Below are positions 1 to 64,000 of a DNA stretch of 64,000 bases, one piece after another. Both the position numbers and the translations under genes were made by a program. The stretch is from Verrucomicrobiia bacterium (lineage in GTDB: Bacteria > Verrucomicrobiota > Verrucomicrobiia > Limisphaerales > UBA1319). The stretch is taken from positions 5,376,001 through 5,440,000 of the forward strand of contig OY760937.1 in NCBI GenBank assembly GCA_963664225.1. Direction: 5' to 3'. The notes under the pieces were generated by a model. That model was not told the origin of the DNA. It saw only the letters and a list, made by a program, of their open reading frames with translations, and ran no database searches. Within the stretch, counting starts at the first letter, position 1. Each line of letters begins with the position of its first letter.

Positions 1-2
1 TG

Positions 3-1145
3 CAACTGGACGCTGGGGCCCGGCTCATCGGCACGACCAATCTGGCGTGTTACTCGCAGCCTAAAACTCCGGAATACATGCCCGAGGCCAAGTGGGGCAA
101 ATGGCATCGCGGTCTGATTGTCGGGGAAAATGTTGAGGACGTGGCCATCACGGGATTGGGTACGATCGATGGAAACAAGGTGTTCGATCCAACGGGTGAA
201 GAGAAAATGCGGGGACCGCACACCATCATTTTTGTGAATTGTCGCCGATTCAGTTTGCGCGACGTGACGATTGTCGATGCGGCGAATTACGCGATCTTCT
301 TTCAGGTGAGCGACGACGTGGAGATTCGCAACGTCAAGATTGTTGGCGGCTGGGACGGGGTGCATTGGCGGGGTGCGTCGGAACGCTGGTGTCAGAACGT
401 GAGCATTATTGGCTGCCAGTTTTTCACGGGCGACGACGCCATTGCCGGGCGCTATTGGAATAACACCGTCATCAAGGATTGTCTGATCAACTCTTCCTGC
501 AACGGCATCCGGCTCATTGGCCCCGCCACGCGCCTGACCATTGCGAATAATATGTTTCGCGGTCCCGGTGAGCAGCCCCACCGCACGTCCGGCGCGATGC
601 GTCGAACCAATATGCTGTCGGGCATCATTCTTCAACCAGGCGCATGGGATGCCACGCGCGGGCCGCTGGATGATGTGTTGCTGGCGAATAATGTGATGCA
701 ACATGTAGCCTCCCCGATAACGCTATGGACCAAGCCGGGAAATACCGTGGGCCGGGTCACGATCAATGGTTTGCATGCGACGGATGTTTATCGCTCTGCC
801 ATCTCTGTCGAGAGTTGGTCGGACACGCCGATGACCAATGTGGTGATTCGGGATGTGGAGGTGGAATACGCCGGGGGTGGCAAGGCCTCGCAGGCGACGG
901 AACCAGTGAAAGGACCGGGAGTGGATGCGCGGCCGTTGCCGGCGTGGGGGCTTTATGCGCGAAATGTCCAAACGCTCACACTGGAAGATGTGCGCTTCAG
1001 TCTGACCTTGGACGATCTGCGGCCGGTCATCAATGCGGATCGTGTGGAGCGACTTACGTTGGATGAATTCAAGTTCACCCAGGTGCCGGGAGTCACAATG
1101 CCATTTGCCACGACAAATGTTGGCAAACTCATTCGGATTCCATGA
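3..1145 (+). CDS. GH28-like / pectin-lyase-fold beta-helix glycoside hydrolase (5'-truncated by window edge)
   Basis: Frame is open from base 3 (QLDAGARLIGTTN...) into the 78..1145 ORF. Motifs ITGLGTIDGN, WDG, GDDAI and CNGIRL plus beta-helix-type repeats. Confidence 0.7.
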   Translation, partial: QLDAGARLIGTTNLACYSQPKTPEYMPEAKWGKWHRGLIVGENVEDVAITGLGTIDGNKVFDPTGEEKMRGPHTIIFVNCRRFSLRDVTIVDAANYAIFFQVSDDVEIRNVKIVGGWDGVHWRGASERWCQNVSIIGCQFFTGDDAIAGRYWNNTVIKDCLINSSCNGIRLIGPATRLTIANNMFRGPGEQPHRTSGAMRRTNMLSGIILQPGAWDATRGPLDDVLLANNVMQHVASPITLWTKPGNTVGRVTINGLHATDVYRSAISVESWSDTPMTNVVIRDVEVEYAGGGKASQATEPVKGPGVDARPLPAWGLYARNVQTLTLEDVRFSLTLDDLRPVINADRVERLTLDEFKFTQVPGVTMPFATTNVGKLIRIP

Positions 1146-2461
1146 ATTCTAAAGCGCGACTCTCGAGAGCGTGGGTGGCATGGGGGGCATTGTTATTGAC
1201 CGTCACGTTTCTTCACGGGGAGAACTGGCCGCAATGGCGTGGGCCGTTACTCAACGGTTCGACCACGGAAACAAATTTGAAAGCCCGTTTCAGCAAGCAG
1301 GAGGATCTCCGGTGGTCCACTCCCATGCCTGGACGTAGTGGGGCCACGCCGGTGGTGTGGGGCGATGCCATTTTTGTGCCCAGTGCCGACGCACAGAAAA
1401 ACCTGGTCCTGCTGTGTGTGGACCGTGGCACAGGCAAAGTGCGCTGGCAGCGCGTGGTTGGCAAGGGTGACAAGGTCAGCGGCAAAAACAACATGGCTTC
1501 CTGCTCCGCAGTCACCGATGGCCGCCGAGTGTATGCGCTATTCGGGACAAGTGATTTTGCGGCATTTGATTTTGACGGAACACCAATCTGGCAGGTTCAA
1601 TTGAGCGAACAGTTTGGCACGTTTGCAAACATGTTTTTATACGGGGCAAGTCCGCTTTTGTTCGAGGACAGGTTGTACGTGCCGATTCTCCAGCGCAATC
1701 CGCCCACCTACGGCCACGCAATGGACAAAATGCCGGATCGCAAGTCCTGGCTGATTTGCATCGATCCTGCAACCGGCAAGGTTTTGTGGAATCACGAGCG
1801 CAAGACGGACGCGCGCGAGGAAGCGATGGAGGCCTACACGACACCGATGCCATTCGCAGGCAGCAAGGGGATGGAGATTGTCCTGGTGGGCGCGGATTGT
1901 GTGACGGCACACCGTCCGGACGATGGCACAGAAGTATGGCGCTTCGCCGGGCTGAACCGCAGTAAGAATCCGGGTGGACGCATTGTGCCCAGCGCGGTAA
2001 CGGCGCCGGGTTTTATTTTTGCGATCGGGCCCAAGAGGGAACAGCTCGTTGCACTGCGCGGCGGTGGTGCGGGAGTGGTGGGAGAGGAATCTGTGGCGTG
2101 GCGGACGGAAACGAACATTCCGGATGTGCCGACGCCATTGTATTATCAGGGACACTTGTTCGTTCTGGACGGTGATCGCCAGACATTGGCGTGTTTTCAG
2201 CCTGCCACCGGACAGAAGGTCTGGCAGGGGCGTCTGGGGGTGCGGGAGATTTTTTATGCTTCGCCCACGGGTGCAGATGATAAAATATATTGTTTGAGTG
2301 AAGACGGAACGTTGGTTGTGCTTTCCGCAGGCGCGCAACCTGAGGTGCTTTCCACCACGGCCTTCGGCGAAGGCCCCTGCATGTCATCAGTGGTGGTATC
2401 CGATGGATGCCTGTTGATCCGCACGGCGGAGAATCTTCATTGTCTGCGAGCCGGCAAATGA
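1142..2461 (+). CDS. PQQ-like (BamB-type) beta-propeller protein, exported
   Basis: Signal peptide then ENWPQWRGP; repeated SP/TP..W propeller motifs; ATGA overlap with the upstream gene. Confidence 0.8.
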   Translation: MNSKARLSRAWVAWGALLLTVTFLHGENWPQWRGPLLNGSTTETNLKARFSKQEDLRWSTPMPGRSGATPVVWGDAIFVPSADAQKNLVLLCVDRGTGKVRWQRVVGKGDKVSGKNNMASCSAVTDGRRVYALFGTSDFAAFDFDGTPIWQVQLSEQFGTFANMFLYGASPLLFEDRLYVPILQRNPPTYGHAMDKMPDRKSWLICIDPATGKVLWNHERKTDAREEAMEAYTTPMPFAGSKGMEIVLVGADCVTAHRPDDGTEVWRFAGLNRSKNPGGRIVPSAVTAPGFIFAIGPKREQLVALRGGGAGVVGEESVAWRTETNIPDVPTPLYYQGHLFVLDGDRQTLACFQPATGQKVWQGRLGVREIFYASPTGADDKIYCLSEDGTLVVLSAGAQPEVLSTTAFGEGPCMSSVVVSDGCLLIRTAENLHCLRAGK

Positions 2462-2476
2462 AAGGGATGTGAAATA

Positions 2477-3250
2477 ATGAATGCAATGCTCTGCCTATTT
2501 CTCGCCGCATTGACAACGGTGGCCCAGGCGGCTCCCAAGGAAGCTGTGCCGATGGAAAACTCTCTGGGCATGGAATTCGTCAGAGTGTCGGGAAGCAATG
2601 TGCAGTTCTCGATCTGGGAAACGCGGGTCCGCGATTACCAGATATTCAAGGAGGAAGCCCACCGCGCGTGGAAGTCGCCGGAATTCGAGCAAACTCCAGA
2701 GGATCCGGTTGTAAATGTCACATGGGAAGATGCAGCGGCCTTCTGCCAATGGCTGACCGAACGCGAGCGCAAGTCGGGTCGCCTGACCGCGCAACAGCGT
2801 TATCGCCTGCCAACGGACCAGGAATGGAGCGTGGCTGTAGGGCTTGGCCCGGAGCAGGGGAGAACACCTGAGGATCGGCTCAAGACGAGTGTGATTTGGC
2901 CCTGGGGCGCAGACTGGCCGCCCCGACCTGGTGACGGAAACTACGGACCCGAACTGGAAACGGATCGGTTTGCCAACACCTCGCCAGTGGGGCGATTCAA
3001 GGCCAACCAATACGGGCTTTTCGATTTGGGCGGAAACGTATGGGAATGGTGTGACGACTGGTTCAACGACGCCCGAGTCACGAAGGCGCTGCGCGGAGGA
3101 TCTTTTCATGACAGTCAACCCAAGGACCTGCTCGCCGCATACCGCTTCAGCGCCACGGTGCATTTGAGCAACGAGGACATCGGTTTTCGCGTGGTGATTG
3201 AGGATGCCGCACTGCCGACACCCGCACCGAGTAGCCCGAAAAAGCCTTAA
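2477..3250 (+). CDS. FGE-sulfatase (SUMF1-like) domain protein, probably non-catalytic
   Basis: PVVNVTWEDA, YRLPTDQEW, NQYGLFDLGGNVWEW, RGGS..., IGFRVV; lacks the catalytic Cys pair of true FGE. Confidence 0.85.
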   Translation: MNAMLCLFLAALTTVAQAAPKEAVPMENSLGMEFVRVSGSNVQFSIWETRVRDYQIFKEEAHRAWKSPEFEQTPEDPVVNVTWEDAAAFCQWLTERERKSGRLTAQQRYRLPTDQEWSVAVGLGPEQGRTPEDRLKTSVIWPWGADWPPRPGDGNYGPELETDRFANTSPVGRFKANQYGLFDLGGNVWEWCDDWFNDARVTKALRGGSFHDSQPKDLLAAYRFSATVHLSNEDIGFRVVIEDAALPTPAPSSPKKP

Positions 3251-3262
3251 AACCAAATTATT

Positions 3263-4498
3263 ATGATCCTGCCAAACCTGAAATCAGGTCTAACCCTGTT
3301 CATCGTCGCCGCGTCATTGCTTTTGAATCTGCCGGACCTTAAAGCTGCAGAAATCAATTTCCAGCATCACTACATCAGTCGTGATCTGCTCATTAGTGAC
3401 CGTGGCGTTGGAGATTACGGTCTGACCGCCCTGGTGGACCTGGACCACGACGGTCGCCTGGATTTCGTGACTGGCGGTCGGCAGTCGGGACCCGAAATCT
3501 TGTATTGGTTTGAGTATCAGACACCGGATAAGTGGGTGCGACATCTCGCAGGCACGAACTATCAATCCGACGTTGGCCTGGCGGCCCTGGATGTGGATGG
3601 CGACGGTTGGACCGACCTGGTATGCAGCGGGGTGTGGTATCGAAATACGGGGAAACCCCGTGAGGAGCTTTTTGAGCGCCGTGTGTTTGCCGAGAATGCG
3701 GCTGGTGCTCACGATATCGTGACGGCGGATATTGACGGTGATGGGCATGCCGACATCGTGATGATGGGGGACGCGAGAACGAAGTTAAACGGGTTGTATT
3801 GGTTCAAGATTCCGACCAATCCGAATCAGCCGTGGGAACGGCATAAAATTGGGCTTGGAATCCACGGCGCCATTTCTCCTGCAGGCGTGGCGGACATCGA
3901 CGGAGACGGCGACCTGGATGTCGTGCGAGCCGATACCTGGTATGAGAACAAGGATGGCAAGGGGCGCGAATGGGTGGCGCATCAGAATATTCCGTTTGGC
4001 CGTGTTGGGCCTTTTGGAATATGCGTGCGCACCGCCATCGTGGATATCGATGGTGATGGCCAGAAGGAAATTGTGATGGCCGATGCGGATATTGTGGATT
4101 CGCGGGTGGTCATTCTGCGGAACGCCGATGGCAGGGGCGGTTCATGGACCAAGCAGGAGCTGCCGCACAGCTTCACCTATGGCTCGCTTCACTCTCTGGC
4201 TGTGGCTGATTTAAACGGCGACAGGCAGCCGGACATTTTGGTCAACGAACAGGAGGAATTGCTGCCGGAAGGGCGGAGTAATCCGCGCTGGATTGTCTGG
4301 GAAAATCTGGGAAAGGGCAAATTTGCGGAACGAATCCTCTTGGACACAAAACTCGGAGGACATGAATTGCAGGTGGGCGACGTGGATGCTGATGGGGACA
4401 TCGATATATGCTCCAAACCATGGGGTGTTCGACCTGATAATGGCGCAGAAGGCAGGATGCACGTGGACTTTTTGGAAAACCGTTTTAAAAATCGTTGA
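3263..4498 (+). CDS. FG-GAP/VCBS repeat beta-propeller protein, exported
   Basis: Signal peptide; about 7 DxDxDGxxD calcium-binding repeats. Confidence 0.85.
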   Translation: MILPNLKSGLTLFIVAASLLLNLPDLKAAEINFQHHYISRDLLISDRGVGDYGLTALVDLDHDGRLDFVTGGRQSGPEILYWFEYQTPDKWVRHLAGTNYQSDVGLAALDVDGDGWTDLVCSGVWYRNTGKPREELFERRVFAENAAGAHDIVTADIDGDGHADIVMMGDARTKLNGLYWFKIPTNPNQPWERHKIGLGIHGAISPAGVADIDGDGDLDVVRADTWYENKDGKGREWVAHQNIPFGRVGPFGICVRTAIVDIDGDGQKEIVMADADIVDSRVVILRNADGRGGSWTKQELPHSFTYGSLHSLAVADLNGDRQPDILVNEQEELLPEGRSNPRWIVWENLGKGKFAERILLDTKLGGHELQVGDVDADGDIDICSKPWGVRPDNGAEGRMHVDFLENRFKNR

Positions 4499-4714
4499 GC
4501 CGGGAGGCGGCATGATTCATTCGTAAAAACACGGTATGTTCAAGAATATAACATATTAATAATAAGACTTTTATAGCGAAATATTGACTTCAATCTTTTA
4601 AGATCTGCAGGAATGATTAAACGGTTATGTGTGCCGCAGGATACGGATCGCTCAACGTCCGAATGCGGCAATTATTGCCTTATTTTCGAGTTTAAAATGG
4701 ATGCGATAAAAAGG

Positions 4715-4742
4715 TTGAAACTGTCACGGGCTTTTATAGGAT
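4715..4742 (+). promoter_or_regulatory. Putative sigma70 promoter of tRNA-Pro
   Basis: TTGAAA-N16-TAGGAT, ending about 30 nt upstream of the tRNA in an AT-rich region. Confidence 0.4.
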
Positions 4743-4773
4743 GGTGGGGTGCTGCACAACAGCACCTATTGGT

Positions 4774-4850
4774 CGGGGCGTAGCGTAGCTTGGTAGCGCG
4801 TCTGAATGGGGTTCAGAAGGTCGTGAGTTCAAATCTCACCGCCCCGACCA
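4774..4850 (+). tRNA. tRNA-Pro (GGG)
   Basis: 77-nt cloverleaf: acceptor CGGGGCG/CGCCCCG, anticodon stem TCTGA/TCAGA with loop ATGGGGT, T-loop TTCAAAT, encoded CCA. Confidence 0.97.
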
Positions 4851-4855
4851 CTTAA
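4797..4855 (+). repeat. att-like direct repeat, copy 1 (3' part of tRNA-Pro plus CTTAA)
   Basis: 59 bp identical to 19592..19650. Confidence 0.95.
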
Positions 4856-5070
4856 TTCCTTTCAAATTCTCGGTTATTTTCAATCAACCAATGACTCAGT
4901 TGCGTTTTCAACGGTGGCTGGTCGTCCACTCTCGCCCGTTGTTCGAAACGCTCGAAGGCTGGCTTGGCAAGTCGAATAGGGTAGGGGGTCGCCTCTTCGT
5001 CAACGGAGCAAATCTAAAAGCGGATGAAAAAAAGCACCACTTTGGCATTTATGGATCTGGAAATATTCGA

Positions 5071-8000
5071 TTACTCAGCGGTATCGAAATTCCAGCGGCC
5101 CCAAAGCAGGGGCGTTAGTTCGGCTTCGCTTGGAACATCGGCTGTGATGCCGCTGGCTTTGTTTGCCCAATATACCCTCTGCAGAGTTTGGAATCCGTTT
5201 CCGCGCAGGATGCCAATGTCACCTTTGATGGGATGGCCGTTCTGCGGTTTTAGACCCAATGTGGCGAGCGGAATCGAAATTTCGTAATTTCCGTTGGCAC
5301 CCGCCATCTTGATTTGATCCCCGACGTCCTCAACGCTGTCCAAAGTAATTGTTCTCCACGGGGAGCTGAATGGAATGGGTTCCTTTGTGCCGGGCACGAC
5401 CGCGCGATAGAGTCGTGCGGCAATCTTTCCTTTTACTTGCGTGACCAGCAAGCGGCAGTCCCCATCGATCGGTTTGGTCCTGCTTTCATCGGCGGCTGCG
5501 TCGGTCCCAATCATGAGATCCAACGCTCCTCCTGTTTTAAAGAGTGCATTCGGCATCTCGCCCGTGTTTCGCAGCAAGTTGGCATCACCTGTGCGAAAGG
5601 CTGCGTAGAGGCGGTCACCAGCCACTGCCACGGCGCCTTGGACGTCGTAAGGTTTGCTGCTGCTGTCGAAATAGGCGGCAACTCCGCTTCTGTCTATATC
5701 CACCCATTGGGCTTCAGACCAATCGTCGAGAGAACCGTCCAATATGGGCGCCGTTTTGCGGAGTTGGACTTTCATGACGCCGGAGCCCTGGCGTTTCTGG
5801 CGTTCAGATTCGCTTTGAAAGAAGCATGAACGGGCATTGACCAGGTCGTCGGCATTCACGACGATGGTGCTGTCAGGTAGGCGACGGATGGTTTCCAAAC
5901 CCTCTACTCTTACGATTGAGGAACGCCCGCCATCGATCAAATAGACCTTGCCATCTTTGGTCTGGGTAATGCTTGGCCAAAAATTCTCGTCGTGAAGCGT
6001 GAGATCGTTGAGCAGCATGCCGCGTTGAGCCGTCGGCATCGACCATGTTGGGCCGCGGCGCACATCCTTGAATAGCTCCGTGACGAACAATCCATCGGCC
6101 GTAAAAAGATACATGTTTCCCTGGTTGCCATTGATGCACCACAATGGCCCGGCGTCCCCACTGCGCGGAGTGACAAAATCCCCCAGCAATCTTGTGGTGC
6201 CGATCACCATGCCAGGAAAGCTCGGAGGTGGTGAATCGTGGGAGGCGTGCAGGCCGGGCCACAGGCTGGGATAGGACCAGCGTGGTTTGCCTTTAAATAC
6301 GCCCGCAACTCCATAAGGAGAAAAGGGAACCGACGGTGTCGTCAAGATTGTCCAGCCTGTTTCATTCCAGAGCGCCTGGTCGCCTCCAGAGGAAACGGGA
6401 TTTTGCGCCCCTGAGGCCAGGATATCGCCCTTCGCCAAGTCATAGACCGGCGCTCCAAAGCCGGTGAACTGTTGCGGAGCAAATCGCATGGCATTTGTGC
6501 CGACTCGCGAGGCGACAAATGACAAGTCTGGTGTGACAGTGATGGAACCGACAATTGCCGCCAACATTTGCACCTCATTGGTCTGCAACTTGCCATCGGC
6601 GTTCAAATCCGACCAACTGAAAAGAGCCGCGTTGTGCCGATCATCACCTTGAAGGTTCACTCGGTCTGGCCAGAGCGGTTTGAAGGCATCGGCCTTCAGC
6701 ACTTTCCAATCCTGCGCCCTTCCCAATGCCGCGACCGGGCGCGCAATTCCGGCCACCTCCTGCCATAGCATTGCCACACCGGGGCCCCCCGTGGGGTTGC
6801 TGTTGTGGTCCTGAGAATAGTATTTCCGTCCGTGGACATAATGCGGTTGCTCTGGTGTTCCGGTGGATCCGTAGCCGTCAGGCGGTTCGAGATCACCAAC
6901 GGCAGGGCGATGGAAAACGTTTACAAGACGGTCGATGCCTTTTTCCCAATCCAGATGGAACTCCATCCCGTGGTAATAGAATTTCGTTTTGTCTTGCGGA
7001 TCAAGTTTTCCGCCACCGCCATATTCGGAGGGGCCGTAGAAGGAGCGAACCAATTTGCCATCCAGCGTCCAAATGCTGACACGTTTGGGTTGGAAATCAT
7101 TTTCCGTTACCCACAGCCGGTTCAAGGAATCAATCGTAAGGCCATCCGGATTGTGCATCTGAAGCGGGTCGTAAGATCCGGCTTTTGGGATGCCAGATGT
7201 GCCGATGGCCCGAAGGAATTGCCCGGTGGCAGAGAAGACTCTCACCTGATGGCGGTCACCGCAGTCGGAGACATAGATATTGCCGACCGGATCCAACGTC
7301 AATTGCCTTGGGTCTTGAAGCTTGCTTTCTGCATTGGACCCAACGGTGTCTGAAATCAACTCTTCCGGCGGGGGCAGCACGATTTTGTCGGGAGTCGGTG
7401 TCCAGTGATCCATATCGAAACGCAGAAGTTTTTGCCCCGATAAGGCGTAAAAGAATTTGCGCTGTCCAATCCCAAAAGCGAGGCCGCGCGGATTTTGTAA
7501 TTCGGCGGTTCCAATGGCCTTTTTTGCGCGGGCATCGACGAACACCAATTGATTCAGTTTCGGCAAACTGAATACGATCAGCCCATCGCTCACTGCCAGG
7601 CCGCCAAGGTGCTCGCCCCATGTGCTTTCGCCTGCGGGCTTGTGCTCCAATGGGCCGGGTGGAGTATAGTTGAATTTCAATATGGGTGTGTTTCCGTCCT
7701 TAGTGAGTGCGGTGAGTCGGACTTCACCCCGTTTTTCCTTCGCCCGATTGGGATCGTCCTCGCTGCTCCAGGATGCGGCGGCATAAGCGAAATGATTCGT
7801 CACCGCGTCTGTGCCATCGTCACGGGCTAGAAACTGCGCCCCCGTCCAGTTGCCGCCAACCCAGCCGACACCACCTTGTTTTCGGCCTTCCAGATCGACC
7901 CATGCAAGACCATGACCGCCTTCGCTCACGTAGCTGCCAAGGAAGACCAAGGGTTTGCCGCCGGGGGCGCGGGTCGCCGGCACGAACAACGCGGCGCAAG

Positions 8001-9501
8001 GCGGCGTGTGGTTGGCCAGCCATGCCCCGGTGCTATCGGCGATTTCCCAAGCCGGTTGACCGGCATTGTAAACCGAAAATTCGTAGCGCAAGTCGATTTG
8101 TTTTCGCCACAATCCGCGCACCCGATAGGTGCCGGGCTGGACGAATTGTTCGGGAATGCGGTAAACGCCGTGACGGTACGCCTCCGGATCGCGGCCCAAA
8201 TCATCCATGCCGTCCCACCAGGCGGTGTTTTGGCCCGATGGGAATTTCGTTTCCGCGATCAGGTTCCTAATGCGGCTGCCATTAGAGTCGTCGATGACAA
8301 GCGTGACGAAGCCCTCCTCTGGCAAACTGAAGCGAATGGGAATCGGCGGATGCGTTGGCAGCGCCTTTGGTGTGTCCACAATGACCGAGGCCAGTTCGGA
8401 ATCGCCCAGTGATTGCAGCGCCAGGAGTTCCCCCAGCCAGACGCGCCGTCCGTCCTTGGTCTTTCCTCTGAGGTGACCGTGCGCGCGTCCCTCATCAATG
8501 GTTTTGGTGATGCGCAAGCGAATGGCCCGCGTGGTGATGTCGCGCCCAAATTCCATCCCGTTGACACCGAGCGAGCGGGGATACTGGTTTTCGATGTCGG
8601 AAAACGTTCGAATGGTTTGCCAGTCAGCATCTGTGGCGTCACGAGGGTGTTTATCTGATGAGCCTGTATAAGCCTGCAATTCGGCCTCGCTGAATCCGGC
8701 CCAGAGCGCATTCAATCCACACAGCCTGACCGGTTTTGGCCACGTTAACATCACCCATGCTGGAGATGCCGCCGAGATCGTCGGGGCGTTTGTCTTTGGT
8801 TCATTATCCCAGGTCTCCCAGGTTCCGTCGTTGCTCTCATTATTTAATTTCAGCGCCTTGTCGTTGTTTCCGCCCGCCGATGCCACCGCCTGCGGAGCGA
8901 TATTGGCTAATCGTTGTGGCAAAACAAATACACCACCCAGCCATCCGGCGTAACTTCGGTCAATCGGCATGCTGGTGTGTGTGAATCGCAACGCCCGAGT
9001 TGTTGTATCCGGAGGCAGAACCCATAACGCATAATCCTCGTGTCCGACTTCCTCCCGAGTCACATGGCCCTCCTTCAACCGCGTTGCCGGGAGCCAATCC
9101 GCTTCGACATCAAGCCGTCCCGGAAATGGCGCTGTGGATTTGAGCACGCCAAGTTGTCCGCCGCCCCGGACCATGACCGTGCCCGCTGGCAAAGGGACCT
9201 TCCAACCGATGCGAAGATGCCGGACGCCCGATATCTTCGATTCGCCAAACGTTACGCCATCCCACTCCGGTTGGCTTGTTTGCGTCCAGATCACATGACT
9301 CGGGCCTTTTTTCAGTGGCACAAGCTGTTCGCGTCCGTCCACCCATGCCGCAAAGGCGGATGCCTCCAGGTGTTCCAGGGTCAAAGGTGTGCCAAACGGG
9401 GATGCATTGCCTGGCGCATCTGGGTGTGCGCCAAAAACCTGTGTCGAGAGAAAGATTACAGCAATCAAACTCGTGGGGAGGTTCCAGGGAAGTATCTTCA
9501 T
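5071..9501 (-). CDS. Large exported multidomain protein (discoidin-like, FlgD-type Ig, NHL/SMP-30-like propeller, C-terminal CBM9/DOMON-like)
   Basis: 1476 aa with signal peptide. IRFSLPEEGFVTLVIDD...IRNL...WWDGMDD (FlgD-Ig); NPRGLA/DPRQLTLD/NPDGLTID (NHL); APILDGSLDDW (sugar-binding). Confidence 0.65.
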   Translation of the reverse strand: MKILPWNLPTSLIAVIFLSTQVFGAHPDAPGNASPFGTPLTLEHLEASAFAAWVDGREQLVPLKKGPSHVIWTQTSQPEWDGVTFGESKISGVRHLRIGWKVPLPAGTVMVRGGGQLGVLKSTAPFPGRLDVEADWLPATRLKEGHVTREEVGHEDYALWVLPPDTTTRALRFTHTSMPIDRSYAGWLGGVFVLPQRLANIAPQAVASAGGNNDKALKLNNESNDGTWETWDNEPKTNAPTISAASPAWVMLTWPKPVRLCGLNALWAGFSEAELQAYTGSSDKHPRDATDADWQTIRTFSDIENQYPRSLGVNGMEFGRDITTRAIRLRITKTIDEGRAHGHLRGKTKDGRRVWLGELLALQSLGDSELASVIVDTPKALPTHPPIPIRFSLPEEGFVTLVIDDSNGSRIRNLIAETKFPSGQNTAWWDGMDDLGRDPEAYRHGVYRIPEQFVQPGTYRVRGLWRKQIDLRYEFSVYNAGQPAWEIADSTGAWLANHTPPCAALFVPATRAPGGKPLVFLGSYVSEGGHGLAWVDLEGRKQGGVGWVGGNWTGAQFLARDDGTDAVTNHFAYAAASWSSEDDPNRAKEKRGEVRLTALTKDGNTPILKFNYTPPGPLEHKPAGESTWGEHLGGLAVSDGLIVFSLPKLNQLVFVDARAKKAIGTAELQNPRGLAFGIGQRKFFYALSGQKLLRFDMDHWTPTPDKIVLPPPEELISDTVGSNAESKLQDPRQLTLDPVGNIYVSDCGDRHQVRVFSATGQFLRAIGTSGIPKAGSYDPLQMHNPDGLTIDSLNRLWVTENDFQPKRVSIWTLDGKLVRSFYGPSEYGGGGKLDPQDKTKFYYHGMEFHLDWEKGIDRLVNVFHRPAVGDLEPPDGYGSTGTPEQPHYVHGRKYYSQDHNSNPTGGPGVAMLWQEVAGIARPVAALGRAQDWKVLKADAFKPLWPDRVNLQGDDRHNAALFSWSDLNADGKLQTNEVQMLAAIVGSITVTPDLSFVASRVGTNAMRFAPQQFTGFGAPVYDLAKGDILASGAQNPVSSGGDQALWNETGWTILTTPSVPFSPYGVAGVFKGKPRWSYPSLWPGLHASHDSPPPSFPGMVIGTTRLLGDFVTPRSGDAGPLWCINGNQGNMYLFTADGLFVTELFKDVRRGPTWSMPTAQRGMLLNDLTLHDENFWPSITQTKDGKVYLIDGGRSSIVRVEGLETIRRLPDSTIVVNADDLVNARSCFFQSESERQKRQGSGVMKVQLRKTAPILDGSLDDWSEAQWVDIDRSGVAAYFDSSSKPYDVQGAVAVAGDRLYAAFRTGDANLLRNTGEMPNALFKTGGALDLMIGTDAAADESRTKPIDGDCRLLVTQVKGKIAARLYRAVVPGTKEPIPFSSPWRTITLDSVEDVGDQIKMAGANGNYEISIPLATLGLKPQNGHPIKGDIGILRGNGFQTLQRVYWANKASGITADVPSEAELTPLLWGRWNFDTAE

Positions 9502-9558
9502 TGGTTAAGAATCAGATCGCCACATTATTTTGGTTTCAGCATGAGTTCAAGCACAGCA

Positions 9559-10962
9559 TCATTCCAAGTACCAATAATGGATGGAGTAGGGCTCGAATTG
9601 AAGCTGTCGCTGAGGCTGGCTTGTTTTTAGGTCTTCAAAAGGTTCCGGACGCAACCGGGCATTTTCGTCTGCGCTCACGGACGTGACGTCCAATGTGACG
9701 TGGCGGATCTTGCGGTTTTCCTTGAGACCATCAAACTGGACGGTGACGTTCACTGGTTTGTCAGAGAAATTCCATAGCAACAAGTTTTCCATCAGGAGGC
9801 GGTCATCACGCGTGGCCAAGCCGTGAATCGCCGGATTTGATGAGGTCAGGGCAAGACGATCCCCCTCCAGCCTGGACAGTAATTTGAAGGTAAAATAGGA
9901 GGGTCTCACCTGGTTTTGATAATCAAACAGGCCATCGAATTGCGGCATGCGATTCCACCAGCGCGTCATGAACGCCGTGCCGCGGGGCGACATGAACGCT
10001 TTAAAAACGTCAAACGAAACATAATAATCGCGAATCTGGTAATAGCAGGAGTAGTCCAGACCGCCCTCTTTCATTTGAAAAATCGATTCAGCCACGTAAC
10101 ACGGCTGGAAACGCGGGTCCAGCGGTGGGTTAAAGAGATCCATGTTCCATTCGTCGAGAAACGTTTCGGGTTTAAGCGTTGGATACTTTTTGAGTAGATC
10201 TTTCACGTAAGTGATGGTGTCCCGGATGGAGTTCGGTGCGCTGCTGTAAATATGCCAGGAGACGAAATGCAGGGGAGTTGCGTTGGTCGAGCAGGAATCA
10301 AGCAGGGCCGGGAGAATGGGGGAGCGGGAATTGGCCAGGGCTGGTCCGCCGACGCGGGCGTTGGGATCGGCTCGCAGAATCGCCGCCACTGTATGCTGAT
10401 AATAGCGAACATAACTTTCTGGTTTGAAACGATAGGGACAACCGCCGTCTTCGCCGATGTCCGGTTCGTTGGCGACCTCCCAATATTGAATTCCGGCGCC
10501 GCGTTCCTGGTAATGTTTAACGAGGTTAAAGATGAGCTGTTCCCACTGCGCATAGTCATTGGGATCGACAATATCCTGATTGATGCCGGGGAACAGAGCG
10601 TGCGGCTTGAAGCAAATGCACATCAGTGGCTTTGCGCCAGCTTTGAGAATGGTGTCGATGGATCGATCGAGCAAATCGAACCGATAGCGTCCGCGCTCAG
10701 GCAACAGGTCGAAATATTCCTGGATGAAGAGACGGATTATTTTGGGTCTCAGCGCGCGGATTTCTGTGGTCCGGTTGTCCCACATGGGCTCGACGGAAAG
10801 CCCGCCCTGGCCAAGAGCCATTTGATCGATGTGCATGGGACCAAGTCGCTCATTAAATTCGACCTTCACTTCCGCCACAGGGGTCTGTGCCTTGACGGAA
10901 ACCGCCGTGACCACGCAGCCGAGAACAAGGAAACTCCCTAACTTTCGAAGTATTGTTTTCAT
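9559..10962 (-). CDS. GH39-like glycoside hydrolase (clan GH-A)
   Basis: WEVANEPD acid/base, RVGGPA, FVSWHIY, FLDEWN nucleophile; signal peptide from MKTILRK. Confidence 0.8.
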   Translation of the reverse strand: MKTILRKLGSFLVLGCVVTAVSVKAQTPVAEVKVEFNERLGPMHIDQMALGQGGLSVEPMWDNRTTEIRALRPKIIRLFIQEYFDLLPERGRYRFDLLDRSIDTILKAGAKPLMCICFKPHALFPGINQDIVDPNDYAQWEQLIFNLVKHYQERGAGIQYWEVANEPDIGEDGGCPYRFKPESYVRYYQHTVAAILRADPNARVGGPALANSRSPILPALLDSCSTNATPLHFVSWHIYSSAPNSIRDTITYVKDLLKKYPTLKPETFLDEWNMDLFNPPLDPRFQPCYVAESIFQMKEGGLDYSCYYQIRDYYVSFDVFKAFMSPRGTAFMTRWWNRMPQFDGLFDYQNQVRPSYFTFKLLSRLEGDRLALTSSNPAIHGLATRDDRLLMENLLLWNFSDKPVNVTVQFDGLKENRKIRHVTLDVTSVSADENARLRPEPFEDLKTSQPQRQLQFEPYSIHYWYLE

Positions 10963-10972
10963 TGTGAGGTTA

Positions 10973-13801
10973 TTATCGATAGGACGCCACGATTTCATAA
11001 CGGTTTTTCACCGGCGTGCTGATGCGCACCCATTCTTTCTTGGGATCAAAATCGGTCCAGCCAGCGCCGTTGATTCGGACGGCGCTTATCGCCTTGCCCT
11101 GGGGATGACGCATGCGCAGGTAAATGGATTTGGGTTTCCGATCGGCAGCGAGTTCCACCTGCGCTCGAATCTCCTGGGACGCCACGCGGCTTTGGATGCG
11201 CAGCGTAACCGGTCCGTAATAGGTCGGGGCGCGCTCGACCAGAATCTGTTTGCCGTCCTCCAACCAATGACGCGGAGTGGCCTGGCAGAGCCGGAGCGAG
11301 CCATCCTCTGCCTCGTGAATCAACAGATTGCGATAAAGCTCAAACCATGCGCCGTCGGTGCTGGGCGGCATGTAATACTGACCCCAGGCCCATCGATGCT
11401 CCAGCGGCGTCAGTTGGTGATGCGAGAAGGCGCAGGCCATCATGCTGTAAAAGGTGCGGATCGCCGCTTCGGGCTCGTCGCGATATAGATAGGCGGTTCC
11501 CTGCATATTATAGACTGGCTCATTGGCCATGCCCCATTGGTTTAGGAACAGGTTGTCCTCATGGTCGTGAAGCATGGCGGTGGCCAGCCATCCGCGTGGG
11601 TCAATTGCCCCCAGACGTGCCAGATGCAATGGCCCACAATCGATGTCCGTTGGATACCACAGGTCGAGCAGGCGTCGGGGCGTCATCGCGTCGCAAGGCA
11701 CATAATTGTTCCAGGTGCCGTCTGCGAGTTGGACCACGGGGGATTTTACGCTGGCGCAGGCGAAGGCATGCTCGACATCCACCCGCATTTTCTTTGCCGT
11801 GTTGATCACTGCTTCGGCACGCGGATCCCCATACGCTGCAAGGGCGCGACCGAACATGTCCAGTCCTGCGACGAAGTAAGCGTTTGGAAAGCCCCACGCG
11901 CGGGCCTCATGGGTCAGGTCGTTGAGCGGGGCCACAATGAGGCCAGGCGCTTCCTTGGAATTCTGTCCGCGCGCGACTTCGGCCAGGCACCAGTCGAGAG
12001 CCTTCAAAGAGGCAGGAAGCAACCGTTGAAAAGCCGCGCGGTCATTCGAGAGCAGGAAGTTTTGCCCGATGGAATAAAGCATCCCAGGCGAATAGACACC
12101 CCACTCCGCAAAGCCTCCAACGCGCCCATCGGGCTTTTGCTGGCTGCGGTACATGGCGGCGAGTTCCTGCTCAGCCGTGCTAAAATACCCGCGCAGTCCG
12201 TAGATCATGTAATCCACATAAACGGCCTGGTTGATGGGCCAGTCGGCGTTGAGCTGGCCATAGGCAAAGTTCGAGTAGGGCAGGTCCATGTGAGCAGTGC
12301 CATTCTCATCTATTCGGTGACGCGGCAACATTAGCGCGTGCCAGAGATTTGCCCGAAACAATGCGTTCACCTCCGGCTCCGGCACCTCGAACCGCGCGCC
12401 CTGGGCCAGCCAATCCTCCCAATATTTCGCAGTGGAGGCGCGGGTCTTGACGAAGTCGAGCGCAACCAGATCCGCCACGCTTTCGATAGAGACAACAGGT
12501 GAAGCAAGTTTGATGAGGAGTACGCGGGTTTCTCCCGCACCGAGTTGGCCCACGCAATCGAACTCGATGCGCGGATCCTTTTCATCCGCGATCGGTTTTC
12601 GCACTTTCAGGGTCAAACCGGCTTCGGGCTCCATCATCAACCAAACCATTCCAGATTCACGGTCAACCACACACCAGCGGCCGGAAAGTTCGCGCAGTTC
12701 CGGGTGTCTATTCGTGTCCTCCGTTGCCAGCCGGAGGCCCAGGTTGATTGGACCCGTTCCTGTAATCTGGACCCTGGTGAAGAAGACGCTGGCCAATTCA
12801 CCGGGCTTTGAAGGAGGTGTGTCGCGAAGTGGGGCGGCGAATTGTTCGACCTCGCAACGCAGTTCGTTGCGGTCGAGACGGGTGATGGTGATGGGCAGGC
12901 CGTTTTCAATGTGTTGCCCTGACCACTGGCATCCGGGCCAGAGCACATCGAAGCGGAACTTGTGTGGCGATGCGAAATCAGGCCGCACATTGGCCCAGCG
13001 GTCCACCCCGAATTTGTAGAGCGAGCCTTGTCGCGCAACGGTACCCGTGAGATGGCCTCTGGTGCCCAGCCACGATGTTTCCCATGGCTTGTTCCATTGA
13101 ATTGGATTGCCGAAATCCTCCCACTTGTTTGTCCACTCCGCGAGTGTTGCCTCAGGTTCGCGCTTTACGCGATCCAGCACCCGTTCACCGACCAGCGATG
13201 CGCGATGCATGGCGAAATCGACTGGCTCATTTGCCAGCGTCACGAACACATCGTGCTCTGGTAGCCACATGGCCTTGTGCCGCATGAGTTGATCAAGGCC
13301 TATCGAGAATCCGCGAGTGCCATCGGCCGCGGTAACCACCGTGAGGACTGGCGCATCGGGTTTGAGGCCGGGGTCGTCCTTGAGTCGCGCGATTTGTTCA
13401 GTCGTGCCGTTCTTTAGAAGGTAGGCCCAGATTTCATGCGGCTTGCGCAATGGCTGTCTGGGAATCTTCCAGGAGACCACCGCTGTCAAGGCATCCACGT
13501 CCCCGGCTCCTGCGCGGGTTTCGCAGACGTTTCCTTGAAGCGTGTCGCCCGATTCAAAGCGGTCTGAGCTGACGTGCGTGATCTCAATATTATTTGTGAC
13601 GAAGCTGATGCGAAAAGGCTTCGCAAACGCGGATTGATGGCCCCAGGAAAAACGCACCTTGAGGTGTTGGGCTGGCGGGTCCGAGACAAGTGCCGGTTTC
13701 GTCTCGGCGGAAGCAACGTCGGCAAAAGCACCCAGTAAAGCAACACAAACCAGGCCGATTAACACGATGTTGAACGGTTTTAAAATGCGGTTTGTATGCA
13801 T
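10973..13801 (-). CDS. Exported protein with a C-terminal (alpha/alpha)6 six-hairpin glycosidase-like domain
   Basis: 942 aa with signal peptide. YWEDWLAQGARFEVPEPEVNALFRANL linker, Trp/Tyr-rich helical region, C-terminal LRLCQATPRHWL...APTYYG beta-domain as seen in such hydrolases. Family uncertain. Confidence 0.55.
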   Translation of the reverse strand: MHTNRILKPFNIVLIGLVCVALLGAFADVASAETKPALVSDPPAQHLKVRFSWGHQSAFAKPFRISFVTNNIEITHVSSDRFESGDTLQGNVCETRAGAGDVDALTAVVSWKIPRQPLRKPHEIWAYLLKNGTTEQIARLKDDPGLKPDAPVLTVVTAADGTRGFSIGLDQLMRHKAMWLPEHDVFVTLANEPVDFAMHRASLVGERVLDRVKREPEATLAEWTNKWEDFGNPIQWNKPWETSWLGTRGHLTGTVARQGSLYKFGVDRWANVRPDFASPHKFRFDVLWPGCQWSGQHIENGLPITITRLDRNELRCEVEQFAAPLRDTPPSKPGELASVFFTRVQITGTGPINLGLRLATEDTNRHPELRELSGRWCVVDRESGMVWLMMEPEAGLTLKVRKPIADEKDPRIEFDCVGQLGAGETRVLLIKLASPVVSIESVADLVALDFVKTRASTAKYWEDWLAQGARFEVPEPEVNALFRANLWHALMLPRHRIDENGTAHMDLPYSNFAYGQLNADWPINQAVYVDYMIYGLRGYFSTAEQELAAMYRSQQKPDGRVGGFAEWGVYSPGMLYSIGQNFLLSNDRAAFQRLLPASLKALDWCLAEVARGQNSKEAPGLIVAPLNDLTHEARAWGFPNAYFVAGLDMFGRALAAYGDPRAEAVINTAKKMRVDVEHAFACASVKSPVVQLADGTWNNYVPCDAMTPRRLLDLWYPTDIDCGPLHLARLGAIDPRGWLATAMLHDHEDNLFLNQWGMANEPVYNMQGTAYLYRDEPEAAIRTFYSMMACAFSHHQLTPLEHRWAWGQYYMPPSTDGAWFELYRNLLIHEAEDGSLRLCQATPRHWLEDGKQILVERAPTYYGPVTLRIQSRVASQEIRAQVELAADRKPKSIYLRMRHPQGKAISAVRINGAGWTDFDPKKEWVRISTPVKNRYEIVASYR

Positions 13802-13807
13802 GCGGCA

Positions 13808-15049
13808 TCAGGATTGTGGCTCGGGTACAGGCACGCGCTCCCAGACAATGGCCTCGTCAAACAGGTCGCGTGACGAGAAGGTCCAGAGGACGATTTTCTT
13901 GTGGCGAAGGGCTTGAGGTTTCTGAACCAGTGTTTCGCGTGATCCTGTGGCCCCGCCACCATTTTGCGCAATCACCTGGACTCGGGTGTTCAACACTTTC
14001 ATCAGTTGCTCACCCAGGCCGGCTCCTTCGCCCCAGCCAAGTTCGGGGCGGCTGAAGACATTGCTGTAACTGTCTCCGAGCAGCAGGACCGGGGCGTCAT
14101 CGCCCCCTTTTACAAGCTGGCCGCCTTCAAAAACCTGGTCGATCACGACGCTTTCTTTGGGGAACGGATTACCCTTGGGCTCAGTTTCCAGCATGCGCAT
14201 CAGGTCGCCGTAATTGCTGGCGATTTCAGATCGGCTCGACAGTTTTAAGCCATCCACCGGCGACAACAACGGTTTCAAGTGCTTCGCCATGCTTTGCACG
14301 ACGATTCGCAAGCCTGCGGGGCTCCAATGGGTGTCTTGCTTGAGAAATAAAAGGGGACCGCTTGACCTGGCATGCCACAGGTCTTCCGTGACATCCAGAA
14401 CATCCACCCCGGCATCCCGCAACTGCTGCAAAAACACAGAATAATCACGGTTCCAGGCCGGACCGGCCGCAGCGGAGTATCCGGGCCAGACTTTTTCCGG
14501 ATAAATGACCGGCTTGACTGGAATGGGGGCCAGGACCAGCCGAATGCCGCGGGCGGAAAGCTGCCGCTGGTAATCCAGGATCACTCCAATCGCATCGGAG
14601 GATTTGCGCCTAACACCGCCTGTGTTGCTGATGCCCCGAGTGGGTCCAATCCGCCGCGACAGGAAGCCCGGTCCCGACGCAAGGTCCACCTCTTTACGAA
14701 AAAAGAGAAAACCGTCACGGCCGATCACTATTTTTTCCGTTCCCTGGCCAAACACGCGAATCAATAACGATTGATAAACCGTTCGCAATCGTCCGGCCAA
14801 AACCGATTCGCTGGCCAGATCTTCCGCAAAACGCTTGAGCGAGGCGGGGTTTGGAACCTCTTGAAACAGGCGCAGAAAACGCCATTGGTGCGTCGTGCTC
14901 AGCTCGTGAATCAATTGATGCATGGGTGGGATCAAGATCATCATCAGGAAGATTGCAGTGATCCATCGGCTTGTGCGACGGTCGATCCTCGCATCCTTCA
15001 TCAAAGGCGTCACAGTCGCGGAGTGTGGCTTGGATTCGCGGTCGGCCAT
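13808..15049 (-). CDS. AlgJ/AlgX-family SGNH-like O-acetyltransferase, membrane-anchored
   Basis: N-terminal TM helix; GRDGFLFF, PVKPVIYPE, QDTHWSPAG (DxH), LLGDSYSN (GDS). Confidence 0.85.
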   Translation of the reverse strand: MADRESKPHSATVTPLMKDARIDRRTSRWITAIFLMMILIPPMHQLIHELSTTHQWRFLRLFQEVPNPASLKRFAEDLASESVLAGRLRTVYQSLLIRVFGQGTEKIVIGRDGFLFFRKEVDLASGPGFLSRRIGPTRGISNTGGVRRKSSDAIGVILDYQRQLSARGIRLVLAPIPVKPVIYPEKVWPGYSAAAGPAWNRDYSVFLQQLRDAGVDVLDVTEDLWHARSSGPLLFLKQDTHWSPAGLRIVVQSMAKHLKPLLSPVDGLKLSSRSEIASNYGDLMRMLETEPKGNPFPKESVVIDQVFEGGQLVKGGDDAPVLLLGDSYSNVFSRPELGWGEGAGLGEQLMKVLNTRVQVIAQNGGGATGSRETLVQKPQALRHKKIVLWTFSSRDLFDEAIVWERVPVPEPQS

Positions 15050-15050
15050 A

Positions 15051-16580
15051 CTAGAACTGGAAATACAGGAATGGATTAAAGGTTTGCGTGCTTAACGCCA
15101 CCAGGGCCCATGCAAACACGCCCATGGCAGAAGCCGCGCGCCAGGGTGTCACGTTTTTGGATAAATCCCAAGTCTGCACGCCGAAAAATGCCAGGCCCGT
15201 TGCCACTACCATGGCGATCAAATGATCGGTGGAATACAATATTGCCCGTGGCAAAACCGCTGTCTCGGGCTGGGTGCCGCTTAAACTGAAAAGATTGGCC
15301 ATGTAATCCCAAGCACTGCCCAGATCTGGCGACCGGAAAAAGACCCACGCCACATTTACAATCAGAAAGGTCAGTAAAACCTGGAGCGCCCTGGGTGCTT
15401 TGGCGTAGAACGAGGTCTTTCCCAGCAGACGTTCCACCGTCAGCCACGCGCCATGAATTGCCCCCCAGGCGAGAAATGTCCAGGAGGCACCGTGCCAGAA
15501 GCCGCCCAATAACATCACGACGAGCAGATTGCCATAGGTGCGCAGTTCGCCGCCCCGGTTGCCACCCAGCGGAATATAGAGATAATCGCGCAACCACGTT
15601 GAAAGCGAAATGTGCCAGCGTCGCCAGAAGTCGGTGATGCTCGCAGCCTGGTAGGGAGAATCAAAATTCTTTGCAAACTCGAACCCGAACATCAAGCCCA
15701 GCCCGATTGCCATATCCGAGTAGCCTGAGAAATCGAAATAGATCTGGAAGGCGTAACCGAACAGCCCATACCAGGCATCCAGCCAATGCAGCGACCCCGC
15801 TTGAAAAGCCGTATCAGCGATCTCTCCCATCGGATTGGCGATCAGTACCTTTTTTGCGAATCCCAACGCGAAGAAGAACACGCCGCGGCTGAACTTCTCC
15901 CAGGTGTGTGTCCGTTCATGCAACTGCCGCTCCATGTCCTGGTAGCGGATGATCGGACCGGCGACCAAATGGGGGAATTGGGTGATGTAACAGGCAAAGG
16001 CGTTGAGTGCGCGCATTTCCTGCTTGAGACGCCCCCACCCGGTAACCGCGCCGGAACCGGCGGACGCAGTCATCTGCGCAATCCACGCGCCCGCCGGTTT
16101 GGCGCGGCCGTAGTAGATATCCACGTTGTAGCTGATGGACTCGAACGTATAGAAGGAAATGCCCGCGGGCAGGAGTATCACCAGAATGTTGAACTCGTTC
16201 CGCCCCAGCGCGGCGAGCAGGGCATTTACGTTTTGCTCGGCGAACATGAAATACTTGAAGAAGCACAGCATGCCCAGATTGCTAATTAATGAAATAACCA
16301 GGAACGTTTTGCGTTGGCGCTCTGAGGCGCGTGGCTCGCCATGGATTCCCACGGTTACCGATCCAACCCAGCGCCACTGGCCGTAAATGAGATTGCCGCA
16401 ACAGAAATCGACGATGGTGGACCACATGATCAGCAGGATGAACCACGGATTGGTCCAGCCGTAAAAGGCGTAGCTGACGACTGTGAGCACCGGCATGCGC
16501 AGGGCGCGCGGTGCCGCGTAATAAGTGAGCAGCGCGAATGGAAGAAAATAGAAAACGAAAATGTGGGAGCTGAAAACCAT
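15051..16580 (-). CDS. algI: MBOAT O-acyltransferase, AlgI/PatA type
   Basis: MVFSS..F, LPAGISFYTF, FPHLVAGPIIR, IYFDFSGYSDMAIG, FWRRWHISLSTWLRDYLYIPLGG, GFWHGA, terminal FLYFQF. Confidence 0.9.
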   Translation of the reverse strand: MVFSSHIFVFYFLPFALLTYYAAPRALRMPVLTVVSYAFYGWTNPWFILLIMWSTIVDFCCGNLIYGQWRWVGSVTVGIHGEPRASERQRKTFLVISLISNLGMLCFFKYFMFAEQNVNALLAALGRNEFNILVILLPAGISFYTFESISYNVDIYYGRAKPAGAWIAQMTASAGSGAVTGWGRLKQEMRALNAFACYITQFPHLVAGPIIRYQDMERQLHERTHTWEKFSRGVFFFALGFAKKVLIANPMGEIADTAFQAGSLHWLDAWYGLFGYAFQIYFDFSGYSDMAIGLGLMFGFEFAKNFDSPYQAASITDFWRRWHISLSTWLRDYLYIPLGGNRGGELRTYGNLLVVMLLGGFWHGASWTFLAWGAIHGAWLTVERLLGKTSFYAKAPRALQVLLTFLIVNVAWVFFRSPDLGSAWDYMANLFSLSGTQPETAVLPRAILYSTDHLIAMVVATGLAFFGVQTWDLSKNVTPWRAASAMGVFAWALVALSTQTFNPFLYFQF

Positions 16581-16583
16581 CGG

Positions 16584-17048
16584 CTACTCCCTCGCGCGTT
16601 CGCTCCAGATGGCCCAGTATCGCGTGCCCGATTCTTTGAAATGCTTATCGATGATTCCGCCCATGTAAATCTGATCCAGCGGCGCGTCCATGGCCATGCG
16701 GTGGACGTCGCCCACCTGGAATCGTTCCACGTTGCCGCCAATCCTGCCTGAGAATTTGTCCGTTGCCGATGCGCGTGATTTTAGGGGGTTGTAATGGCCG
16801 ACGTATATTTCCCGGCTTTCGATCTGACCCCGGTGGACCTTAATCACATCGTATTTCATCACATAGACATAGTCGTACAATTTGTTGGGCGGAAACTCGC
16901 CGATGATCTGGCTTAATCGCGCGGTCACTTCGTATTTGCCCAGCGTGGTGACTTCCTTTGACGGAGGGCTGACCGTTTTACCGCAAGCCGCAAGCCACAG
17001 GGGAATCATGGCCAGCACCATCAATAGAGTGAGAAGACGTTTCATCAT
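16584..17048 (-). CDS. Lipoprotein of unknown function
   Basis: Lipobox LAAC after a hydrophobic stretch; tightly packed within the operon. Confidence 0.75.
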   Translation of the reverse strand: MMKRLLTLLMVLAMIPLWLAACGKTVSPPSKEVTTLGKYEVTARLSQIIGEFPPNKLYDYVYVMKYDVIKVHRGQIESREIYVGHYNPLKSRASATDKFSGRIGGNVERFQVGDVHRMAMDAPLDQIYMGGIIDKHFKESGTRYWAIWSERARE

Positions 17049-18073
17049 GGTACTATTTCAGTGAGAGTCCAGTGCGGTTCCCAGCCGGAGGGCAGGGTGA
17101 GCACCGGGCCGTGGTGGGCGTCGGGATGTCTTTGGCGCAACTCGTCCTCGCCATTGCGAACCATTGGGGTGTCTGCGAGTCGCATTAAACCCATGGGCGA
17201 ACCGCTATGTTCCGGATCGCCATCCTCTTCCTTATTGCCCGTAAATAAAACATATTTGCCATCCGGAGAAACGCAGCCGCCATAGACGTGCCTTCCAGAT
17301 TCCGCATAGATCAAGTGACGCTGGCTGCCATCGGCGGATGCTCTCCACAATTCCGTCCAGCCATAACCCGCGTTGGCCCGCTGGCCTGGCGGGCGCCACG
17401 AATAAACAATCTGCTGCGAATCTGGAAACCAATCCGGCGTGCAGCAATCCACCGTGCAGGCCGCGTTGATCGCGCCGGTAGCCAGTGCCATCCGCGCCAC
17501 CGCCCAACCTGTATCGAAGGAGTTCGCCACGCCGGACAACCACTTGCCATCAGGCGACCAGGTGAGTTGTTGGAAAAAGCCTTTTCGGTCCAGGTGCTGG
17601 CTCACTTTTTTGGTATCCAGTTCAATGATGTCGATGCCTTTGGGGTTCAGGCAGGCAACGCTTTTTCCATCGGGCGACCAACTCGCCCACGGAAATTCAC
17701 CTGTCGCGCCGATTGCTTTGGGCTGGGAACCGTCGGCATGGGCAATCACAAGCTCCCCTTGCTGGCCGTGCCTATTATTATCGAATGTCTCGCCGCGCGG
17801 GGTCCGACGATACAACAACTGCCGGCCATCTGCGGAAAACCGTGGCAACACTTCGTTGAGATCCGGTGTTTGCGTAAGATTGCGCCTGGCCGAACCGTCA
17901 GGGCGCATGACGAACAAGTCCCAGTCGCCCTGCGCCGTTCTGGCGCCAAAGACAATCCAGCCATGGGTCGCCACTTCACCGGACAGCGCCTGCGTGCCCG
18001 GATCGTTCGTCTGCCCTTGAACCGGCAGGCAAAGACTCAGTAACAGCAACCCCAGGAATGTTGATTTCATCAT
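17045..18073 (-). CDS. TolB/PD40-like beta-propeller protein (paralog 2)
   Basis: Signal peptide; WSPDGK, WFPDS and VSPDGK repeats. Confidence 0.8.
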   Translation of the reverse strand: MMKSTFLGLLLLSLCLPVQGQTNDPGTQALSGEVATHGWIVFGARTAQGDWDLFVMRPDGSARRNLTQTPDLNEVLPRFSADGRQLLYRRTPRGETFDNNRHGQQGELVIAHADGSQPKAIGATGEFPWASWSPDGKSVACLNPKGIDIIELDTKKVSQHLDRKGFFQQLTWSPDGKWLSGVANSFDTGWAVARMALATGAINAACTVDCCTPDWFPDSQQIVYSWRPPGQRANAGYGWTELWRASADGSQRHLIYAESGRHVYGGCVSPDGKYVLFTGNKEEDGDPEHSGSPMGLMRLADTPMVRNGEDELRQRHPDAHHGPVLTLPSGWEPHWTLTEIVP

Positions 18074-18077
18074 AATC

Positions 18078-19136
18078 TTAACGAGATCTTTCTATCTCCA
18101 ACTTCGTCCAATGCGGCTCCCAACCCTTGCCCAGATCAAGGCGCGGACCTTCTTTTGCAGTTGGGAACTGCTGGTGCAATGTTGCGTTTGCGTCTCCCAC
18201 CATGGGTGTGTCACGCCTGCGGATGATGGACAGGGTTGTTTGAGCGCTATCGTTTTCCCCCAGGTCCTCGATGCTGCGAGTGAATATAAGGTATTGGCCA
18301 TCGGGAGAAGCACATGCGCCATAAATATTGCGCGAATCCTCGGCGTAAAGCATCTGTTTTTCCTGGCCATCCCCGTGGGCGATCCACATCTCGGCGTGCC
18401 CGCCTATTTCAGGAATGATGCCCCGCGCGTAAACCACCTCCTGAGAATTTGCAGCCCAATCCGGCGTGCAATTGTAGCGGTCGGTTTCGCTGACCACATT
18501 GATTTCGCCGCTCGCAACATTCAAACGGCCTATATTCCAAAAGGCTCCCAGCCCGTTTGCTGTTCCTAATATCCATCGGCCATCGGCGGACCAAACAAGC
18601 TGTTGGACGATCCCTTTGCGAGGCAACTGCCGCACCACTTTCCGGTCGGCGATGTTGACGATGTTAATTCCTTGCGGTGACAGACAGGCAATTTGTTTGG
18701 AATCAGGCCCCCAGGTGGCCCACAGATAATTGCTGCCATAAACCACGGCGTTTTGACCGTCAGCGTCAGCGATCACCAAATCCTGTTTGCCATAAGTGTT
18801 GTTGGCGACGGGCTCGGATTTGGGCATCCGATAATACAGAAGACGACGGCCGTCCGGCGAAATTCGCGCACCGCCTTCGTTGAAACCGGGTGTATCGGTG
18901 AGTTTGCGGCGCTCCGAGCCATTGGGACGCATGATAAAAAGATCCCAATCACCCCGTTCATTTCTGGCCGAATACACAATCCAACCGGCGTGTGCGACTT
19001 CCTTTGCCAGCGTTTCCACCGACAATCGGTCGTTGGCGCCCATCCGGGGCGAATTTTCAGAGGCAAAAACGCTTAATCCAAGCCAGACGGTGATGCTTGC
19101 CGCCCATCCCAACCATTGATGTCTGTTCACGCGCAT
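18078..19136 (-). CDS. TolB/PD40-like beta-propeller protein (paralog 1)
   Basis: Signal peptide; ISPDGR, WGPDSK and WSADGR repeats; collinear similarity to the adjacent gene. Confidence 0.8.
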   Translation of the reverse strand: MRVNRHQWLGWAASITVWLGLSVFASENSPRMGANDRLSVETLAKEVAHAGWIVYSARNERGDWDLFIMRPNGSERRKLTDTPGFNEGGARISPDGRRLLYYRMPKSEPVANNTYGKQDLVIADADGQNAVVYGSNYLWATWGPDSKQIACLSPQGINIVNIADRKVVRQLPRKGIVQQLVWSADGRWILGTANGLGAFWNIGRLNVASGEINVVSETDRYNCTPDWAANSQEVVYARGIIPEIGGHAEMWIAHGDGQEKQMLYAEDSRNIYGACASPDGQYLIFTRSIEDLGENDSAQTTLSIIRRRDTPMVGDANATLHQQFPTAKEGPRLDLGKGWEPHWTKLEIERSR

Positions 19137-19591
19137 AGATTGTTATTCATGCTTATGGCTTGTTCGCGTGAGTTGTAAGTGTTCGAAGCGCGAAAGTCGA
19201 TGAAAGTCGTCAACGAGCTGATCAATGTGTTCCAAGTCTGGGATCGGCCCCCGCGAGCCGTCAACGTGCTGATTGCGAGTCCGATCCAGTCGTTTAAAAT
19301 ATCCGCGACCAATTCCATCGATCATAGAGATGTAGACATATTTATAAATATTTAATTGGCATGCATTTACATAACAGACTGGCAAAGTGATCGCATGTAA
19401 TTAAATGAACCCCGGTTTAGTCGGGAGGTGCAATGAATTGGTGTCCAAACTTCTCCTCGGTGAGATATTTTGGATCAATTGTGCTGTCCATCCGGTGTCG
19501 GGCATCTGCCACTCCAACGCCCTTGCGAACAGGATGCGACGGACGGGGACGTGTTTGATTTTCGCCTCAAAGTGGGATACTGGCGTGTAAC

Positions 19592-19650
19592 CGCGTCTGA
19601 ATGGGGTTCAGAAGGTCGTGAGTTCAAATCTCACCGCCCCGACCACTTAA
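19592..19650 (+). repeat. att-like direct repeat, copy 2 (tRNA-Pro 3' fragment)
   Basis: Identical to 4797..4855. Lacks the 5' acceptor strand and most of the D arm, so it is not a functional tRNA. Confidence 0.95.
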
Positions 19651-19925
19651 ATCCTTCGAAATTCTCAGTTTTCCTTGATGAAGTAATTGCCCAGCAGTTT
19701 CCTTGTCATGCAATGGCATGTATAGAAGTGAGCTTTCAGATTGATTGTTGGCAATCCATGTCTTCAAAGGGTGTGCTGACGATAGCTGTTAGGTTTTTTT
19801 TCAGCGCATGGATGATTCGCACCACGGGCGGCGAGTTGTCGCCAACAAAATTGCGCAACGCAAACAGAGCTCCTTTCCACACTAGTGCCAGCGGTGCCAC
19901 AAGTGTATCCTCTCGAGTGGATGTT

Positions 19926-20625
19926 TCAACCAGGCGATTCTCCACAGCAAGAACCCTGCACATTGGTTTCGCTGGCGGGCCATTCGCCATTCTGCAACTC
20001 GAATTCGTATTGCCACCGTAACTCCTTTCGCTCGGCTGCATGCTGGCGCGATTGCAACCATGGCTCCAACTCTTGCGAATTTCGGAACTGGGATTGCGGA
20101 TCCTGGGCCAGCGGTCGCAACACTGCGATTACATCTTCCGGAGAACTGCTCGTCAATTGTCCGTTCTTATCAAACAAGCCGGAAAAAAGCGCGGCAGCGC
20201 TTGATTTCCGGTTATGCTTCGGATTGTGTCGTTGGCGGCATCGGGAACCAATTCAATTCTTGTCGAGCCCTCTTTTTCAGCGTCAAAAAAAGCTGAAGAA
20301 AGCATCTTTGGATATGCTGCCGCACCGCTTCGACATGCTTGAATGTACCCAGACCATTAATTCGAAAATCGACGCAATCGCAGTAAAACTGTCGATTCTT
20401 CACGTCGCGAATTTCGACTGAATACTTCAGTCCGCTGCCTGAATGCGCTTTAAAAATGGAAAACACGGGATTCCGCGGTGTGAGATTGGATATTTTGAAA
20501 AGCTCATTTCGATCCCGTTCCCGGCGATGATTGATTTCGCCTTCATCCGTCGTGCGCCAGTTGCAGGGCGATGGAATGGACGCCTTTGGCTTTGGTGATT
20601 TCTTCAATTTCACTTTCGATTCCAT
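19926..20625 (-). pseudogene. Decayed N-terminus of a SWIM zinc-finger / SNF2-type helicase
   Basis: CDCVDFRINGLGTFKHVEAV is a SWIM motif with the third Cys replaced by Phe. Frame breaks at A7 (20285-20291) and A6 (20183-20188) runs; sequence stops before any ATPase motif. Confidence 0.65.
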
Positions 20626-20913
20626 GCAAACGATCATTCTTGGGACTGGGTTGGTGTTAACTTTGAAACGCTGAAGCACCCGAATCCGGGCAATTCGAAG
20701 AACCACATTGGCGTGTGCAAAATGCGATAAAACTCAAAAATACCGCAGCGCTTATGAAGTCAATCTGTATTAGGACGGGCCCCCGGGTTTGTCAGGTTTT
20801 GGCTTTTACCAGCTTCCTGAGTCATGTTCTGCGCCTCAAACCGAATCGTTGAACCATCGGACGTTGACCCGAAAGCAAGAAACCATTTTAATATTCGAAG
20901 CCCGATTCTCTTT

Positions 20914-22614
20914 ATGAATACATCCACAATGCGAACCGCCATGCGCCTACTGCTGGGTGTTGTCTGCCTGGTTTGCTGCCAGCGCATGTCCGCCGCCGTC
21001 TCCAGCCCGGCAGTTCCTGTAGTGTCAGCGCCTTTCGATTTGCAGGGCTTTCTGGACACCGAAATCAAGGCGGGGCACAAGCGCATCGTGGTGCCGCCCG
21101 GCCATTATCGCGTGACTCCCAAAAACCGGCAGCACCTCTCGCTGCAAAGCTTGAAGGACGTCGAGATCATTGCCGATGGCGTGGAGATGATTTGCACCGA
21201 GACGACGCGCGCGCTGACGATCAGTCGATGCACCAATGTCACGGTGCGCGGATTGGTGATCGACTATGATCCACTGCCCTACACACAGGGACGCATCACC
21301 GCCATTTCCGCGGACAGGCAGATCTATGACGTGGAGCTTTTTGAGGGGTATCCCACTGCGGAAACGGTTCGCAACTTCAAATATGAAGTCATCCGCCCCG
21401 ATTCGCGGACACTGCGGTGCGAGGATCGTGACATCAGCAAGATTGAGGTGGTGGATGCCCGGCATCTCCGCCTCACCAGCCCCGGACGCCATGAAAGGAA
21501 TGCCGAGCAGGTCGGCGACCTGATTGTGATTGGCTCGGAATACGCTCCACATGGCAGCGCCGCCCACGCGGTCGAGTGCAGCAATAATGTCAATGTGCGG
21601 CTGGAGAACATCGACCTCTTTGCCTCAAACTGCTTCGGGTTCCTGGAATATAATTGCGATGGAAGCGTCTATTTACGGTGCCGGATTGACCGACGTTCGC
21701 CCGCTGAGGATTTCGTGAAACGGGAACCGCGCCTGCGTTCGCTCGACGCGGATGCCTTTCACAGCAAGCACGCGATCAAGGGGCCGTCCTATATTGAATG
21801 CTCGGCACGTTTCATGGCGGACGATTGCATCAACATCTGCGGCGATTACCACATGATCATGAATTCGCAGGGCAGGGAATTGCGCGTGCTGGCCAAGGGC
21901 AGCATGAACATCCAGCCGGGCGATCCGGTGGAACTCGTGCTCTACACCGGCGAACGGCTGCCGGACGCGAAGGTCATCTCAGTCCAACCTGCGGGTGAGA
22001 TACTCGATGACGAACGGGCCTTCCTGGCCAAACAAAACCTGGACGCCGGTTTGAAGAGCGCGCGCGGGCTGGGCAAGGCCTTCACCGTGACATTGGATCG
22101 CGAGGTGGCCATGCCACGCGGCGGTGTCCTCTGTGCGGCCAACCGCATCGGCAACGGATTTCAGGTGAAAAACTGCAATTTCGGTTTCAACCGTTCCCGA
22201 GGCATTCTCATCAAGGCCAGTCACGGGGAGATCACTGGCAACCGCATGGAAGGGTGTTGGATGTCCGCAATTCTGGTGTCCCCCGAGTATTGGTGGCTGG
22301 AGGCGGGCAGCAGCAGCGATCTCAAGATCACGGGAAATAACATCAAGAATTGTGGAGGTGTTCCCATACGGATTGAGGCGACAGGTGGAAATGGCGATAT
22401 CGCACCGGCGGGCGCGCACCGGAACATCACGGTCAACGGCAACACCATTACCGGCTGTGCGATGCCGGGTATCCTGGTGACCTTCACAGCCGATTTGAAG
22501 ATGGGGCGTAATACTTTCGCCGACTGGTCTGACTCTAAGGAAATCCCCGGCGAGATGCGCAAGGCTGGATTGACAGAATTGAAGCCTGTCGTGGAGATTA
22601 ACTGCACGAAATAG
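20914..22614 (+). CDS. Right-handed beta-helix glycoside hydrolase, GH110-like
   Basis: Signal peptide; IDYDPLPYTQG, DADAFH, ADDCINI, NRSRGILIK. Confidence 0.7.
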   Translation: MNTSTMRTAMRLLLGVVCLVCCQRMSAAVSSPAVPVVSAPFDLQGFLDTEIKAGHKRIVVPPGHYRVTPKNRQHLSLQSLKDVEIIADGVEMICTETTRALTISRCTNVTVRGLVIDYDPLPYTQGRITAISADRQIYDVELFEGYPTAETVRNFKYEVIRPDSRTLRCEDRDISKIEVVDARHLRLTSPGRHERNAEQVGDLIVIGSEYAPHGSAAHAVECSNNVNVRLENIDLFASNCFGFLEYNCDGSVYLRCRIDRRSPAEDFVKREPRLRSLDADAFHSKHAIKGPSYIECSARFMADDCINICGDYHMIMNSQGRELRVLAKGSMNIQPGDPVELVLYTGERLPDAKVISVQPAGEILDDERAFLAKQNLDAGLKSARGLGKAFTVTLDREVAMPRGGVLCAANRIGNGFQVKNCNFGFNRSRGILIKASHGEITGNRMEGCWMSAILVSPEYWWLEAGSSSDLKITGNNIKNCGGVPIRIEATGGNGDIAPAGAHRNITVNGNTITGCAMPGILVTFTADLKMGRNTFADWSDSKEIPGEMRKAGLTELKPVVEINCTK

Positions 22615-22629
22615 TTTCCAAATTCAATT

Positions 22630-23739
22630 ATGACATTTTCATTGGCGAAACTCTGCTGCCTCATCAGCGTCGGATTGGTGACAGGACTTGGGGTTGCGTC
22701 CGCACAACCGAACATCGCGGCTCCAACCTCGACAAATGCCTTTGCCCCGCAGAATCCGATCGATTTCTCCTATCCTTACTTTGACGGAACCCGGGAGCGA
22801 ACCATCACCGAACTGCGGGATCCGGCCATCATTCGCGAAGGCGACACTTATTACTTAGTGTTCACCCATTTTCCATTCACGCACCACACGAGTCGGGATG
22901 CGAGCAAGCCTGACCTCAATTCATCGCCAGGCATCCGGATTTACTCGTCGAAAGATTTGAGGAGTTGGAATTTCGAGAACTGGCTGGTCAAATCCAGTGA
23001 ACTGCCGGAGAACTGCCCCTACAAACACCGTTTCTGGGCGCCTGAGATTCACAAGATGGGCGGGCGGTTCTACGTGGTCTTCTACGCCGACAACTGGATC
23101 AAGGATGAATACAACAGCGATGGAAAGATGGGCTATGTGGCGTTTGTGGGTGTGGCGGATAAGGTGACGGGGCCCTACGAACACATCACCTGGCTCAAAG
23201 GGGGCGGTTGTGACACGAGCCTGTTCGGTGACGATGACGGCAAGACTTACGCAATCATGCCCTTCGGCAACGAATACATTCAGGAGGCGAATCTCACCCG
23301 GATTAACCATGGGGATATCAAGCTTGTCGGTGAACGCAAAATGGTTGTGGCCCGCGACAACAGCGATGTGGGCAGGAAGACCAGCCCTGACTACATGGAG
23401 GGGCCGTGGTTGATCAAACGCAACGGCAAGTATGTCTTATTCACCGCGTCGCCTTACAAGCAGAAGAAGGATGAACAGGGCGGAACACCCGATCTCGCGC
23501 CGGGATATTGGGTCGGCACGGCCGTGGCGGACAATATTTGGGGTCCCTATACGAAAACCCCACAGGTGTTTCTCGGCGGCCACATTGCCGTATTCACCGG
23601 ACCGGATGGGAAGGAATGGTTTGCATACCGCGGAGAATCCGGCGGCAAAGCCCAGGGCCGGCTGTGCGTCGATCCAATCCCATTCAACGACGACGGTTCT
23701 GTGAGAACGTTTTCGCCATCGGTTGGCCCGACCCGGTAG
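22630..23739 (+). CDS. GH43-family glycoside hydrolase
   Basis: RDPAII, FWAPEIH, CDTSLF, MEGPW five-bladed propeller motifs; signal peptide. Confidence 0.85.
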   Translation: MTFSLAKLCCLISVGLVTGLGVASAQPNIAAPTSTNAFAPQNPIDFSYPYFDGTRERTITELRDPAIIREGDTYYLVFTHFPFTHHTSRDASKPDLNSSPGIRIYSSKDLRSWNFENWLVKSSELPENCPYKHRFWAPEIHKMGGRFYVVFYADNWIKDEYNSDGKMGYVAFVGVADKVTGPYEHITWLKGGGCDTSLFGDDDGKTYAIMPFGNEYIQEANLTRINHGDIKLVGERKMVVARDNSDVGRKTSPDYMEGPWLIKRNGKYVLFTASPYKQKKDEQGGTPDLAPGYWVGTAVADNIWGPYTKTPQVFLGGHIAVFTGPDGKEWFAYRGESGGKAQGRLCVDPIPFNDDGSVRTFSPSVGPTR

Positions 23740-23792
23740 CCTGACTGCAATCTTCGTGGCAGGCTCTCCACGTGTCGAATTCCAAACACATG

Positions 23793-24746
23793 CTAAAATC
23801 CCATGACCCGGAAGAAGCCAGCCGGGTTTGTGAACGCGATCGAAATGGGCTGGGCGATGGTGGAGTTGAGATTGGAGAGGGTGATCCATTCGCCAGCATT
23901 CACGAGGGATCGCGTTTGAAGGATTCCTTGTTGACCGGGATCGGTTTGGATTTGGAGCAATAAAGTGTTGGTGGGCGAACGTTGGGCGGCCAGGCGCGGT
24001 GGTGTGGCAAAGAGAATTGTTAGTCGGGGAGGGGAGTTGGTGTTTTCACGGGAACCAAAGCGGCGCACGGTTCCAATCACCGATTCATCCGTGCATTGGA
24101 GAATCCAGCCGAAATTTTGTTCCGGGTGATCGAGCCAAAGCTGGACGTCTTCGATGGTGAAGGTCGTGGAATCAAAAGTGTAGGGGGAATTGGCCACATC
24201 CATGACGACCTTTTCAGCACTGGGCTGTAAGGCAAAGTCGCCATTTTGCTGGCCGCCAGGCGTGCTCCAGGAGTTCGTGGTGAACGCGAACCGATAGGTC
24301 CATGAGGCCTCATTGGTCGTGGCCGGTTGACCCACTCCGGGACCCGCTCCATCGGGGGCGGATTTGTCCCCTTCGCCCCAAGGCAAAAGAACCCTGGTGA
24401 GGCTGAAATTACCGGTTGAGACTGTGATGGGCGGTTGTTTTATAACGGTTAGAGTGAGGGCGGCGGATTGAATGAGGGCGCCTTGCGGCAATTGTCCGGC
24501 AACGTCGAATTTGATGAGCGCACGGGTGCGTTTATGGGTTTGATTCACGCCGGTGTTGAAGAAAAACTGCCCGCCGAGGTTGTTGGAAGGGGCGGTTTCA
24601 ATGAGCGTGGTGTCGGCCGAAGGGATTAGTGTAAGCGTGGCGGCCGATGCAAAAATGGGCGCAAGGCCAGCCAACACGAGGGTGAACCACAAAGGGCGGA
24701 ACCACCGAAATTTCCCCCACGCAATGGTGAGGCCTGAATTTTTCAT
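23793..24746 (-). CDS. DNRLRE-type domain exported protein with a putative C-terminal sorting domain
   Basis: ADTTLIE..NNLGG...RALIKFDV....I.SA.LTL; DVQLWLDHPEQNFGWIL; FGSRE...PPRL; ends GFFRVMGF. Confidence 0.65.
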   Translation of the reverse strand: MKNSGLTIAWGKFRWFRPLWFTLVLAGLAPIFASAATLTLIPSADTTLIETAPSNNLGGQFFFNTGVNQTHKRTRALIKFDVAGQLPQGALIQSAALTLTVIKQPPITVSTGNFSLTRVLLPWGEGDKSAPDGAGPGVGQPATTNEASWTYRFAFTTNSWSTPGGQQNGDFALQPSAEKVVMDVANSPYTFDSTTFTIEDVQLWLDHPEQNFGWILQCTDESVIGTVRRFGSRENTNSPPRLTILFATPPRLAAQRSPTNTLLLQIQTDPGQQGILQTRSLVNAGEWITLSNLNSTIAQPISIAFTNPAGFFRVMGF

Positions 24747-24987
24747 ATGATGGCCTGATGATTGGACCGGTGTTGATGGACACATAATTCAAGCCCGGTT
24801 CGTCGGCTAAACGTCCTATTTGCTCCTGAGCATCTGGAATAACCCCTGTGTCCTGTTTTCTCCATAATGGTCTCGCAACCCCTGAAAGTTAACTCTGTGG
24901 GGCGCTTTTGCAAAAGGAAGATGGATTGTGCAAGTGAGATCAAAAAATTTGACGTCGCCGAACGGCCTACACTAGACTGAGCCCACA

Positions 24988-26196
24988 GTGAATATTCACG
25001 AATATCAATCGAAACAGCTTTTGGCGAAGAACGGCGTGGGAGTGCCGCCCGGTAGTGTGTGTTCGACGGCTGCGCGCGCCAAAACAATTGCGGGCAAACT
25101 TTTTGCCGAAGGGGCCAAACGCGTCATCGTGAAATCGCAGATTCACGCGGGTGGACGCGGCAAAGGTGTGTTCAAAAGCGGATTTCAGGGCGGAGTGCGC
25201 CTTTGCAACAACAGCGCTGAGGCTTATGCCTATTCCAAGGCGATGCTTGGTGAAGTGCTTGTGACCAAGCAAACGGGGCCGGATGGCCGCCTGGTGAGCA
25301 AGGTGCTGGTGGAGGGAGCGCTGGCGATCGACCGGGAGCTTTTTGTGGCGGTTCTCTTGGATCGGGAAATCGGGCGTCCGGTCATGGTCGTGTGCCCCTC
25401 CGGTGGTATGGATATCGAGGAGGTGGCAGCCACGACTCCCGAGTTGATCACCCGGGAGGTGATTGATCCGGCAATTGGCATGATGCCTTATCAAGCCCGC
25501 AAAGTGGCATTGGCTCTGGGGCTAAACAGCGACTTGCTGCCTGCGGCCACCAAATTGTTGATGGGGGTATATAAGACCTGGTGGGAATGCGAGGCAACAC
25601 TGGTGGAGATTAATCCGTTGCATGTGGTTTCACATGGCGATGGAAATCACAGTCTTGTGGCGGTGGACGGCAAGATCAGCCTGGACGATAACGCGTTGTA
25701 TCGGCATCCGGAATTGCAGGCCCTGCGCGATCTGGCCGAGGAATCTCCCCTGGAGGTTGAGGCGAGCAATTACAATTTGAGTTACATCAAACTCACCGGG
25801 AATATCGCCTGCCTGGTCAATGGAGCCGGTCTGGCCATGGCCACGATGGACATCATCAAGTATTACGGTGGCGATCCGGCCAACTTCCTCGATGTGGGCG
25901 GTGGCGCGTCTCAGGAGCAGGTCGCGGCTGCCTTCAAAATCATTTTGGGCGATCAAAATGTGAAGGGCATTCTCGTGAACATTTTCGGCGGGATCATGCG
26001 CTGTGACATTATTGCCCGGGGCATCGTCGAGGCGGTCAAGGAATCCAAGGTGAATCTGCCGTTGGTGGTGCGTCTGGAGGGAACGAATTCAGACATCGGG
26101 AAACAACTTCTGAAGGATTCGGGTCTTTCTTTATTCAGCGCGGACACACTGGCCGAGGCGGCCGAAAAAGTAGTCAAAGCCGTAGCCGTCAAGTAA
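24988..26196 (+). CDS. sucC: Succinyl-CoA synthetase beta subunit
   Basis: [54 protein letters not shown]. Confidence 0.97.
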
Positions 26197-26222
26197 ACGC
26201 CCTGCCTAATTTTCATAAATAT

Positions 26223-27113
26223 ATGTCAATTCTTGTAGATTCGAATACGCGGATCATGGTTCAGGGCATCACGGGCCGTTACGGAGGCCAGCACACCAAG
26301 TTGAGCCTCGAGTATGGAACCAAAATTGTCGCGGGTGTGACCCCGGGCAAAGGCGGCCAGATGTACGAGAACACGGTGCCGATTTTTAATACCGCCGCAG
26401 AGGCCGCCGCAGCGACGGGCGCCACGGTGTCTGTGGTGTTTGTGCCGCCGCCGTACGCGGCGGATGCGATTTTGGAGGCCGCAGCCGCCAATCTCGAGCT
26501 TGTGGTTTGCATTACGGAGTTCATTCCCATCCAGGACATGATCAAGGTCAAACGCGCGCTTGAGGGAAAGAAGACGCGGCTGCTGGGTCCCAATTGCCCG
26601 GGTATTGTAACGCCCGGGGAGGGGAAGGATTCCCACGGTGGTTGTCGCATCGGGATTTCGCCAGGATATATTCATAAGAAGGGTCATGTCGGGGTGGCGT
26701 CGCGCAGTGGCACACTGACTTATGAGACGGTGTGGCAGTTGACGCAACGCGGCGTGGGCCAGTCCACATGCGTGGGGATCGGCGGAGACCCTGTGAATGG
26801 CACGAGCCATCTGGATATTGTGAAAATGATGAATGACGATCCGGATACCCACGGCATCATCATCATCGGCGAGATTGGGGGATCGTCTGAGGAGGAAGTG
26901 GCCGCATGGGTGAAGAAGAACTGCAAAAAACCCGTGGCGGCCTTTGTCGCCGGGGCAACGGCGCCTCCTGGACGCCGCATGGGCCACGCGGGCGCCATCG
27001 TCAGTGGCAACAAGGGCACGGCGACTGCCAAAATTGCGGCTTTTAGGGATGCGGGCATCGCGGTTGCCGCCACTCCATCGGTGATTGCGGAAACGCTGTT
27101 GAAAATCATGTGA
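26223..27113 (+). CDS. sucD: Succinyl-CoA synthetase alpha subunit
   Basis: [35 protein letters not shown]. Confidence 0.97.
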
Positions 27114-27191
27114 TCGGGCGCGCGGTCCCGAGGCCGCCTGAATGTCCGCTTGCATTTGGAAATCGGCAGGACGGGGGATTGAGATTGTGAT

Positions 27192-28034
27192 ATGAGCCTG
27201 ATCGATTGGATGCTTAATCTGGCGGGTTTGATCCTGTGGCTGGGCTGGCGCAATGCGCCGGCGGCCGGCAAGCGCCGTTCTGCGGGAATCACCATTGCCT
27301 CCACGATCAAGCCCATGCAAACGGCGCCTCCCCGAACCTGGTTGCTGCCGTTATGCCTGCTGGCCTTGATCACGCTCAGGAGCTTCTTTTACTGGCATAT
27401 TGGATCGGCGCTTGATTGGACACCGCGTCTGCCATTGGCGGTATTGGTTCTGCCCTTTAGAAGTGATCTTTTCGGAAGGATGATTTTATTCTCCTTCCTA
27501 AGCTTCGCGCTTTTTCTGGCCACATTTTACTTCGGCCTGTTCTTGTTGTCGGTCGTTAATCGGAGCATTACGGACAGCGATCCTGTGCAGCGTTGGCTAA
27601 GGACGCAATTGGGGCGTGTCGAGAAAACACCGGCGGCCTTGTTGATCATCATGCCGATCGTTTTAAGCGCCCTGGTATGGGCGGCATTGAGTCCGCCGCT
27701 CGTCTGGATGGGATTGCTGCCCCGGCCGGTTTCCGGAGCCCACTTGATGCAGCAGGCCATTGTGGTGGGCGCGGGATCGATTTTGATCTGGAAATACCTG
27801 GTGTCGGCGCTGCTCGTTCTGAGAATTGCCAACGATTATGTGTTTCTGGGCGACCTGGCCTTCTGGCGGTTTGTTAACGCCACATCGCATAATCTTCTCA
27901 AGCCGCTGTCCTGGTTGCCGCTGAGAACAAGTCATTTGGATTTTACCCCGGTGGCGGGTGTTGTTCTGGTCATGGCCTTGTTTGAACTGGGTGGCTATGG
28001 CCTAACCCAGCTCTACAGGCGCCTGCCGTTATAG
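27192..28034 (+). CDS. YggT-like integral membrane protein
   Basis: Multiple TM helices; C-terminal ..LLKPL..LPLR...LDFTPV as in YggT; directly upstream of hemW. Confidence 0.6.
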   Translation: MSLIDWMLNLAGLILWLGWRNAPAAGKRRSAGITIASTIKPMQTAPPRTWLLPLCLLALITLRSFFYWHIGSALDWTPRLPLAVLVLPFRSDLFGRMILFSFLSFALFLATFYFGLFLLSVVNRSITDSDPVQRWLRTQLGRVEKTPAALLIIMPIVLSALVWAALSPPLVWMGLLPRPVSGAHLMQQAIVVGAGSILIWKYLVSALLVLRIANDYVFLGDLAFWRFVNATSHNLLKPLSWLPLRTSHLDFTPVAGVVLVMALFELGGYGLTQLYRRLPL

Positions 28035-29236
28035 TGAATGATCGCTTTGTGATTTTGCCATTCGAGCCGGTTCGCAGCCTTTACGCGCACGTCCCATTTT
28101 GCGCGCACAAGTGCCTGTACTGCGCCTTCTATTCCGAAGTCCCCGGGCGTGGCGCCATGGATCGCTATGTTCAGGCTGTGCTTAAGGAGATGGAGCCCAT
28201 TGCCGGACGCATGACGCTGGATACCCTCTTTTTTGGCGGCGGCACGCCATCCCTCCTGAGTGCCGAGCAATGGAAAACCCTGTTTCAAGGGATGAACAAA
28301 ATGGGGTTGTCCGGCGCCCGGGAATTTACCGTGGAATGCAACCCGGCCACGATTGACCGGGAGAAAGCGGACGTTCTTCGCAGCCACGGTGTTAATCGCA
28401 TTTCCATGGGCATCCAATCGTTTGACGACACGTTTTTGCAGCGGTTGGGGCGTGTTCATACCCGGGCTCAGGCCATTGAATCTTTCAAGCTTCTGCGGGC
28501 GGCGGGCTTCGACAATATTAATGTGGACCTGATGTTTGCCATTCCCGGACAAACACTCGAGCAATGGCAGGCGACGCTCCTCGAGGCTATTGACCTGGGC
28601 AGCGAACACCTTTCCTCCTATGAGATCACTTATGAGGAGGACACACCGTTATTCGAGCAGCTTCAGGCAGGCCAGATTGACGTGGACGAAGACCTGGCTT
28701 GTGAGATGTATGACACGCTGGTGAAGGAGGCTGAAAAGGCGGGAGTGCATCGTTACGAGATCTCCAATTTTGCGAAGGATAAGGGTGGAAATGCGATTCC
28801 GTCGCTGGCTTGTCAGCACAACGTGAATTACTGGCGCGGCGGGACTTATTTTGGCGTCGGTCCCAGCGCCACCAGTTACGTCGATGGCTGCCGCTGGACG
28901 GATTGCCGCGACACGGTCCGGTATTGTGAAATGATCGAACAAGGCCGGAGTCCAATCGAAAGCCAGGAAACTTTGTCTGGTTTGCGCCGGGCCGGTGAAA
29001 TCGCGGCGTTTGGCCTGCGCATGAGCATCGGCTGGCCATTTGACCAATTTCAAAAAATCACCGGGTTTGATCTGCGCCAGGAATGGGAAAAGGAAATCGA
29101 TTCGCTGGTCGCCAATGGGCTGGGGTGTATCGATGCCACCGGCTTCCGGCTGACACCTGAAGGCTTGCGCTTTGCGGATTCCGCCGCAGAGGCATTCATT
29201 CGACTGCCCGAGGACGGCGAGGTTTCGGACGGTTGA
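28034..29236 (+). CDS. hemW: Radical SAM heme chaperone HemW
   Basis: YAHVPFCAHKCLYCAF, GGGTPS, ECNP, YEISNF, HNVNYW. Confidence 0.9.
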   Translation: MNDRFVILPFEPVRSLYAHVPFCAHKCLYCAFYSEVPGRGAMDRYVQAVLKEMEPIAGRMTLDTLFFGGGTPSLLSAEQWKTLFQGMNKMGLSGAREFTVECNPATIDREKADVLRSHGVNRISMGIQSFDDTFLQRLGRVHTRAQAIESFKLLRAAGFDNINVDLMFAIPGQTLEQWQATLLEAIDLGSEHLSSYEITYEEDTPLFEQLQAGQIDVDEDLACEMYDTLVKEAEKAGVHRYEISNFAKDKGGNAIPSLACQHNVNYWRGGTYFGVGPSATSYVDGCRWTDCRDTVRYCEMIEQGRSPIESQETLSGLRRAGEIAAFGLRMSIGWPFDQFQKITGFDLRQEWEKEIDSLVANGLGCIDATGFRLTPEGLRFADSAAEAFIRLPEDGEVSDG

Positions 29237-29270
29237 TTCCTTAAGACACGGCTGCTAGGCTGCGAAGGTA

Positions 29271-30164
29271 TTGGAAACAACGAGTTATAGTTTGGTGCGA
29301 CTGACCAATGGGGATTACAGCCTGCGAAGCCTGGAACATCGCGAGACGTTTCATCCCGTGATTGGTCCAATTCGCGAGGCGGAATCCCTGTATGTGCGCC
29401 AGTTGGGTCTGCCGGAGCGATTGCAGAATCACACGGGCGAGTTCGTCATTTGGGATGTCGGTTTGGGCGCCGCGGCGAATGCCCTGACCGCACTCCGGCT
29501 GACGCGTTCCATGCCCTGCGATATCCGACTGGTCAGTTTCGATTGCACCTTGAGCGCTCTGGAATTTGCCCGGCAGCACAAGGAAGAGCTGGCCTATTTT
29601 CAAGGATATGAGCAGGCGGTGGATGGCTTGCTCAAGGATGGCGCAGTGACTTTCGAAGACGGCGCCAGGCGGGTTCATTGGCATGCGCATATTCAGGATT
29701 TTCCGACGCTCGTGTCATCATGGCCTGAAACCGGCGCAAACGGCAGCCAGCAACCCAGAGGGGGCATTCCGTCACCTCATGCGATTTTTTGGGATGCCTA
29801 TTCGCCGGCTAAAAATCCAGCCATGTGGTGCCAGCCTCTGTTTGCGCAGGTTCGCAGTAATCTGGCACAAAAGCAGGGTTGCGGTCTGGCCACGTACTCG
29901 CGCAGCACCCAGTTGCGCGCATCATTGCTCCTGGCGGGATTCTTTGTTGGCAGGGGCGTGAGCACGGGCGAAAAGGAGGAAACCACCATCGCCGCCACCA
30001 CTTTGGATCTCATCAAGAACCCCCTGGACGAACGATGGCTTGAACGTGCCAGCAATTCCACCAGTGCCGAGCCCTTATGGGAACCGGCTTATTCGCAAAA
30101 CCCGCTCTCACCCCGGACATGGGAAAAATTAAATGCCCACGCCCAATTCGCCGCCGTCAAATAA
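29271..30164 (+). CDS. mnmD: Stand-alone MnmC-type (MnmD) SAM-dependent methyltransferase domain
   Basis: ETFHP..G...EA..LY, DVGLGAAAN, WDAYSPAKNPAMW, ATYS. The TTG start is uncertain. Confidence 0.65.
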   Translation: METTSYSLVRLTNGDYSLRSLEHRETFHPVIGPIREAESLYVRQLGLPERLQNHTGEFVIWDVGLGAAANALTALRLTRSMPCDIRLVSFDCTLSALEFARQHKEELAYFQGYEQAVDGLLKDGAVTFEDGARRVHWHAHIQDFPTLVSSWPETGANGSQQPRGGIPSPHAIFWDAYSPAKNPAMWCQPLFAQVRSNLAQKQGCGLATYSRSTQLRASLLLAGFFVGRGVSTGEKEETTIAATTLDLIKNPLDERWLERASNSTSAEPLWEPAYSQNPLSPRTWEKLNAHAQFAAVK

Positions 30165-30248
30165 AGAGTGCGCGCGCAGGTTGCCGGTTTGGGAACGAAT
30201 GGGAATGCCTCATTCCTGCCGCGTCCGCATCAGTGTCCTGACCTGTTT

Positions 30249-31874
30249 TTAGAGTGCGGGCTTTTGATTCTTGGCGAACCATTCCTTCAATAATTTCTGG
30301 CGTTCTGTTGGGGTTGCCGAGGGCTGATTGTCCTGGCGGTTGTCATTGTGCTCGACACTCCAGCCGCTCCATTCACGAAAGGCATGATAACTCCAATCCC
30401 AGCCGTAGCTTTCAAACAAATCAATGACGTCCTTCAGATAGCGATAGCCGCTGTTTTGCGGAGACCATCGGATGGCGCTGAATTCGCCCACATAGATATG
30501 CACGCCATATTTGCGTTGAAAATCGAGGACCGGTTTGAGAACGGTTTCCAGGCGGGCCTTGTCCCAGAATTCCCCGTCGATGGTTCCAGGATAAACCACG
30601 GACGGGCCGCTTTTGAAAACGCCCTGATGCGTGAATCCCATGGGAACATACATATGCACGCTATAGACCACGTTTGATGCGTGGATGGGGACAAGGTTTT
30701 TGAACGTGTCCGGGCCGCCCCAATCGGGCGCTTCAAGGATGATGGTGCGGTCCGGGTCAATCGCGTGAATGGCGTTGGCGGTGGTTTCGGCCAGTTCATG
30801 CCAATCCCTGCAATCATCCGCCACCGCTCCTTCGACGGGCTCGTTGGCCAGGTCGAAGCCCCAAATCGGCTTTGAATTCTTGTAGCGTTGGGTCATCCGC
30901 TCCCATACCTGGATGAATTTTTGCTGGGCGCGCGCGCTGGTAAAGAGACCTCCGTCCGATCCAACATAACCGCTGACGGTGGCCTGTCCGCCGGGTGGTG
31001 AATGCAAATCCACCACTACGCGCAGTCCGCTGCGCTCGCATTCGACCAATGCGGCATCCAGCTTCTTCAATTCTCCATCGAGCCAGGCGTCATAATCCTC
31101 CAACGCTGCGGTTTTGCCGGCTGGCAAATAGCGCACCAACTGCCAGCGGATCAGGTTCGCATTCCAGTCCTGACCGAAAGTTTTCAGTCCGGCCGCATCA
31201 ATCGACGGGCTCACCATGGCGCCGCGGAGACGGGGGAGCGCGTGTCCCTTGTAAGGTGTGGCTGATTTGACGAAATCGGTCGTTATGCGGGGAGCCTTCC
31301 CGACGTAGATTCGAACATTGTCGTAATAGGCCACACCGGTGACTTCTTCAAGTCCCAAGACCAGCGTCACATTGGTGGCATCCGGGGGAATCCGCCCTGA
31401 AAACCGTATCTGACGCCAATCAAACGTTCCGGCTTCAATCGTTGCGGCCGGCCATGATTTACCGCTTGGGGCCTCCACCGCGAGCATGAATTTCACGCCG
31501 TTCCAGTCGTTTGGTTTGGCGCTGACCTTTTCAGCCTTGATCATCGCCGTTCCATAAACGGTGTACCCGCGCATGGCATCGACAAACAGGGCGATGGAGG
31601 TCAGGGCTGATTGGCCATTTGTTAGTGTAAGATGTTCAACACAAATGGATTGTGCGCTATCATACCCGGGCGCCAGCCTCGCCGTTCCACTCCAGCCATC
31701 GAGGGCGGAGGGACCTTCGAAACCGGATTTGAAGAAGTCATCGCCTCGCGTGAGAACGGTGTTTGTGGATGCCCGGATGTAAGGACCATGGCCAGGCGCA
31801 ATCAAGAACAGGATCGACAACAGCGCAAGGCGGCAAAGTCTCGAAATGCCTTGTTTCGATGAAGAATTGAACAT
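30249..31874 (-). CDS. GH5-like (cellulase family) hydrolase with an N-terminal CBM-like domain
   Basis: VVDLH, FDLANEP, YSVHMY, IYVGEFS, WSYHAF; N-terminal GTFDWRQ..F jelly-roll. Confidence 0.85.
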   Translation of the reverse strand: MFNSSSKQGISRLCRLALLSILFLIAPGHGPYIRASTNTVLTRGDDFFKSGFEGPSALDGWSGTARLAPGYDSAQSICVEHLTLTNGQSALTSIALFVDAMRGYTVYGTAMIKAEKVSAKPNDWNGVKFMLAVEAPSGKSWPAATIEAGTFDWRQIRFSGRIPPDATNVTLVLGLEEVTGVAYYDNVRIYVGKAPRITTDFVKSATPYKGHALPRLRGAMVSPSIDAAGLKTFGQDWNANLIRWQLVRYLPAGKTAALEDYDAWLDGELKKLDAALVECERSGLRVVVDLHSPPGGQATVSGYVGSDGGLFTSARAQQKFIQVWERMTQRYKNSKPIWGFDLANEPVEGAVADDCRDWHELAETTANAIHAIDPDRTIILEAPDWGGPDTFKNLVPIHASNVVYSVHMYVPMGFTHQGVFKSGPSVVYPGTIDGEFWDKARLETVLKPVLDFQRKYGVHIYVGEFSAIRWSPQNSGYRYLKDVIDLFESYGWDWSYHAFREWSGWSVEHNDNRQDNQPSATPTERQKLLKEWFAKNQKPAL

Positions 31875-32040
31875 GAAGTTGATTCTGTAATTGGATTTTG
31901 TCTGGCGCAATCTGGAAATAATCGAAATTTGCATATCGCCTTTGCGCTAGTTGCTGAACAGGGCGCGGTTGCGAGGCGATCCATGAAGGCCACGCCCCCT
32001 GCTACCTATGATGAGTGTCTCTATGTGGCCTGCCCATGAT

Positions 32041-32136
32041 GGAACTGTCTGGGCGGAGGTTGCCGGTGCATCCAAATCGGATGACACAATCAACGTTTCT
32101 GAACAACGCTTCTACCGGGTCCTTCTTGTGCCATAG
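32041..32136 (+). pseudogene. Orphan 3' end of a third beta-propeller surface-protein paralog
   Basis: Reads GTVWAEVAG-ASKSDDTINVSEQRFYRVLLVP*, nearly identical to the C-terminus of 32302..35502. Confidence 0.8.
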
Positions 32137-32301
32137 TCACGCAAACAGCGTGCTTTTCATCTGATAGGGCCGAGTACAGTGTCAAAATCCCCGTGGATTT
32201 TGACACTTGCATTATACCGTGAATGCCTTTTGAATAATTGGCATCCAGACGTTGATGGATCAGGGGATCGGTGGTTTTGCTGCGTTCCAGATGGACCTAT
32301 C

Positions 32302-35300
32302 ATGAATATGAAAACTGTTGTCCTGGTGTTTCTCGCTTATTTGGCCGCTTCCAGCCGCGTGTGTCTGGCGGATATTGAGCCGGTATCATTCGTGGATCCA
32401 TCCATTGCGAACAGCCTTTCTGCAAACGGATATTCGGCGATGTCAGAAATAAGTCCGGATGGGCGCTATGTCGTGTTTGAGAGCATCGCAAGCAACCTGG
32501 CAACGAACGATTACAATTATTGCGCTGACGTTTTTTTGCGCGATCGCCAATCCGGTACAACCATTTTGATCAGTGCCAATCCGGATGGTTTCAGCGGGCA
32601 TGGCGGTTCCAGTAGTTCCTCCATGAGCACAAACGGAGCTTGGGTTGCTTTTGAAAGTGATGCCGAAGATCTGGCTGCCGGGGACGACAACGGTGTCACG
32701 GATGTCTTTCTAAGAAGTGTCACACTGGGGCAAACCTCCCTGGTCAGTGTGAATACCAATGGAACTTCGGCAAATGGTCCATCGACCTTTCCCATCATCA
32801 CTCCAGACGGACGGTTCGTGGCATTTGAAAGCGCGGCGACTGATTTGGTGACCAACGTCAGCGCGATGGTCAACATGCGTGGCAGCGGCATTAACGTTTA
32901 TCTGCGCGATCTATCCAGCAATGCCACGTTTCTTGCCAGTGGAAGCTCCAACGGGTTCGCCGGAGGTGACGGGGAATCCAAATTGTCAGCCGTATCTGCG
33001 GACGGGCGGTATGTCCTGTTCTCGAGTTTTGCCAAAAACATTGGCGCGCCATTGAACTCTGGCAGTGATATTTATTTGCGGGATATCCAGGCTCAGAGCA
33101 ACTACTGGGTCAGCACCAATGTGGCGCAGTTGCTTGGAGTGGGGAGGTATATCAAATATAGTGCCAATTGCTTCAATCCTGTGATGAGTGGCGATGGCCG
33201 GAGCATTGCCTTTCGCGTCATAAAGGATTATTCGAGCCTGATCGTGCGCCACGATCTCGCCTCCAACACCACGTTGGTGATCTCCTCGAACCGCTACCCA
33301 ACGTTCGTTTTTCCGTCGGATTACACAGGTCCTGCCATCAGTGAAGATGGCGGGGTTATTGCCTATGCGGAGGTCGATAAAAAATATATTAACACCACGA
33401 CAAATCAGATTTACGTATGGGATTCCATCAGTAAAACAAACACGATGGTTACTTGGGCGCCTGATGGCAAAACATTCGGCAATGCGGGTTCCGATTGCCC
33501 GGTGCTCAGTGCTGACGGGAGCACGCTGGCCTTTTTAAGCGCAGCCACAAACCTGGTTGCCGGCACGTCTGCTGAAGCTCATGTCCGTTTATATCTCCGC
33601 GATCTTGCCGCTGGTGTCACTAAACTCGGCAATCAAGAAACCAACCCATCTAAACCCCTCGGTGATGTCCTGGAATATCCGGTGCTCAGCGCGGACGGCA
33701 GTTTGGCGGCTTTTGGCTGCTCTTCAGATGGATTGGTGGACAGCGACAATAACGGCGTGGATGATGTGTTTATCAACCACACTGAAACCGGCATTACCGA
33801 ACTGGTCTCTTCCCGGTCCCCGGTGCTCGATTTCACGATTGCCTCCAGCGGCAGTTTTATCGCGGAAAACGGATTGAGTCGTGATGGGCGTTTTGCCGTA
33901 TTCTCCACAGCGGCAGATAACATGGTGGCTGGAGATGCAAATGTCGCCTGGGACATCTTTGTTCGAGACCTTCAGACGAAAGACCTCATTCTTGTGAGTG
34001 GGAATATCGACGGCATCGGCACTGGCAATGGATCTTCCATGCTGCCATCCATCAGCGCTGACGGAAATTTGGTGGCTTTTCAAAGCGAGGCATCGGATCT
34101 GGTATCCGGGGATACCAACAAGACAACCGATGTGTTCCTTTATGACCTCGCCACCAGGGAGATCCGGTTGGTCAGTGCAGCCTATGGCGGCACTGGAAGC
34201 GCGTTGGGGGCCTCAGAAAGCCCCGTAATTACTCATGATGGCCGCACCGTGGTCTTTAGGAGCAAGGCAAAAAATCTTACCTCCAAAACTTTCACTGATT
34301 CGCTTCCCAAACTTTACGCACGCGATATCGCGGCCGGATCAAATGTCGTCATTTCCTTTAACAATTTGCCCATTGGAAATCCTTTGCTATTGGATATTGC
34401 GCCTGACAGCCAACGCATCGCCTTTGTTGGAAATGCCAGCCTCGGAGCCATGCCGCTTTACATCCATGATATTTCCGCCCAACTCAGTGAAAATATCGAC
34501 ACCATCACCAGCCAGACTCATCCTCTAGCCACATTCAGTGGTGATGGACGCTGGCTGGCTTACCTCAATGCCGTTACAACCAAAAGCAACAATCTGATCC
34601 TGCGTGATCTGGTGGCAAAAACCAACCTGACCCTGGGTGTGGATGGCGGGGTCTGGAAAATATCCTTCAATGGGGATGGTTCCCGCCTGGCCTACGAAGC
34701 CCTTGGCACTGTGTCCATGCCGACGAATACACACCAGATCTTCGTGTTCGACAGGGCTCAGGGTTCGAACATTCTGGTCAGCGCAACAGTGGGAGGTGAT
34801 AACGGTGGAAATGGCGATTCCCGCAATCCGATCCTCAGCCAGGACGGAAGATATGTTTATTTCAACAGCCACGCCACGGACCTTGCCAATGTGGTCGATC
34901 AACAGATTTGGGCTGACGTGTTCGTTCGGGACTTGAATGACGGCACGACTCGCCTGCTCAGCGTCAACAGGTTTAAGACCGGCGCCGGCAATAGCCAGTC
35001 GGTTCTGCGGGCATTAAGCGCGGATGGAAAGGTCGTGGCCATTGAGAGTGTGGCATCAGACTTGGTCCCCATGGATTTGAACATGTCCAAAGATGTGTTT
35101 GTCCTGCGTCTCAATGCGGCTGTGGAGGATTCGGATAATGATGGCCTCAGCGACAGTTGGGAGATCGAGCATTTTGGCAGCCTGGATCGCAATGGGGCGG
35201 GGGATTACGACGGGGATGGCATGAGCGACAGTGCGGAATATTTGGCGGGAACAAATCCAGCGGATAAACAATCCGCATTGGTTATAACACAAATAGGGAA

Positions 35301-35502
35301 AGTTGGTGAACCAGGTCGGCTTATCAACTGGAAGGCGATCCCCGGAAAAACTTACGCCATTCAATTCAAGTCCAATTTGAATGCCACGGCATGGGAGAAT
35401 CTGGCAGGAACAATCAAGGCCGACTCGATCACAGCATCGAAATCGGATGATACAATCAACGGTTCTGAACAACGATTTTACCGGGTGCTACTTGTGCCAT
35501 AA
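32302..35502 (+). CDS. Large exported TolB/WD40-like multi-propeller protein with TSP3-like Ca repeats and a C-terminal domain (paralog A)
   Basis: Many S.DGR.VAF.S.A.DL....D.N...DVF.RD repeats; DSDNDGLSDSWE; ends FYRVLLVP. Confidence 0.8.
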   Translation: MNMKTVVLVFLAYLAASSRVCLADIEPVSFVDPSIANSLSANGYSAMSEISPDGRYVVFESIASNLATNDYNYCADVFLRDRQSGTTILISANPDGFSGHGGSSSSSMSTNGAWVAFESDAEDLAAGDDNGVTDVFLRSVTLGQTSLVSVNTNGTSANGPSTFPIITPDGRFVAFESAATDLVTNVSAMVNMRGSGINVYLRDLSSNATFLASGSSNGFAGGDGESKLSAVSADGRYVLFSSFAKNIGAPLNSGSDIYLRDIQAQSNYWVSTNVAQLLGVGRYIKYSANCFNPVMSGDGRSIAFRVIKDYSSLIVRHDLASNTTLVISSNRYPTFVFPSDYTGPAISEDGGVIAYAEVDKKYINTTTNQIYVWDSISKTNTMVTWAPDGKTFGNAGSDCPVLSADGSTLAFLSAATNLVAGTSAEAHVRLYLRDLAAGVTKLGNQETNPSKPLGDVLEYPVLSADGSLAAFGCSSDGLVDSDNNGVDDVFINHTETGITELVSSRSPVLDFTIASSGSFIAENGLSRDGRFAVFSTAADNMVAGDANVAWDIFVRDLQTKDLILVSGNIDGIGTGNGSSMLPSISADGNLVAFQSEASDLVSGDTNKTTDVFLYDLATREIRLVSAAYGGTGSALGASESPVITHDGRTVVFRSKAKNLTSKTFTDSLPKLYARDIAAGSNVVISFNNLPIGNPLLLDIAPDSQRIAFVGNASLGAMPLYIHDISAQLSENIDTITSQTHPLATFSGDGRWLAYLNAVTTKSNNLILRDLVAKTNLTLGVDGGVWKISFNGDGSRLAYEALGTVSMPTNTHQIFVFDRAQGSNILVSATVGGDNGGNGDSRNPILSQDGRYVYFNSHATDLANVVDQQIWADVFVRDLNDGTTRLLSVNRFKTGAGNSQSVLRALSADGKVVAIESVASDLVPMDLNMSKDVFVLRLNAAVEDSDNDGLSDSWEIEHFGSLDRNGAGDYDGDGMSDSAEYLAGTNPADKQSALVITQIGKVGEPGRLINWKAIPGKTYAIQFKSNLNATAWENLAGTIKADSITASKSDDTINGSEQRFYRVLLVP

Positions 35503-35583
35503 ATGACGCATTGCCGCGTGTTTTTCATCAGGTTTGATAAGAAGCACGAAATCTGACGTGGGAATATCGAATGAATATTGGCT

Positions 35584-35598
35584 TGGCATGAATTGTGC
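35584..35598 (+). promoter_or_regulatory. Possible sigma54 (-24/-12) promoter
   Basis: TGGCATGAATTGTGC has GG and GC at canonical spacing, about 60 nt upstream of the ATG at 35661. Confidence 0.3.
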
Positions 35599-35660
35599 TT
35601 TGAAATAACACAACAATTGGAAGGTGTTACCGCAAGTTAGATTGCCTTGGGAAAATCAAT

Positions 35661-38600
35661 ATGAATGCAAATATAATCGCCTTGGTGTGCTTCGGTCTTT
35701 CGATCACTTTCAGTCGCCTATGTCTGGCGGACATTGAACCTGTTTCAGTTGCGGATCCCAATGTGGCGGCCAGCGTCTCCGGGAACGGGTTTTCATCGGT
35801 GTCAGAAATGAGTTCCGACGGTCGTTTCGTAGTATTTACCAGTCTCGCAGGCAACTTGACAACGAATGACAACAACCATTATTTGGATGTCTTTCTCCGC
35901 GATCGCCAGTTCGGTAACACTGCTTTAATCAGCGTCAACCCGGATGGTTTCAGCGGCAACGGCCCCTCTGGCAGTCCCAGCCTGAGCACAAACGGCGCAT
36001 GGATTGCATTTCAGAGTGAAGCTGAAGATTTGACAGCCAGTGATAACAATGGGGTGAAAGATATATTTGTGAGAAATCTCACGCTGGGCCAGACCACCCT
36101 GGTGAGCGTGAACACCAATGGCACCTCTGGAGACAGCGTGTCAACGTCTCCAATTATCACACCGGATGGACGGTTTGTGGCGTTTCAAAGTCTGGCAGGG
36201 GATTTGGTGACCAACTACGACTTGGGCAAGGGCGTCCGTTTTGCCAATGTGTATCTGCGCGACCTGGTCAACAATACGACCGCTCTGGCCAGCGTGGGCA
36301 CCAATGGACTCTCCGGTTCCAATGGTGACTCCTCTTTATCAGGCGTGTCAGCCGATGGCAGATATGTGCTTTTTGTAAGCTCGGCAAGGAACCTCGGCCC
36401 GAATATCACCACTGGGAGTGAGGTGTTCTTGCGCGATATGCAGATGGGGCAGACTTATTGGATCAGCACCAACGTGGCGAAGGTCACGCAGCAAATGCTT
36501 TCAAGTGCCGCACCCCTGTGTTTCAATCCTGTGATGAGTGGCGATGGTCAGAGCCTGGCCTTCCGGGTCACAAAGGATCCTTGGAGCATCGTGCTGCGGC
36601 ACGATCTGGCCTCCAATACCACTTTGGTGATTTCATCAAACCGGTTTTCCGCATCGGTTTTCAGTTGGGATTACGCCGGGCCTTCGATCAGTGAGGATGG
36701 CACTGTCATTGCCTACATGGAGGCCACGAAAGGATCCACAGTGCTTGCGACGAACCAGGTTTTTGTGTGGGACGCAGTTACCAAGACAAACAAAATGGTG
36801 AGCGTGTCGCCCGACGGCGATCCCGGCAATGCCAGTTCCGACAGCCCGGCTCTCAGCGCCGATGGCCGCCTGTTGGCATTCTTAAGCGTGGCCACAAACC
36901 TGGTTGACAATACCCCGACCGGAGACCATGCCCGGGCCTATGTTCGAGATCTGTCTTCGGGCGTTACGAAACTCCTGAGCGTGGAAACCAACTCGGAGAA
37001 ACCGGCTGGTGATGTTTTTGAATACCCCATTATCAACGCGGACGGCAGCGTTATTGCTTATAGCAGTTCCTCAGACGGTTTGGTGAGTAATGACAATAAT
37101 GGCGAGGAAGATGTGTTTGTAAGCAACACGCAAACCGGCATTACCGAACTGATCTCGTCCAAAGCCCCAACGATTGAGTCCGCGACGCCGGATGACAACA
37201 GTTTCATCCCCGCAAACGGGTTGAGCAGCGATGGGAGATTTGCCGTGTTCTCAACCTTGGCGGACAACATGACGGCAAGGGATACGAATTCGTACTATGA
37301 TATCTTTGTGCGCGACATGGCGACGGGCAAAAGCCTGCTTGTGAGCATGAACACCGATGGGACTGGAACTTGCAACGGAAACTCCACGCAACCATCCGTC
37401 AGCGCGGATGGACGTCTGGTGGCGTTTCAAAGTGATGGATCGGATCTTGTCGCAGGCGATACCAACAATGCAATGGACGTATTCATTCAGGATCTGGACA
37501 CCCGGGAAACACGGCTGGTCAGCGCAAGATATGATGGTGCTGGCAGCGCTTCGGGAGTGTCAGACAGCCCTGCGATTACACCTGATGGCCGGTATGTGAT
37601 TTATCGCAGCAATGCGAAAGATCTCACAACGAACGCATTTAGCGATTCCACCTTCAAAGCATACGCATATGACACTGCGACCGGGATCAATTACGTAATG
37701 TGGTTGAATAACAATCCCATTAAAAATCCGTCGTTTCCATCCATTTCACCCGACAGTCGGTATGCCGCCATATTTGGCTATAGCGGCCCTGGTTCGACGT
37801 CTTTCAGCATCAACGAGCTTGCCGCGCATGTTGGAGAGGGAATGAGTGCCACCAATGGTCAACCCATGGGTCCAGTCGCCTTCAGCGGTGATGGACGGTG
37901 GGTTGCGTTTGTGAATACCTTGTCGTTAGTAAATAGCAGCGTAGTTCTTTGGGATCAGTCTGCCAAAACAAATCTGGTGATTGGCGCCGGCAAGGGTGTG
38001 TGGAATTTATCCCTGAATGGGGACGGTTCGCGCGTGGTGTATGAAAGGATTGGCACATCATCCATGCCCACAAACAAACACCAGATCTTCTTATACGACC
38101 GATTTTTTGGTTCGAATATCCTGGTCAGTGTGAACTCTACCGGAACCAATGGTGGAAATGGCGATTCCCGCAATCCGATCATCAGCCCGGATGGACGTTT
38201 TGTGTATTTCAGCAGTCAGGCCACTGACCTTGTTGTGGATGCCGATCAAAATGGTAGCACCGATGTTTTCGTTCGGGATTTGAACAGCGGCACCACACGG
38301 TTGCTCAGCGTTAACCGATTCAAAACAGGCGCAGGAAATAACCAGTCTGTCCTAAAGGCCTTAAGCGCGGATGGACAGGTCGTGGCCATGGAGAGTTTTG
38401 CTTCGGATCTGACGCCACTGGATATGAACATGGCCAAAGACGTGTTTGTTTTACGCGTGCAAGCGAGTCTGGAGGATGCAGACAACGACGGTTTGCCTGA
38501 TAGTTGGGAGACGAAGTATTTCGGCAACATTGAGCGCGATGGGACAGGGGATTTCGACATCGACGAGATGAGTGACGGGGCGGAATTTCTGGCGGGGACC

Positions 38601-38846
38601 GATCCGACGGACAAACAATCCGTGCTGCGCGTGACCCAGGTTGGAACCACCGTTACGGGCCGTCGTATCACCTGGTCGGCGATACCGGGAAAAACCTACC
38701 TGATTCAATTCAAAACCAACCTGATCGACGTGGCATGGGAGGACCTCGCAGGAACCATCAAGGCGGACGCGACCACCGCATCGAAATCAGATGATACAAC
38801 AAGTGGCGCTGAGCAGCGGTTTTACCGAGTTCTTCTGATGCCATAA
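35661..38846 (+). CDS. Large exported TolB/WD40-like multi-propeller protein (paralog B)
   Basis: Collinear with paralog A from CLADIEPVS to FYRVLLMP. Confidence 0.8.
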   Translation: MNANIIALVCFGLSITFSRLCLADIEPVSVADPNVAASVSGNGFSSVSEMSSDGRFVVFTSLAGNLTTNDNNHYLDVFLRDRQFGNTALISVNPDGFSGNGPSGSPSLSTNGAWIAFQSEAEDLTASDNNGVKDIFVRNLTLGQTTLVSVNTNGTSGDSVSTSPIITPDGRFVAFQSLAGDLVTNYDLGKGVRFANVYLRDLVNNTTALASVGTNGLSGSNGDSSLSGVSADGRYVLFVSSARNLGPNITTGSEVFLRDMQMGQTYWISTNVAKVTQQMLSSAAPLCFNPVMSGDGQSLAFRVTKDPWSIVLRHDLASNTTLVISSNRFSASVFSWDYAGPSISEDGTVIAYMEATKGSTVLATNQVFVWDAVTKTNKMVSVSPDGDPGNASSDSPALSADGRLLAFLSVATNLVDNTPTGDHARAYVRDLSSGVTKLLSVETNSEKPAGDVFEYPIINADGSVIAYSSSSDGLVSNDNNGEEDVFVSNTQTGITELISSKAPTIESATPDDNSFIPANGLSSDGRFAVFSTLADNMTARDTNSYYDIFVRDMATGKSLLVSMNTDGTGTCNGNSTQPSVSADGRLVAFQSDGSDLVAGDTNNAMDVFIQDLDTRETRLVSARYDGAGSASGVSDSPAITPDGRYVIYRSNAKDLTTNAFSDSTFKAYAYDTATGINYVMWLNNNPIKNPSFPSISPDSRYAAIFGYSGPGSTSFSINELAAHVGEGMSATNGQPMGPVAFSGDGRWVAFVNTLSLVNSSVVLWDQSAKTNLVIGAGKGVWNLSLNGDGSRVVYERIGTSSMPTNKHQIFLYDRFFGSNILVSVNSTGTNGGNGDSRNPIISPDGRFVYFSSQATDLVVDADQNGSTDVFVRDLNSGTTRLLSVNRFKTGAGNNQSVLKALSADGQVVAMESFASDLTPLDMNMAKDVFVLRVQASLEDADNDGLPDSWETKYFGNIERDGTGDFDIDEMSDGAEFLAGTDPTDKQSVLRVTQVGTTVTGRRITWSAIPGKTYLIQFKTNLIDVAWEDLAGTIKADATTASKSDDTTSGAEQRFYRVLLMP

Positions 38847-38922
38847 TGGCGCATTGCATCTGTTTTAGACCTGAATTGTGCGCAAATGCAAATTTCTGCG
38901 GGTTCATTTGCGCAATTCAAGT

Positions 38923-38950
38923 TTGACACTGTTTTGGCCTTTGTTAGATT
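38923..38950 (+). promoter_or_regulatory. Putative sigma70 promoter of ppdK
   Basis: TTGACA-N16-TAGATT with an extended -10 TG. Confidence 0.55.
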
Positions 38951-39009
38951 CGCAACCCGGTTTTCGTACACACAATTTGTTTTCGCTGAAGGGCGAATAA
39001 TCGAGATTT

Positions 39010-41781
39010 ATGGCTAAAAGCACAAAATACGTTTACCTTTTTGGTAATAAAAAGGCCGATGGCAATGGCACGATGAAGGCCTTGCTGGGTGGTAAGGGCG
39101 CCAATCTGGCGGAAATGACCCGCATTGGGTTGCCTGTGCCTCCGGGGTTTACCATCAGCACCGAGGTTTGCACCTACTTCTACGACAACAAGAGGACATA
39201 TCCCAAGGATTTGCAGCCGCAGATCAAGGCGGGCGTTGCTCATTTGGAGAAGATTTTGGGCAAAAAGCTTGGCGATCTCAATAAGCCCTTGCTCGTGTCC
39301 GTTCGTTCCGGCGCCCGGGATTCGATGCCCGGCATGATGGATACGATTTTGAACCTCGGTTTGAACGATCAGACCGTCCAGGCGTTGGCCAAGGCCAGCA
39401 ATAACGAGCGCTTCGCGTGGGATTGTTATCGCCGGTTCGTTCAGATGTATGGGGATGTCGTCATGGGCGTGCAAAAACGGGCGGATGAACACCACGATCC
39501 ATTTGAAGCGGTGATCGAAAAACTGAAGGCTGAACTTTTCAAGGGTGACACACACACGGTTGACACCGCGATGGATGCCGCCGCCCTCAAGGAATTGGTC
39601 AAGCGTTTCAAGGCGTTGATCAAAGAGCGCACGGGCAAGGAATTTCCTTCCGATCCTTGGAAGCAACTCGAAGGTTCCATCGGCGCTGTGTTCGGTTCCT
39701 GGATGAACGACCGCGCGATCGTGTATCGCCGCAAATACGGCATTCCTCACGAGTGGGGAACCGCTGTCAACGTGCAGGCCATGGTGTATGGAAACACGGG
39801 TGAGGAATCGGGTTCGGGCGTGGCCTTCACGCGCGATCCGGCTTCGGGCGAAAAGGTGTTTTACGGTGAATTTCTGTTGAACGCCCAGGGCGAGGATGTG
39901 GTGGCCGGTATTCGCACCCCCATGCCGGTGGCCCGCCTCAACGATTACATGCCCAAGGCCTTCAAGGAATTGGAATCGATCCGCAAGACTCTCGAGAGCC
40001 ACTTCAAGGATGTGCAGGATTTCGAGTTCACCATCGAGAGCGGCGTGGTGTTCATGCTGCAAACTCGCAACGGAAAGCGCACCGGCCTCGCAGCTCTGCG
40101 ATTCGCCGTGGAGATGGAGAAGGAAAAACTGATCGACTGGCAGACCGCTGTTAAACGCGTGCCTGCGGAACAGTTGGACCAGGTGCTCGCGCCGATTTTC
40201 GATCGCACGGCCCTCAAGAACGCCAAGAACATTGCCAAGGGGCTTCCGGCGGGTCCAGGCGCTGCCTGCGGCAAAATTTACTTCAGCGGCGATCGCGCCG
40301 TGGAAGCCGCCCATAAGGGCGAGAAGGTGTTGCTCGTCCGCATGGAAACCTCCCCTGAGGACCTGCGCGGCATGATCGCTGCGGTGGGCATTCTGACCGC
40401 CCGTGGCGGTGTCAGTTCCCACGCGGCCCTCGTCGCCCGTCAGATGGGCAAAGTTTGCGTCTGCGGTGTGAGTTCCATCCAGATCGATTACGAGAAACGC
40501 ACAATGATGGTGGGCGATCTCGCCTTCAAGCAGGGCGACTATCTCTCCATCGACGGTACTTCAGGCGAAGTGTATGCGGGCGAAGTCAAAACCGCCGCTT
40601 CTGAAGTGGTCCAGGTGCTTGTGGAGAAATCCCTTGATCCCGCCAAGAGCGTAACCTACCAGAACTTCAAGAAATTGATGGATTGGTGCAGCAAGGCAAC
40701 CCGCCTGCAGGTGCGTACCAATGCGGATAATCCGGCTCAGACAGCCAATGCAGTCGCGTTTGGCGCCACGGGTATCGGCCTGTGCCGCACAGAGCACATG
40801 TTCTTCGAAGGCAATCGCATCGATGCCATGCGCGAAATGATTCTCGCGGGCAGCACGGAAGATCGCAAGAAAGCACTGGCCAAGGTTCTGCCTTATCAGC
40901 GCGAAGACTTCGTTGGCATGTTCAAGGAACTCAAAGGCCTCCCTGCCACCATCCGGTTCCTCGACCCACCGTTGCACGAGTTCCTGCCCCAATCCAAGGA
41001 GCAGCAGATGGATTTGTCCAAGAAATTGGGAATTCCTGTGGAAACGATCATGGCCCGCGTTGCGGAACTCCATGAATTCAACCCCATGCTCGGTTTCCGT
41101 GGTTGCCGTTTGGGCATCGTCTATTCGGAAATCTCGGAAATGCAGGCCCGTGCCGTGTTCGAAGCGGCTGCGGAAGTCCAGAAGCTGGGCATCAAGGTGA
41201 AACCCGAAATCATGATTCCCCTGGTCGGATTCAAGCGCGAGTTGGATCTCCAGGTGGCCGTGGTCAACACCGTGGCTCAAGAGGTCATGAAGGACAAGAA
41301 GGTCAAGCTGGCCTATATGGTCGGCACGATGATCGAAGTGCCTCGCGGTGCTTTGACCGCCGACGAAATCGCGCAAACCGCGCAATTCTTCAGCTTCGGC
41401 ACCAACGACCTTACCCAGACGACTCTGGGCATGAGCCGTGATGACTCCGGTTCTTTCCTGCCCAAATATCAGGAACTGGACATCATCAAGAGAAATGTCT
41501 TCGCGACCATTGATCAGGCTGGCGTCGGCCAGTTGATCAAGATCGCTGTGGAGAAGGGTCGCTCAACCCGGCCCGACATAAAGTTGGGCATCTGCGGCGA
41601 ACACGGTGGCGATCCCGAGTCGGTCAAGTTCTGCCATCGCGCAGGCCTCACCTACGTCAGTTGCTCGCCCTTCCGCGTTCCTGTGGCCCGTCTGGCCGCC
41701 GCGCAAGCTGCGATTGACGATGTCGCCAAGCCGACAGCCAAGAAGGCTGCCGCGAAGAAGCCCGTCGCCAAGAAGAAGTAA
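39010..41781 (+). CDS. ppdK: Pyruvate phosphate dikinase
   Basis: [35 protein letters not shown] (phospho-His), [37 protein letters not shown]. Confidence 0.98.
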
Positions 41782-41852
41782 TTGCACGCCGACCCTGGAT
41801 TGAACCTGGGTTGGCGCATTCAGCGGTATTGTAATAAACCCGCAATAGTTAG

Positions 41853-41883
41853 AAAACCGCCCCGAACTCCGGGGCGGTTTTTT
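41853..41883 (+). terminator. Rho-independent terminator after ppdK
   Basis: AAAACCGCCCCG-aactc-CGGGGCGGTTTTTT perfect stem followed by a U tract. Confidence 0.9.
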
Positions 41884-42080
41884 CATTTGCGAAGGGCAGG
41901 GGAATTGCATGGGCGTTATGAACGAGGGACAATTTCGGTGCGTCCCAATCTCAACGAAGCGGTGGAGTCGTTCACGGGATGTGGGCAGTTTACCCATGAA
42001 TCCCGTTTGTTTGCATCGGGGAGATTGCTTTTTGTCTGGCAACCTTGACTGGGCGGCCGTGGATGTGCCACGGTCGGTCA

Positions 42081-43130
42081 ATGCCTCCAGATTCCGTCAG
42101 CAACGACGCGCAGGAAGTGCGGCAACGTCAGGCGATGAGTGTGTTCTACGCCTGTCTGACTTACACGGTGATACTCACCCTGATCTGGCTGTTTTTGTGC
42201 ATCACAGGAAAGGATGGGGGAATCTTCTTCGGAAAAGGGCAGGTTTCGCTCAAGCAGGTGATGGGACTGGTGGGGGGCATTGTCTTCTTTTGGATGATCT
42301 GGTCATATGCCTTCCATTGGTTGAAATACGGCCTGCTCAAAAGGCTGGGACTCAGTCGGGAGGAACTGAAGATGGTATTTGGCAACCGCCTGCATGCATT
42401 CGATCTTGAAGCCTTGCTCCAACGGCACTCCGAGAGGTCGATACGAATCATTGACATGATTGGCCGCCGCGGGCGCACAATCATATTGGTGATTACCAGC
42501 TTTGGCCTGGTTTATCTTCAGATTCGCCAGAATCCCACGTCAGACTCGCTCCTGCTCGGATTGCAATCCAGCCTCTTCGACGCCATGTTTCTGAACTGGT
42601 GGAACCTGCTGACTTTTCACAACAACGGCGTTCTCGGCCACATGACTTATGGAGCTCAGGCGCGGGTGCTGGATGGTGTCCTGGGCCGCGCCAATGCATT
42701 GTGCATCGCAACTTTGTGGAGCGGTTTTAAATTCGTCATGATTCCTCTGGCAGTGCCCCTGTCCGGGATTTATTCCCCAAAGACGTATGCCGTCGTCTAC
42801 GCTTTCATCTGGCTGTCCTATGCCGCGGCGGATTTCGCCTCCGAAATCTTTGGCTCACTCTGGGGACGGCATCGCATCCAGGTGTGGGGCCTGGGCGAGA
42901 TTAACCGCAAGTCCTGGACGGGCGTGGTTGCGGGATTCATCTGCGTCCTGGTGCTCAATGTGACGCTGGTTTATGTGCATCAACTCTCCGTCGCCTGGTT
43001 GGTTTTGGGTGTGTTGTTGGCGGTCACCAATCCACTGATTGAATTAATTTCTCCCCGGGGGACGGACGATTTCACCATGGCGACCTTTAACGCCGCTCTA
43101 TGCCTGGCCTATGGCTGGCTCGTGTTTTGA
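42081..43130 (+). CDS. Polytopic membrane protein with a C-terminal CTP-dependent kinase/cytidylyltransferase-like domain (phytol/dolichol kinase superfamily)
   Basis: ADFASEIFGSLWGRH...RKSWTG..AGF...IELISPRGTDD resembles the GD.xA..xG..xG...KS.xG...E.....DN signature. Confidence 0.5.
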   Translation: MPPDSVSNDAQEVRQRQAMSVFYACLTYTVILTLIWLFLCITGKDGGIFFGKGQVSLKQVMGLVGGIVFFWMIWSYAFHWLKYGLLKRLGLSREELKMVFGNRLHAFDLEALLQRHSERSIRIIDMIGRRGRTIILVITSFGLVYLQIRQNPTSDSLLLGLQSSLFDAMFLNWWNLLTFHNNGVLGHMTYGAQARVLDGVLGRANALCIATLWSGFKFVMIPLAVPLSGIYSPKTYAVVYAFIWLSYAAADFASEIFGSLWGRHRIQVWGLGEINRKSWTGVVAGFICVLVLNVTLVYVHQLSVAWLVLGVLLAVTNPLIELISPRGTDDFTMATFNAALCLAYGWLVF

Positions 43131-43159
43131 ATCGAACTCGAAGGCGTTCGTTGCTTTCC

Positions 43160-44077
43160 TCATTCGCCAATAGGGACGGATTGCGCCCAGGAACGCTCCG
43201 CAATTTCGGGACACTCCAAAAGACGCGATGAATTGAATGTGGGAACCGCCCATTCACGTATCCGATTTTCCACTTCGTCGATGGTCGCATCCAATGTGGA
43301 GGTGCCGGCGGTGATTCCGACGCAGTCCACGTTCGCAAACCACTCCTGTTTCATCCCAGCGGCATTTTCGACTTGGAAGACTCTGAGGCAATACTTTGCG
43401 CAGGTGGCTGCCAGCTCCCGGGTGTTATTACTGTTTGCGCCGCCGATGACAATGACGACTTCGGCCTGTTGTGCCAGGTCAACGGCTGCTGCCTGACGTT
43501 GTTTTGTCGGCTGGCACACCGTGTCGATGAATCTAATCTCCGAGGAGGGGAATTTGAGACGCAGCCGGTCCACCCAGTGGCGCACGCGTTCAATGGGATG
43601 AGTCGTTTGGGCAATGACTCCGTACTTTGGATGTTCCCGCACCTGTTCCAAATCCTGCTCGCTTTCGATCACATTGAATTGATCGAGATCTTCCGTCATT
43701 CCCCGCACCTCGACATGGGAGGCTTTACCGATAATTACGGGGTGGTATCCGTCCCGAAGGAGCGCGTTAACCGACCGATGGGCCAGTTTAACAAGCGGAC
43801 AGGTGGCATCCATCAACGTGAGGCCAAGATTCAATGCGTGGGTTGCGGCCTTGTTCGATGTGCCATGCGCCGTGATCATGGCATGGGAGGTGGCAACCTC
43901 TTCCGCGCTGTATTTTATGTCAATTCCCAGAGCGCGCAACCGGTTGAGCACTGTGGGATTGTGGACCAATTCGCCGAGGATGGTCAGGGGACGGATGGCG
44001 GCGGCGCGCGAGGCCAGGCGGATGGCATCGCGCACTCCAAAGCACATGCCCATGTGTTCAGCGCGTAAAATCTTCAT
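43160..44077 (-). CDS. ispH: 4-hydroxy-3-methylbut-2-enyl diphosphate reductase
   Basis: GMCFGVRDA, LVHNP, TAHG, DATCPLV, HVEVRG, AQTT, DTVC..T..RQ, GG.NSNN, GITAGTST. Confidence 0.93.
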   Translation of the reverse strand: MKILRAEHMGMCFGVRDAIRLASRAAAIRPLTILGELVHNPTVLNRLRALGIDIKYSAEEVATSHAMITAHGTSNKAATHALNLGLTLMDATCPLVKLAHRSVNALLRDGYHPVIIGKASHVEVRGMTEDLDQFNVIESEQDLEQVREHPKYGVIAQTTHPIERVRHWVDRLRLKFPSSEIRFIDTVCQPTKQRQAAAVDLAQQAEVVIVIGGANSNNTRELAATCAKYCLRVFQVENAAGMKQEWFANVDCVGITAGTSTLDATIDEVENRIREWAVPTFNSSRLLECPEIAERSWAQSVPIGE

Positions 44078-44118
44078 AAAATCGCGATCAAATGATGTTT
44101 ACGGGATACATTACAAAC

Positions 44119-44137
44119 TACTTTGCAATACAAAGTA
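44119..44137. promoter_or_regulatory. Palindromic operator upstream of ispH
   Basis: TACTTTG-caata-CAAAGTA perfect 7-bp inverted repeat. Confidence 0.65.
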
Positions 44138-44169
44138 TATGACCAGTATCAATCCGCAATGTTCAAAAT

Positions 44170-44481
44170 TTATTTTCGGGGTTTCGTCTGCTGCACGATG
44201 CTCTCCAGCAGATCGATGTACGCGAGGAACGCCTTGCGACCGGCTGGGGTCAGGGCGCATGTGGTCAGGGGCTTTTTGTGATGAAAAGATTTGGTTACGG
44301 CAACGTAGCCCGTTTCCTGAAGGGTTCGAATATGAACGCTCAGGTTGCCGTCGGTCATGCTCAAGGTATCCCGGATTTCGGTAAATGAGAGCTGATCCGA
44401 GGCGGCCAGCAGGGACATGATGGCCAGACGCCCTTTTTCATGGATGACACGATCGAGTTGAAGAAAAGTATCGGGATTCAC
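44170..44481 (-). CDS. Small winged-helix (HTH_34, ArsR/MarR-like) transcriptional regulator
   Basis: LDRVIHEKGRLAIMSLL...F.E....L.MTDGNLSVH...L...GYV...K.F...KP.T...LT..GR.AF..Y. Confidence 0.88.
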   Translation of the reverse strand: MNPDTFLQLDRVIHEKGRLAIMSLLAASDQLSFTEIRDTLSMTDGNLSVHIRTLQETGYVAVTKSFHHKKPLTTCALTPAGRKAFLAYIDLLESIVQQTKPRK

Positions 44482-44487
44482 ACGAGT

Positions 44488-45129
44488 TCAGGGAACTTCG
44501 AGATGTGATGGCGCCGATTTTTCTCCGGTGGCGTAAAGGTAAAGCCCGTAGGCCAGATGGAGTCCGCCAAAGGTGACGCCCATGACACCATGCGCGTAAT
44601 GAAGCGGGGGAACATTGGATAATCCGCTGACGACCAGGAACAATGTGCCCCCGGCCAGAATGAAAACCCAGGCGAATAGTTTGATCCCGCGCGGCATGAA
44701 GAAACCGGCCGCGTGCAGGGCGCATCCGTAAAATATCATCCACAAGGAGGGCAGCCACCACGCCTGAAGTGGATCGGACCAGCGCGGCAGAAAAAGTGCC
44801 ACTACTGTCAACAGCCCTGCAAAGAATGGCGGCAACACAGCCTGGGTGACGCGGCGTGTGGGAGGGGACCAGAACGCCTCCGCAGCCCTCAAGGCCTGGC
44901 GCCGAACCAATAGAAATGCCGCTGCGATACCCACAATGCAAATGGCGCTCCAGAAGAGCGCAAACATCCCGGGTGTGTCGAAATGAAGAAACCAGCCGAG
45001 GATGCCGCCAGCGATGCCCAGTAGACCCGAGGTCAACATGACTGGCGCCAGGGCGCGTCGATAAATGGTCGCGCGCTCCATGAGCGTGCGAATGACCTGC
45101 AAATGCTCAGTGGCCCAATTCGACTCCAT
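44488..45129 (-). CDS. Integral membrane protein co-transcribed with the regulator
   Basis: EHLQVIRTLMER N-terminus, about 6 TM helices, FGGLHLAYG; stops 6 nt before the regulator start. Confidence 0.75.
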   Translation of the reverse strand: MESNWATEHLQVIRTLMERATIYRRALAPVMLTSGLLGIAGGILGWFLHFDTPGMFALFWSAICIVGIAAAFLLVRRQALRAAEAFWSPPTRRVTQAVLPPFFAGLLTVVALFLPRWSDPLQAWWLPSLWMIFYGCALHAAGFFMPRGIKLFAWVFILAGGTLFLVVSGLSNVPPLHYAHGVMGVTFGGLHLAYGLYLYATGEKSAPSHLEVP

Positions 45130-45136
45130 GTAGCTC

Positions 45137-45164
45137 ACTTTATACTGCAAAGCAATTGTGTCAA
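45137..45164 (-). promoter_or_regulatory. sigma70-like promoter overlapped by a second operator copy
   Basis: Minus strand TTGACA-N16-TAAAGT ending 7 nt before the ATG at 45129; ACTTT-atactgc-AAAG at 45137..45152. Confidence 0.55.
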
Positions 45165-45258
45165 GAAGAGGATTAAGAAATGGAGGTTTTCGATTTCAGA
45201 AACGGCCATTTGGCACAGAATTGAGGCGGCATTTGCCGGAGGGAAGGGGCGAGTAGTG

Positions 45259-46002
45259 TCACGGAATTTGTTTTTTTACCTCGATCCATTTTGGCCCGAA
45301 CAAACGAAGCGTTTCAAACGCTGTTTGCCAGTCGGTCAGGACGGGCATGGAATAGCGGACGAATTGTTTGGTGCGTATTGATGGTACGCGATTCATGACA
45401 CTTTGAACGAACTGATTCGCCGCCAAAAATCGATTCGCGTGAATCCAGGCGGCTTCAGGGGATGCCGGTTTGCTGGTTTGAAAACGCCATGATTCCTGAA
45501 ATGGTTTTCCGCCGATGAGCGTCGCCCAGACCACCAATTGTCGGACAGCGCCTCCTGGGGTTTCAAAAGCGCGACATTCAAAATCCAGATTGGTTGTTCC
45601 AAACTGGATGGCCATCTTCTCCGGCTGCCCAAGGTTCACTGGTTGCCATCCGGCCTTCACCCAGCAAAGGTCTGGCGTGTGTTGTACGACGGAAAGGCTT
45701 TTCCCATCGGAACCGCTCCAGTCGGCAAAAAAAACGCGTATTTCCTCGGAATTGGTTCCCGTAAATGTGCCGCTTATCAAATTCGTCGTTGCCAGCGCTC
45801 CCTGTTCGTTGGGTGAGATGGGTTCGATTCGAAAATCGTAACCTGCGATAGAAGACCGAGTTTCAAAGCGTATGGTGGATTGGCGTGCAATTGCGCTTGA
45901 ACGAAACCACGCGGAAGCTCCGCCGATGCAGACCAGAAAGATCAACACAAACGCCCAAGGCAGCCTTTGAGGCCGGACTGATGGGCGATTTGGAGAAAGC
46001 AT
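45259..46002 (-). CDS. EpsI-family (exosortase-associated, DUF3485-like) protein
   Basis: N-terminal TM helix; HTPDLCWVKAGW matches the H.P..C....GW motif. Confidence 0.75.
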   Translation of the reverse strand: MLSPNRPSVRPQRLPWAFVLIFLVCIGGASAWFRSSAIARQSTIRFETRSSIAGYDFRIEPISPNEQGALATTNLISGTFTGTNSEEIRVFFADWSGSDGKSLSVVQHTPDLCWVKAGWQPVNLGQPEKMAIQFGTTNLDFECRAFETPGGAVRQLVVWATLIGGKPFQESWRFQTSKPASPEAAWIHANRFLAANQFVQSVMNRVPSIRTKQFVRYSMPVLTDWQTAFETLRLFGPKWIEVKKQIP

Positions 46003-46136
46003 CTAAAAACAGGGAAATGGTGGAGTTCGATTTGCGAGCCTTCTTTCAAGCTGACGCCATCAAAGCCAATCCATTGAAAACGCCTGGCCATCGTGATTCG
46101 AGGCCAGGCAGAATTCCACATTATTGGGGTCAATCA

Positions 46137-47423
46137 TTAGGCGCGCCAGACTTGATCGGGCTTGACCTTTGCTTTACTCATCGCATTGCGTGTATCGACG
46201 ATGCACGGGGACCAATCGGCCAGTTCCTGGTAATTAATGACATCGTGGCCTGTGGCGATGACGACCGCGTCAAACGAGGAAATGGTTTTCTTATCCCAAG
46301 TCACAGATTTTATTCCCGCCCAATGCGGATGCTCGCGGGTTGGGCGAATGATGGGCACATAGGGATCATAGTACGATACCTCCGCACCGTGCTTTTTGAA
46401 CAGTTCAAGCAGAGTATAGCTTGGAGATTCGCGGTCATCGTCCACGTTGGGTTTGTAGGCCAGGCCAATGATAAGCACCCGGCTGCCATTGGCGGCTTTT
46501 CGGAAGAAATTAAGGGCGTCCGTGGTACGGTGAACCACATATTCAGGCATGCCCGTGTTGATTTCACCCGCCAACTCGATGAACCGGGTCGCCTGCCCGT
46601 ATTCCCGCGCTTTCCATGTCAGATAAAATGGATCGATGGGAATGCAATGGCCGCCCAAACCGGGACCCGGATAGAATGGCATGAAACCAAAAGGCTTGGT
46701 CTTTGCGGCGTTGATGACCTCGTAAATGTCGATGTCCATCGCGCTGTAAACGATTTTCAATTCGTTGACCAGGGCGATGTTGACGCACCTGAAGATATTC
46801 TCCAACAGCTTGGTCGCCTCCGCAGCCCGGCAGGAGGATACGGGAACCACTGTCTTGATGGCCAGGCCGTAAAGAGCCTTGGCTTTTTCCAGGCACGCGG
46901 GAGTGAGTCCGCCGACGACTTTGGGTATATCCGCCACCTGGCTTTTCGGGTTGCCCGGGTCTTCACGCTCCGGCGAAAAGGCGAGATGAAAATCGACGCC
47001 AGCCTTGAGCCCCGAGCCGCTTTCAAGCACCAGGCGCAAATCTTCGTCCGTCGTGCCGGGATAGGTGGTGGATTCCAGCACCACTAGAATCCCCTTATGC
47101 AGATGCGGGGCAATCGCTTTGCCGGTATCAATGATGTAGGAAATATCAGGCTCGCGATTCTTGTTTAGCGGGGTCGGAACACAAATGATGATCGCGTCCA
47201 AATCGCGGATCTTTGAGAAATCCGTGGAGGCGGAAAACTTCTTCGCGGTCAATTGCTCTTTTATCGCCTCGGATGGAATGTGGCGAATATAACTCCGGCC
47301 TTGGTTGAGCGCTTCGACTTTTGATGTATCAATGTCCAAACCAATAACTTGCGTGCCAGAGCGCGCAAATTGGAGAGATAAAGGAAGACCTACATAACCT
47401 AATCCTACAATGGCAATGTGCAT
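46137..47423 (-). CDS. Nucleotide-sugar (UDP-GlcNAc/ManNAc-type, WbpA/WecC-like) 6-dehydrogenase
   Basis: GLGYVGLP, ICVPTP, ESTTYPGTT, FSPEREDPG, KLLENIFR, GGHCIPIDP, AYKPNVDD.RESP. Confidence 0.93.
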   Translation of the reverse strand: MHIAIVGLGYVGLPLSLQFARSGTQVIGLDIDTSKVEALNQGRSYIRHIPSEAIKEQLTAKKFSASTDFSKIRDLDAIIICVPTPLNKNREPDISYIIDTGKAIAPHLHKGILVVLESTTYPGTTDEDLRLVLESGSGLKAGVDFHLAFSPEREDPGNPKSQVADIPKVVGGLTPACLEKAKALYGLAIKTVVPVSSCRAAEATKLLENIFRCVNIALVNELKIVYSAMDIDIYEVINAAKTKPFGFMPFYPGPGLGGHCIPIDPFYLTWKAREYGQATRFIELAGEINTGMPEYVVHRTTDALNFFRKAANGSRVLIIGLAYKPNVDDDRESPSYTLLELFKKHGAEVSYYDPYVPIIRPTREHPHWAGIKSVTWDKKTISSFDAVVIATGHDVINYQELADWSPCIVDTRNAMSKAKVKPDQVWRA

Positions 47424-47613
47424 AGTATTATACCAAAATGATCGCAGTTTCCCAAGATTACGTCTGGACAACGTTAAACCAGTTACGGGCTAAAAATAAC
47501 CGGTAAAAGTTTAAACACAAACACAAATTGGATGTTGAATGAGTTGGCGGATTGTGGATTGGCTCGGCTGTTTTCGCGCCGAAGGTTCAACTCCCAATGG
47601 ATCAAGTTCGGGC

Positions 47614-50241
47614 CTACACTTTGCGCCGGGCCTGATCCACTTTTTTCTCCAGGATTGCCCGCAAGTTGGGCAGGGCCTTTTGGAGGCGTTGATAAAGGTT
47701 GGCGGCTTCAGTCCACTGATTTTGAGATTCGAGTATGCGGGCGGCCTCGAGTCCGGCGCGTCCGAGCCAGAATGGATCCGGTTTTTCACCGGGACGGAGA
47801 TTGCTTTCGAGCGCGATGTTCAGGTAATGGTCGAGGGCTAGTTTGAGCAGGGGGAGTTGTTCGGGCGGGGCCATGCTTCGGGCCTGGGCTTCGAGAACGC
47901 CTGCAATTCCGCATTCCGCGTCGCTGCGATCCGGCAAAGGGGAGGCTGGGCTGTCCATGACCTTCTGGTAAAATTGGAGGGCGTTTGTGTAACGGGAGGC
48001 GTCCTGGGAGGCGAGTTGAAAATGGCAGTCGGCAATGCGCCCCCAGGCCATGGGAGCCAGTGAGTTGGTTTCAGGTATTCGACTGAAAACGACAATGGCT
48101 TCGCCGAATTTCTTGAGAGAATTGGTGTTTTCAAGGTTCGGCATGGCGATGAAGGTGTCTCCAAGGGCAAAGTAGGTTGAGCATAACAGATTCAGCGACA
48201 GGGCGGGGTCGCTATTGAGGAGGTTGATCAAGGTGACGAAGTAATTGGTGGCGTCGGTGAAACCCTGGCGATTGAAGGCGGAGCGTCCAGCGCAGAGCCG
48301 AGCCCTTAAGGCCAGACCCGAGCCAGCCCAATTGGTGTTTTGGAAGAGTAATTGATAATTTTTTTCGGCGTCTTCGTAATTGCCGTTATTGAAATAATGG
48401 TCGGCAGCGGCGTTTTGGGCCAGGGGGGCCAGTGCGGAGAGCGGATTACGGGAGACGAAATTGGTGTAGAGTTGGAGGGCTTTGGCGTCCTGACCGGCCT
48501 GTTCATAGACCCATGCGCGATCGAATTCCGCTTGGGCACGGGAGGGGTGATTGGTATAGGCGGAGACCCAGGCGTCGAGTCTGGCCTGGGCTTCGGCCCA
48601 GTTGGATTCCTGGGACCATGAGCGGGCAATGGCAAGCTGAGCCTGGGGTATGAGCGGAGAATTGGGCAGGCGCTGGACAAGATCGGAGAGCCGCTTGCGG
48701 GCCTGGGTGGGATTGTTCTGTGAGAGGAGGGCCTGGCCTGCCAGGAGCATGGCGCGATCAAGCAATGCCCCTTGAGGGAAGAGTTCTATCATTTTATCCA
48801 GGGCGGTGGTTGCGGCGGGCAAATCGCCGAGTTCGAGGCTGGCGCGAATGATTTGGTAATGATTGTTCTCAAACCAGTTTTGAGCGAGGCCCGGGTATTG
48901 AGCGGCCTGGTCGGCGGCAAGGCGGTAATTCTCGCGCGCCCCCGCATAATCTTTTAGAGCGAACTGGGTGTCGGCCCATTTGGTGCGGGCCACGAGCTGG
49001 TTGGTGGAAGGAGGAATGCGCTCGGTTGCGATTTTGAAGGCGAGGGCGCTTTCGCCCGGGTTGCCCGCCTCCAAAAGGGACCAGCCCCGATCGAGTTGCG
49101 CGAGGCCGAAGGAGGGGCTTTGGGGCGAATTTTGAACAATATAATCGAATTGGGCCTGGGCGCGTTGCAGTGCATTGGTGATGGGGCCAGGGGCCGGTTT
49201 TTGGGTTGTCCAGGCTTTCAGATAGAGCTCGCCCAGCGCGAGTCGCATCTGGTCCTCTTCGGGATCTTTTGGAAAACGAGCCAGAAAGGTTTCCAAGGTT
49301 CTGGCCGCCAGGTCAAGGTTGCCAGAGGCGAGATAAATTTCTGCGAGTTTATGGAGCACCTGGCGTTTTTGGGGCGCCGGCAGGGATTCGAACTTTTGTT
49401 CGTAAACCCTCACTGCTTCATCCCGCTGTCCAGCGGCGTCCAGAACGCGACCCTGGAGAACGATGGAATCGGCCTGGCTGGCGGGGGAACCGGTGGCAGT
49501 GGCCAGGGCGAGAAGATTCGTCAGGCTGGCGAGCGCTTCCGCAGGCCGGTTGCCATCGAGGCGCGCGCGGACCAGCAAGAATTCGCGCTGCCAGTTGAGT
49601 TGGGGGGGCAGGGGACGATTTTGGAGCAAATTAAGGGTGTCCTCGGCGGATTTGTATTCCTGGCGTGTCAGATAGGCATCGGCCAGAAGGAGATGACCAC
49701 GGAGGATGTATTCGTCGTTGGGCTGGGCCTGAGCGGTTTTTTGAAAGGCGGCTCCGGGTTGGCGCAGCAGTTCGATGGCGTTGGTGGTGTTGCCCAATTT
49801 GAACCAGGCATACGCTTCGCCAAAGCTGGCCTGGGAACGGGAAGGGGAATCGGGGAAGTCCTTGAGTAACTGGGCGTAAGCGGCAGCGGCCGAAGCATTG
49901 TCACCGCGTTGGAGCTGGGCTTCGGCAATCCATAGCCGGAACTTGTCGGCTTGTTTGCCTGCCTGGGCATAACCCGCGTTGAGCAGGCTGATCGCTGCGT
50001 CGTACTGGCTTAGTTTGCATCGGGCCTGGGCCTGCAGGAGGATTACCTCGGGCCATTTTTCCGATTTGGGAAAACGTTTTGACCAGTCGCCAAATTCCTT
50101 TTCGGCGCGGTCAAAGAGGCCATCCTGAAATGCCCGCGCGGCCGCTTTGTAGGCGATGTCTTCCGGGGTGTCCTGTGCCAGACAGGCGAAGGCCATGGTC
50201 AAAATGCAAAGGACCAAGCCGAGGAGACGCGAGGTTTCCAT
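47614..50241 (-). CDS. Large exported TPR-repeat protein
   Basis: Signal peptide from METSRLL; repeated A...Y..LL..FP.S helical TPR units. Confidence 0.8.
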   Translation of the reverse strand: METSRLLGLVLCILTMAFACLAQDTPEDIAYKAAARAFQDGLFDRAEKEFGDWSKRFPKSEKWPEVILLQAQARCKLSQYDAAISLLNAGYAQAGKQADKFRLWIAEAQLQRGDNASAAAAYAQLLKDFPDSPSRSQASFGEAYAWFKLGNTTNAIELLRQPGAAFQKTAQAQPNDEYILRGHLLLADAYLTRQEYKSAEDTLNLLQNRPLPPQLNWQREFLLVRARLDGNRPAEALASLTNLLALATATGSPASQADSIVLQGRVLDAAGQRDEAVRVYEQKFESLPAPQKRQVLHKLAEIYLASGNLDLAARTLETFLARFPKDPEEDQMRLALGELYLKAWTTQKPAPGPITNALQRAQAQFDYIVQNSPQSPSFGLAQLDRGWSLLEAGNPGESALAFKIATERIPPSTNQLVARTKWADTQFALKDYAGARENYRLAADQAAQYPGLAQNWFENNHYQIIRASLELGDLPAATTALDKMIELFPQGALLDRAMLLAGQALLSQNNPTQARKRLSDLVQRLPNSPLIPQAQLAIARSWSQESNWAEAQARLDAWVSAYTNHPSRAQAEFDRAWVYEQAGQDAKALQLYTNFVSRNPLSALAPLAQNAAADHYFNNGNYEDAEKNYQLLFQNTNWAGSGLALRARLCAGRSAFNRQGFTDATNYFVTLINLLNSDPALSLNLLCSTYFALGDTFIAMPNLENTNSLKKFGEAIVVFSRIPETNSLAPMAWGRIADCHFQLASQDASRYTNALQFYQKVMDSPASPLPDRSDAECGIAGVLEAQARSMAPPEQLPLLKLALDHYLNIALESNLRPGEKPDPFWLGRAGLEAARILESQNQWTEAANLYQRLQKALPNLRAILEKKVDQARRKV

Positions 50242-50272
50242 TCGTCCGCGAACGACGGTCTGGTTTGGGAGG

Positions 50273-53203
50273 TTAAGGTTCATTGGGCAACAAAATGCGT
50301 TTTAAGAATCGACCTGTGTGGCTTTCCGGTGTCCTGGCCACGGTTTCCGGAGTGCCCGCCACCAGGATTCGTCCGCCACCGCTGCCGCCTTCGGGACCCA
50401 AATCGATGAGCCAATCGGCGCTCTTGATCACGTCCAGATTATGTTCGATCACCAGTAGAGTATTGCCTGCCGCGCGCAATTTGAAAAGCACTTCCAGCAG
50501 TTTGGCGACGTCGTGGAAATGCAGGCCGGTGGTCGGTTCGTCGAGAATGTAGAGGGTTCGCCCCGTGGATCTGCGGCTGAGTTCGGAGGCCAGTTTGATG
50601 CGTTGGGCTTCGCCACCGCTGAGGGTGGTGGCAGACTGCCCAAGGCCAATGTAACCCAACCCCACTTCGGCCAGGGTCATGCAGATATCGTGAAGTGCCG
50701 GGACGGCGCGGAAAAAATCGACCGCTTCATCCACAGTCAGCGCGAGGACATCGGCGATATTTTTCCCTTTGTAAGAAATTTCGAGCGTCTCGCGGTTGTA
50801 ACGCTGACCGCCGCAGTTTTCGCAGATGACATAGACCGGGGGCAGAAAGTGCATTTCAATTTTGAGCAGGCCATCGCCCTGGCATTTTTCACAACGGCCC
50901 CCTTTGACGTTAAAACTAAACCGGCTTGCCCCGAAACCCCGGATTTTCGCGGAGGGCAATTTTGCGAAGAGGTCGCGAATGTGGTTGAACATTCCCGTGT
51001 AGGTGGCGGGATTGCTGCGCGGGGTGCGGCCGATGGGGGCCTGGTCGATGACGATGACTTTGTCCAGGAGGTCCGCGCCACGGATTTCGCGATGCGCCCC
51101 GGGTTTTTCCTTCGACCCATGCAACAGCCGGAACAAGGCCCGGCGCAGGATGTCATCGACCAGGGTGCTTTTGCCCGAACCGCTGACGCCGGTGACGCAG
51201 GTGAACGCTCCCAGCGGAATCCGCGCATCGATGTTGCGCAGGTTATTCTCGGTTGCGCCCAGGATTTCCAGCCAGCCTCGTTCCGGCATGGGTTTGATTC
51301 GTTTTTTTGGAACGGGGATTGATAGTTCGTTGCGCAAATACCGGGCGGTCAGGGAACGGGGGTTGGCCATGACTTCGGTCAGAGTGCCCGATGCCACGAG
51401 TTCGCCGCCGCGCACACCGGCACCGGGGCCCAGGTCGATGACATAATCGGCGTTGCGAATGGTGTCCTCGTCGTGCTCCACCACCAGGACGGAGTTGCCC
51501 AGGTCGCGCAGGGATTTGAGCACTGCGAGAAGCCGGTCGTTGTCCCGCTGATGCAAACCGATGCTGGGTTCGTCCAGAATATAGAGCACGCCGACAAGGC
51601 CCGCACCGATCTGGGTGGCCAGGCGGATGCGCTGGGCCTCGCCGCCGCTCAAGGTGCCGCTTTCGCGGTTCAAGGTCAGGTAGCCCAAACCGACATTGGT
51701 GAGGAATTTGAGTCTGGAGCGAATTTCCGCAATGATTTCCCCGGCGACTTTTTGCTCGAAATCGGTCAGCTTGAGCCCCCCGAAGAATTGAACGGCCTGC
51801 TCCACAGATAGGGCGCAGGCGTCCATGATGGATAACCCCGGGGCCTTGCGCATCGTGCGGATGTTTTCGGGAATATAATCACCGGCTTCATTGCCGCCGA
51901 GAGTCACGGCGAGCACTTCGGGCTTGAGACGTGTGCCGCCGCAACTGTCGCACGGGGTGGGACTCATGAAATTCTTGAGCCGGTTCCGTGTGAATTCGCT
52001 GTCCGTCTCCTCGTAGAGCCGTTGCAGGTTTGGCAACACGCCTTCGAAAGGCCGGGTGGTTTTACTCATTTTACCCGCCCGCCAGAAATGAAAGTCGATT
52101 TCCGTTTCCCCGGTGCCGTGCATCAGGATTTGTTTGAAATCGGATGGAAGATCCCTGTAAGGGACCTCGAGGCTTTGATTGAAATGCTGGGCGACTCCGC
52201 GCAGGAGGCTTTTGTAATAGACGATCATGCGCTTGCCGCCCCGGCGCCAGGGCAGAATGGCGCCGCCGTCCAGGGATTTGGCGGGGTCGGGCACCACCAT
52301 CGATTCATCGAATACCAGCTTTTGGCCCAGCCCATGACAAACGGAACAGGCGCCGTGGGGTGAATTGAAGGAGAAATGTTTGGGAGTCAGTGGCTCATAA
52401 CTCAGGCCCGTGCCAGGGCTGTAATAGCGGTTGGAGAAGAAATCCTCCGTCCAGGGCGTTTCTGAAGTTGCTCCCGTCGGCTGGCTCAAAACCAGAAGCC
52501 TGCCTTCCCCCCATTTAAGGGCGGTCTCCACCGAATCGCTCAGGCGCACTCGGATTTTATCATCGACGACCAGTCGATCGACAATGGCCTGAATATTGTG
52601 GGTCTGCCTGGGGTCGATCTTGATCCGCAGGTTGGTGCCCAATTCGTGAAAAGCGTCGTCCACGCGAACGCGGACGAAGCCTTCGCGCGCAAGGCGCTCC
52701 AAGACGTCTCGGAATTCGCCTTTTTGGTCGCGAATGACCGGCGCCAGAACCATAACCCTTGTTTTTTGGGGAAGGGTCAGAATTTTATCGACGATTTCGC
52801 TGGTGGACTGGCGGCTGATCGGCAAGCCGGTCACCGGGCAATGGCGGTGACCCACATGGGCATAGAGGAGACGCAGGTAATCGAAAATTTCAGTTGTGGT
52901 GGCAATGATCGAACGGGGATTGGCACCGGCGCTTCGTTGTTCAATGGCGATGGTGGGGGAGAGGCCTTCGATGTAGTCAACATCCGGCTTTTCGAGCTGG
53001 TCCAGGAATTGCCGGGCATAGGCAGAGAGCGATTCGACATACTTGCGCTGGCCCTCTGCGAACAAAGTGTCGAAGGCCAATGAGGACTTGCCCGAACCGC
53101 TCAAGCCCGTGACGACCACCAGCTTATCGCGGGGGATGGTCAGGGTCAGGTTCTTTAGATTGTGCTGACGCGCGCCAACGATCCGAATAAATTCCTTAGC
53201 CAT
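50273..53203 (-). CDS. uvrA: Excinuclease ABC subunit A
   Basis: GARQHNLKN, two Walker A motifs ([18 protein letters not shown]), LSGGEAQRI twice, CxxC fingers. Confidence 0.98.
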
Positions 53204-53371
53204 AGATGCGAATTTTCATTCGCCTTCAAAAGGATGATTGAATCACAAACCGGAGCGGATGCAAAGATTCTTCGCAAACCCGGTTGACGAGCGCCCGCGA
53301 TCCGCATCGGTTTATTTTGACAACCACGGGTTCTTTTGTTTATTATATACCCCGTAAACGAACAACGATTG

Positions 53372-54310
53372 ATGAAAACTATATTGCGCGGTTTCGTCAC
53401 GGCCTTGTCGATGCTGACAATGGGATTTGGATTTAATGCGTTTGCAGTCCAGCGAGGCGCTCAGAATAATGTTTCCGAAGCTGGCAACTATTCCCTGGTG
53501 TATTCGTTGGACATTCCAAACACACCCAACTACGAAAACGGGGTCACTTACGATATCGACAACCGAACCCACCTGCCTGCCTTCAGCCGGATCGCATACT
53601 ATCTGGAATTGCAGGAAGGAACCAACGCACTTAATTTTATCTGGGTCTCGATGGACGCCTTTACGACGAATATTAACAAGATCGGCGTTCCAACGGTCAC
53701 CAGCGGCGCATACTTCCGGCAGTCCGTAGCCAGAATGAATGTTCAGTCGAGTGTCTCCGGGATTGTAAACGGGACCAATCTATCCGGTGGCAACATTGAG
53801 TTTTGGCCTCAAAACTATTCCAGGCCAAATACTGGCAATGTGCCTAATGCCAGTGACGCCGCTTATGACTGGGGCGATAGTCCGTATGCAGGCAATTATG
53901 GTTCCATGCAGGTGCATAATCATGATGCAAAGCAGGTGCTCTTTGCATTCAATCGATGGGGTGGATATGGTGGAATAGCCGATCTGGGGATTGGAAACAG
54001 GGCCGCGTTCGATGTGGACTGGACTTTCGCGACAAACGCCTCCAATTACGTGATCAAATCACTTCAAGTCTATGTGCTTTCCAATGTGAAACCATTTAAA
54101 ATAATCGCACAGGGCTTCCAGCCTGCCGGGAACTTCAGTGTGACTTGCGAGGCGCAATCCGGCACGGCCTATTCACTGTGGCGCAAGCTCGACATTGGGG
54201 TTCCGACATGGACCGAGGTCGCTGCAACAACAGCCTTATCGAATACGGTGACGCTTGTGGATGCTCACGCCACCAATGTTTCAAGCCTTTATCAAGTCAG
54301 AACCCCCTGA
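53372..54310 (+). CDS. Exported protein: one uncharacterised ~200-aa domain plus C-terminal domain
   Basis: Signal peptide; the domain is repeated in the next gene. Confidence 0.75.
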   Translation: MKTILRGFVTALSMLTMGFGFNAFAVQRGAQNNVSEAGNYSLVYSLDIPNTPNYENGVTYDIDNRTHLPAFSRIAYYLELQEGTNALNFIWVSMDAFTTNINKIGVPTVTSGAYFRQSVARMNVQSSVSGIVNGTNLSGGNIEFWPQNYSRPNTGNVPNASDAAYDWGDSPYAGNYGSMQVHNHDAKQVLFAFNRWGGYGGIADLGIGNRAAFDVDWTFATNASNYVIKSLQVYVLSNVKPFKIIAQGFQPAGNFSVTCEAQSGTAYSLWRKLDIGVPTWTEVAATTALSNTVTLVDAHATNVSSLYQVRTP

Positions 54311-54482
54311 TCACAGGCCGACCGACAATAACAACTCTAACACGCCGATTTTCGTTCGGCGTTTTATATTGATCGCAACACCAAAAGAAATGTAACTCCG
54401 TTCGTGAAAGCCCTCTGACTATTCCATTTTCATCTGGTTAAGTAATTGCAGATTGTCTCATTCAAACCGGCGACTCTATTCT

Positions 54483-56318
54483 ATGCGGAAGTTTCTATTT
54501 CTTTTTCCTGTCATTTGTTTAGTGCTGGCTGCACTCCAAGCGGACTTGTCCGCATCAGCCCCCCCGATTCGAATCATGCCCTTGGGCGATTCGATTACTG
54601 AAGGATGGCCAGTGCCCGGCGGTTACAGGGCGCCTCTTTATCGTTTTCTAACCAATGCGGGGTATAATGTCGATTTCGTTGGAACCCTTAAGAATAATAA
54701 TTCATCGGATCTTCCGGATCCCGATCATGAAGGCCACTATGGATGGCGCATGGATATTCTTGATGGAATCATCGATGCCTCCCTGGCGCAGGTGGACGAT
54801 CCGGATGTCATCCTTCTTCTCATTGGCACCAACGATTACTCGCAGAACAGCCAGCTTGCGAACATCGTTCAACGAATGGAAAACCTGGTTGTAAAAATCG
54901 CCACCAACCGTCCTTACGCGAAGATTATCCTCGCCAACCTTCTGGTTCGCGGCGAGCCCTACAACACCAAAATCGAAACCACCTTTAATCCTTATCTTCC
55001 CGCCATCGCACAGCGACAACAAGCCCTGGGCCGCGAAGTCTATTTCGACGACATCAGGAGCGCTGTGCCGCTGGAGGATTTTCCAGATCAGTTGCATCCT
55101 GACGCGACGGGTTATGCCAAAATGGCCACGAACTGGTTTGGCGTCATCACCAATCTCTTCGAACCCGAAGGCAGCAAATCTTTGCCAGGGATTGCCCGCG
55201 TCCTGGGGGCCGGATACGCCAACGTCAAAGTGGTGTTTAGCAAACCCATTGCGGATGAATCGGCAATTCCAGAGCATTTCAGTTTCAGCGGCGGTTTATC
55301 GATTACCCGTGCCGTGCTGGACCCGACCAAGCGGGAGGTCACCCTTACCACATCGCTGCAACAACCATTCACCACTTACTCTGTCACGGTAAATGGCGTC
55401 CACGACCGGACTGCCGCCCAATTGGGAATCATTTCCAACTCCACCGCTTCCTTCATATCTGTTCCTGACCCTGGCGCGAGCAGCAAGGTTGCAGAGGCTT
55501 CCGATTATAAATTGGTTTACTCTTTGGACATTCCGGATATGCCGAATTATGAGCATGGCCTGGTTTATACGCTCGATTACCGCGCCAAGGTTTCCGGATT
55601 CAGCCGCATCGCCTATTATTTGGAACTGCAACCAACCAGCGGACCATTGAACTTCGTTTGGGTGTCGATGGACGCCTTTACGACAAACGTTGACAAGATC
55701 GGCGTGCCGACGGTCGGCAGCGGGGCTTATTTCCGGCAGTCGATCACCAACATGAATGTTCAGTCCAGTGTCACAGGCGTCGTTGGTGGAACAAACCTTT
55801 CCGGCGGCAACATTGAGTTCTGGCCTGACGATTATTCCATGCTCAATTCAGCCAATGTGCCTAATGCCAGTGACGGTCTCGATGACTGGGGTGACAGCCC
55901 GTATCCAGGCAATTACGGCTCAATGCAGGTGCATAACCATGATGCAAAGCAGGTGATCTTCGCTTTCAACGGCTGGGGCGGGTGGGGTGGAGTGGCCGAT
56001 CTTGGCATTGGCAACATGCCGTATGGCGAGCCGGACTGGACCTTCGCCGCAAACGCAACCAATTACGTGATTAAAACCCTCCAGATATTTGTAATGCCCA
56101 TTCCTCACATCACGCGTGGTTACTTTGAAGCGCCTTCCCAATTTTCGCTCAACTGGGACGCGCAACCCGGCGCAAGGTACTCCGTTTTCAAGAATCTGAC
56201 GCTCGATTCATCAAACTGGACCAGGATAGGGGGGCTAACCGCGACCTCAAACGTGGCGGTTTTCATCGATTCGGATGTGACCAATTCAGAGAGTTATTAT
56301 CACATCTCAAGTCCGTAA
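54483..56318 (+). CDS. SGNH/GDSL esterase (CE3-like) plus Ig-like domain, the same uncharacterised domain and a C-terminal domain
   Basis: IMPLGDSIT, DFVG, HEGHYG, IGTND, DQLHPD; VVFSKP...V.LTT Ig-like segment. Confidence 0.85.
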   Translation: MRKFLFLFPVICLVLAALQADLSASAPPIRIMPLGDSITEGWPVPGGYRAPLYRFLTNAGYNVDFVGTLKNNNSSDLPDPDHEGHYGWRMDILDGIIDASLAQVDDPDVILLLIGTNDYSQNSQLANIVQRMENLVVKIATNRPYAKIILANLLVRGEPYNTKIETTFNPYLPAIAQRQQALGREVYFDDIRSAVPLEDFPDQLHPDATGYAKMATNWFGVITNLFEPEGSKSLPGIARVLGAGYANVKVVFSKPIADESAIPEHFSFSGGLSITRAVLDPTKREVTLTTSLQQPFTTYSVTVNGVHDRTAAQLGIISNSTASFISVPDPGASSKVAEASDYKLVYSLDIPDMPNYEHGLVYTLDYRAKVSGFSRIAYYLELQPTSGPLNFVWVSMDAFTTNVDKIGVPTVGSGAYFRQSITNMNVQSSVTGVVGGTNLSGGNIEFWPDDYSMLNSANVPNASDGLDDWGDSPYPGNYGSMQVHNHDAKQVIFAFNGWGGWGGVADLGIGNMPYGEPDWTFAANATNYVIKTLQIFVMPIPHITRGYFEAPSQFSLNWDAQPGARYSVFKNLTLDSSNWTRIGGLTATSNVAVFIDSDVTNSESYYHISSP

Positions 56319-56486
56319 AATCATAACGGCGTCGGGGTATTTTGCAGGTTTCTCCCATGCAGCCTCTGAGCCTTCCCTGATTTTGCTTTTTGCAGACGTT
56401 TGCGTGGTTCAACTGAAGGTAAAGAAAAAGGTCGATCCGGTTGCAGTCAGCCAAATCGACCATGATTTACCGAGAAGCCTGATTTG

Positions 56487-57752
56487 CTATTTGGAGGCAG
56501 AGATGGTGATGGGATCCGAAACGGTTCGTGATCCATAGCGATCGACGGCCACGGCTTTGAGTTCATGGATCCCCTTGGGAATGTGCTTCCAAACAATGGT
56601 GTAGGGGTTTTGTGTGGCCAGGCCCAGGAAACGGCTTCCCGTGTAAAAACCGACGTATCGTATGTCACCGTCCGCATCGCTCGCGTCAGCCTTGATGGTG
56701 ACGGATGACTGCGCCGGGAAATCAGCGCCATTTTTCGGCGAGGTTATGCTGACCTGCGGTGCGAGGTTGGTGACTGAAAACATGGCTATGGCTGTGGAGC
56801 TTGTTCCGGCAACATCGAAAGCACGGGCAACGATCCAATGTTTGCCGGGGGGCACATTGTTCCAGGTGAGGGTAAAAGGACTATTGGTGAAAACACCAAG
56901 ACGGCGTCCATCTCCATGCACTTCGATTCTGGTGATCGCATCATCCGGATCGGATGCGGTTCCTTTGATTTCCACATTCGCCGGGAGCGAAAAGACCGAA
57001 TGATTTACAGGGCTGAGCAAGGTCACCACGGGCGGTTCGTTCGTTACCGTTATTTCGATTGGCGCGGAAAGGGCGGATTTTCCGAAGGAATCCGTGGCTC
57101 GCGCAAAAAGTGTGTGTTTTCCTGCAGGCGCATTGGTCCAGGTGATGGTGAATGGACTGTTTGTGGATTTGCCGATCCAATCGTCGCCAGCATAAAAGCT
57201 CACCTTCTGCACTGTGTCATCGGCATCCGATGTCCCGGCGATGAGCTGGATATTGGCTGGCATGGTGAACATCGCCCCGTTGGTGGGACTGGTCAGTGAG
57301 ACGGTTGGCGGCAGGTCATTGAAGATGTCGTCCACGAGTGTCACTTTAGCGGTTTTATGAGTGGCCAACGTGTATAAAGCATTGGTCTTCAATGTTAATA
57401 TCACTGTTTTGTTACCCCGCTTTTTCAGATCAACCAGAGGCTGAATGACAACATCCGACGCAAGAAAACCATCTGGGATCGTGACTGAATCCGTGATCTT
57501 CACATAGTCGCCGCCGTTCGAGGCGGATCCACTTATGTCGTAGCTGACCACAAGGTCGCCGTTGGTGGCACTGGCACGGATTATGGTAAAGGCGGCCGAG
57601 CTGGACCCCACCAGCGCGATGGGATCAGTAGCGCGGATTTCCAGTCCGGGGCCGCTGGTTGAAACAGGAAAATCGGCAAAGAGGGCTTGTGCATTGAGAA
57701 AGACCGAAGCCAGCATCAAACTGACCTTGATATTAAAGTGCTTAATGTGCAT
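56487..57752 (-). CDS. Exported Calx-beta plus three bacterial Ig-like repeat protein
   Basis: FTIIR....L.V.Y..SGSA.NG.DY (Calx-beta); three P.V.L.SP.NG..F..P...ASD.D....V.FY...P(F/Y)T..W...P.G.H...A.A.D units. Confidence 0.8.
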   Translation of the reverse strand: MHIKHFNIKVSLMLASVFLNAQALFADFPVSTSGPGLEIRATDPIALVGSSSAAFTIIRASATNGDLVVSYDISGSASNGGDYVKITDSVTIPDGFLASDVVIQPLVDLKKRGNKTVILTLKTNALYTLATHKTAKVTLVDDIFNDLPPTVSLTSPTNGAMFTMPANIQLIAGTSDADDTVQKVSFYAGDDWIGKSTNSPFTITWTNAPAGKHTLFARATDSFGKSALSAPIEITVTNEPPVVTLLSPVNHSVFSLPANVEIKGTASDPDDAITRIEVHGDGRRLGVFTNSPFTLTWNNVPPGKHWIVARAFDVAGTSSTAIAMFSVTNLAPQVSITSPKNGADFPAQSSVTIKADASDADGDIRYVGFYTGSRFLGLATQNPYTIVWKHIPKGIHELKAVAVDRYGSRTVSDPITISASK

Positions 57753-57953
57753 AGCGTTATAAGATTAAATATTTCGTTCCTTAAATTGTAAAAACTGTCG
57801 GTTCTTCACGCAGTTGCTAATGGTAAGCATAAGCTCCAACCGGGATTCTGCAAATGTGCGGCATTCGCATTGGGGATGGCAGAACTGTGGTTGGCTGTCA
57901 AAATCAGCCCGCGAAGGTCATTTCGCCGGTTGTTTCCCGTACGGGAGGGGATT

Positions 57954-58937
57954 ATGATGGGTGACGTGAATAGTTTGATCATCGGTCTTTTATGCGCAGT
58001 GTTTGTGACCCAATCGTTTGGGGAAACAAATCAAATTGAAGTTAAAGGCACGAAAGTGTCTGAAAGTGCGCCTGATTCCAACGATGGGGTGGAGAAGGAA
58101 TATCGGCAGTTGCTTGAGCGCGATGATGCGGCGCAAGAGGAGGCGGATCGATGGATCAAGGACAATCAGGCATTTCAGGCCAAGGGCGCCGGGATTGAAA
58201 ATGCGTTACTCACTTTGAAAATTGAACAGCGCTTCGAACCTGTGCAAAAGGCGTATGAAAACTTTTTGCAGCGGCATCCAAATCATGTACGATGTCGGCT
58301 GGCGTATGGCAGTTTTCTAAATGACATCGGCAAGGAAGCGGAGGCGGTGGTCCAGTGGGATAAGGCCCGCGAGATCGATCCTAAAAATCCGGCGGTCTGG
58401 AACAACCTGGCCAACCATTACGGCCACCGTGGCCCCGTCACCAATGCCTTTGCTTACTATGAAAAGGCCATCGAACTCAATTCGAAGGAGGCGGTCTATT
58501 ACCAAAACTTCGCAACCACCGTTTTCCTGTATCGCAAGGACGCGATGGAATTTTACAAGATCGATGAGCAGCAGGTGTTCGATAAGGCTTTAGAGTTGTA
58601 CCGCAAGGCGTTACAGATGGACCCTCAAAATTTTGTACTGGCGAACGATTTGGCTCAAAGTTATTATGGGGTTCGACCGGCACGGCCCCTGGACGCCATC
58701 GAGGCCTGGCGACAAGCCTTGAAACTGGCCAAGGATGATTTGCAGCGGGAAGGCGTTTATATCCACCTGGCCCGGCATGAAATCTCGTTGAATCAGTTTG
58801 TCGAAGCCCGGCAGCACATCGATTCGGTCACTAATCAGAACTATACGGATATCAAACAGCGCCTGCTCAAGAACCTGGAGACGCGCATGGCCAAGGCTGG
58901 AACAAACGCGGCACCTGCGACACTCAAAGCGCCGTAA
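57954..58937 (+). CDS. Exported TPR-repeat protein
   Basis: GGGAGGGG RBS before the ATG; signal-like N-terminus; A.E.DP.N...WNNLA TPR motifs. Confidence 0.8.
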   Translation: MMGDVNSLIIGLLCAVFVTQSFGETNQIEVKGTKVSESAPDSNDGVEKEYRQLLERDDAAQEEADRWIKDNQAFQAKGAGIENALLTLKIEQRFEPVQKAYENFLQRHPNHVRCRLAYGSFLNDIGKEAEAVVQWDKAREIDPKNPAVWNNLANHYGHRGPVTNAFAYYEKAIELNSKEAVYYQNFATTVFLYRKDAMEFYKIDEQQVFDKALELYRKALQMDPQNFVLANDLAQSYYGVRPARPLDAIEAWRQALKLAKDDLQREGVYIHLARHEISLNQFVEARQHIDSVTNQNYTDIKQRLLKNLETRMAKAGTNAAPATLKAP

Positions 58938-58946
58938 AACCGCTTC

Positions 58947-59330
58947 TTATTCAGTCGGAATGCGCGGTGGGACGTCTTTTTTATCGGATGAATAGACGCG
59001 CATGATGATGCCCAGGCTTGTGGCCAGCGCCCATGTCCATGAAAGCATGAAAATCCCCACACCGACACAGCCCACCCAGAGGCGAACCTGAAGGGCCTCC
59101 TCCAACTCGCGCGTTCTATAATATTCTGTGAAGAACCATGCGAACCATGCAAGAGTGATTCCCATACCCGCAAGCGACATTATGATCTGAAGAACGCCTC
59201 TGATTCTAAATCCCGCTGTGATCGTACCCAATCCCGGTAATACCAAAACGTTGCTGAGCAGGCAGGCCCAGGCCGCCGGCCGCTCAAGGTTCTTTGATGG
59301 TTCCGGGGTTGAAAATCTCTTCATATCCAT
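58947..59330 (-). CDS. Small membrane protein
   Basis: About 3 hydrophobic segments with LPGLG; overlaps the end of the upstream gene. Confidence 0.6.
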   Translation of the reverse strand: MDMKRFSTPEPSKNLERPAAWACLLSNVLVLPGLGTITAGFRIRGVLQIIMSLAGMGITLAWFAWFFTEYYRTRELEEALQVRLWVGCVGVGIFMLSWTWALATSLGIIMRVYSSDKKDVPPRIPTE

Positions 59331-60216
59331 ACATCAGGGCTGCGATGCAAATTGGGAACGTGGCCAGCATGCCGACTCCGCAGAGCAAGACCCCGGCAAT
59401 AGAAACGAGTCCGCTGAGGATGAGCAAGATGAAGACTTGACCCCAATGGCGGGAGACGGTTTTGCGACTTAATTCCATTGCGGACCAAAAGTCCAGGCCC
59501 TTGTCGATGATCAAGGGAATACTGAACAGCCAGCAAGTGGCCAGATAAACGGCGGGAATGATCCCGATCACGGCCAGCAAAATGCCAAAAGGCAGGAACA
59601 TGGGGCGATGGAGAATCATTATTGCCCCCACGGCGATGACAAAAAGAAAGGCGCTAAGAAAGGTCAGAACTCCGATCACGATCTGGCCGAGCATCAGAGG
59701 CAGAAATGCCTTGCTAAAACCATCGAAAAGGTCCGAGATTGTGGATTCCTGACCGCGAACGCGTTTAAGCATCAGCATATAAAGACCGCCGTAGAGCGGC
59801 CCGGAAATGGCCATGTTGATCAGCGCGCCCAAAAACGGTATCAAGCCGCATCCAAAACTGACGAGAAAGAGGAGCAGGGTGGCTCCAACGAACAGTCCCA
59901 CGTTGGCCTGGAAGAGTCTCCACCCGCGTCCGATGCACACCGGGGCGTCGATGGAGTAATCGTTATCCAATGGGGCGTTTGGGGTAAAGGTGCTCTCTGG
60001 AGTTGGCCCGGGGGGGACCAAGGGCGGAAAGGTGGGTGCGGGACCGCCAAAGTCAGTGGCGAATTCGGGAAGCTCGCCCAAGGGAAGCCATGCATCGGTT
60101 CCTTCGAATTTGGCAATGGTCTGAGCATTGGCGCGGCCCTCTTTGATCCATTGACGAATGAGATCCGCCGAAACCGGTCCATACTCCTTCTGATCCGCCC
60201 CAATGATCTTGTACAT
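59284..60216 (-). CDS. GYF_2 (DUF4339) domain membrane protein
   Basis: MYKIIGADQKEYGPVS...WI.EGR.....EG...W.PL..LPEF, Pro-rich linker, multi-TM C-terminal region. Confidence 0.85.
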   Translation of the reverse strand: MYKIIGADQKEYGPVSADLIRQWIKEGRANAQTIAKFEGTDAWLPLGELPEFATDFGGPAPTFPPLVPPGPTPESTFTPNAPLDNDYSIDAPVCIGRGWRLFQANVGLFVGATLLLFLVSFGCGLIPFLGALINMAISGPLYGGLYMLMLKRVRGQESTISDLFDGFSKAFLPLMLGQIVIGVLTFLSAFLFVIAVGAIMILHRPMFLPFGILLAVIGIIPAVYLATCWLFSIPLIIDKGLDFWSAMELSRKTVSRHWGQVFILLILSGLVSIAGVLLCGVGMLATFPICIAALMYGYEEIFNPGTIKEP

Positions 60217-60536
60217 AAGACCACTATGCGACAATTCAGGCCGTTTGAAAAGCCCTATGTAGGATATGCCAACAGGTTTGTTGTCCGACTTGGAAAACGG
60301 GGTGTTTTCGTGCATGAACCAGCCGCAACCAAGTCGAATGCCGTTCGCCATTAACCCGGATGAAAGGGCCGCGTGACAAAACTCCATTTCCATTCCAAAA
60401 TACTGGCGTAACCGTTCAGGATATGCTATATGTTAGGAGTGCCGTGCCTGGGAACACAATGCGATTTTGGATTGGGTGCCTGTTTGGGCTTTTCCATTGA
60501 ATTGCATGATTCCCCTCCCACCGTGTCTTCATTTTT

Positions 60537-61445
60537 ATGGACTCTTCAATAAACCCCTCAAAAGTTTCCGCTTCCTCGCCGGAAATTGAGATCCAATCCC
60601 CTTCAAACACCTTGTGGCGTTCTTTCCGAACTTACTTTGCCAGCGAAATCGCCTGGATGGGAGCCGCAAAGGCCGCGGTGGTTTGCTTGATGGTTGGAGC
60701 GTTGGTGCTGCTCTTTGGCAGTTCCTGCGGAACCGTCCAGCGAACCGTGATCGTCCCCGCTGAAATAGAAGGAGCCACGTATGCCGGCAACAAGGCGTGC
60801 ATGGAATGCCACACCAATATCTGCCGGGTTTTTCCCATGAACGCCCATGCGCGTGTTGACTCGGACAAAACCCAGATGCCCGGCCAGACTGGTTGCGAAT
60901 CCTGTCACGGTCCAGCCAGTAAACATATTGCCGTCGGCGGAGGGCGCGGCAAATTCATCATCAATCCGCGGAAGGATCCCGAAGCCTGTTTTCAGTGCCA
61001 TCTGGATGTCCAGGGCCAGTTTCACCTGCCTCAGCGTCATCCTGTGCTGGAGGGGCGGATGAACTGCGCGCAGTGCCACGATCCGCATGGAAAGGATGTA
61101 TTCAAGCCTTCCAATGGTCTCGCGATGGGGCGCCTTAATGAATCCTGCGCACAATGTCATCGGGACCAGACGCGTCCCTTTGTCTATGAGCATCCCGCAC
61201 TGCGTGAGGGTTGTGTGACCTGTCATTCGCCGCACGGATCGATAAACTCGAAAATGTTGGTCGAGCGGGATGTGAATTTATGCCTTAAGTGCCATGTGCA
61301 GATGGCGGGGGGCGGTGTGGGGCCGGGGCAGGTATATATTGGGAAGATTGAGCATTCGGCCTATGTCCGTCAGGGCACATGCTGGAGTGCGGGCTGTCAC
61401 ACAGCCGTTCACGGGTCCAACATGAGCCGCCTGCTTGTCTATTAA
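60537..61445 (+). CDS. Multiheme c-type cytochrome, MtrA/DmsE-like, 8 heme motifs, probable lipoprotein
   Basis: CMECH, CESCH, CFQCH, CAQCH, CAQCH, CVTCH, CLKCH and CWSAGCH; GPASKH, PFVYEHP and HGSN as in the MtrA family; LLFGSSC lipobox-like. Confidence 0.88.
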   Translation: MDSSINPSKVSASSPEIEIQSPSNTLWRSFRTYFASEIAWMGAAKAAVVCLMVGALVLLFGSSCGTVQRTVIVPAEIEGATYAGNKACMECHTNICRVFPMNAHARVDSDKTQMPGQTGCESCHGPASKHIAVGGGRGKFIINPRKDPEACFQCHLDVQGQFHLPQRHPVLEGRMNCAQCHDPHGKDVFKPSNGLAMGRLNESCAQCHRDQTRPFVYEHPALREGCVTCHSPHGSINSKMLVERDVNLCLKCHVQMAGGGVGPGQVYIGKIEHSAYVRQGTCWSAGCHTAVHGSNMSRLLVY

Positions 61446-61454
61446 GGAGCCACC

Positions 61455-63908
61455 ATGAAATCATACTGGATAAACCATCCTTTGGCGCGGATTGCCCTCG
61501 TGGAACTGGCTCTGGCAACAACTGGATTCGCGGCCGACACGCCCGCAGTGGATGTTTCAAAGCTCCCTCCGGCAGCGACACGCAAGGTCGATTATGAAAA
61601 GGACATTAAACCGATCCTGGAGACCGCTTGTTTCCTGTGCCATGGCCCTGAAAGTCCCAAGAGTCGCTTCAATCTGACCACGCAGGAAACAGCCTTGAAG
61701 GGTGGACGGCGCGGGGTGGATATTGTGCCAAAACAAAGCGCGCAAAGCCCCCTCGTCCACTATATATCCGGCGTCATTGAGGATTTGCACATGCCCCCGG
61801 GCAATGCCAAAGCCCTGACGCCTGGCGAGATCGGGCTCCTGCGTGCGTGGATCGATCAGGGACCAGAGTGGTCAAAAGCAGAACCCCCGGGACCGCCCAT
61901 GACATTTTCGGCCTCTCCACAGCTCCGGTGGATTGCTGTCAGCGGTGACGAGGCGAAGTTTCGGGAGCATTACTGGGTCAATGACGGCTGGGGCGGCGGG
62001 CTCAGGGAATTTGAACTGGTCGGGAAGAAATCCCCACACGACACCGTCCGGGTCGAGGGCCGCATCCTGCCTGCGGAACACGATTACAAAACCTCCGTAT
62101 CGTATGCCCGCCAGGACCTGGGTTATGCGCGATTTGACTGGGAGCAGTATCGCAAATATTACGATGATTCGGGCGATTATTATCCGGGCCTGCACATCAT
62201 TCCCTACCGGCTGGACCAGGATCTCCATCTCGACATGGGTAAGGCAAAGTTTGAACTCGGATTAAACAAGCCCGACTGGCCCAGGATTAAACTGGGTTAC
62301 GATTATCAATATAAAGAAGGGAACAAAACAAGCCTGGCCTGGGGATCTGTTGGCGCGCGGCCTCCCGAATACAATGCCCTCGATAGTCGCAAAATCTATC
62401 CCTCCTTTAAGTACGTGGACGAACACGCCCACTTGATTCATTTGGATATCGATCATGATTCCCCTGTCGTCCGCCTCACGGACAATTTTCAGGCCGAATT
62501 TTACACACAGGATGACCAGCTTCACGAGGTCACCTATGCCAGCGCGGTTTCCGGGAATGCGGAACGGTTTGCCGTCGTCAAGGAACGCTATGAGCATTTC
62601 CAGGCGGCCAATGCCTTTCGACTCGAAAAACAGGTCAACTCCTGGCTGTATCTCTCCGCGGGTTATCTCTTCAGCACATTGGACGGGGATAGCATGTTCA
62701 ACGCATCGACATTGCTCTCACCGGTCTCCACGGCAGGCTATTCAGGCGATGACAAATTCTGGCTGAGCCACCAGATCCTGGTCGATCAGCAAACCCACAC
62801 TTTCAATGTCAACACACTCCTTGGTCCCTGGGACGGACTGAATATTTCAGCGGGCATTCAAAACGAATGGATGTCGCAGCATGGATTTGGCGATGTCAGC
62901 CTTAACGAGGGTGATCCAACTAATCCATTGACCTTTATTGAGCAACCTGCAATACTGCGTTCTGACATGGACCGTGTCACCACCGACGAACAGGTCGGCA
63001 TGCGTTACACTAAAATTCCATACACGGTAATCTATGCGGAAGGCCGCTTCCAGCAGGAGGCCATGGGACAGGCGGATGAAATGCATGAAACGCCCTCTTT
63101 GCTGGGACATGACTTCCTCCAAAACACTGATGTGTCCGGGGACTTGAAGGAATACCGGACGGGCTTCGATCTTTCGCCCTGGCGGAAGATCAGCCTCAAC
63201 GCCAGTATTCGTCACCGCGATAAACAGACGGATTACGACCATTTGACGCGCCTGCAGCGCACAGATGCCGGGGCATTTCCCTATGATGGATATCCGGCGT
63301 TTATCAAATCGCGTAATGTTAATACAGACGAATTTCAAACCAAGCTCGCGTACCGGCCTTTCCCCTGGTGGAAGGCGACCCTGACATATCAATTGGTCTC
63401 CACGGATTACAGGACAGAAACGGCCAGTGTATCCGGCGATATAACACCCGGCGGCCCGGCGACCGCCGCAACTTTTGATTCCGGCATCTATTCCATCAAC
63501 AACACGTTCACGCCGTGGCGGCGTCTGAGTATTTCGGGAACCTTTTCCTACCGGGACGGACGCACGAAGACCGCGTACAACGGAATTGCCGGCGTAGTTC
63601 CTTACGAGGGGGACGTTTTCAGTGTGATCGCGAGCTCCACTTATGTCCTCACCGAAAAAACAGATTTGGACGCCAGCTATTCCTTTTCCCGCGCCGATTA
63701 CCGTCAGAATAACGCCGCAAGTGGATTGCCTCTGGGCATCAATTATGACTGGCACAGCGTGATGGCGGGAGTGCGTCGTGAGATCAGCAAGAACATGACT
63801 GCGCGCCTGCAATACGGTTTCTTTCGATATGCAGAACCGACAAGTGGTAACGCGGCCAATTACGATGCTCACGCGATCTTTGCGACATTGCTCGTGCGTT
63901 TGCCGTGA
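61455..63908 (+). CDS. Outer-membrane beta-barrel (MtrB/PioB-like) fused to an N-terminal Planctomycete-type monoheme cytochrome c
   Basis: AAGGAG RBS; signal peptide; VDYEKDIKPILETACFLCHG...LKGG..G..IVP.....SPL......MPP...L...EI..LRAWIDQG; then about 670 aa of alternating aromatic beta-strands. Confidence 0.78.
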   Translation: MKSYWINHPLARIALVELALATTGFAADTPAVDVSKLPPAATRKVDYEKDIKPILETACFLCHGPESPKSRFNLTTQETALKGGRRGVDIVPKQSAQSPLVHYISGVIEDLHMPPGNAKALTPGEIGLLRAWIDQGPEWSKAEPPGPPMTFSASPQLRWIAVSGDEAKFREHYWVNDGWGGGLREFELVGKKSPHDTVRVEGRILPAEHDYKTSVSYARQDLGYARFDWEQYRKYYDDSGDYYPGLHIIPYRLDQDLHLDMGKAKFELGLNKPDWPRIKLGYDYQYKEGNKTSLAWGSVGARPPEYNALDSRKIYPSFKYVDEHAHLIHLDIDHDSPVVRLTDNFQAEFYTQDDQLHEVTYASAVSGNAERFAVVKERYEHFQAANAFRLEKQVNSWLYLSAGYLFSTLDGDSMFNASTLLSPVSTAGYSGDDKFWLSHQILVDQQTHTFNVNTLLGPWDGLNISAGIQNEWMSQHGFGDVSLNEGDPTNPLTFIEQPAILRSDMDRVTTDEQVGMRYTKIPYTVIYAEGRFQQEAMGQADEMHETPSLLGHDFLQNTDVSGDLKEYRTGFDLSPWRKISLNASIRHRDKQTDYDHLTRLQRTDAGAFPYDGYPAFIKSRNVNTDEFQTKLAYRPFPWWKATLTYQLVSTDYRTETASVSGDITPGGPATAATFDSGIYSINNTFTPWRRLSISGTFSYRDGRTKTAYNGIAGVVPYEGDVFSVIASSTYVLTEKTDLDASYSFSRADYRQNNAASGLPLGINYDWHSVMAGVRREISKNMTARLQYGFFRYAEPTSGNAANYDAHAIFATLLVRLP

Positions 63909-63930
63909 AACGCTTTTGCACAACCCGTTT

Positions 63931-63964
63931 GACCCTTCGGACGGGAAGGTCTGTTTTATTCTTT
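63931..63964 (+). terminator. Possible intrinsic terminator
   Basis: GACC(C)TTC-ggacgg-GAAGGTC imperfect stem followed by a T-rich tract. Confidence 0.35.
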
Positions 63965-64000
63965 TGTGATGCTCAGTTTATCCATCATCTCGTAAAGCGT

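Follow-up and report, generated by a model that had tools for sequence, protein, structure and literature searches.

Through porin-cytochrome conduits, Gram-negative bacteria exchange electrons with iron minerals, humic matter and electrodes, and two designs have been described, one in which a Cyc2 porin carries a single heme of its own, and one in which a heme-free barrel surrounds a ten-heme wire. In the excerpted text of Keffer et al. (2021; PMC8406198), the Cyc2 barrel is predicted to have 16 strands and functions with no multiheme partner. Among the systems of the second design, mtoAB is encoded together with MtoD, a free one-heme, class-I periplasmic cytochrome (bis-His, +155 mV; PMC4412085, in excerpt). 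Excerpts of two further reports add a predicted porin-cytochrome fusion, GM18_3465 of Geobacter sp. M18 (Shi et al., 2014; PMC4245776), and verrucomicrobial clusters in which a porin with at least 20 predicted strands adjoins a cytochrome in which eight heme sites are conserved, some of the clusters adding an extracellular multiheme cytochrome (He et al., 2017; PMC5615132).

The locus described here lies in a 64,000-nt stretch of DNA (the window) from a soil-type Verrucomicrobium, in which an eight-heme cytochrome gene adjoins a very large barrel gene with its own one-heme domain. As in MtrAB, PioAB and MtoAB, the multiheme cytochrome gene directly precedes the barrel gene, and the features of the locus, all on the forward strand, are as follows.

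60537..61445, forward strand: eight-heme c-type cytochrome gene (MtrA/DmsE-like); longest ORF 302 aa, with seven CXXCH motifs and CWSAGCH
60726..60728, forward strand: lipobox Cys of the cytochrome, Cys64 of the 302-aa ORF (...LLFGSSC, followed by GT)
60798..61400, forward strand: heme-binding region with eight motifs and eight invariant extra His, the hemes probably bis-His
61446..61454, forward strand: 9-nt spacer, GGAGCCACC, with a Shine-Dalgarno-like GGAG ahead of the ATG at 61455
61455..61532, forward strand: probable Sec signal peptide of the porin, aa 1-26, MKSYWINHPLARIALVELALATTGFA followed by AD
61587..61871, forward strand: PSCyt1 one-heme cytochrome c domain, aa 45-139, from its PF07635 match and ligand conservation
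61629..61643, forward strand: heme motif CFLCH, aa 59-63, the sole CXXCH of the porin ORF
61791..61799, forward strand: Met113-Pro-Pro motif, aa 113-115, within the PSCyt1 domain
61872..61916, forward strand: short, variable, Pro/Ala/Ser-rich linker, aa ~140-154, SKAEPPGPPMTFSAS, seen as gappy, variable alignment columns
61917..63905, forward strand: large outer-membrane beta-barrel region, aa 155-817 (~660 aa), from homologue clusters, a segment scan and Atlas neighbours
63934..63949, forward strand: terminator-like hairpin, 26 nt past the porin stop, a consensus match only

The cytochrome gene stops with TAA at 61443-61445 and the porin starts with ATG at 61455, and the two genes form one operon, followed 3' of the porin by a convergent sigma-54-type regulator and kinase. 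No sigma-54 promoter pattern was found 5' of the cytochrome gene, and the matches to this pattern across the window numbered 92, compared with 88.7 expected. An Rfam scan of positions 59900-64000 gave no match at E≤1, and the window's own locus contained no cupredoxin or Rieske gene.

The porin is a single ORF (61455..63908, forward strand, 817 aa) with no internal stop, whose signal peptide (...TGFA, then AD) was read by eye. Pfam PSCyt1 (PF07635) matched aa 59-115 (E 7.2e-12, 46.2 bits, cut-off 22), and membership in this family follows from a score over the gathering cut-off together with the presence of both CXXCH and MPP. Residues C59, C62, H63, P114 and P115 were kept in all 116 fused homologues, and M113 in 115 of them, whereas H102 was kept in just 83, and this pattern argues that the fused heme is functional, with strongly conserved His63/Met113 ligation. 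A free, secreted 158-aa PSCyt1 cytochrome encoded in the same genome is 48% identical to the fused domain (E 3e-39) and stops at the boundary of that domain; on the strength of this identity, the fused heme module appears to be a formerly free periplasmic cytochrome. The preliminary description, which had placed the porin gene 9 nt past a multiheme cytochrome gene, had read a CFLCH...MPP monoheme domain with a His/Met heme in its one frame, and had named the PSCyt1 model as a check, was correct in all of this. Its Pro-rich linker is also there, although as a short, variable segment rather than a long one, since its alignment columns vary and many of the 116 fused sequences are gapped there.

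An assembly or gene-calling artefact might have joined a small cytochrome gene to a porin gene, and the presence in this genome of free-standing PSCyt1 cytochromes of the same length would fit such an error. We consider this to have almost no chance of being correct, since the frame is open without a stop, and contigs of two public runs from two studies, which may be the source data of the assembly, cover positions 60400-64000 with 0 differences and no joints. The fused architecture was also present in 120 of 120 homologues among the matches listed (NCBI, JGI, ENA and Logan), is common to more than 100 sequence clusters, and is encoded full length in 18 of 40 genomes of the same order, and RefSeq holds a fused porin from the cultured Pedosphaera parvula, the cultured carrier being strain Ellin514, whose fused porin is WP_007416123.1 and whose cytochrome is WP_083809003.1. 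The listed homologues, relatives' genomes and spanning contigs thus rule out an assembly artefact in practice, and the search for the same fusion in other genomes that had been proposed as a check was successful. With this porin query, the same-genus genome G001 (93% complete) gave the heme-free form only, so the fused system is dispensable. Public records label the fused porin just "c-type cytochrome domain-containing protein", and no description of a porin-PSCyt1 fusion was found in the literature searched, in keeping with the earlier remark that this architecture was not known as characterised. The fusion would be a widespread variant of outer-membrane protein wires, undescribed in that literature.

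The barrel region had homologues in 815 representative clusters at E≤1e-3, counting fused and heme-free forms together, and none of its ~660 aa matched a Pfam or NCBIfam family at E≤0.1. A crude amphipathicity scan gave about 20 beta segments, and a homologue with 52% identity has an ESM Atlas model (pTM 0.73) whose structural neighbours over aa ~130-823 were large outer-membrane barrels, with PF11854 present in 10% of the members of one neighbour cluster. Barrel lengths in fused and heme-free relatives are co-linear (649±14 and 644±11 residues, respectively). This size, the co-linearity and the Atlas neighbours suggest that the remaining ~660 aa behave as one large outer-membrane barrel. The barrel had been called MtrB-like and the MtrB_PioB model recommended as a check; the barrel character is likely, but the check failed and the likeness to MtrB is weak, because neither PF11854 nor TIGR03509, the MtrB/PioB models, matched the porin at E≤0.1 (PF11854 reached 9.9 bits, E 0.71, in the genome scan). 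Among 62 relatives, PF11854 scored over its cut-off in three, two of which had been chosen for an existing PF11854 flag, and under the cut-off in four more, and the matched ranges were alike in six of these seven and off in P0211. When PDB sequences were searched with the family profile or with the single sequence P0105, MtrB was not found, and the only matches were to heme domains. Mean-field DCA of 253 sequences (effective number 216) gave no usable signal, the top pairs being gappy loops and the best antiparallel ladder score (8.18) not exceeding that of the parallel control (8.29). The barrel may therefore be linked to MtrB/PioB, but weakly and transitively, and it differs from the barrels of MtrAB, PioAB and MtoAB in being unrecognised by PF11854 or NCBIfam and in carrying a PSCyt1 heme domain where theirs are heme-free. 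In those modules a barrel of 26 strands surrounds the heme chain; the crude scan here points to about 20 segments.

The order of signal peptide, N-terminal one-heme domain and C-terminal barrel in one polypeptide is that of Cyc2 as presented in the excerpt of Keffer et al. (2021; PMC8406198). Unlike Cyc2, the barrel here has ~660 aa with about 20 or more beta segments by the crude scan, the heme domain is PSCyt1, and an eight-heme gene adjoins in 18 of 18 loci. The predicted fusion GM18_3465 is different again, with ten heme motifs that are placed in extracellular loops in the excerpted text of Shi et al. (2014; PMC4245776), whereas the single heme here sits in a separate N-terminal domain.

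The partner cytochrome has seven CXXCH motifs and, last, one CX4CH (CWSAGCH), at positions 88, 120, 151, 177, 204, 226, 249 and 282 of the 302-aa ORF, and hence eight hemes. In its homologues the C, C and H of the motifs and eight further H are invariant, which points to bis-His ligation of all eight hemes. These homologues, ~264 aa long, span 76-94% of the ORF and have no counterpart of its first ~40 residues, and the true start is likely Met41 at 60657, for a protein of 262 aa. All 93 aligned homologues keep the lipobox Cys (consensus SC[S/G]T), and the cytochrome would accordingly be a lipoprotein that is presumably lipidated at this residue. Against the NCBIfam DmsE family (TIGR03508), the cytochrome scored E 5.6e-45 (153.8 bits, under the cut-off of 192.2), and against the GSU2203 family E 1.8e-49, also under that family's cut-off. 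A profile of the 93 homologues matched PDB chain 6r2q_A at E 1.1e-40, with hemes 3-8 aligned to the last six CXXCH motifs of that chain; we take 6R2Q to be the Shewanella baltica MtrCAB complex and its chain A to be MtrA. By sequence, the cytochrome is a clear MtrA/DmsE homologue at the superfamily level rather than an equivalog. The MtrA-type neighbour proposed earlier is thus upheld, with the amendment that it has eight hemes rather than ten and is a probable lipoprotein. Compared with MtrAB, PioAB and MtoAB, two hemes fewer are found in the N-terminal half, the last motif is CX4CH, and the cytochrome has an invariant lipoprotein Cys where theirs are soluble and periplasmic.

In relatives, all 18 loci that could be evaluated have the eight-heme gene directly 5' of the fused porin, and the same pair is also present in a genome of another family. 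In the barrel tree, one branch parts fused from heme-free proteins (support 99 in FastTree, 91 SH-aLRT), and in the cytochrome tree one branch likewise parts the cytochromes of the two types (99 SH-aLRT), so that the barrel family appears to consist of two ancient sister types. This genome carries both, the heme-free system forming a second cluster with an extra nine-heme cytochrome, and this sister may sharpen what the fused heme stands in for. A nine-heme cytochrome of this kind, matching PDB 6i5b_A (presumably OcwA) at E 3e-17, was found in 14 of 18 heme-free loci, and no other cytochrome with at least three CXXCH motifs was found in any of 19 fused loci. A separate small class-I cytochrome c gene adjoins the heme-free porin in 6 of 18 loci, five of them Pfam-confirmed. 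Plastocyanin/azurin-family (blue-copper) or Tat-Rieske genes neighbour 10 of the 19 fused loci and none of the 18 heme-free ones; these neighbour-gene counts are from kin that share synteny, and therefore are not independent events. The cupredoxin proteins beside fused porins carry Big_7/Ig, FG-GAP and BACON domains, which are typical of surface proteins, and in this genome a cupredoxin-Big_7 protein adjoins a free PSCyt1 cytochrome. The genome also encodes an ImcH-like NapC/NirT membrane cytochrome with seven motifs, 50% identical to one beside heme-free clusters elsewhere. The clusters of He et al. (2017; PMC5615132), which can be compared by description only, share with this locus the phylum and the combination of a large porin with an eight-heme cytochrome, and the heme-free sister system of this genome fits their description. 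The excerpted text of that report mentions neither a heme site in the porin nor a lipid anchor on the cytochrome, and the fused type may be present among its clusters.

Outer-membrane barrels with an even number of strands have, by rule, their N-terminus in the periplasm. We propose that the two genes specify a conduit for electrons across the outer membrane, built like MtrAB, PioAB and MtoAB but altered in two respects: the wire would be an eight-heme, bis-His, lipid-anchored MtrA homologue inside a barrel of ~660 residues, and the periplasmic N-terminus of the barrel would carry the His63/Met113 PSCyt1 heme on a tether of ~15 residues. The tethered heme would be the fixed site at which the wire exchanges electrons with soluble carriers of the periplasm, such as free PSCyt1 cytochromes and blue-copper proteins. 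We infer that the barrel encloses the wire and that the fused heme is periplasmic, and the relay role is suggested by the separate class-I cytochrome c of the heme-free loci and by MtoD, a comparable cytochrome encoded with mtoAB (PMC4412085, in excerpt). Like MtoD in that excerpt, the domain here is a small, one-heme, class-I-type cytochrome tied to a porin-cytochrome module and proposed as a periplasmic link, but its heme is His/Met, it belongs to the PSCyt1 family and it is covalently tethered to the barrel. Against the reading stand the bis-His ligation of MtoD and a wire whose eight hemes may be too few to span the membrane. Taken as hardware, a conduit with a tethered relay is in our judgment probable. 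The relay-bearing conduit put forward in the preliminary description is in part supported.

The fused type would lack a cell-surface multiheme cytochrome, and electrons would flow inward, from soluble donors outside the cell, such as Fe(II) or reduced humic quinones, to a high-potential aerobic chain. This direction is favored by the fused loci having no nine-heme surface cytochrome (0 of 19, against 14 of 18 heme-free loci), by the blue-copper and Rieske genes beside the fused loci, by the pairing of a cupredoxin-Big_7 protein with a free PSCyt1 cytochrome in this genome, and by PioAB and MtoAB likewise being without a surface cytochrome in the excerpts of PMC4245776 and PMC6344600. The reading as a whole, conduit, relay and inward flow together, is offered tentatively, as something that falls a little short of an even chance. 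The same hardware could instead run outward, the tethered heme taking electrons from periplasmic carriers and passing them to the eight-heme wire, which would reduce soluble external acceptors in the form of chelated Fe(III) or humic quinones, or else a blue-copper/Ig-domain protein on the surface that takes the place of MtrC. Related verrucomicrobial clusters have been proposed to reduce humic substances (He et al., 2017; PMC5615132, in excerpt), and both the ImcH-like cytochrome and the surface-type domains of the cupredoxins would suit this direction. The Ig-like domains of the cupredoxin-Big_7 proteins, which could thus be surface proteins, also count against the inward reading, as do the window's own locus, with no cupredoxin or Rieske gene beside the pair, and the second cluster's nine-heme cytochrome, which might work with both barrels. 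Class-I hemes with His/Met ligation usually have a higher potential than bis-His multiheme wires and would for that reason be poor entry points for outward flow, and we know of no PSCyt1 heme whose potential is known. The fused loci also lack the OcwA-like cytochrome found with the heme-free type, and in the excerpts of PMC4245776 and PMC6344600 the known two-gene Mtr-type modules without a surface cytochrome are oxidizers, so that outward flow seems possible but on the unlikely side.

Two further readings change the role of the barrel. The fused heme might act as in Cyc2, in or at the barrel lumen, where it would meet dissolved Fe2+, with the eight-heme lipoprotein as a periplasmic acceptor beneath the barrel. 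The domain order with its signal peptide and one CXXCH agrees with this (PMC8406198, in excerpt), and a lipid anchor would keep the eight-heme lipoprotein on the inner side of the outer membrane, but the barrel region is ~660 aa compared with the 16-strand barrel of Cyc2 in the same excerpt, and the partner's homology is to the cytochrome threaded through MtrB. Moreover, the barrels of the heme-free sisters are co-linear with this one and come with the same eight-heme partner, and therefore the job of the barrel needs no fused heme. The Pfam and NCBIfam models, a set that holds no Cyc2 model, gave the barrel no match and no sequence tie to Cyc2, and we regard this reading as improbable. Still less credible, and indeed very improbable, is that there is no conduit at all, the barrel being a transport porin or anchor and the cytochromes serving a periplasmic redox task such as detoxification or sensing. 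The barrel's lack of a match to any curated family (Pfam, NCBIfam) and the absence of a fused form in the same-genus relative would be compatible with this, but the partner has MtrA homology, the porin and cytochrome genes are strictly paired and co-diverge, and the sister clusters hold surface-type nine-heme cytochromes together with NapC/NirT cytochromes of the quinol side, which as a set span the whole envelope.

The preferred reading of an inward conduit with a tethered relay can be extended to a third conduit class, a self-contained nine-heme uptake module that would in effect be an MtoAB with a welded-on MtoD, while the heme-free sister runs the opposite way; we think this extension unlikely. 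The fused family joins the Cyc2-type and heme-free-barrel designs and occurs commonly within one verrucomicrobial order (18 of the 40 genomes searched), and marker-gene tools would miss its porins, which go unflagged because of the record name they bear. The tethered relay heme offers a testable answer to how a short, membrane-anchored wire reaches the periplasm, and the presence of both sister types in one genome provides a natural experiment on the direction of electron flow. If the third-class reading is true, Pedosphaerales, which are abundant in soil and freshwater and are deemed sugar-eating heterotrophs, would gain electrons by oxidizing dissolved Fe(II) or reduced humic substances and hand them on to blue-copper proteins and oxygen, and one cell would own separate inward and outward wires.

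The fused porin gene joins a PSCyt1 heme domain and a large barrel region in one polypeptide, and its features, with those of its partner cytochrome, are:

60537..61445 (+), eight-heme partner cytochrome
61455..63908 (+), fused porin, 817 aa in one uninterrupted frame
63934..63949, terminator-like hairpin 3' of the fused porin gene
aa 1-26 of the fused porin, signal peptide, read by eye
aa 59-63, CFLCH, the only CXXCH of the fused porin
aa 59-115, PSCyt1 (PF07635) match, 46.2 bits against a cut-off of 22

The ORF listing, motif count and Pfam search thus bear out the preliminary description of a single ORF with a CFLCH monoheme domain, 9 nt past a multiheme gene. That 9-nt spacer (GGAGCCACC), between the stop of the partner and the start of the porin, contains a Shine-Dalgarno-like GGAG. 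A linker is present, as had been claimed, but it is ∼15 residues long and variable among the rows of the family alignment, not a long Pro-rich stretch. Similarly, the expected profile was found for the heme domain but not for the barrel, since residues ∼155-817 gave no match at E≤0.1 in Pfam or NCBIfam. A crude amphipathicity scan over the family alignment gave ∼20 beta segments in the barrel region.

Far from being missing from reads and other genomes, the fusion is real and widespread. Window positions 60400-64000 are covered in one piece, with 0 differences and 0 joints, by contigs of two public runs, each from its own study, which may be the source data of the genome itself. A word-indexed search with the fused porin returned 1153 proteins at E≤1e-3, and among the matches listed, 120 of 120 are 758-918 aa long and carry PF07635. 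Cultured Pedosphaera parvula Ellin514 has the fused porin in RefSeq, labeled only ‘c-type cytochrome domain-containing protein’. Full-length fused matches were found in 18 of 40 relatives’ genomes, all within the same order, with fragments in 2 more; among 300 genomes drawn evenly from the phylum and searched at E≤1e-40, the fused form was found in 1, and a heme-free form, the sister barrel without PSCyt1, in 3. The bulk of the family thus lies in a single order, which from the names of the matches is most likely Pedosphaerales.

Within the PSCyt1 domain, C59, C62, H63, P114 and P115 are kept in all 116 fused rows, M113 in 115 and H102 in 83. This conservation of the ligands, H63 and M113, points to selection for His/Met ligation of the fused heme, in agreement with the preliminary description. 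The window’s genome has only three PSCyt1 domains, and the other two belong to secreted proteins of 150 and 158 aa whose C-terminal end coincides with the exact start of the porin’s linker. Given this shared boundary, and since the porin’s domain is 48% identical (E 3e-39) to one free PSCyt1 cytochrome of the same genome, the fusion looks like a single event in the ancestor of all fused forms, in which the gene of a free periplasmic cytochrome was added 5' of a barrel gene.

With the barrel alone as query, 815 clusters were found among 1.84 billion representatives at E≤1e-3. Among the full-length matches listed, the fused form is ∼760-860 aa long and has its one CXXCH close to the N-terminus, and the heme-free form is ∼650-735 aa without CXXCH, its barrel starting directly past its own signal peptide. 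In Pfam, all 30 fused forms searched matched PSCyt1, and none of 32 heme-free forms matched a cytochrome family. Trees restricted to the barrel columns place a single branch between the fused and heme-free forms, with support of 99 in FastTree (148 rows) and an SH-aLRT of 91 in a quick IQ-TREE run (58 rows, with four long-branch rows left out and 28 of 116 fused rows drawn at random). The partner tree (33 rows) is also split by cluster type in one branch (SH-aLRT 99), and the same split in both trees indicates that barrel and cytochrome diverged together. The trees are unrooted; rooting them on the wider, heme-free barrel superfamily would make the fusion the derived state. The barrels are co-linear, measuring 649±14 residues in 197 fused rows versus 644±11 in 54 heme-free rows, and the fused type has ∼7 extra residues in one loop, near aa 650-679. 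Both types are present in the window’s genome, the heme-free one in a second cluster 1.8 Mb off:

L007 4865..9826 (G000:C1:3592864-3597825), second, heme-free porin-cytochrome cluster of the window’s genome

This cluster encodes a 573-aa cytochrome with nine CXXCH, a 296-aa eight-heme lipobox paralogue of the partner, and a heme-free barrel of 758 aa, 27% identical to the window’s barrel, with a long, low-complexity N-terminus rich in Ala, Pro, Lys and Glu. UvrA-like ABC ATPase genes (by eye) lie a few kb from each porin-cytochrome cluster of the genome, probably by coincidence:

window 50273..53203 (-), UvrA-like ABC ATPase, 976 aa
L007 1526..4240 (+), UvrA-like ABC ATPase, 904 aa

The partner contains seven CXXCH and one CWSAGCH, and hence eight hemes. 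A profile of 93 homologues matched PDB chain 6r2q_A with E 1.1e-40. The label of this chain in the file, ‘Cystathionine beta-synthase’, is at odds with a length of 333 aa and with the ten CXXCH visible in the alignment, and we take 6R2Q to be the Shewanella baltica MtrCAB complex, with chain A as MtrA. Partner hemes 3-8 align with the last six motifs of the chain (112 bits), and hemes 1-4, more weakly, with the first four (37 bits), so that the wire has two hemes fewer, in the N-terminal half. The partner is also near the DmsE family of NCBIfam (E 5.6e-45), below the curated cut-off. All 93 homologues keep a lipobox-like SC[S/G]T cysteine, the eight heme motifs and another eight histidines, and on this basis we read the partner as a bis-His, lipid-anchored wire. 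Because the homologues are ∼264 aa long, its true start is probably Met41, at 60657.

The barrel itself is weakly linked to MtrB/PioB, through the identity of its partner, a few PF11854 matches (the cut-off is passed by 3 of 62 relatives, two of them chosen for passing) and its ESM Atlas neighbors, one cluster of which is auto-named MtrB/PioB and another has PF11854 in 10% of members. For a homologue 52% identical (pTM 0.73), the structural neighbors in the Atlas are outer-membrane barrels (TM 0.63-0.76).

Neighborhoods of up to ∼7 kb on each side were compared for the fused porin in 18 relatives, the heme-free porin in 17 relatives, and the two loci of the window’s genome. Every ORF of at least 90 aa with a CXXCH was included from its first start codon, making some over-long, and several loci are cut by contig ends.

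Heme protein genes near the two types of porin
Eight-heme gene adjoining the porin: fused, 18/18 evaluable (one cut by contig end); heme-free, 18/18
Further ORF with at least three CXXCH: fused, 0/19
Nine-CXXCH cytochrome, 497-622 aa: heme-free, 14/18 (the other four have other multiheme genes)
Separate small one-heme cytochrome c gene beside the porin: heme-free, 6/18 (five PF00034/PF13442, one by motif only); fused, not applicable, heme built in

The nine-heme protein of the window’s genome matches PDB 6i5b_A (E 3e-17), presumably OcwA, a surface reductase of Thermincola that also has nine hemes. A ∼495-aa NapC/NirT-type cytochrome is encoded in two heme-free loci, and a copy 50% identical, reminiscent of Geobacter ImcH, is located elsewhere in the window’s genome:

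L064 6566..8044 (G000:C1:5722565-5724043) (-), NapC/NirT membrane cytochrome, 492 aa, six CXXCH and one longer motif

A cupredoxin or Rieske gene is present in 10 of 19 fused versus 0 of 18 heme-free loci, counts that are not independent events, because the genomes are related and the fused loci share synteny, as indicated by a HAM1/RdgB-like gene (by eye) that often follows the cupredoxin or Rieske gene in relatives. Of the 19 fused loci, 8 have plastocyanin/azurin-family proteins, most of them with Big_7 Ig domains attached, and 3 have Tat-signal Rieske proteins; directly 3' of the fused porin, a cupredoxin-Big_7 (206-895 aa) or Tat-signal Rieske gene is found in 10 of 18 relatives (L021-L024, L031, L032, L034-L037). 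Among ten cupredoxin domains, the copper site is C-x2-H-x4-M in five, has Gln for Met in four and is missing in one. The window’s own locus has no cupredoxin or Rieske gene. The only cupredoxin protein of its genome is 1235 aa long, with two Copper-bind domains and three each of Big_7 and CHRD. Its gene is divergent to those of a free 150-aa PSCyt1 cytochrome, an ECF sigma factor and an anti-sigma-like protein, and together these genes may supply the fused porin with soluble or surface partners:

L065 3593..9473 (G000:C1:1439592-1445472), 1235-aa cupredoxin protein and ECF sigma/PSCyt1 set

The sole fused cluster found beyond the order (L062, genome G076) has a partner with eight canonical CXXCH and, 3' of the porin gene at 6077..6901 (-), a gene whose 274-aa product is secreted, contains one CXXCH and matches no Pfam family. 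Other genes in the window are:

53336..54310 and 54453..56318 (+), tandem secreted proteins with a common ∼290-aa C-terminal domain matching no Pfam family, preceded in the second by a GDSL lipase domain
56487..57752 (-), 421-aa secreted protein with a weak Calx-beta-like N-terminus and three Big_7 Ig domains, like those fused to cupredoxins in relatives; the copper domain is absent

In the literature on porin-cytochromes, PSCyt1, Pedosphaera EET and MtrA/MtrB in Verrucomicrobia, we found no description of a PSCyt1-porin fusion, so that the variant is, as far as searched, undescribed, as the preliminary description had supposed. He et al. (2017; PMC5615132) report verrucomicrobial porin and eight-heme clusters, and their text on these names no heme in the porin. 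The fusion predicted in the relevant sections of Shi et al. (2014; PMC4245776), which cover no Verrucomicrobia, differs in having ten hemes in loops. Cyc2 is described as a 16-strand fused porin in the passages on its structure in Keffer et al. (2021; PMC8406198), and the sections concerned of a November 2026 review of iron-oxidation proteins name only the Cyc2 type and a 26-strand PioB/MtoB type, and neither Verrucomicrobia nor Planctomycetes. The ‘Cyc2 homologs’ mentioned for some Verrucomicrobia genomes in a passage of He et al. (2019) may or may not include the fused family.

We propose that the barrel would enclose the eight-heme wire, as MtrB encloses MtrA, with the lipid anchor fixing the wire by its N-terminus to the inner face of the outer membrane. 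Even-stranded outer-membrane barrels have both termini in the periplasm, and by this rule the N-terminal heme domain should be periplasmic. Placed beside heme 1, it could act as a fixed relay to soluble carriers, an idea suggested by the separate small cytochrome c of sister clusters, the shortening of the wire in its periplasmic half, and the precedent of MtoD (PMC4412085).

As to direction, we lean toward inward electron flow, given the blue-copper and Rieske genes adjacent in relatives. His/Met hemes usually have a high potential, and the heme type of the fused domain argues for the same direction. So does the lack of a surface multiheme cytochrome, likewise absent from PioAB and MtoAB according to the relevant parts of PMC4245776 and PMC6344600. 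The same hardware with electrons flowing outward is a serious rival, because the cupredoxin-Ig proteins that we count toward inward flow may be surface proteins, and because humic reduction is proposed for related verrucomicrobial clusters in the text of He et al. (2017; PMC5615132) devoted to them. Whether inward, as we favor, or outward, the fused porin and its eight-heme partner are a real, conserved variant of the porin-cytochrome conduit, and the cultured strain makes this fused conduit well suited to experiment.
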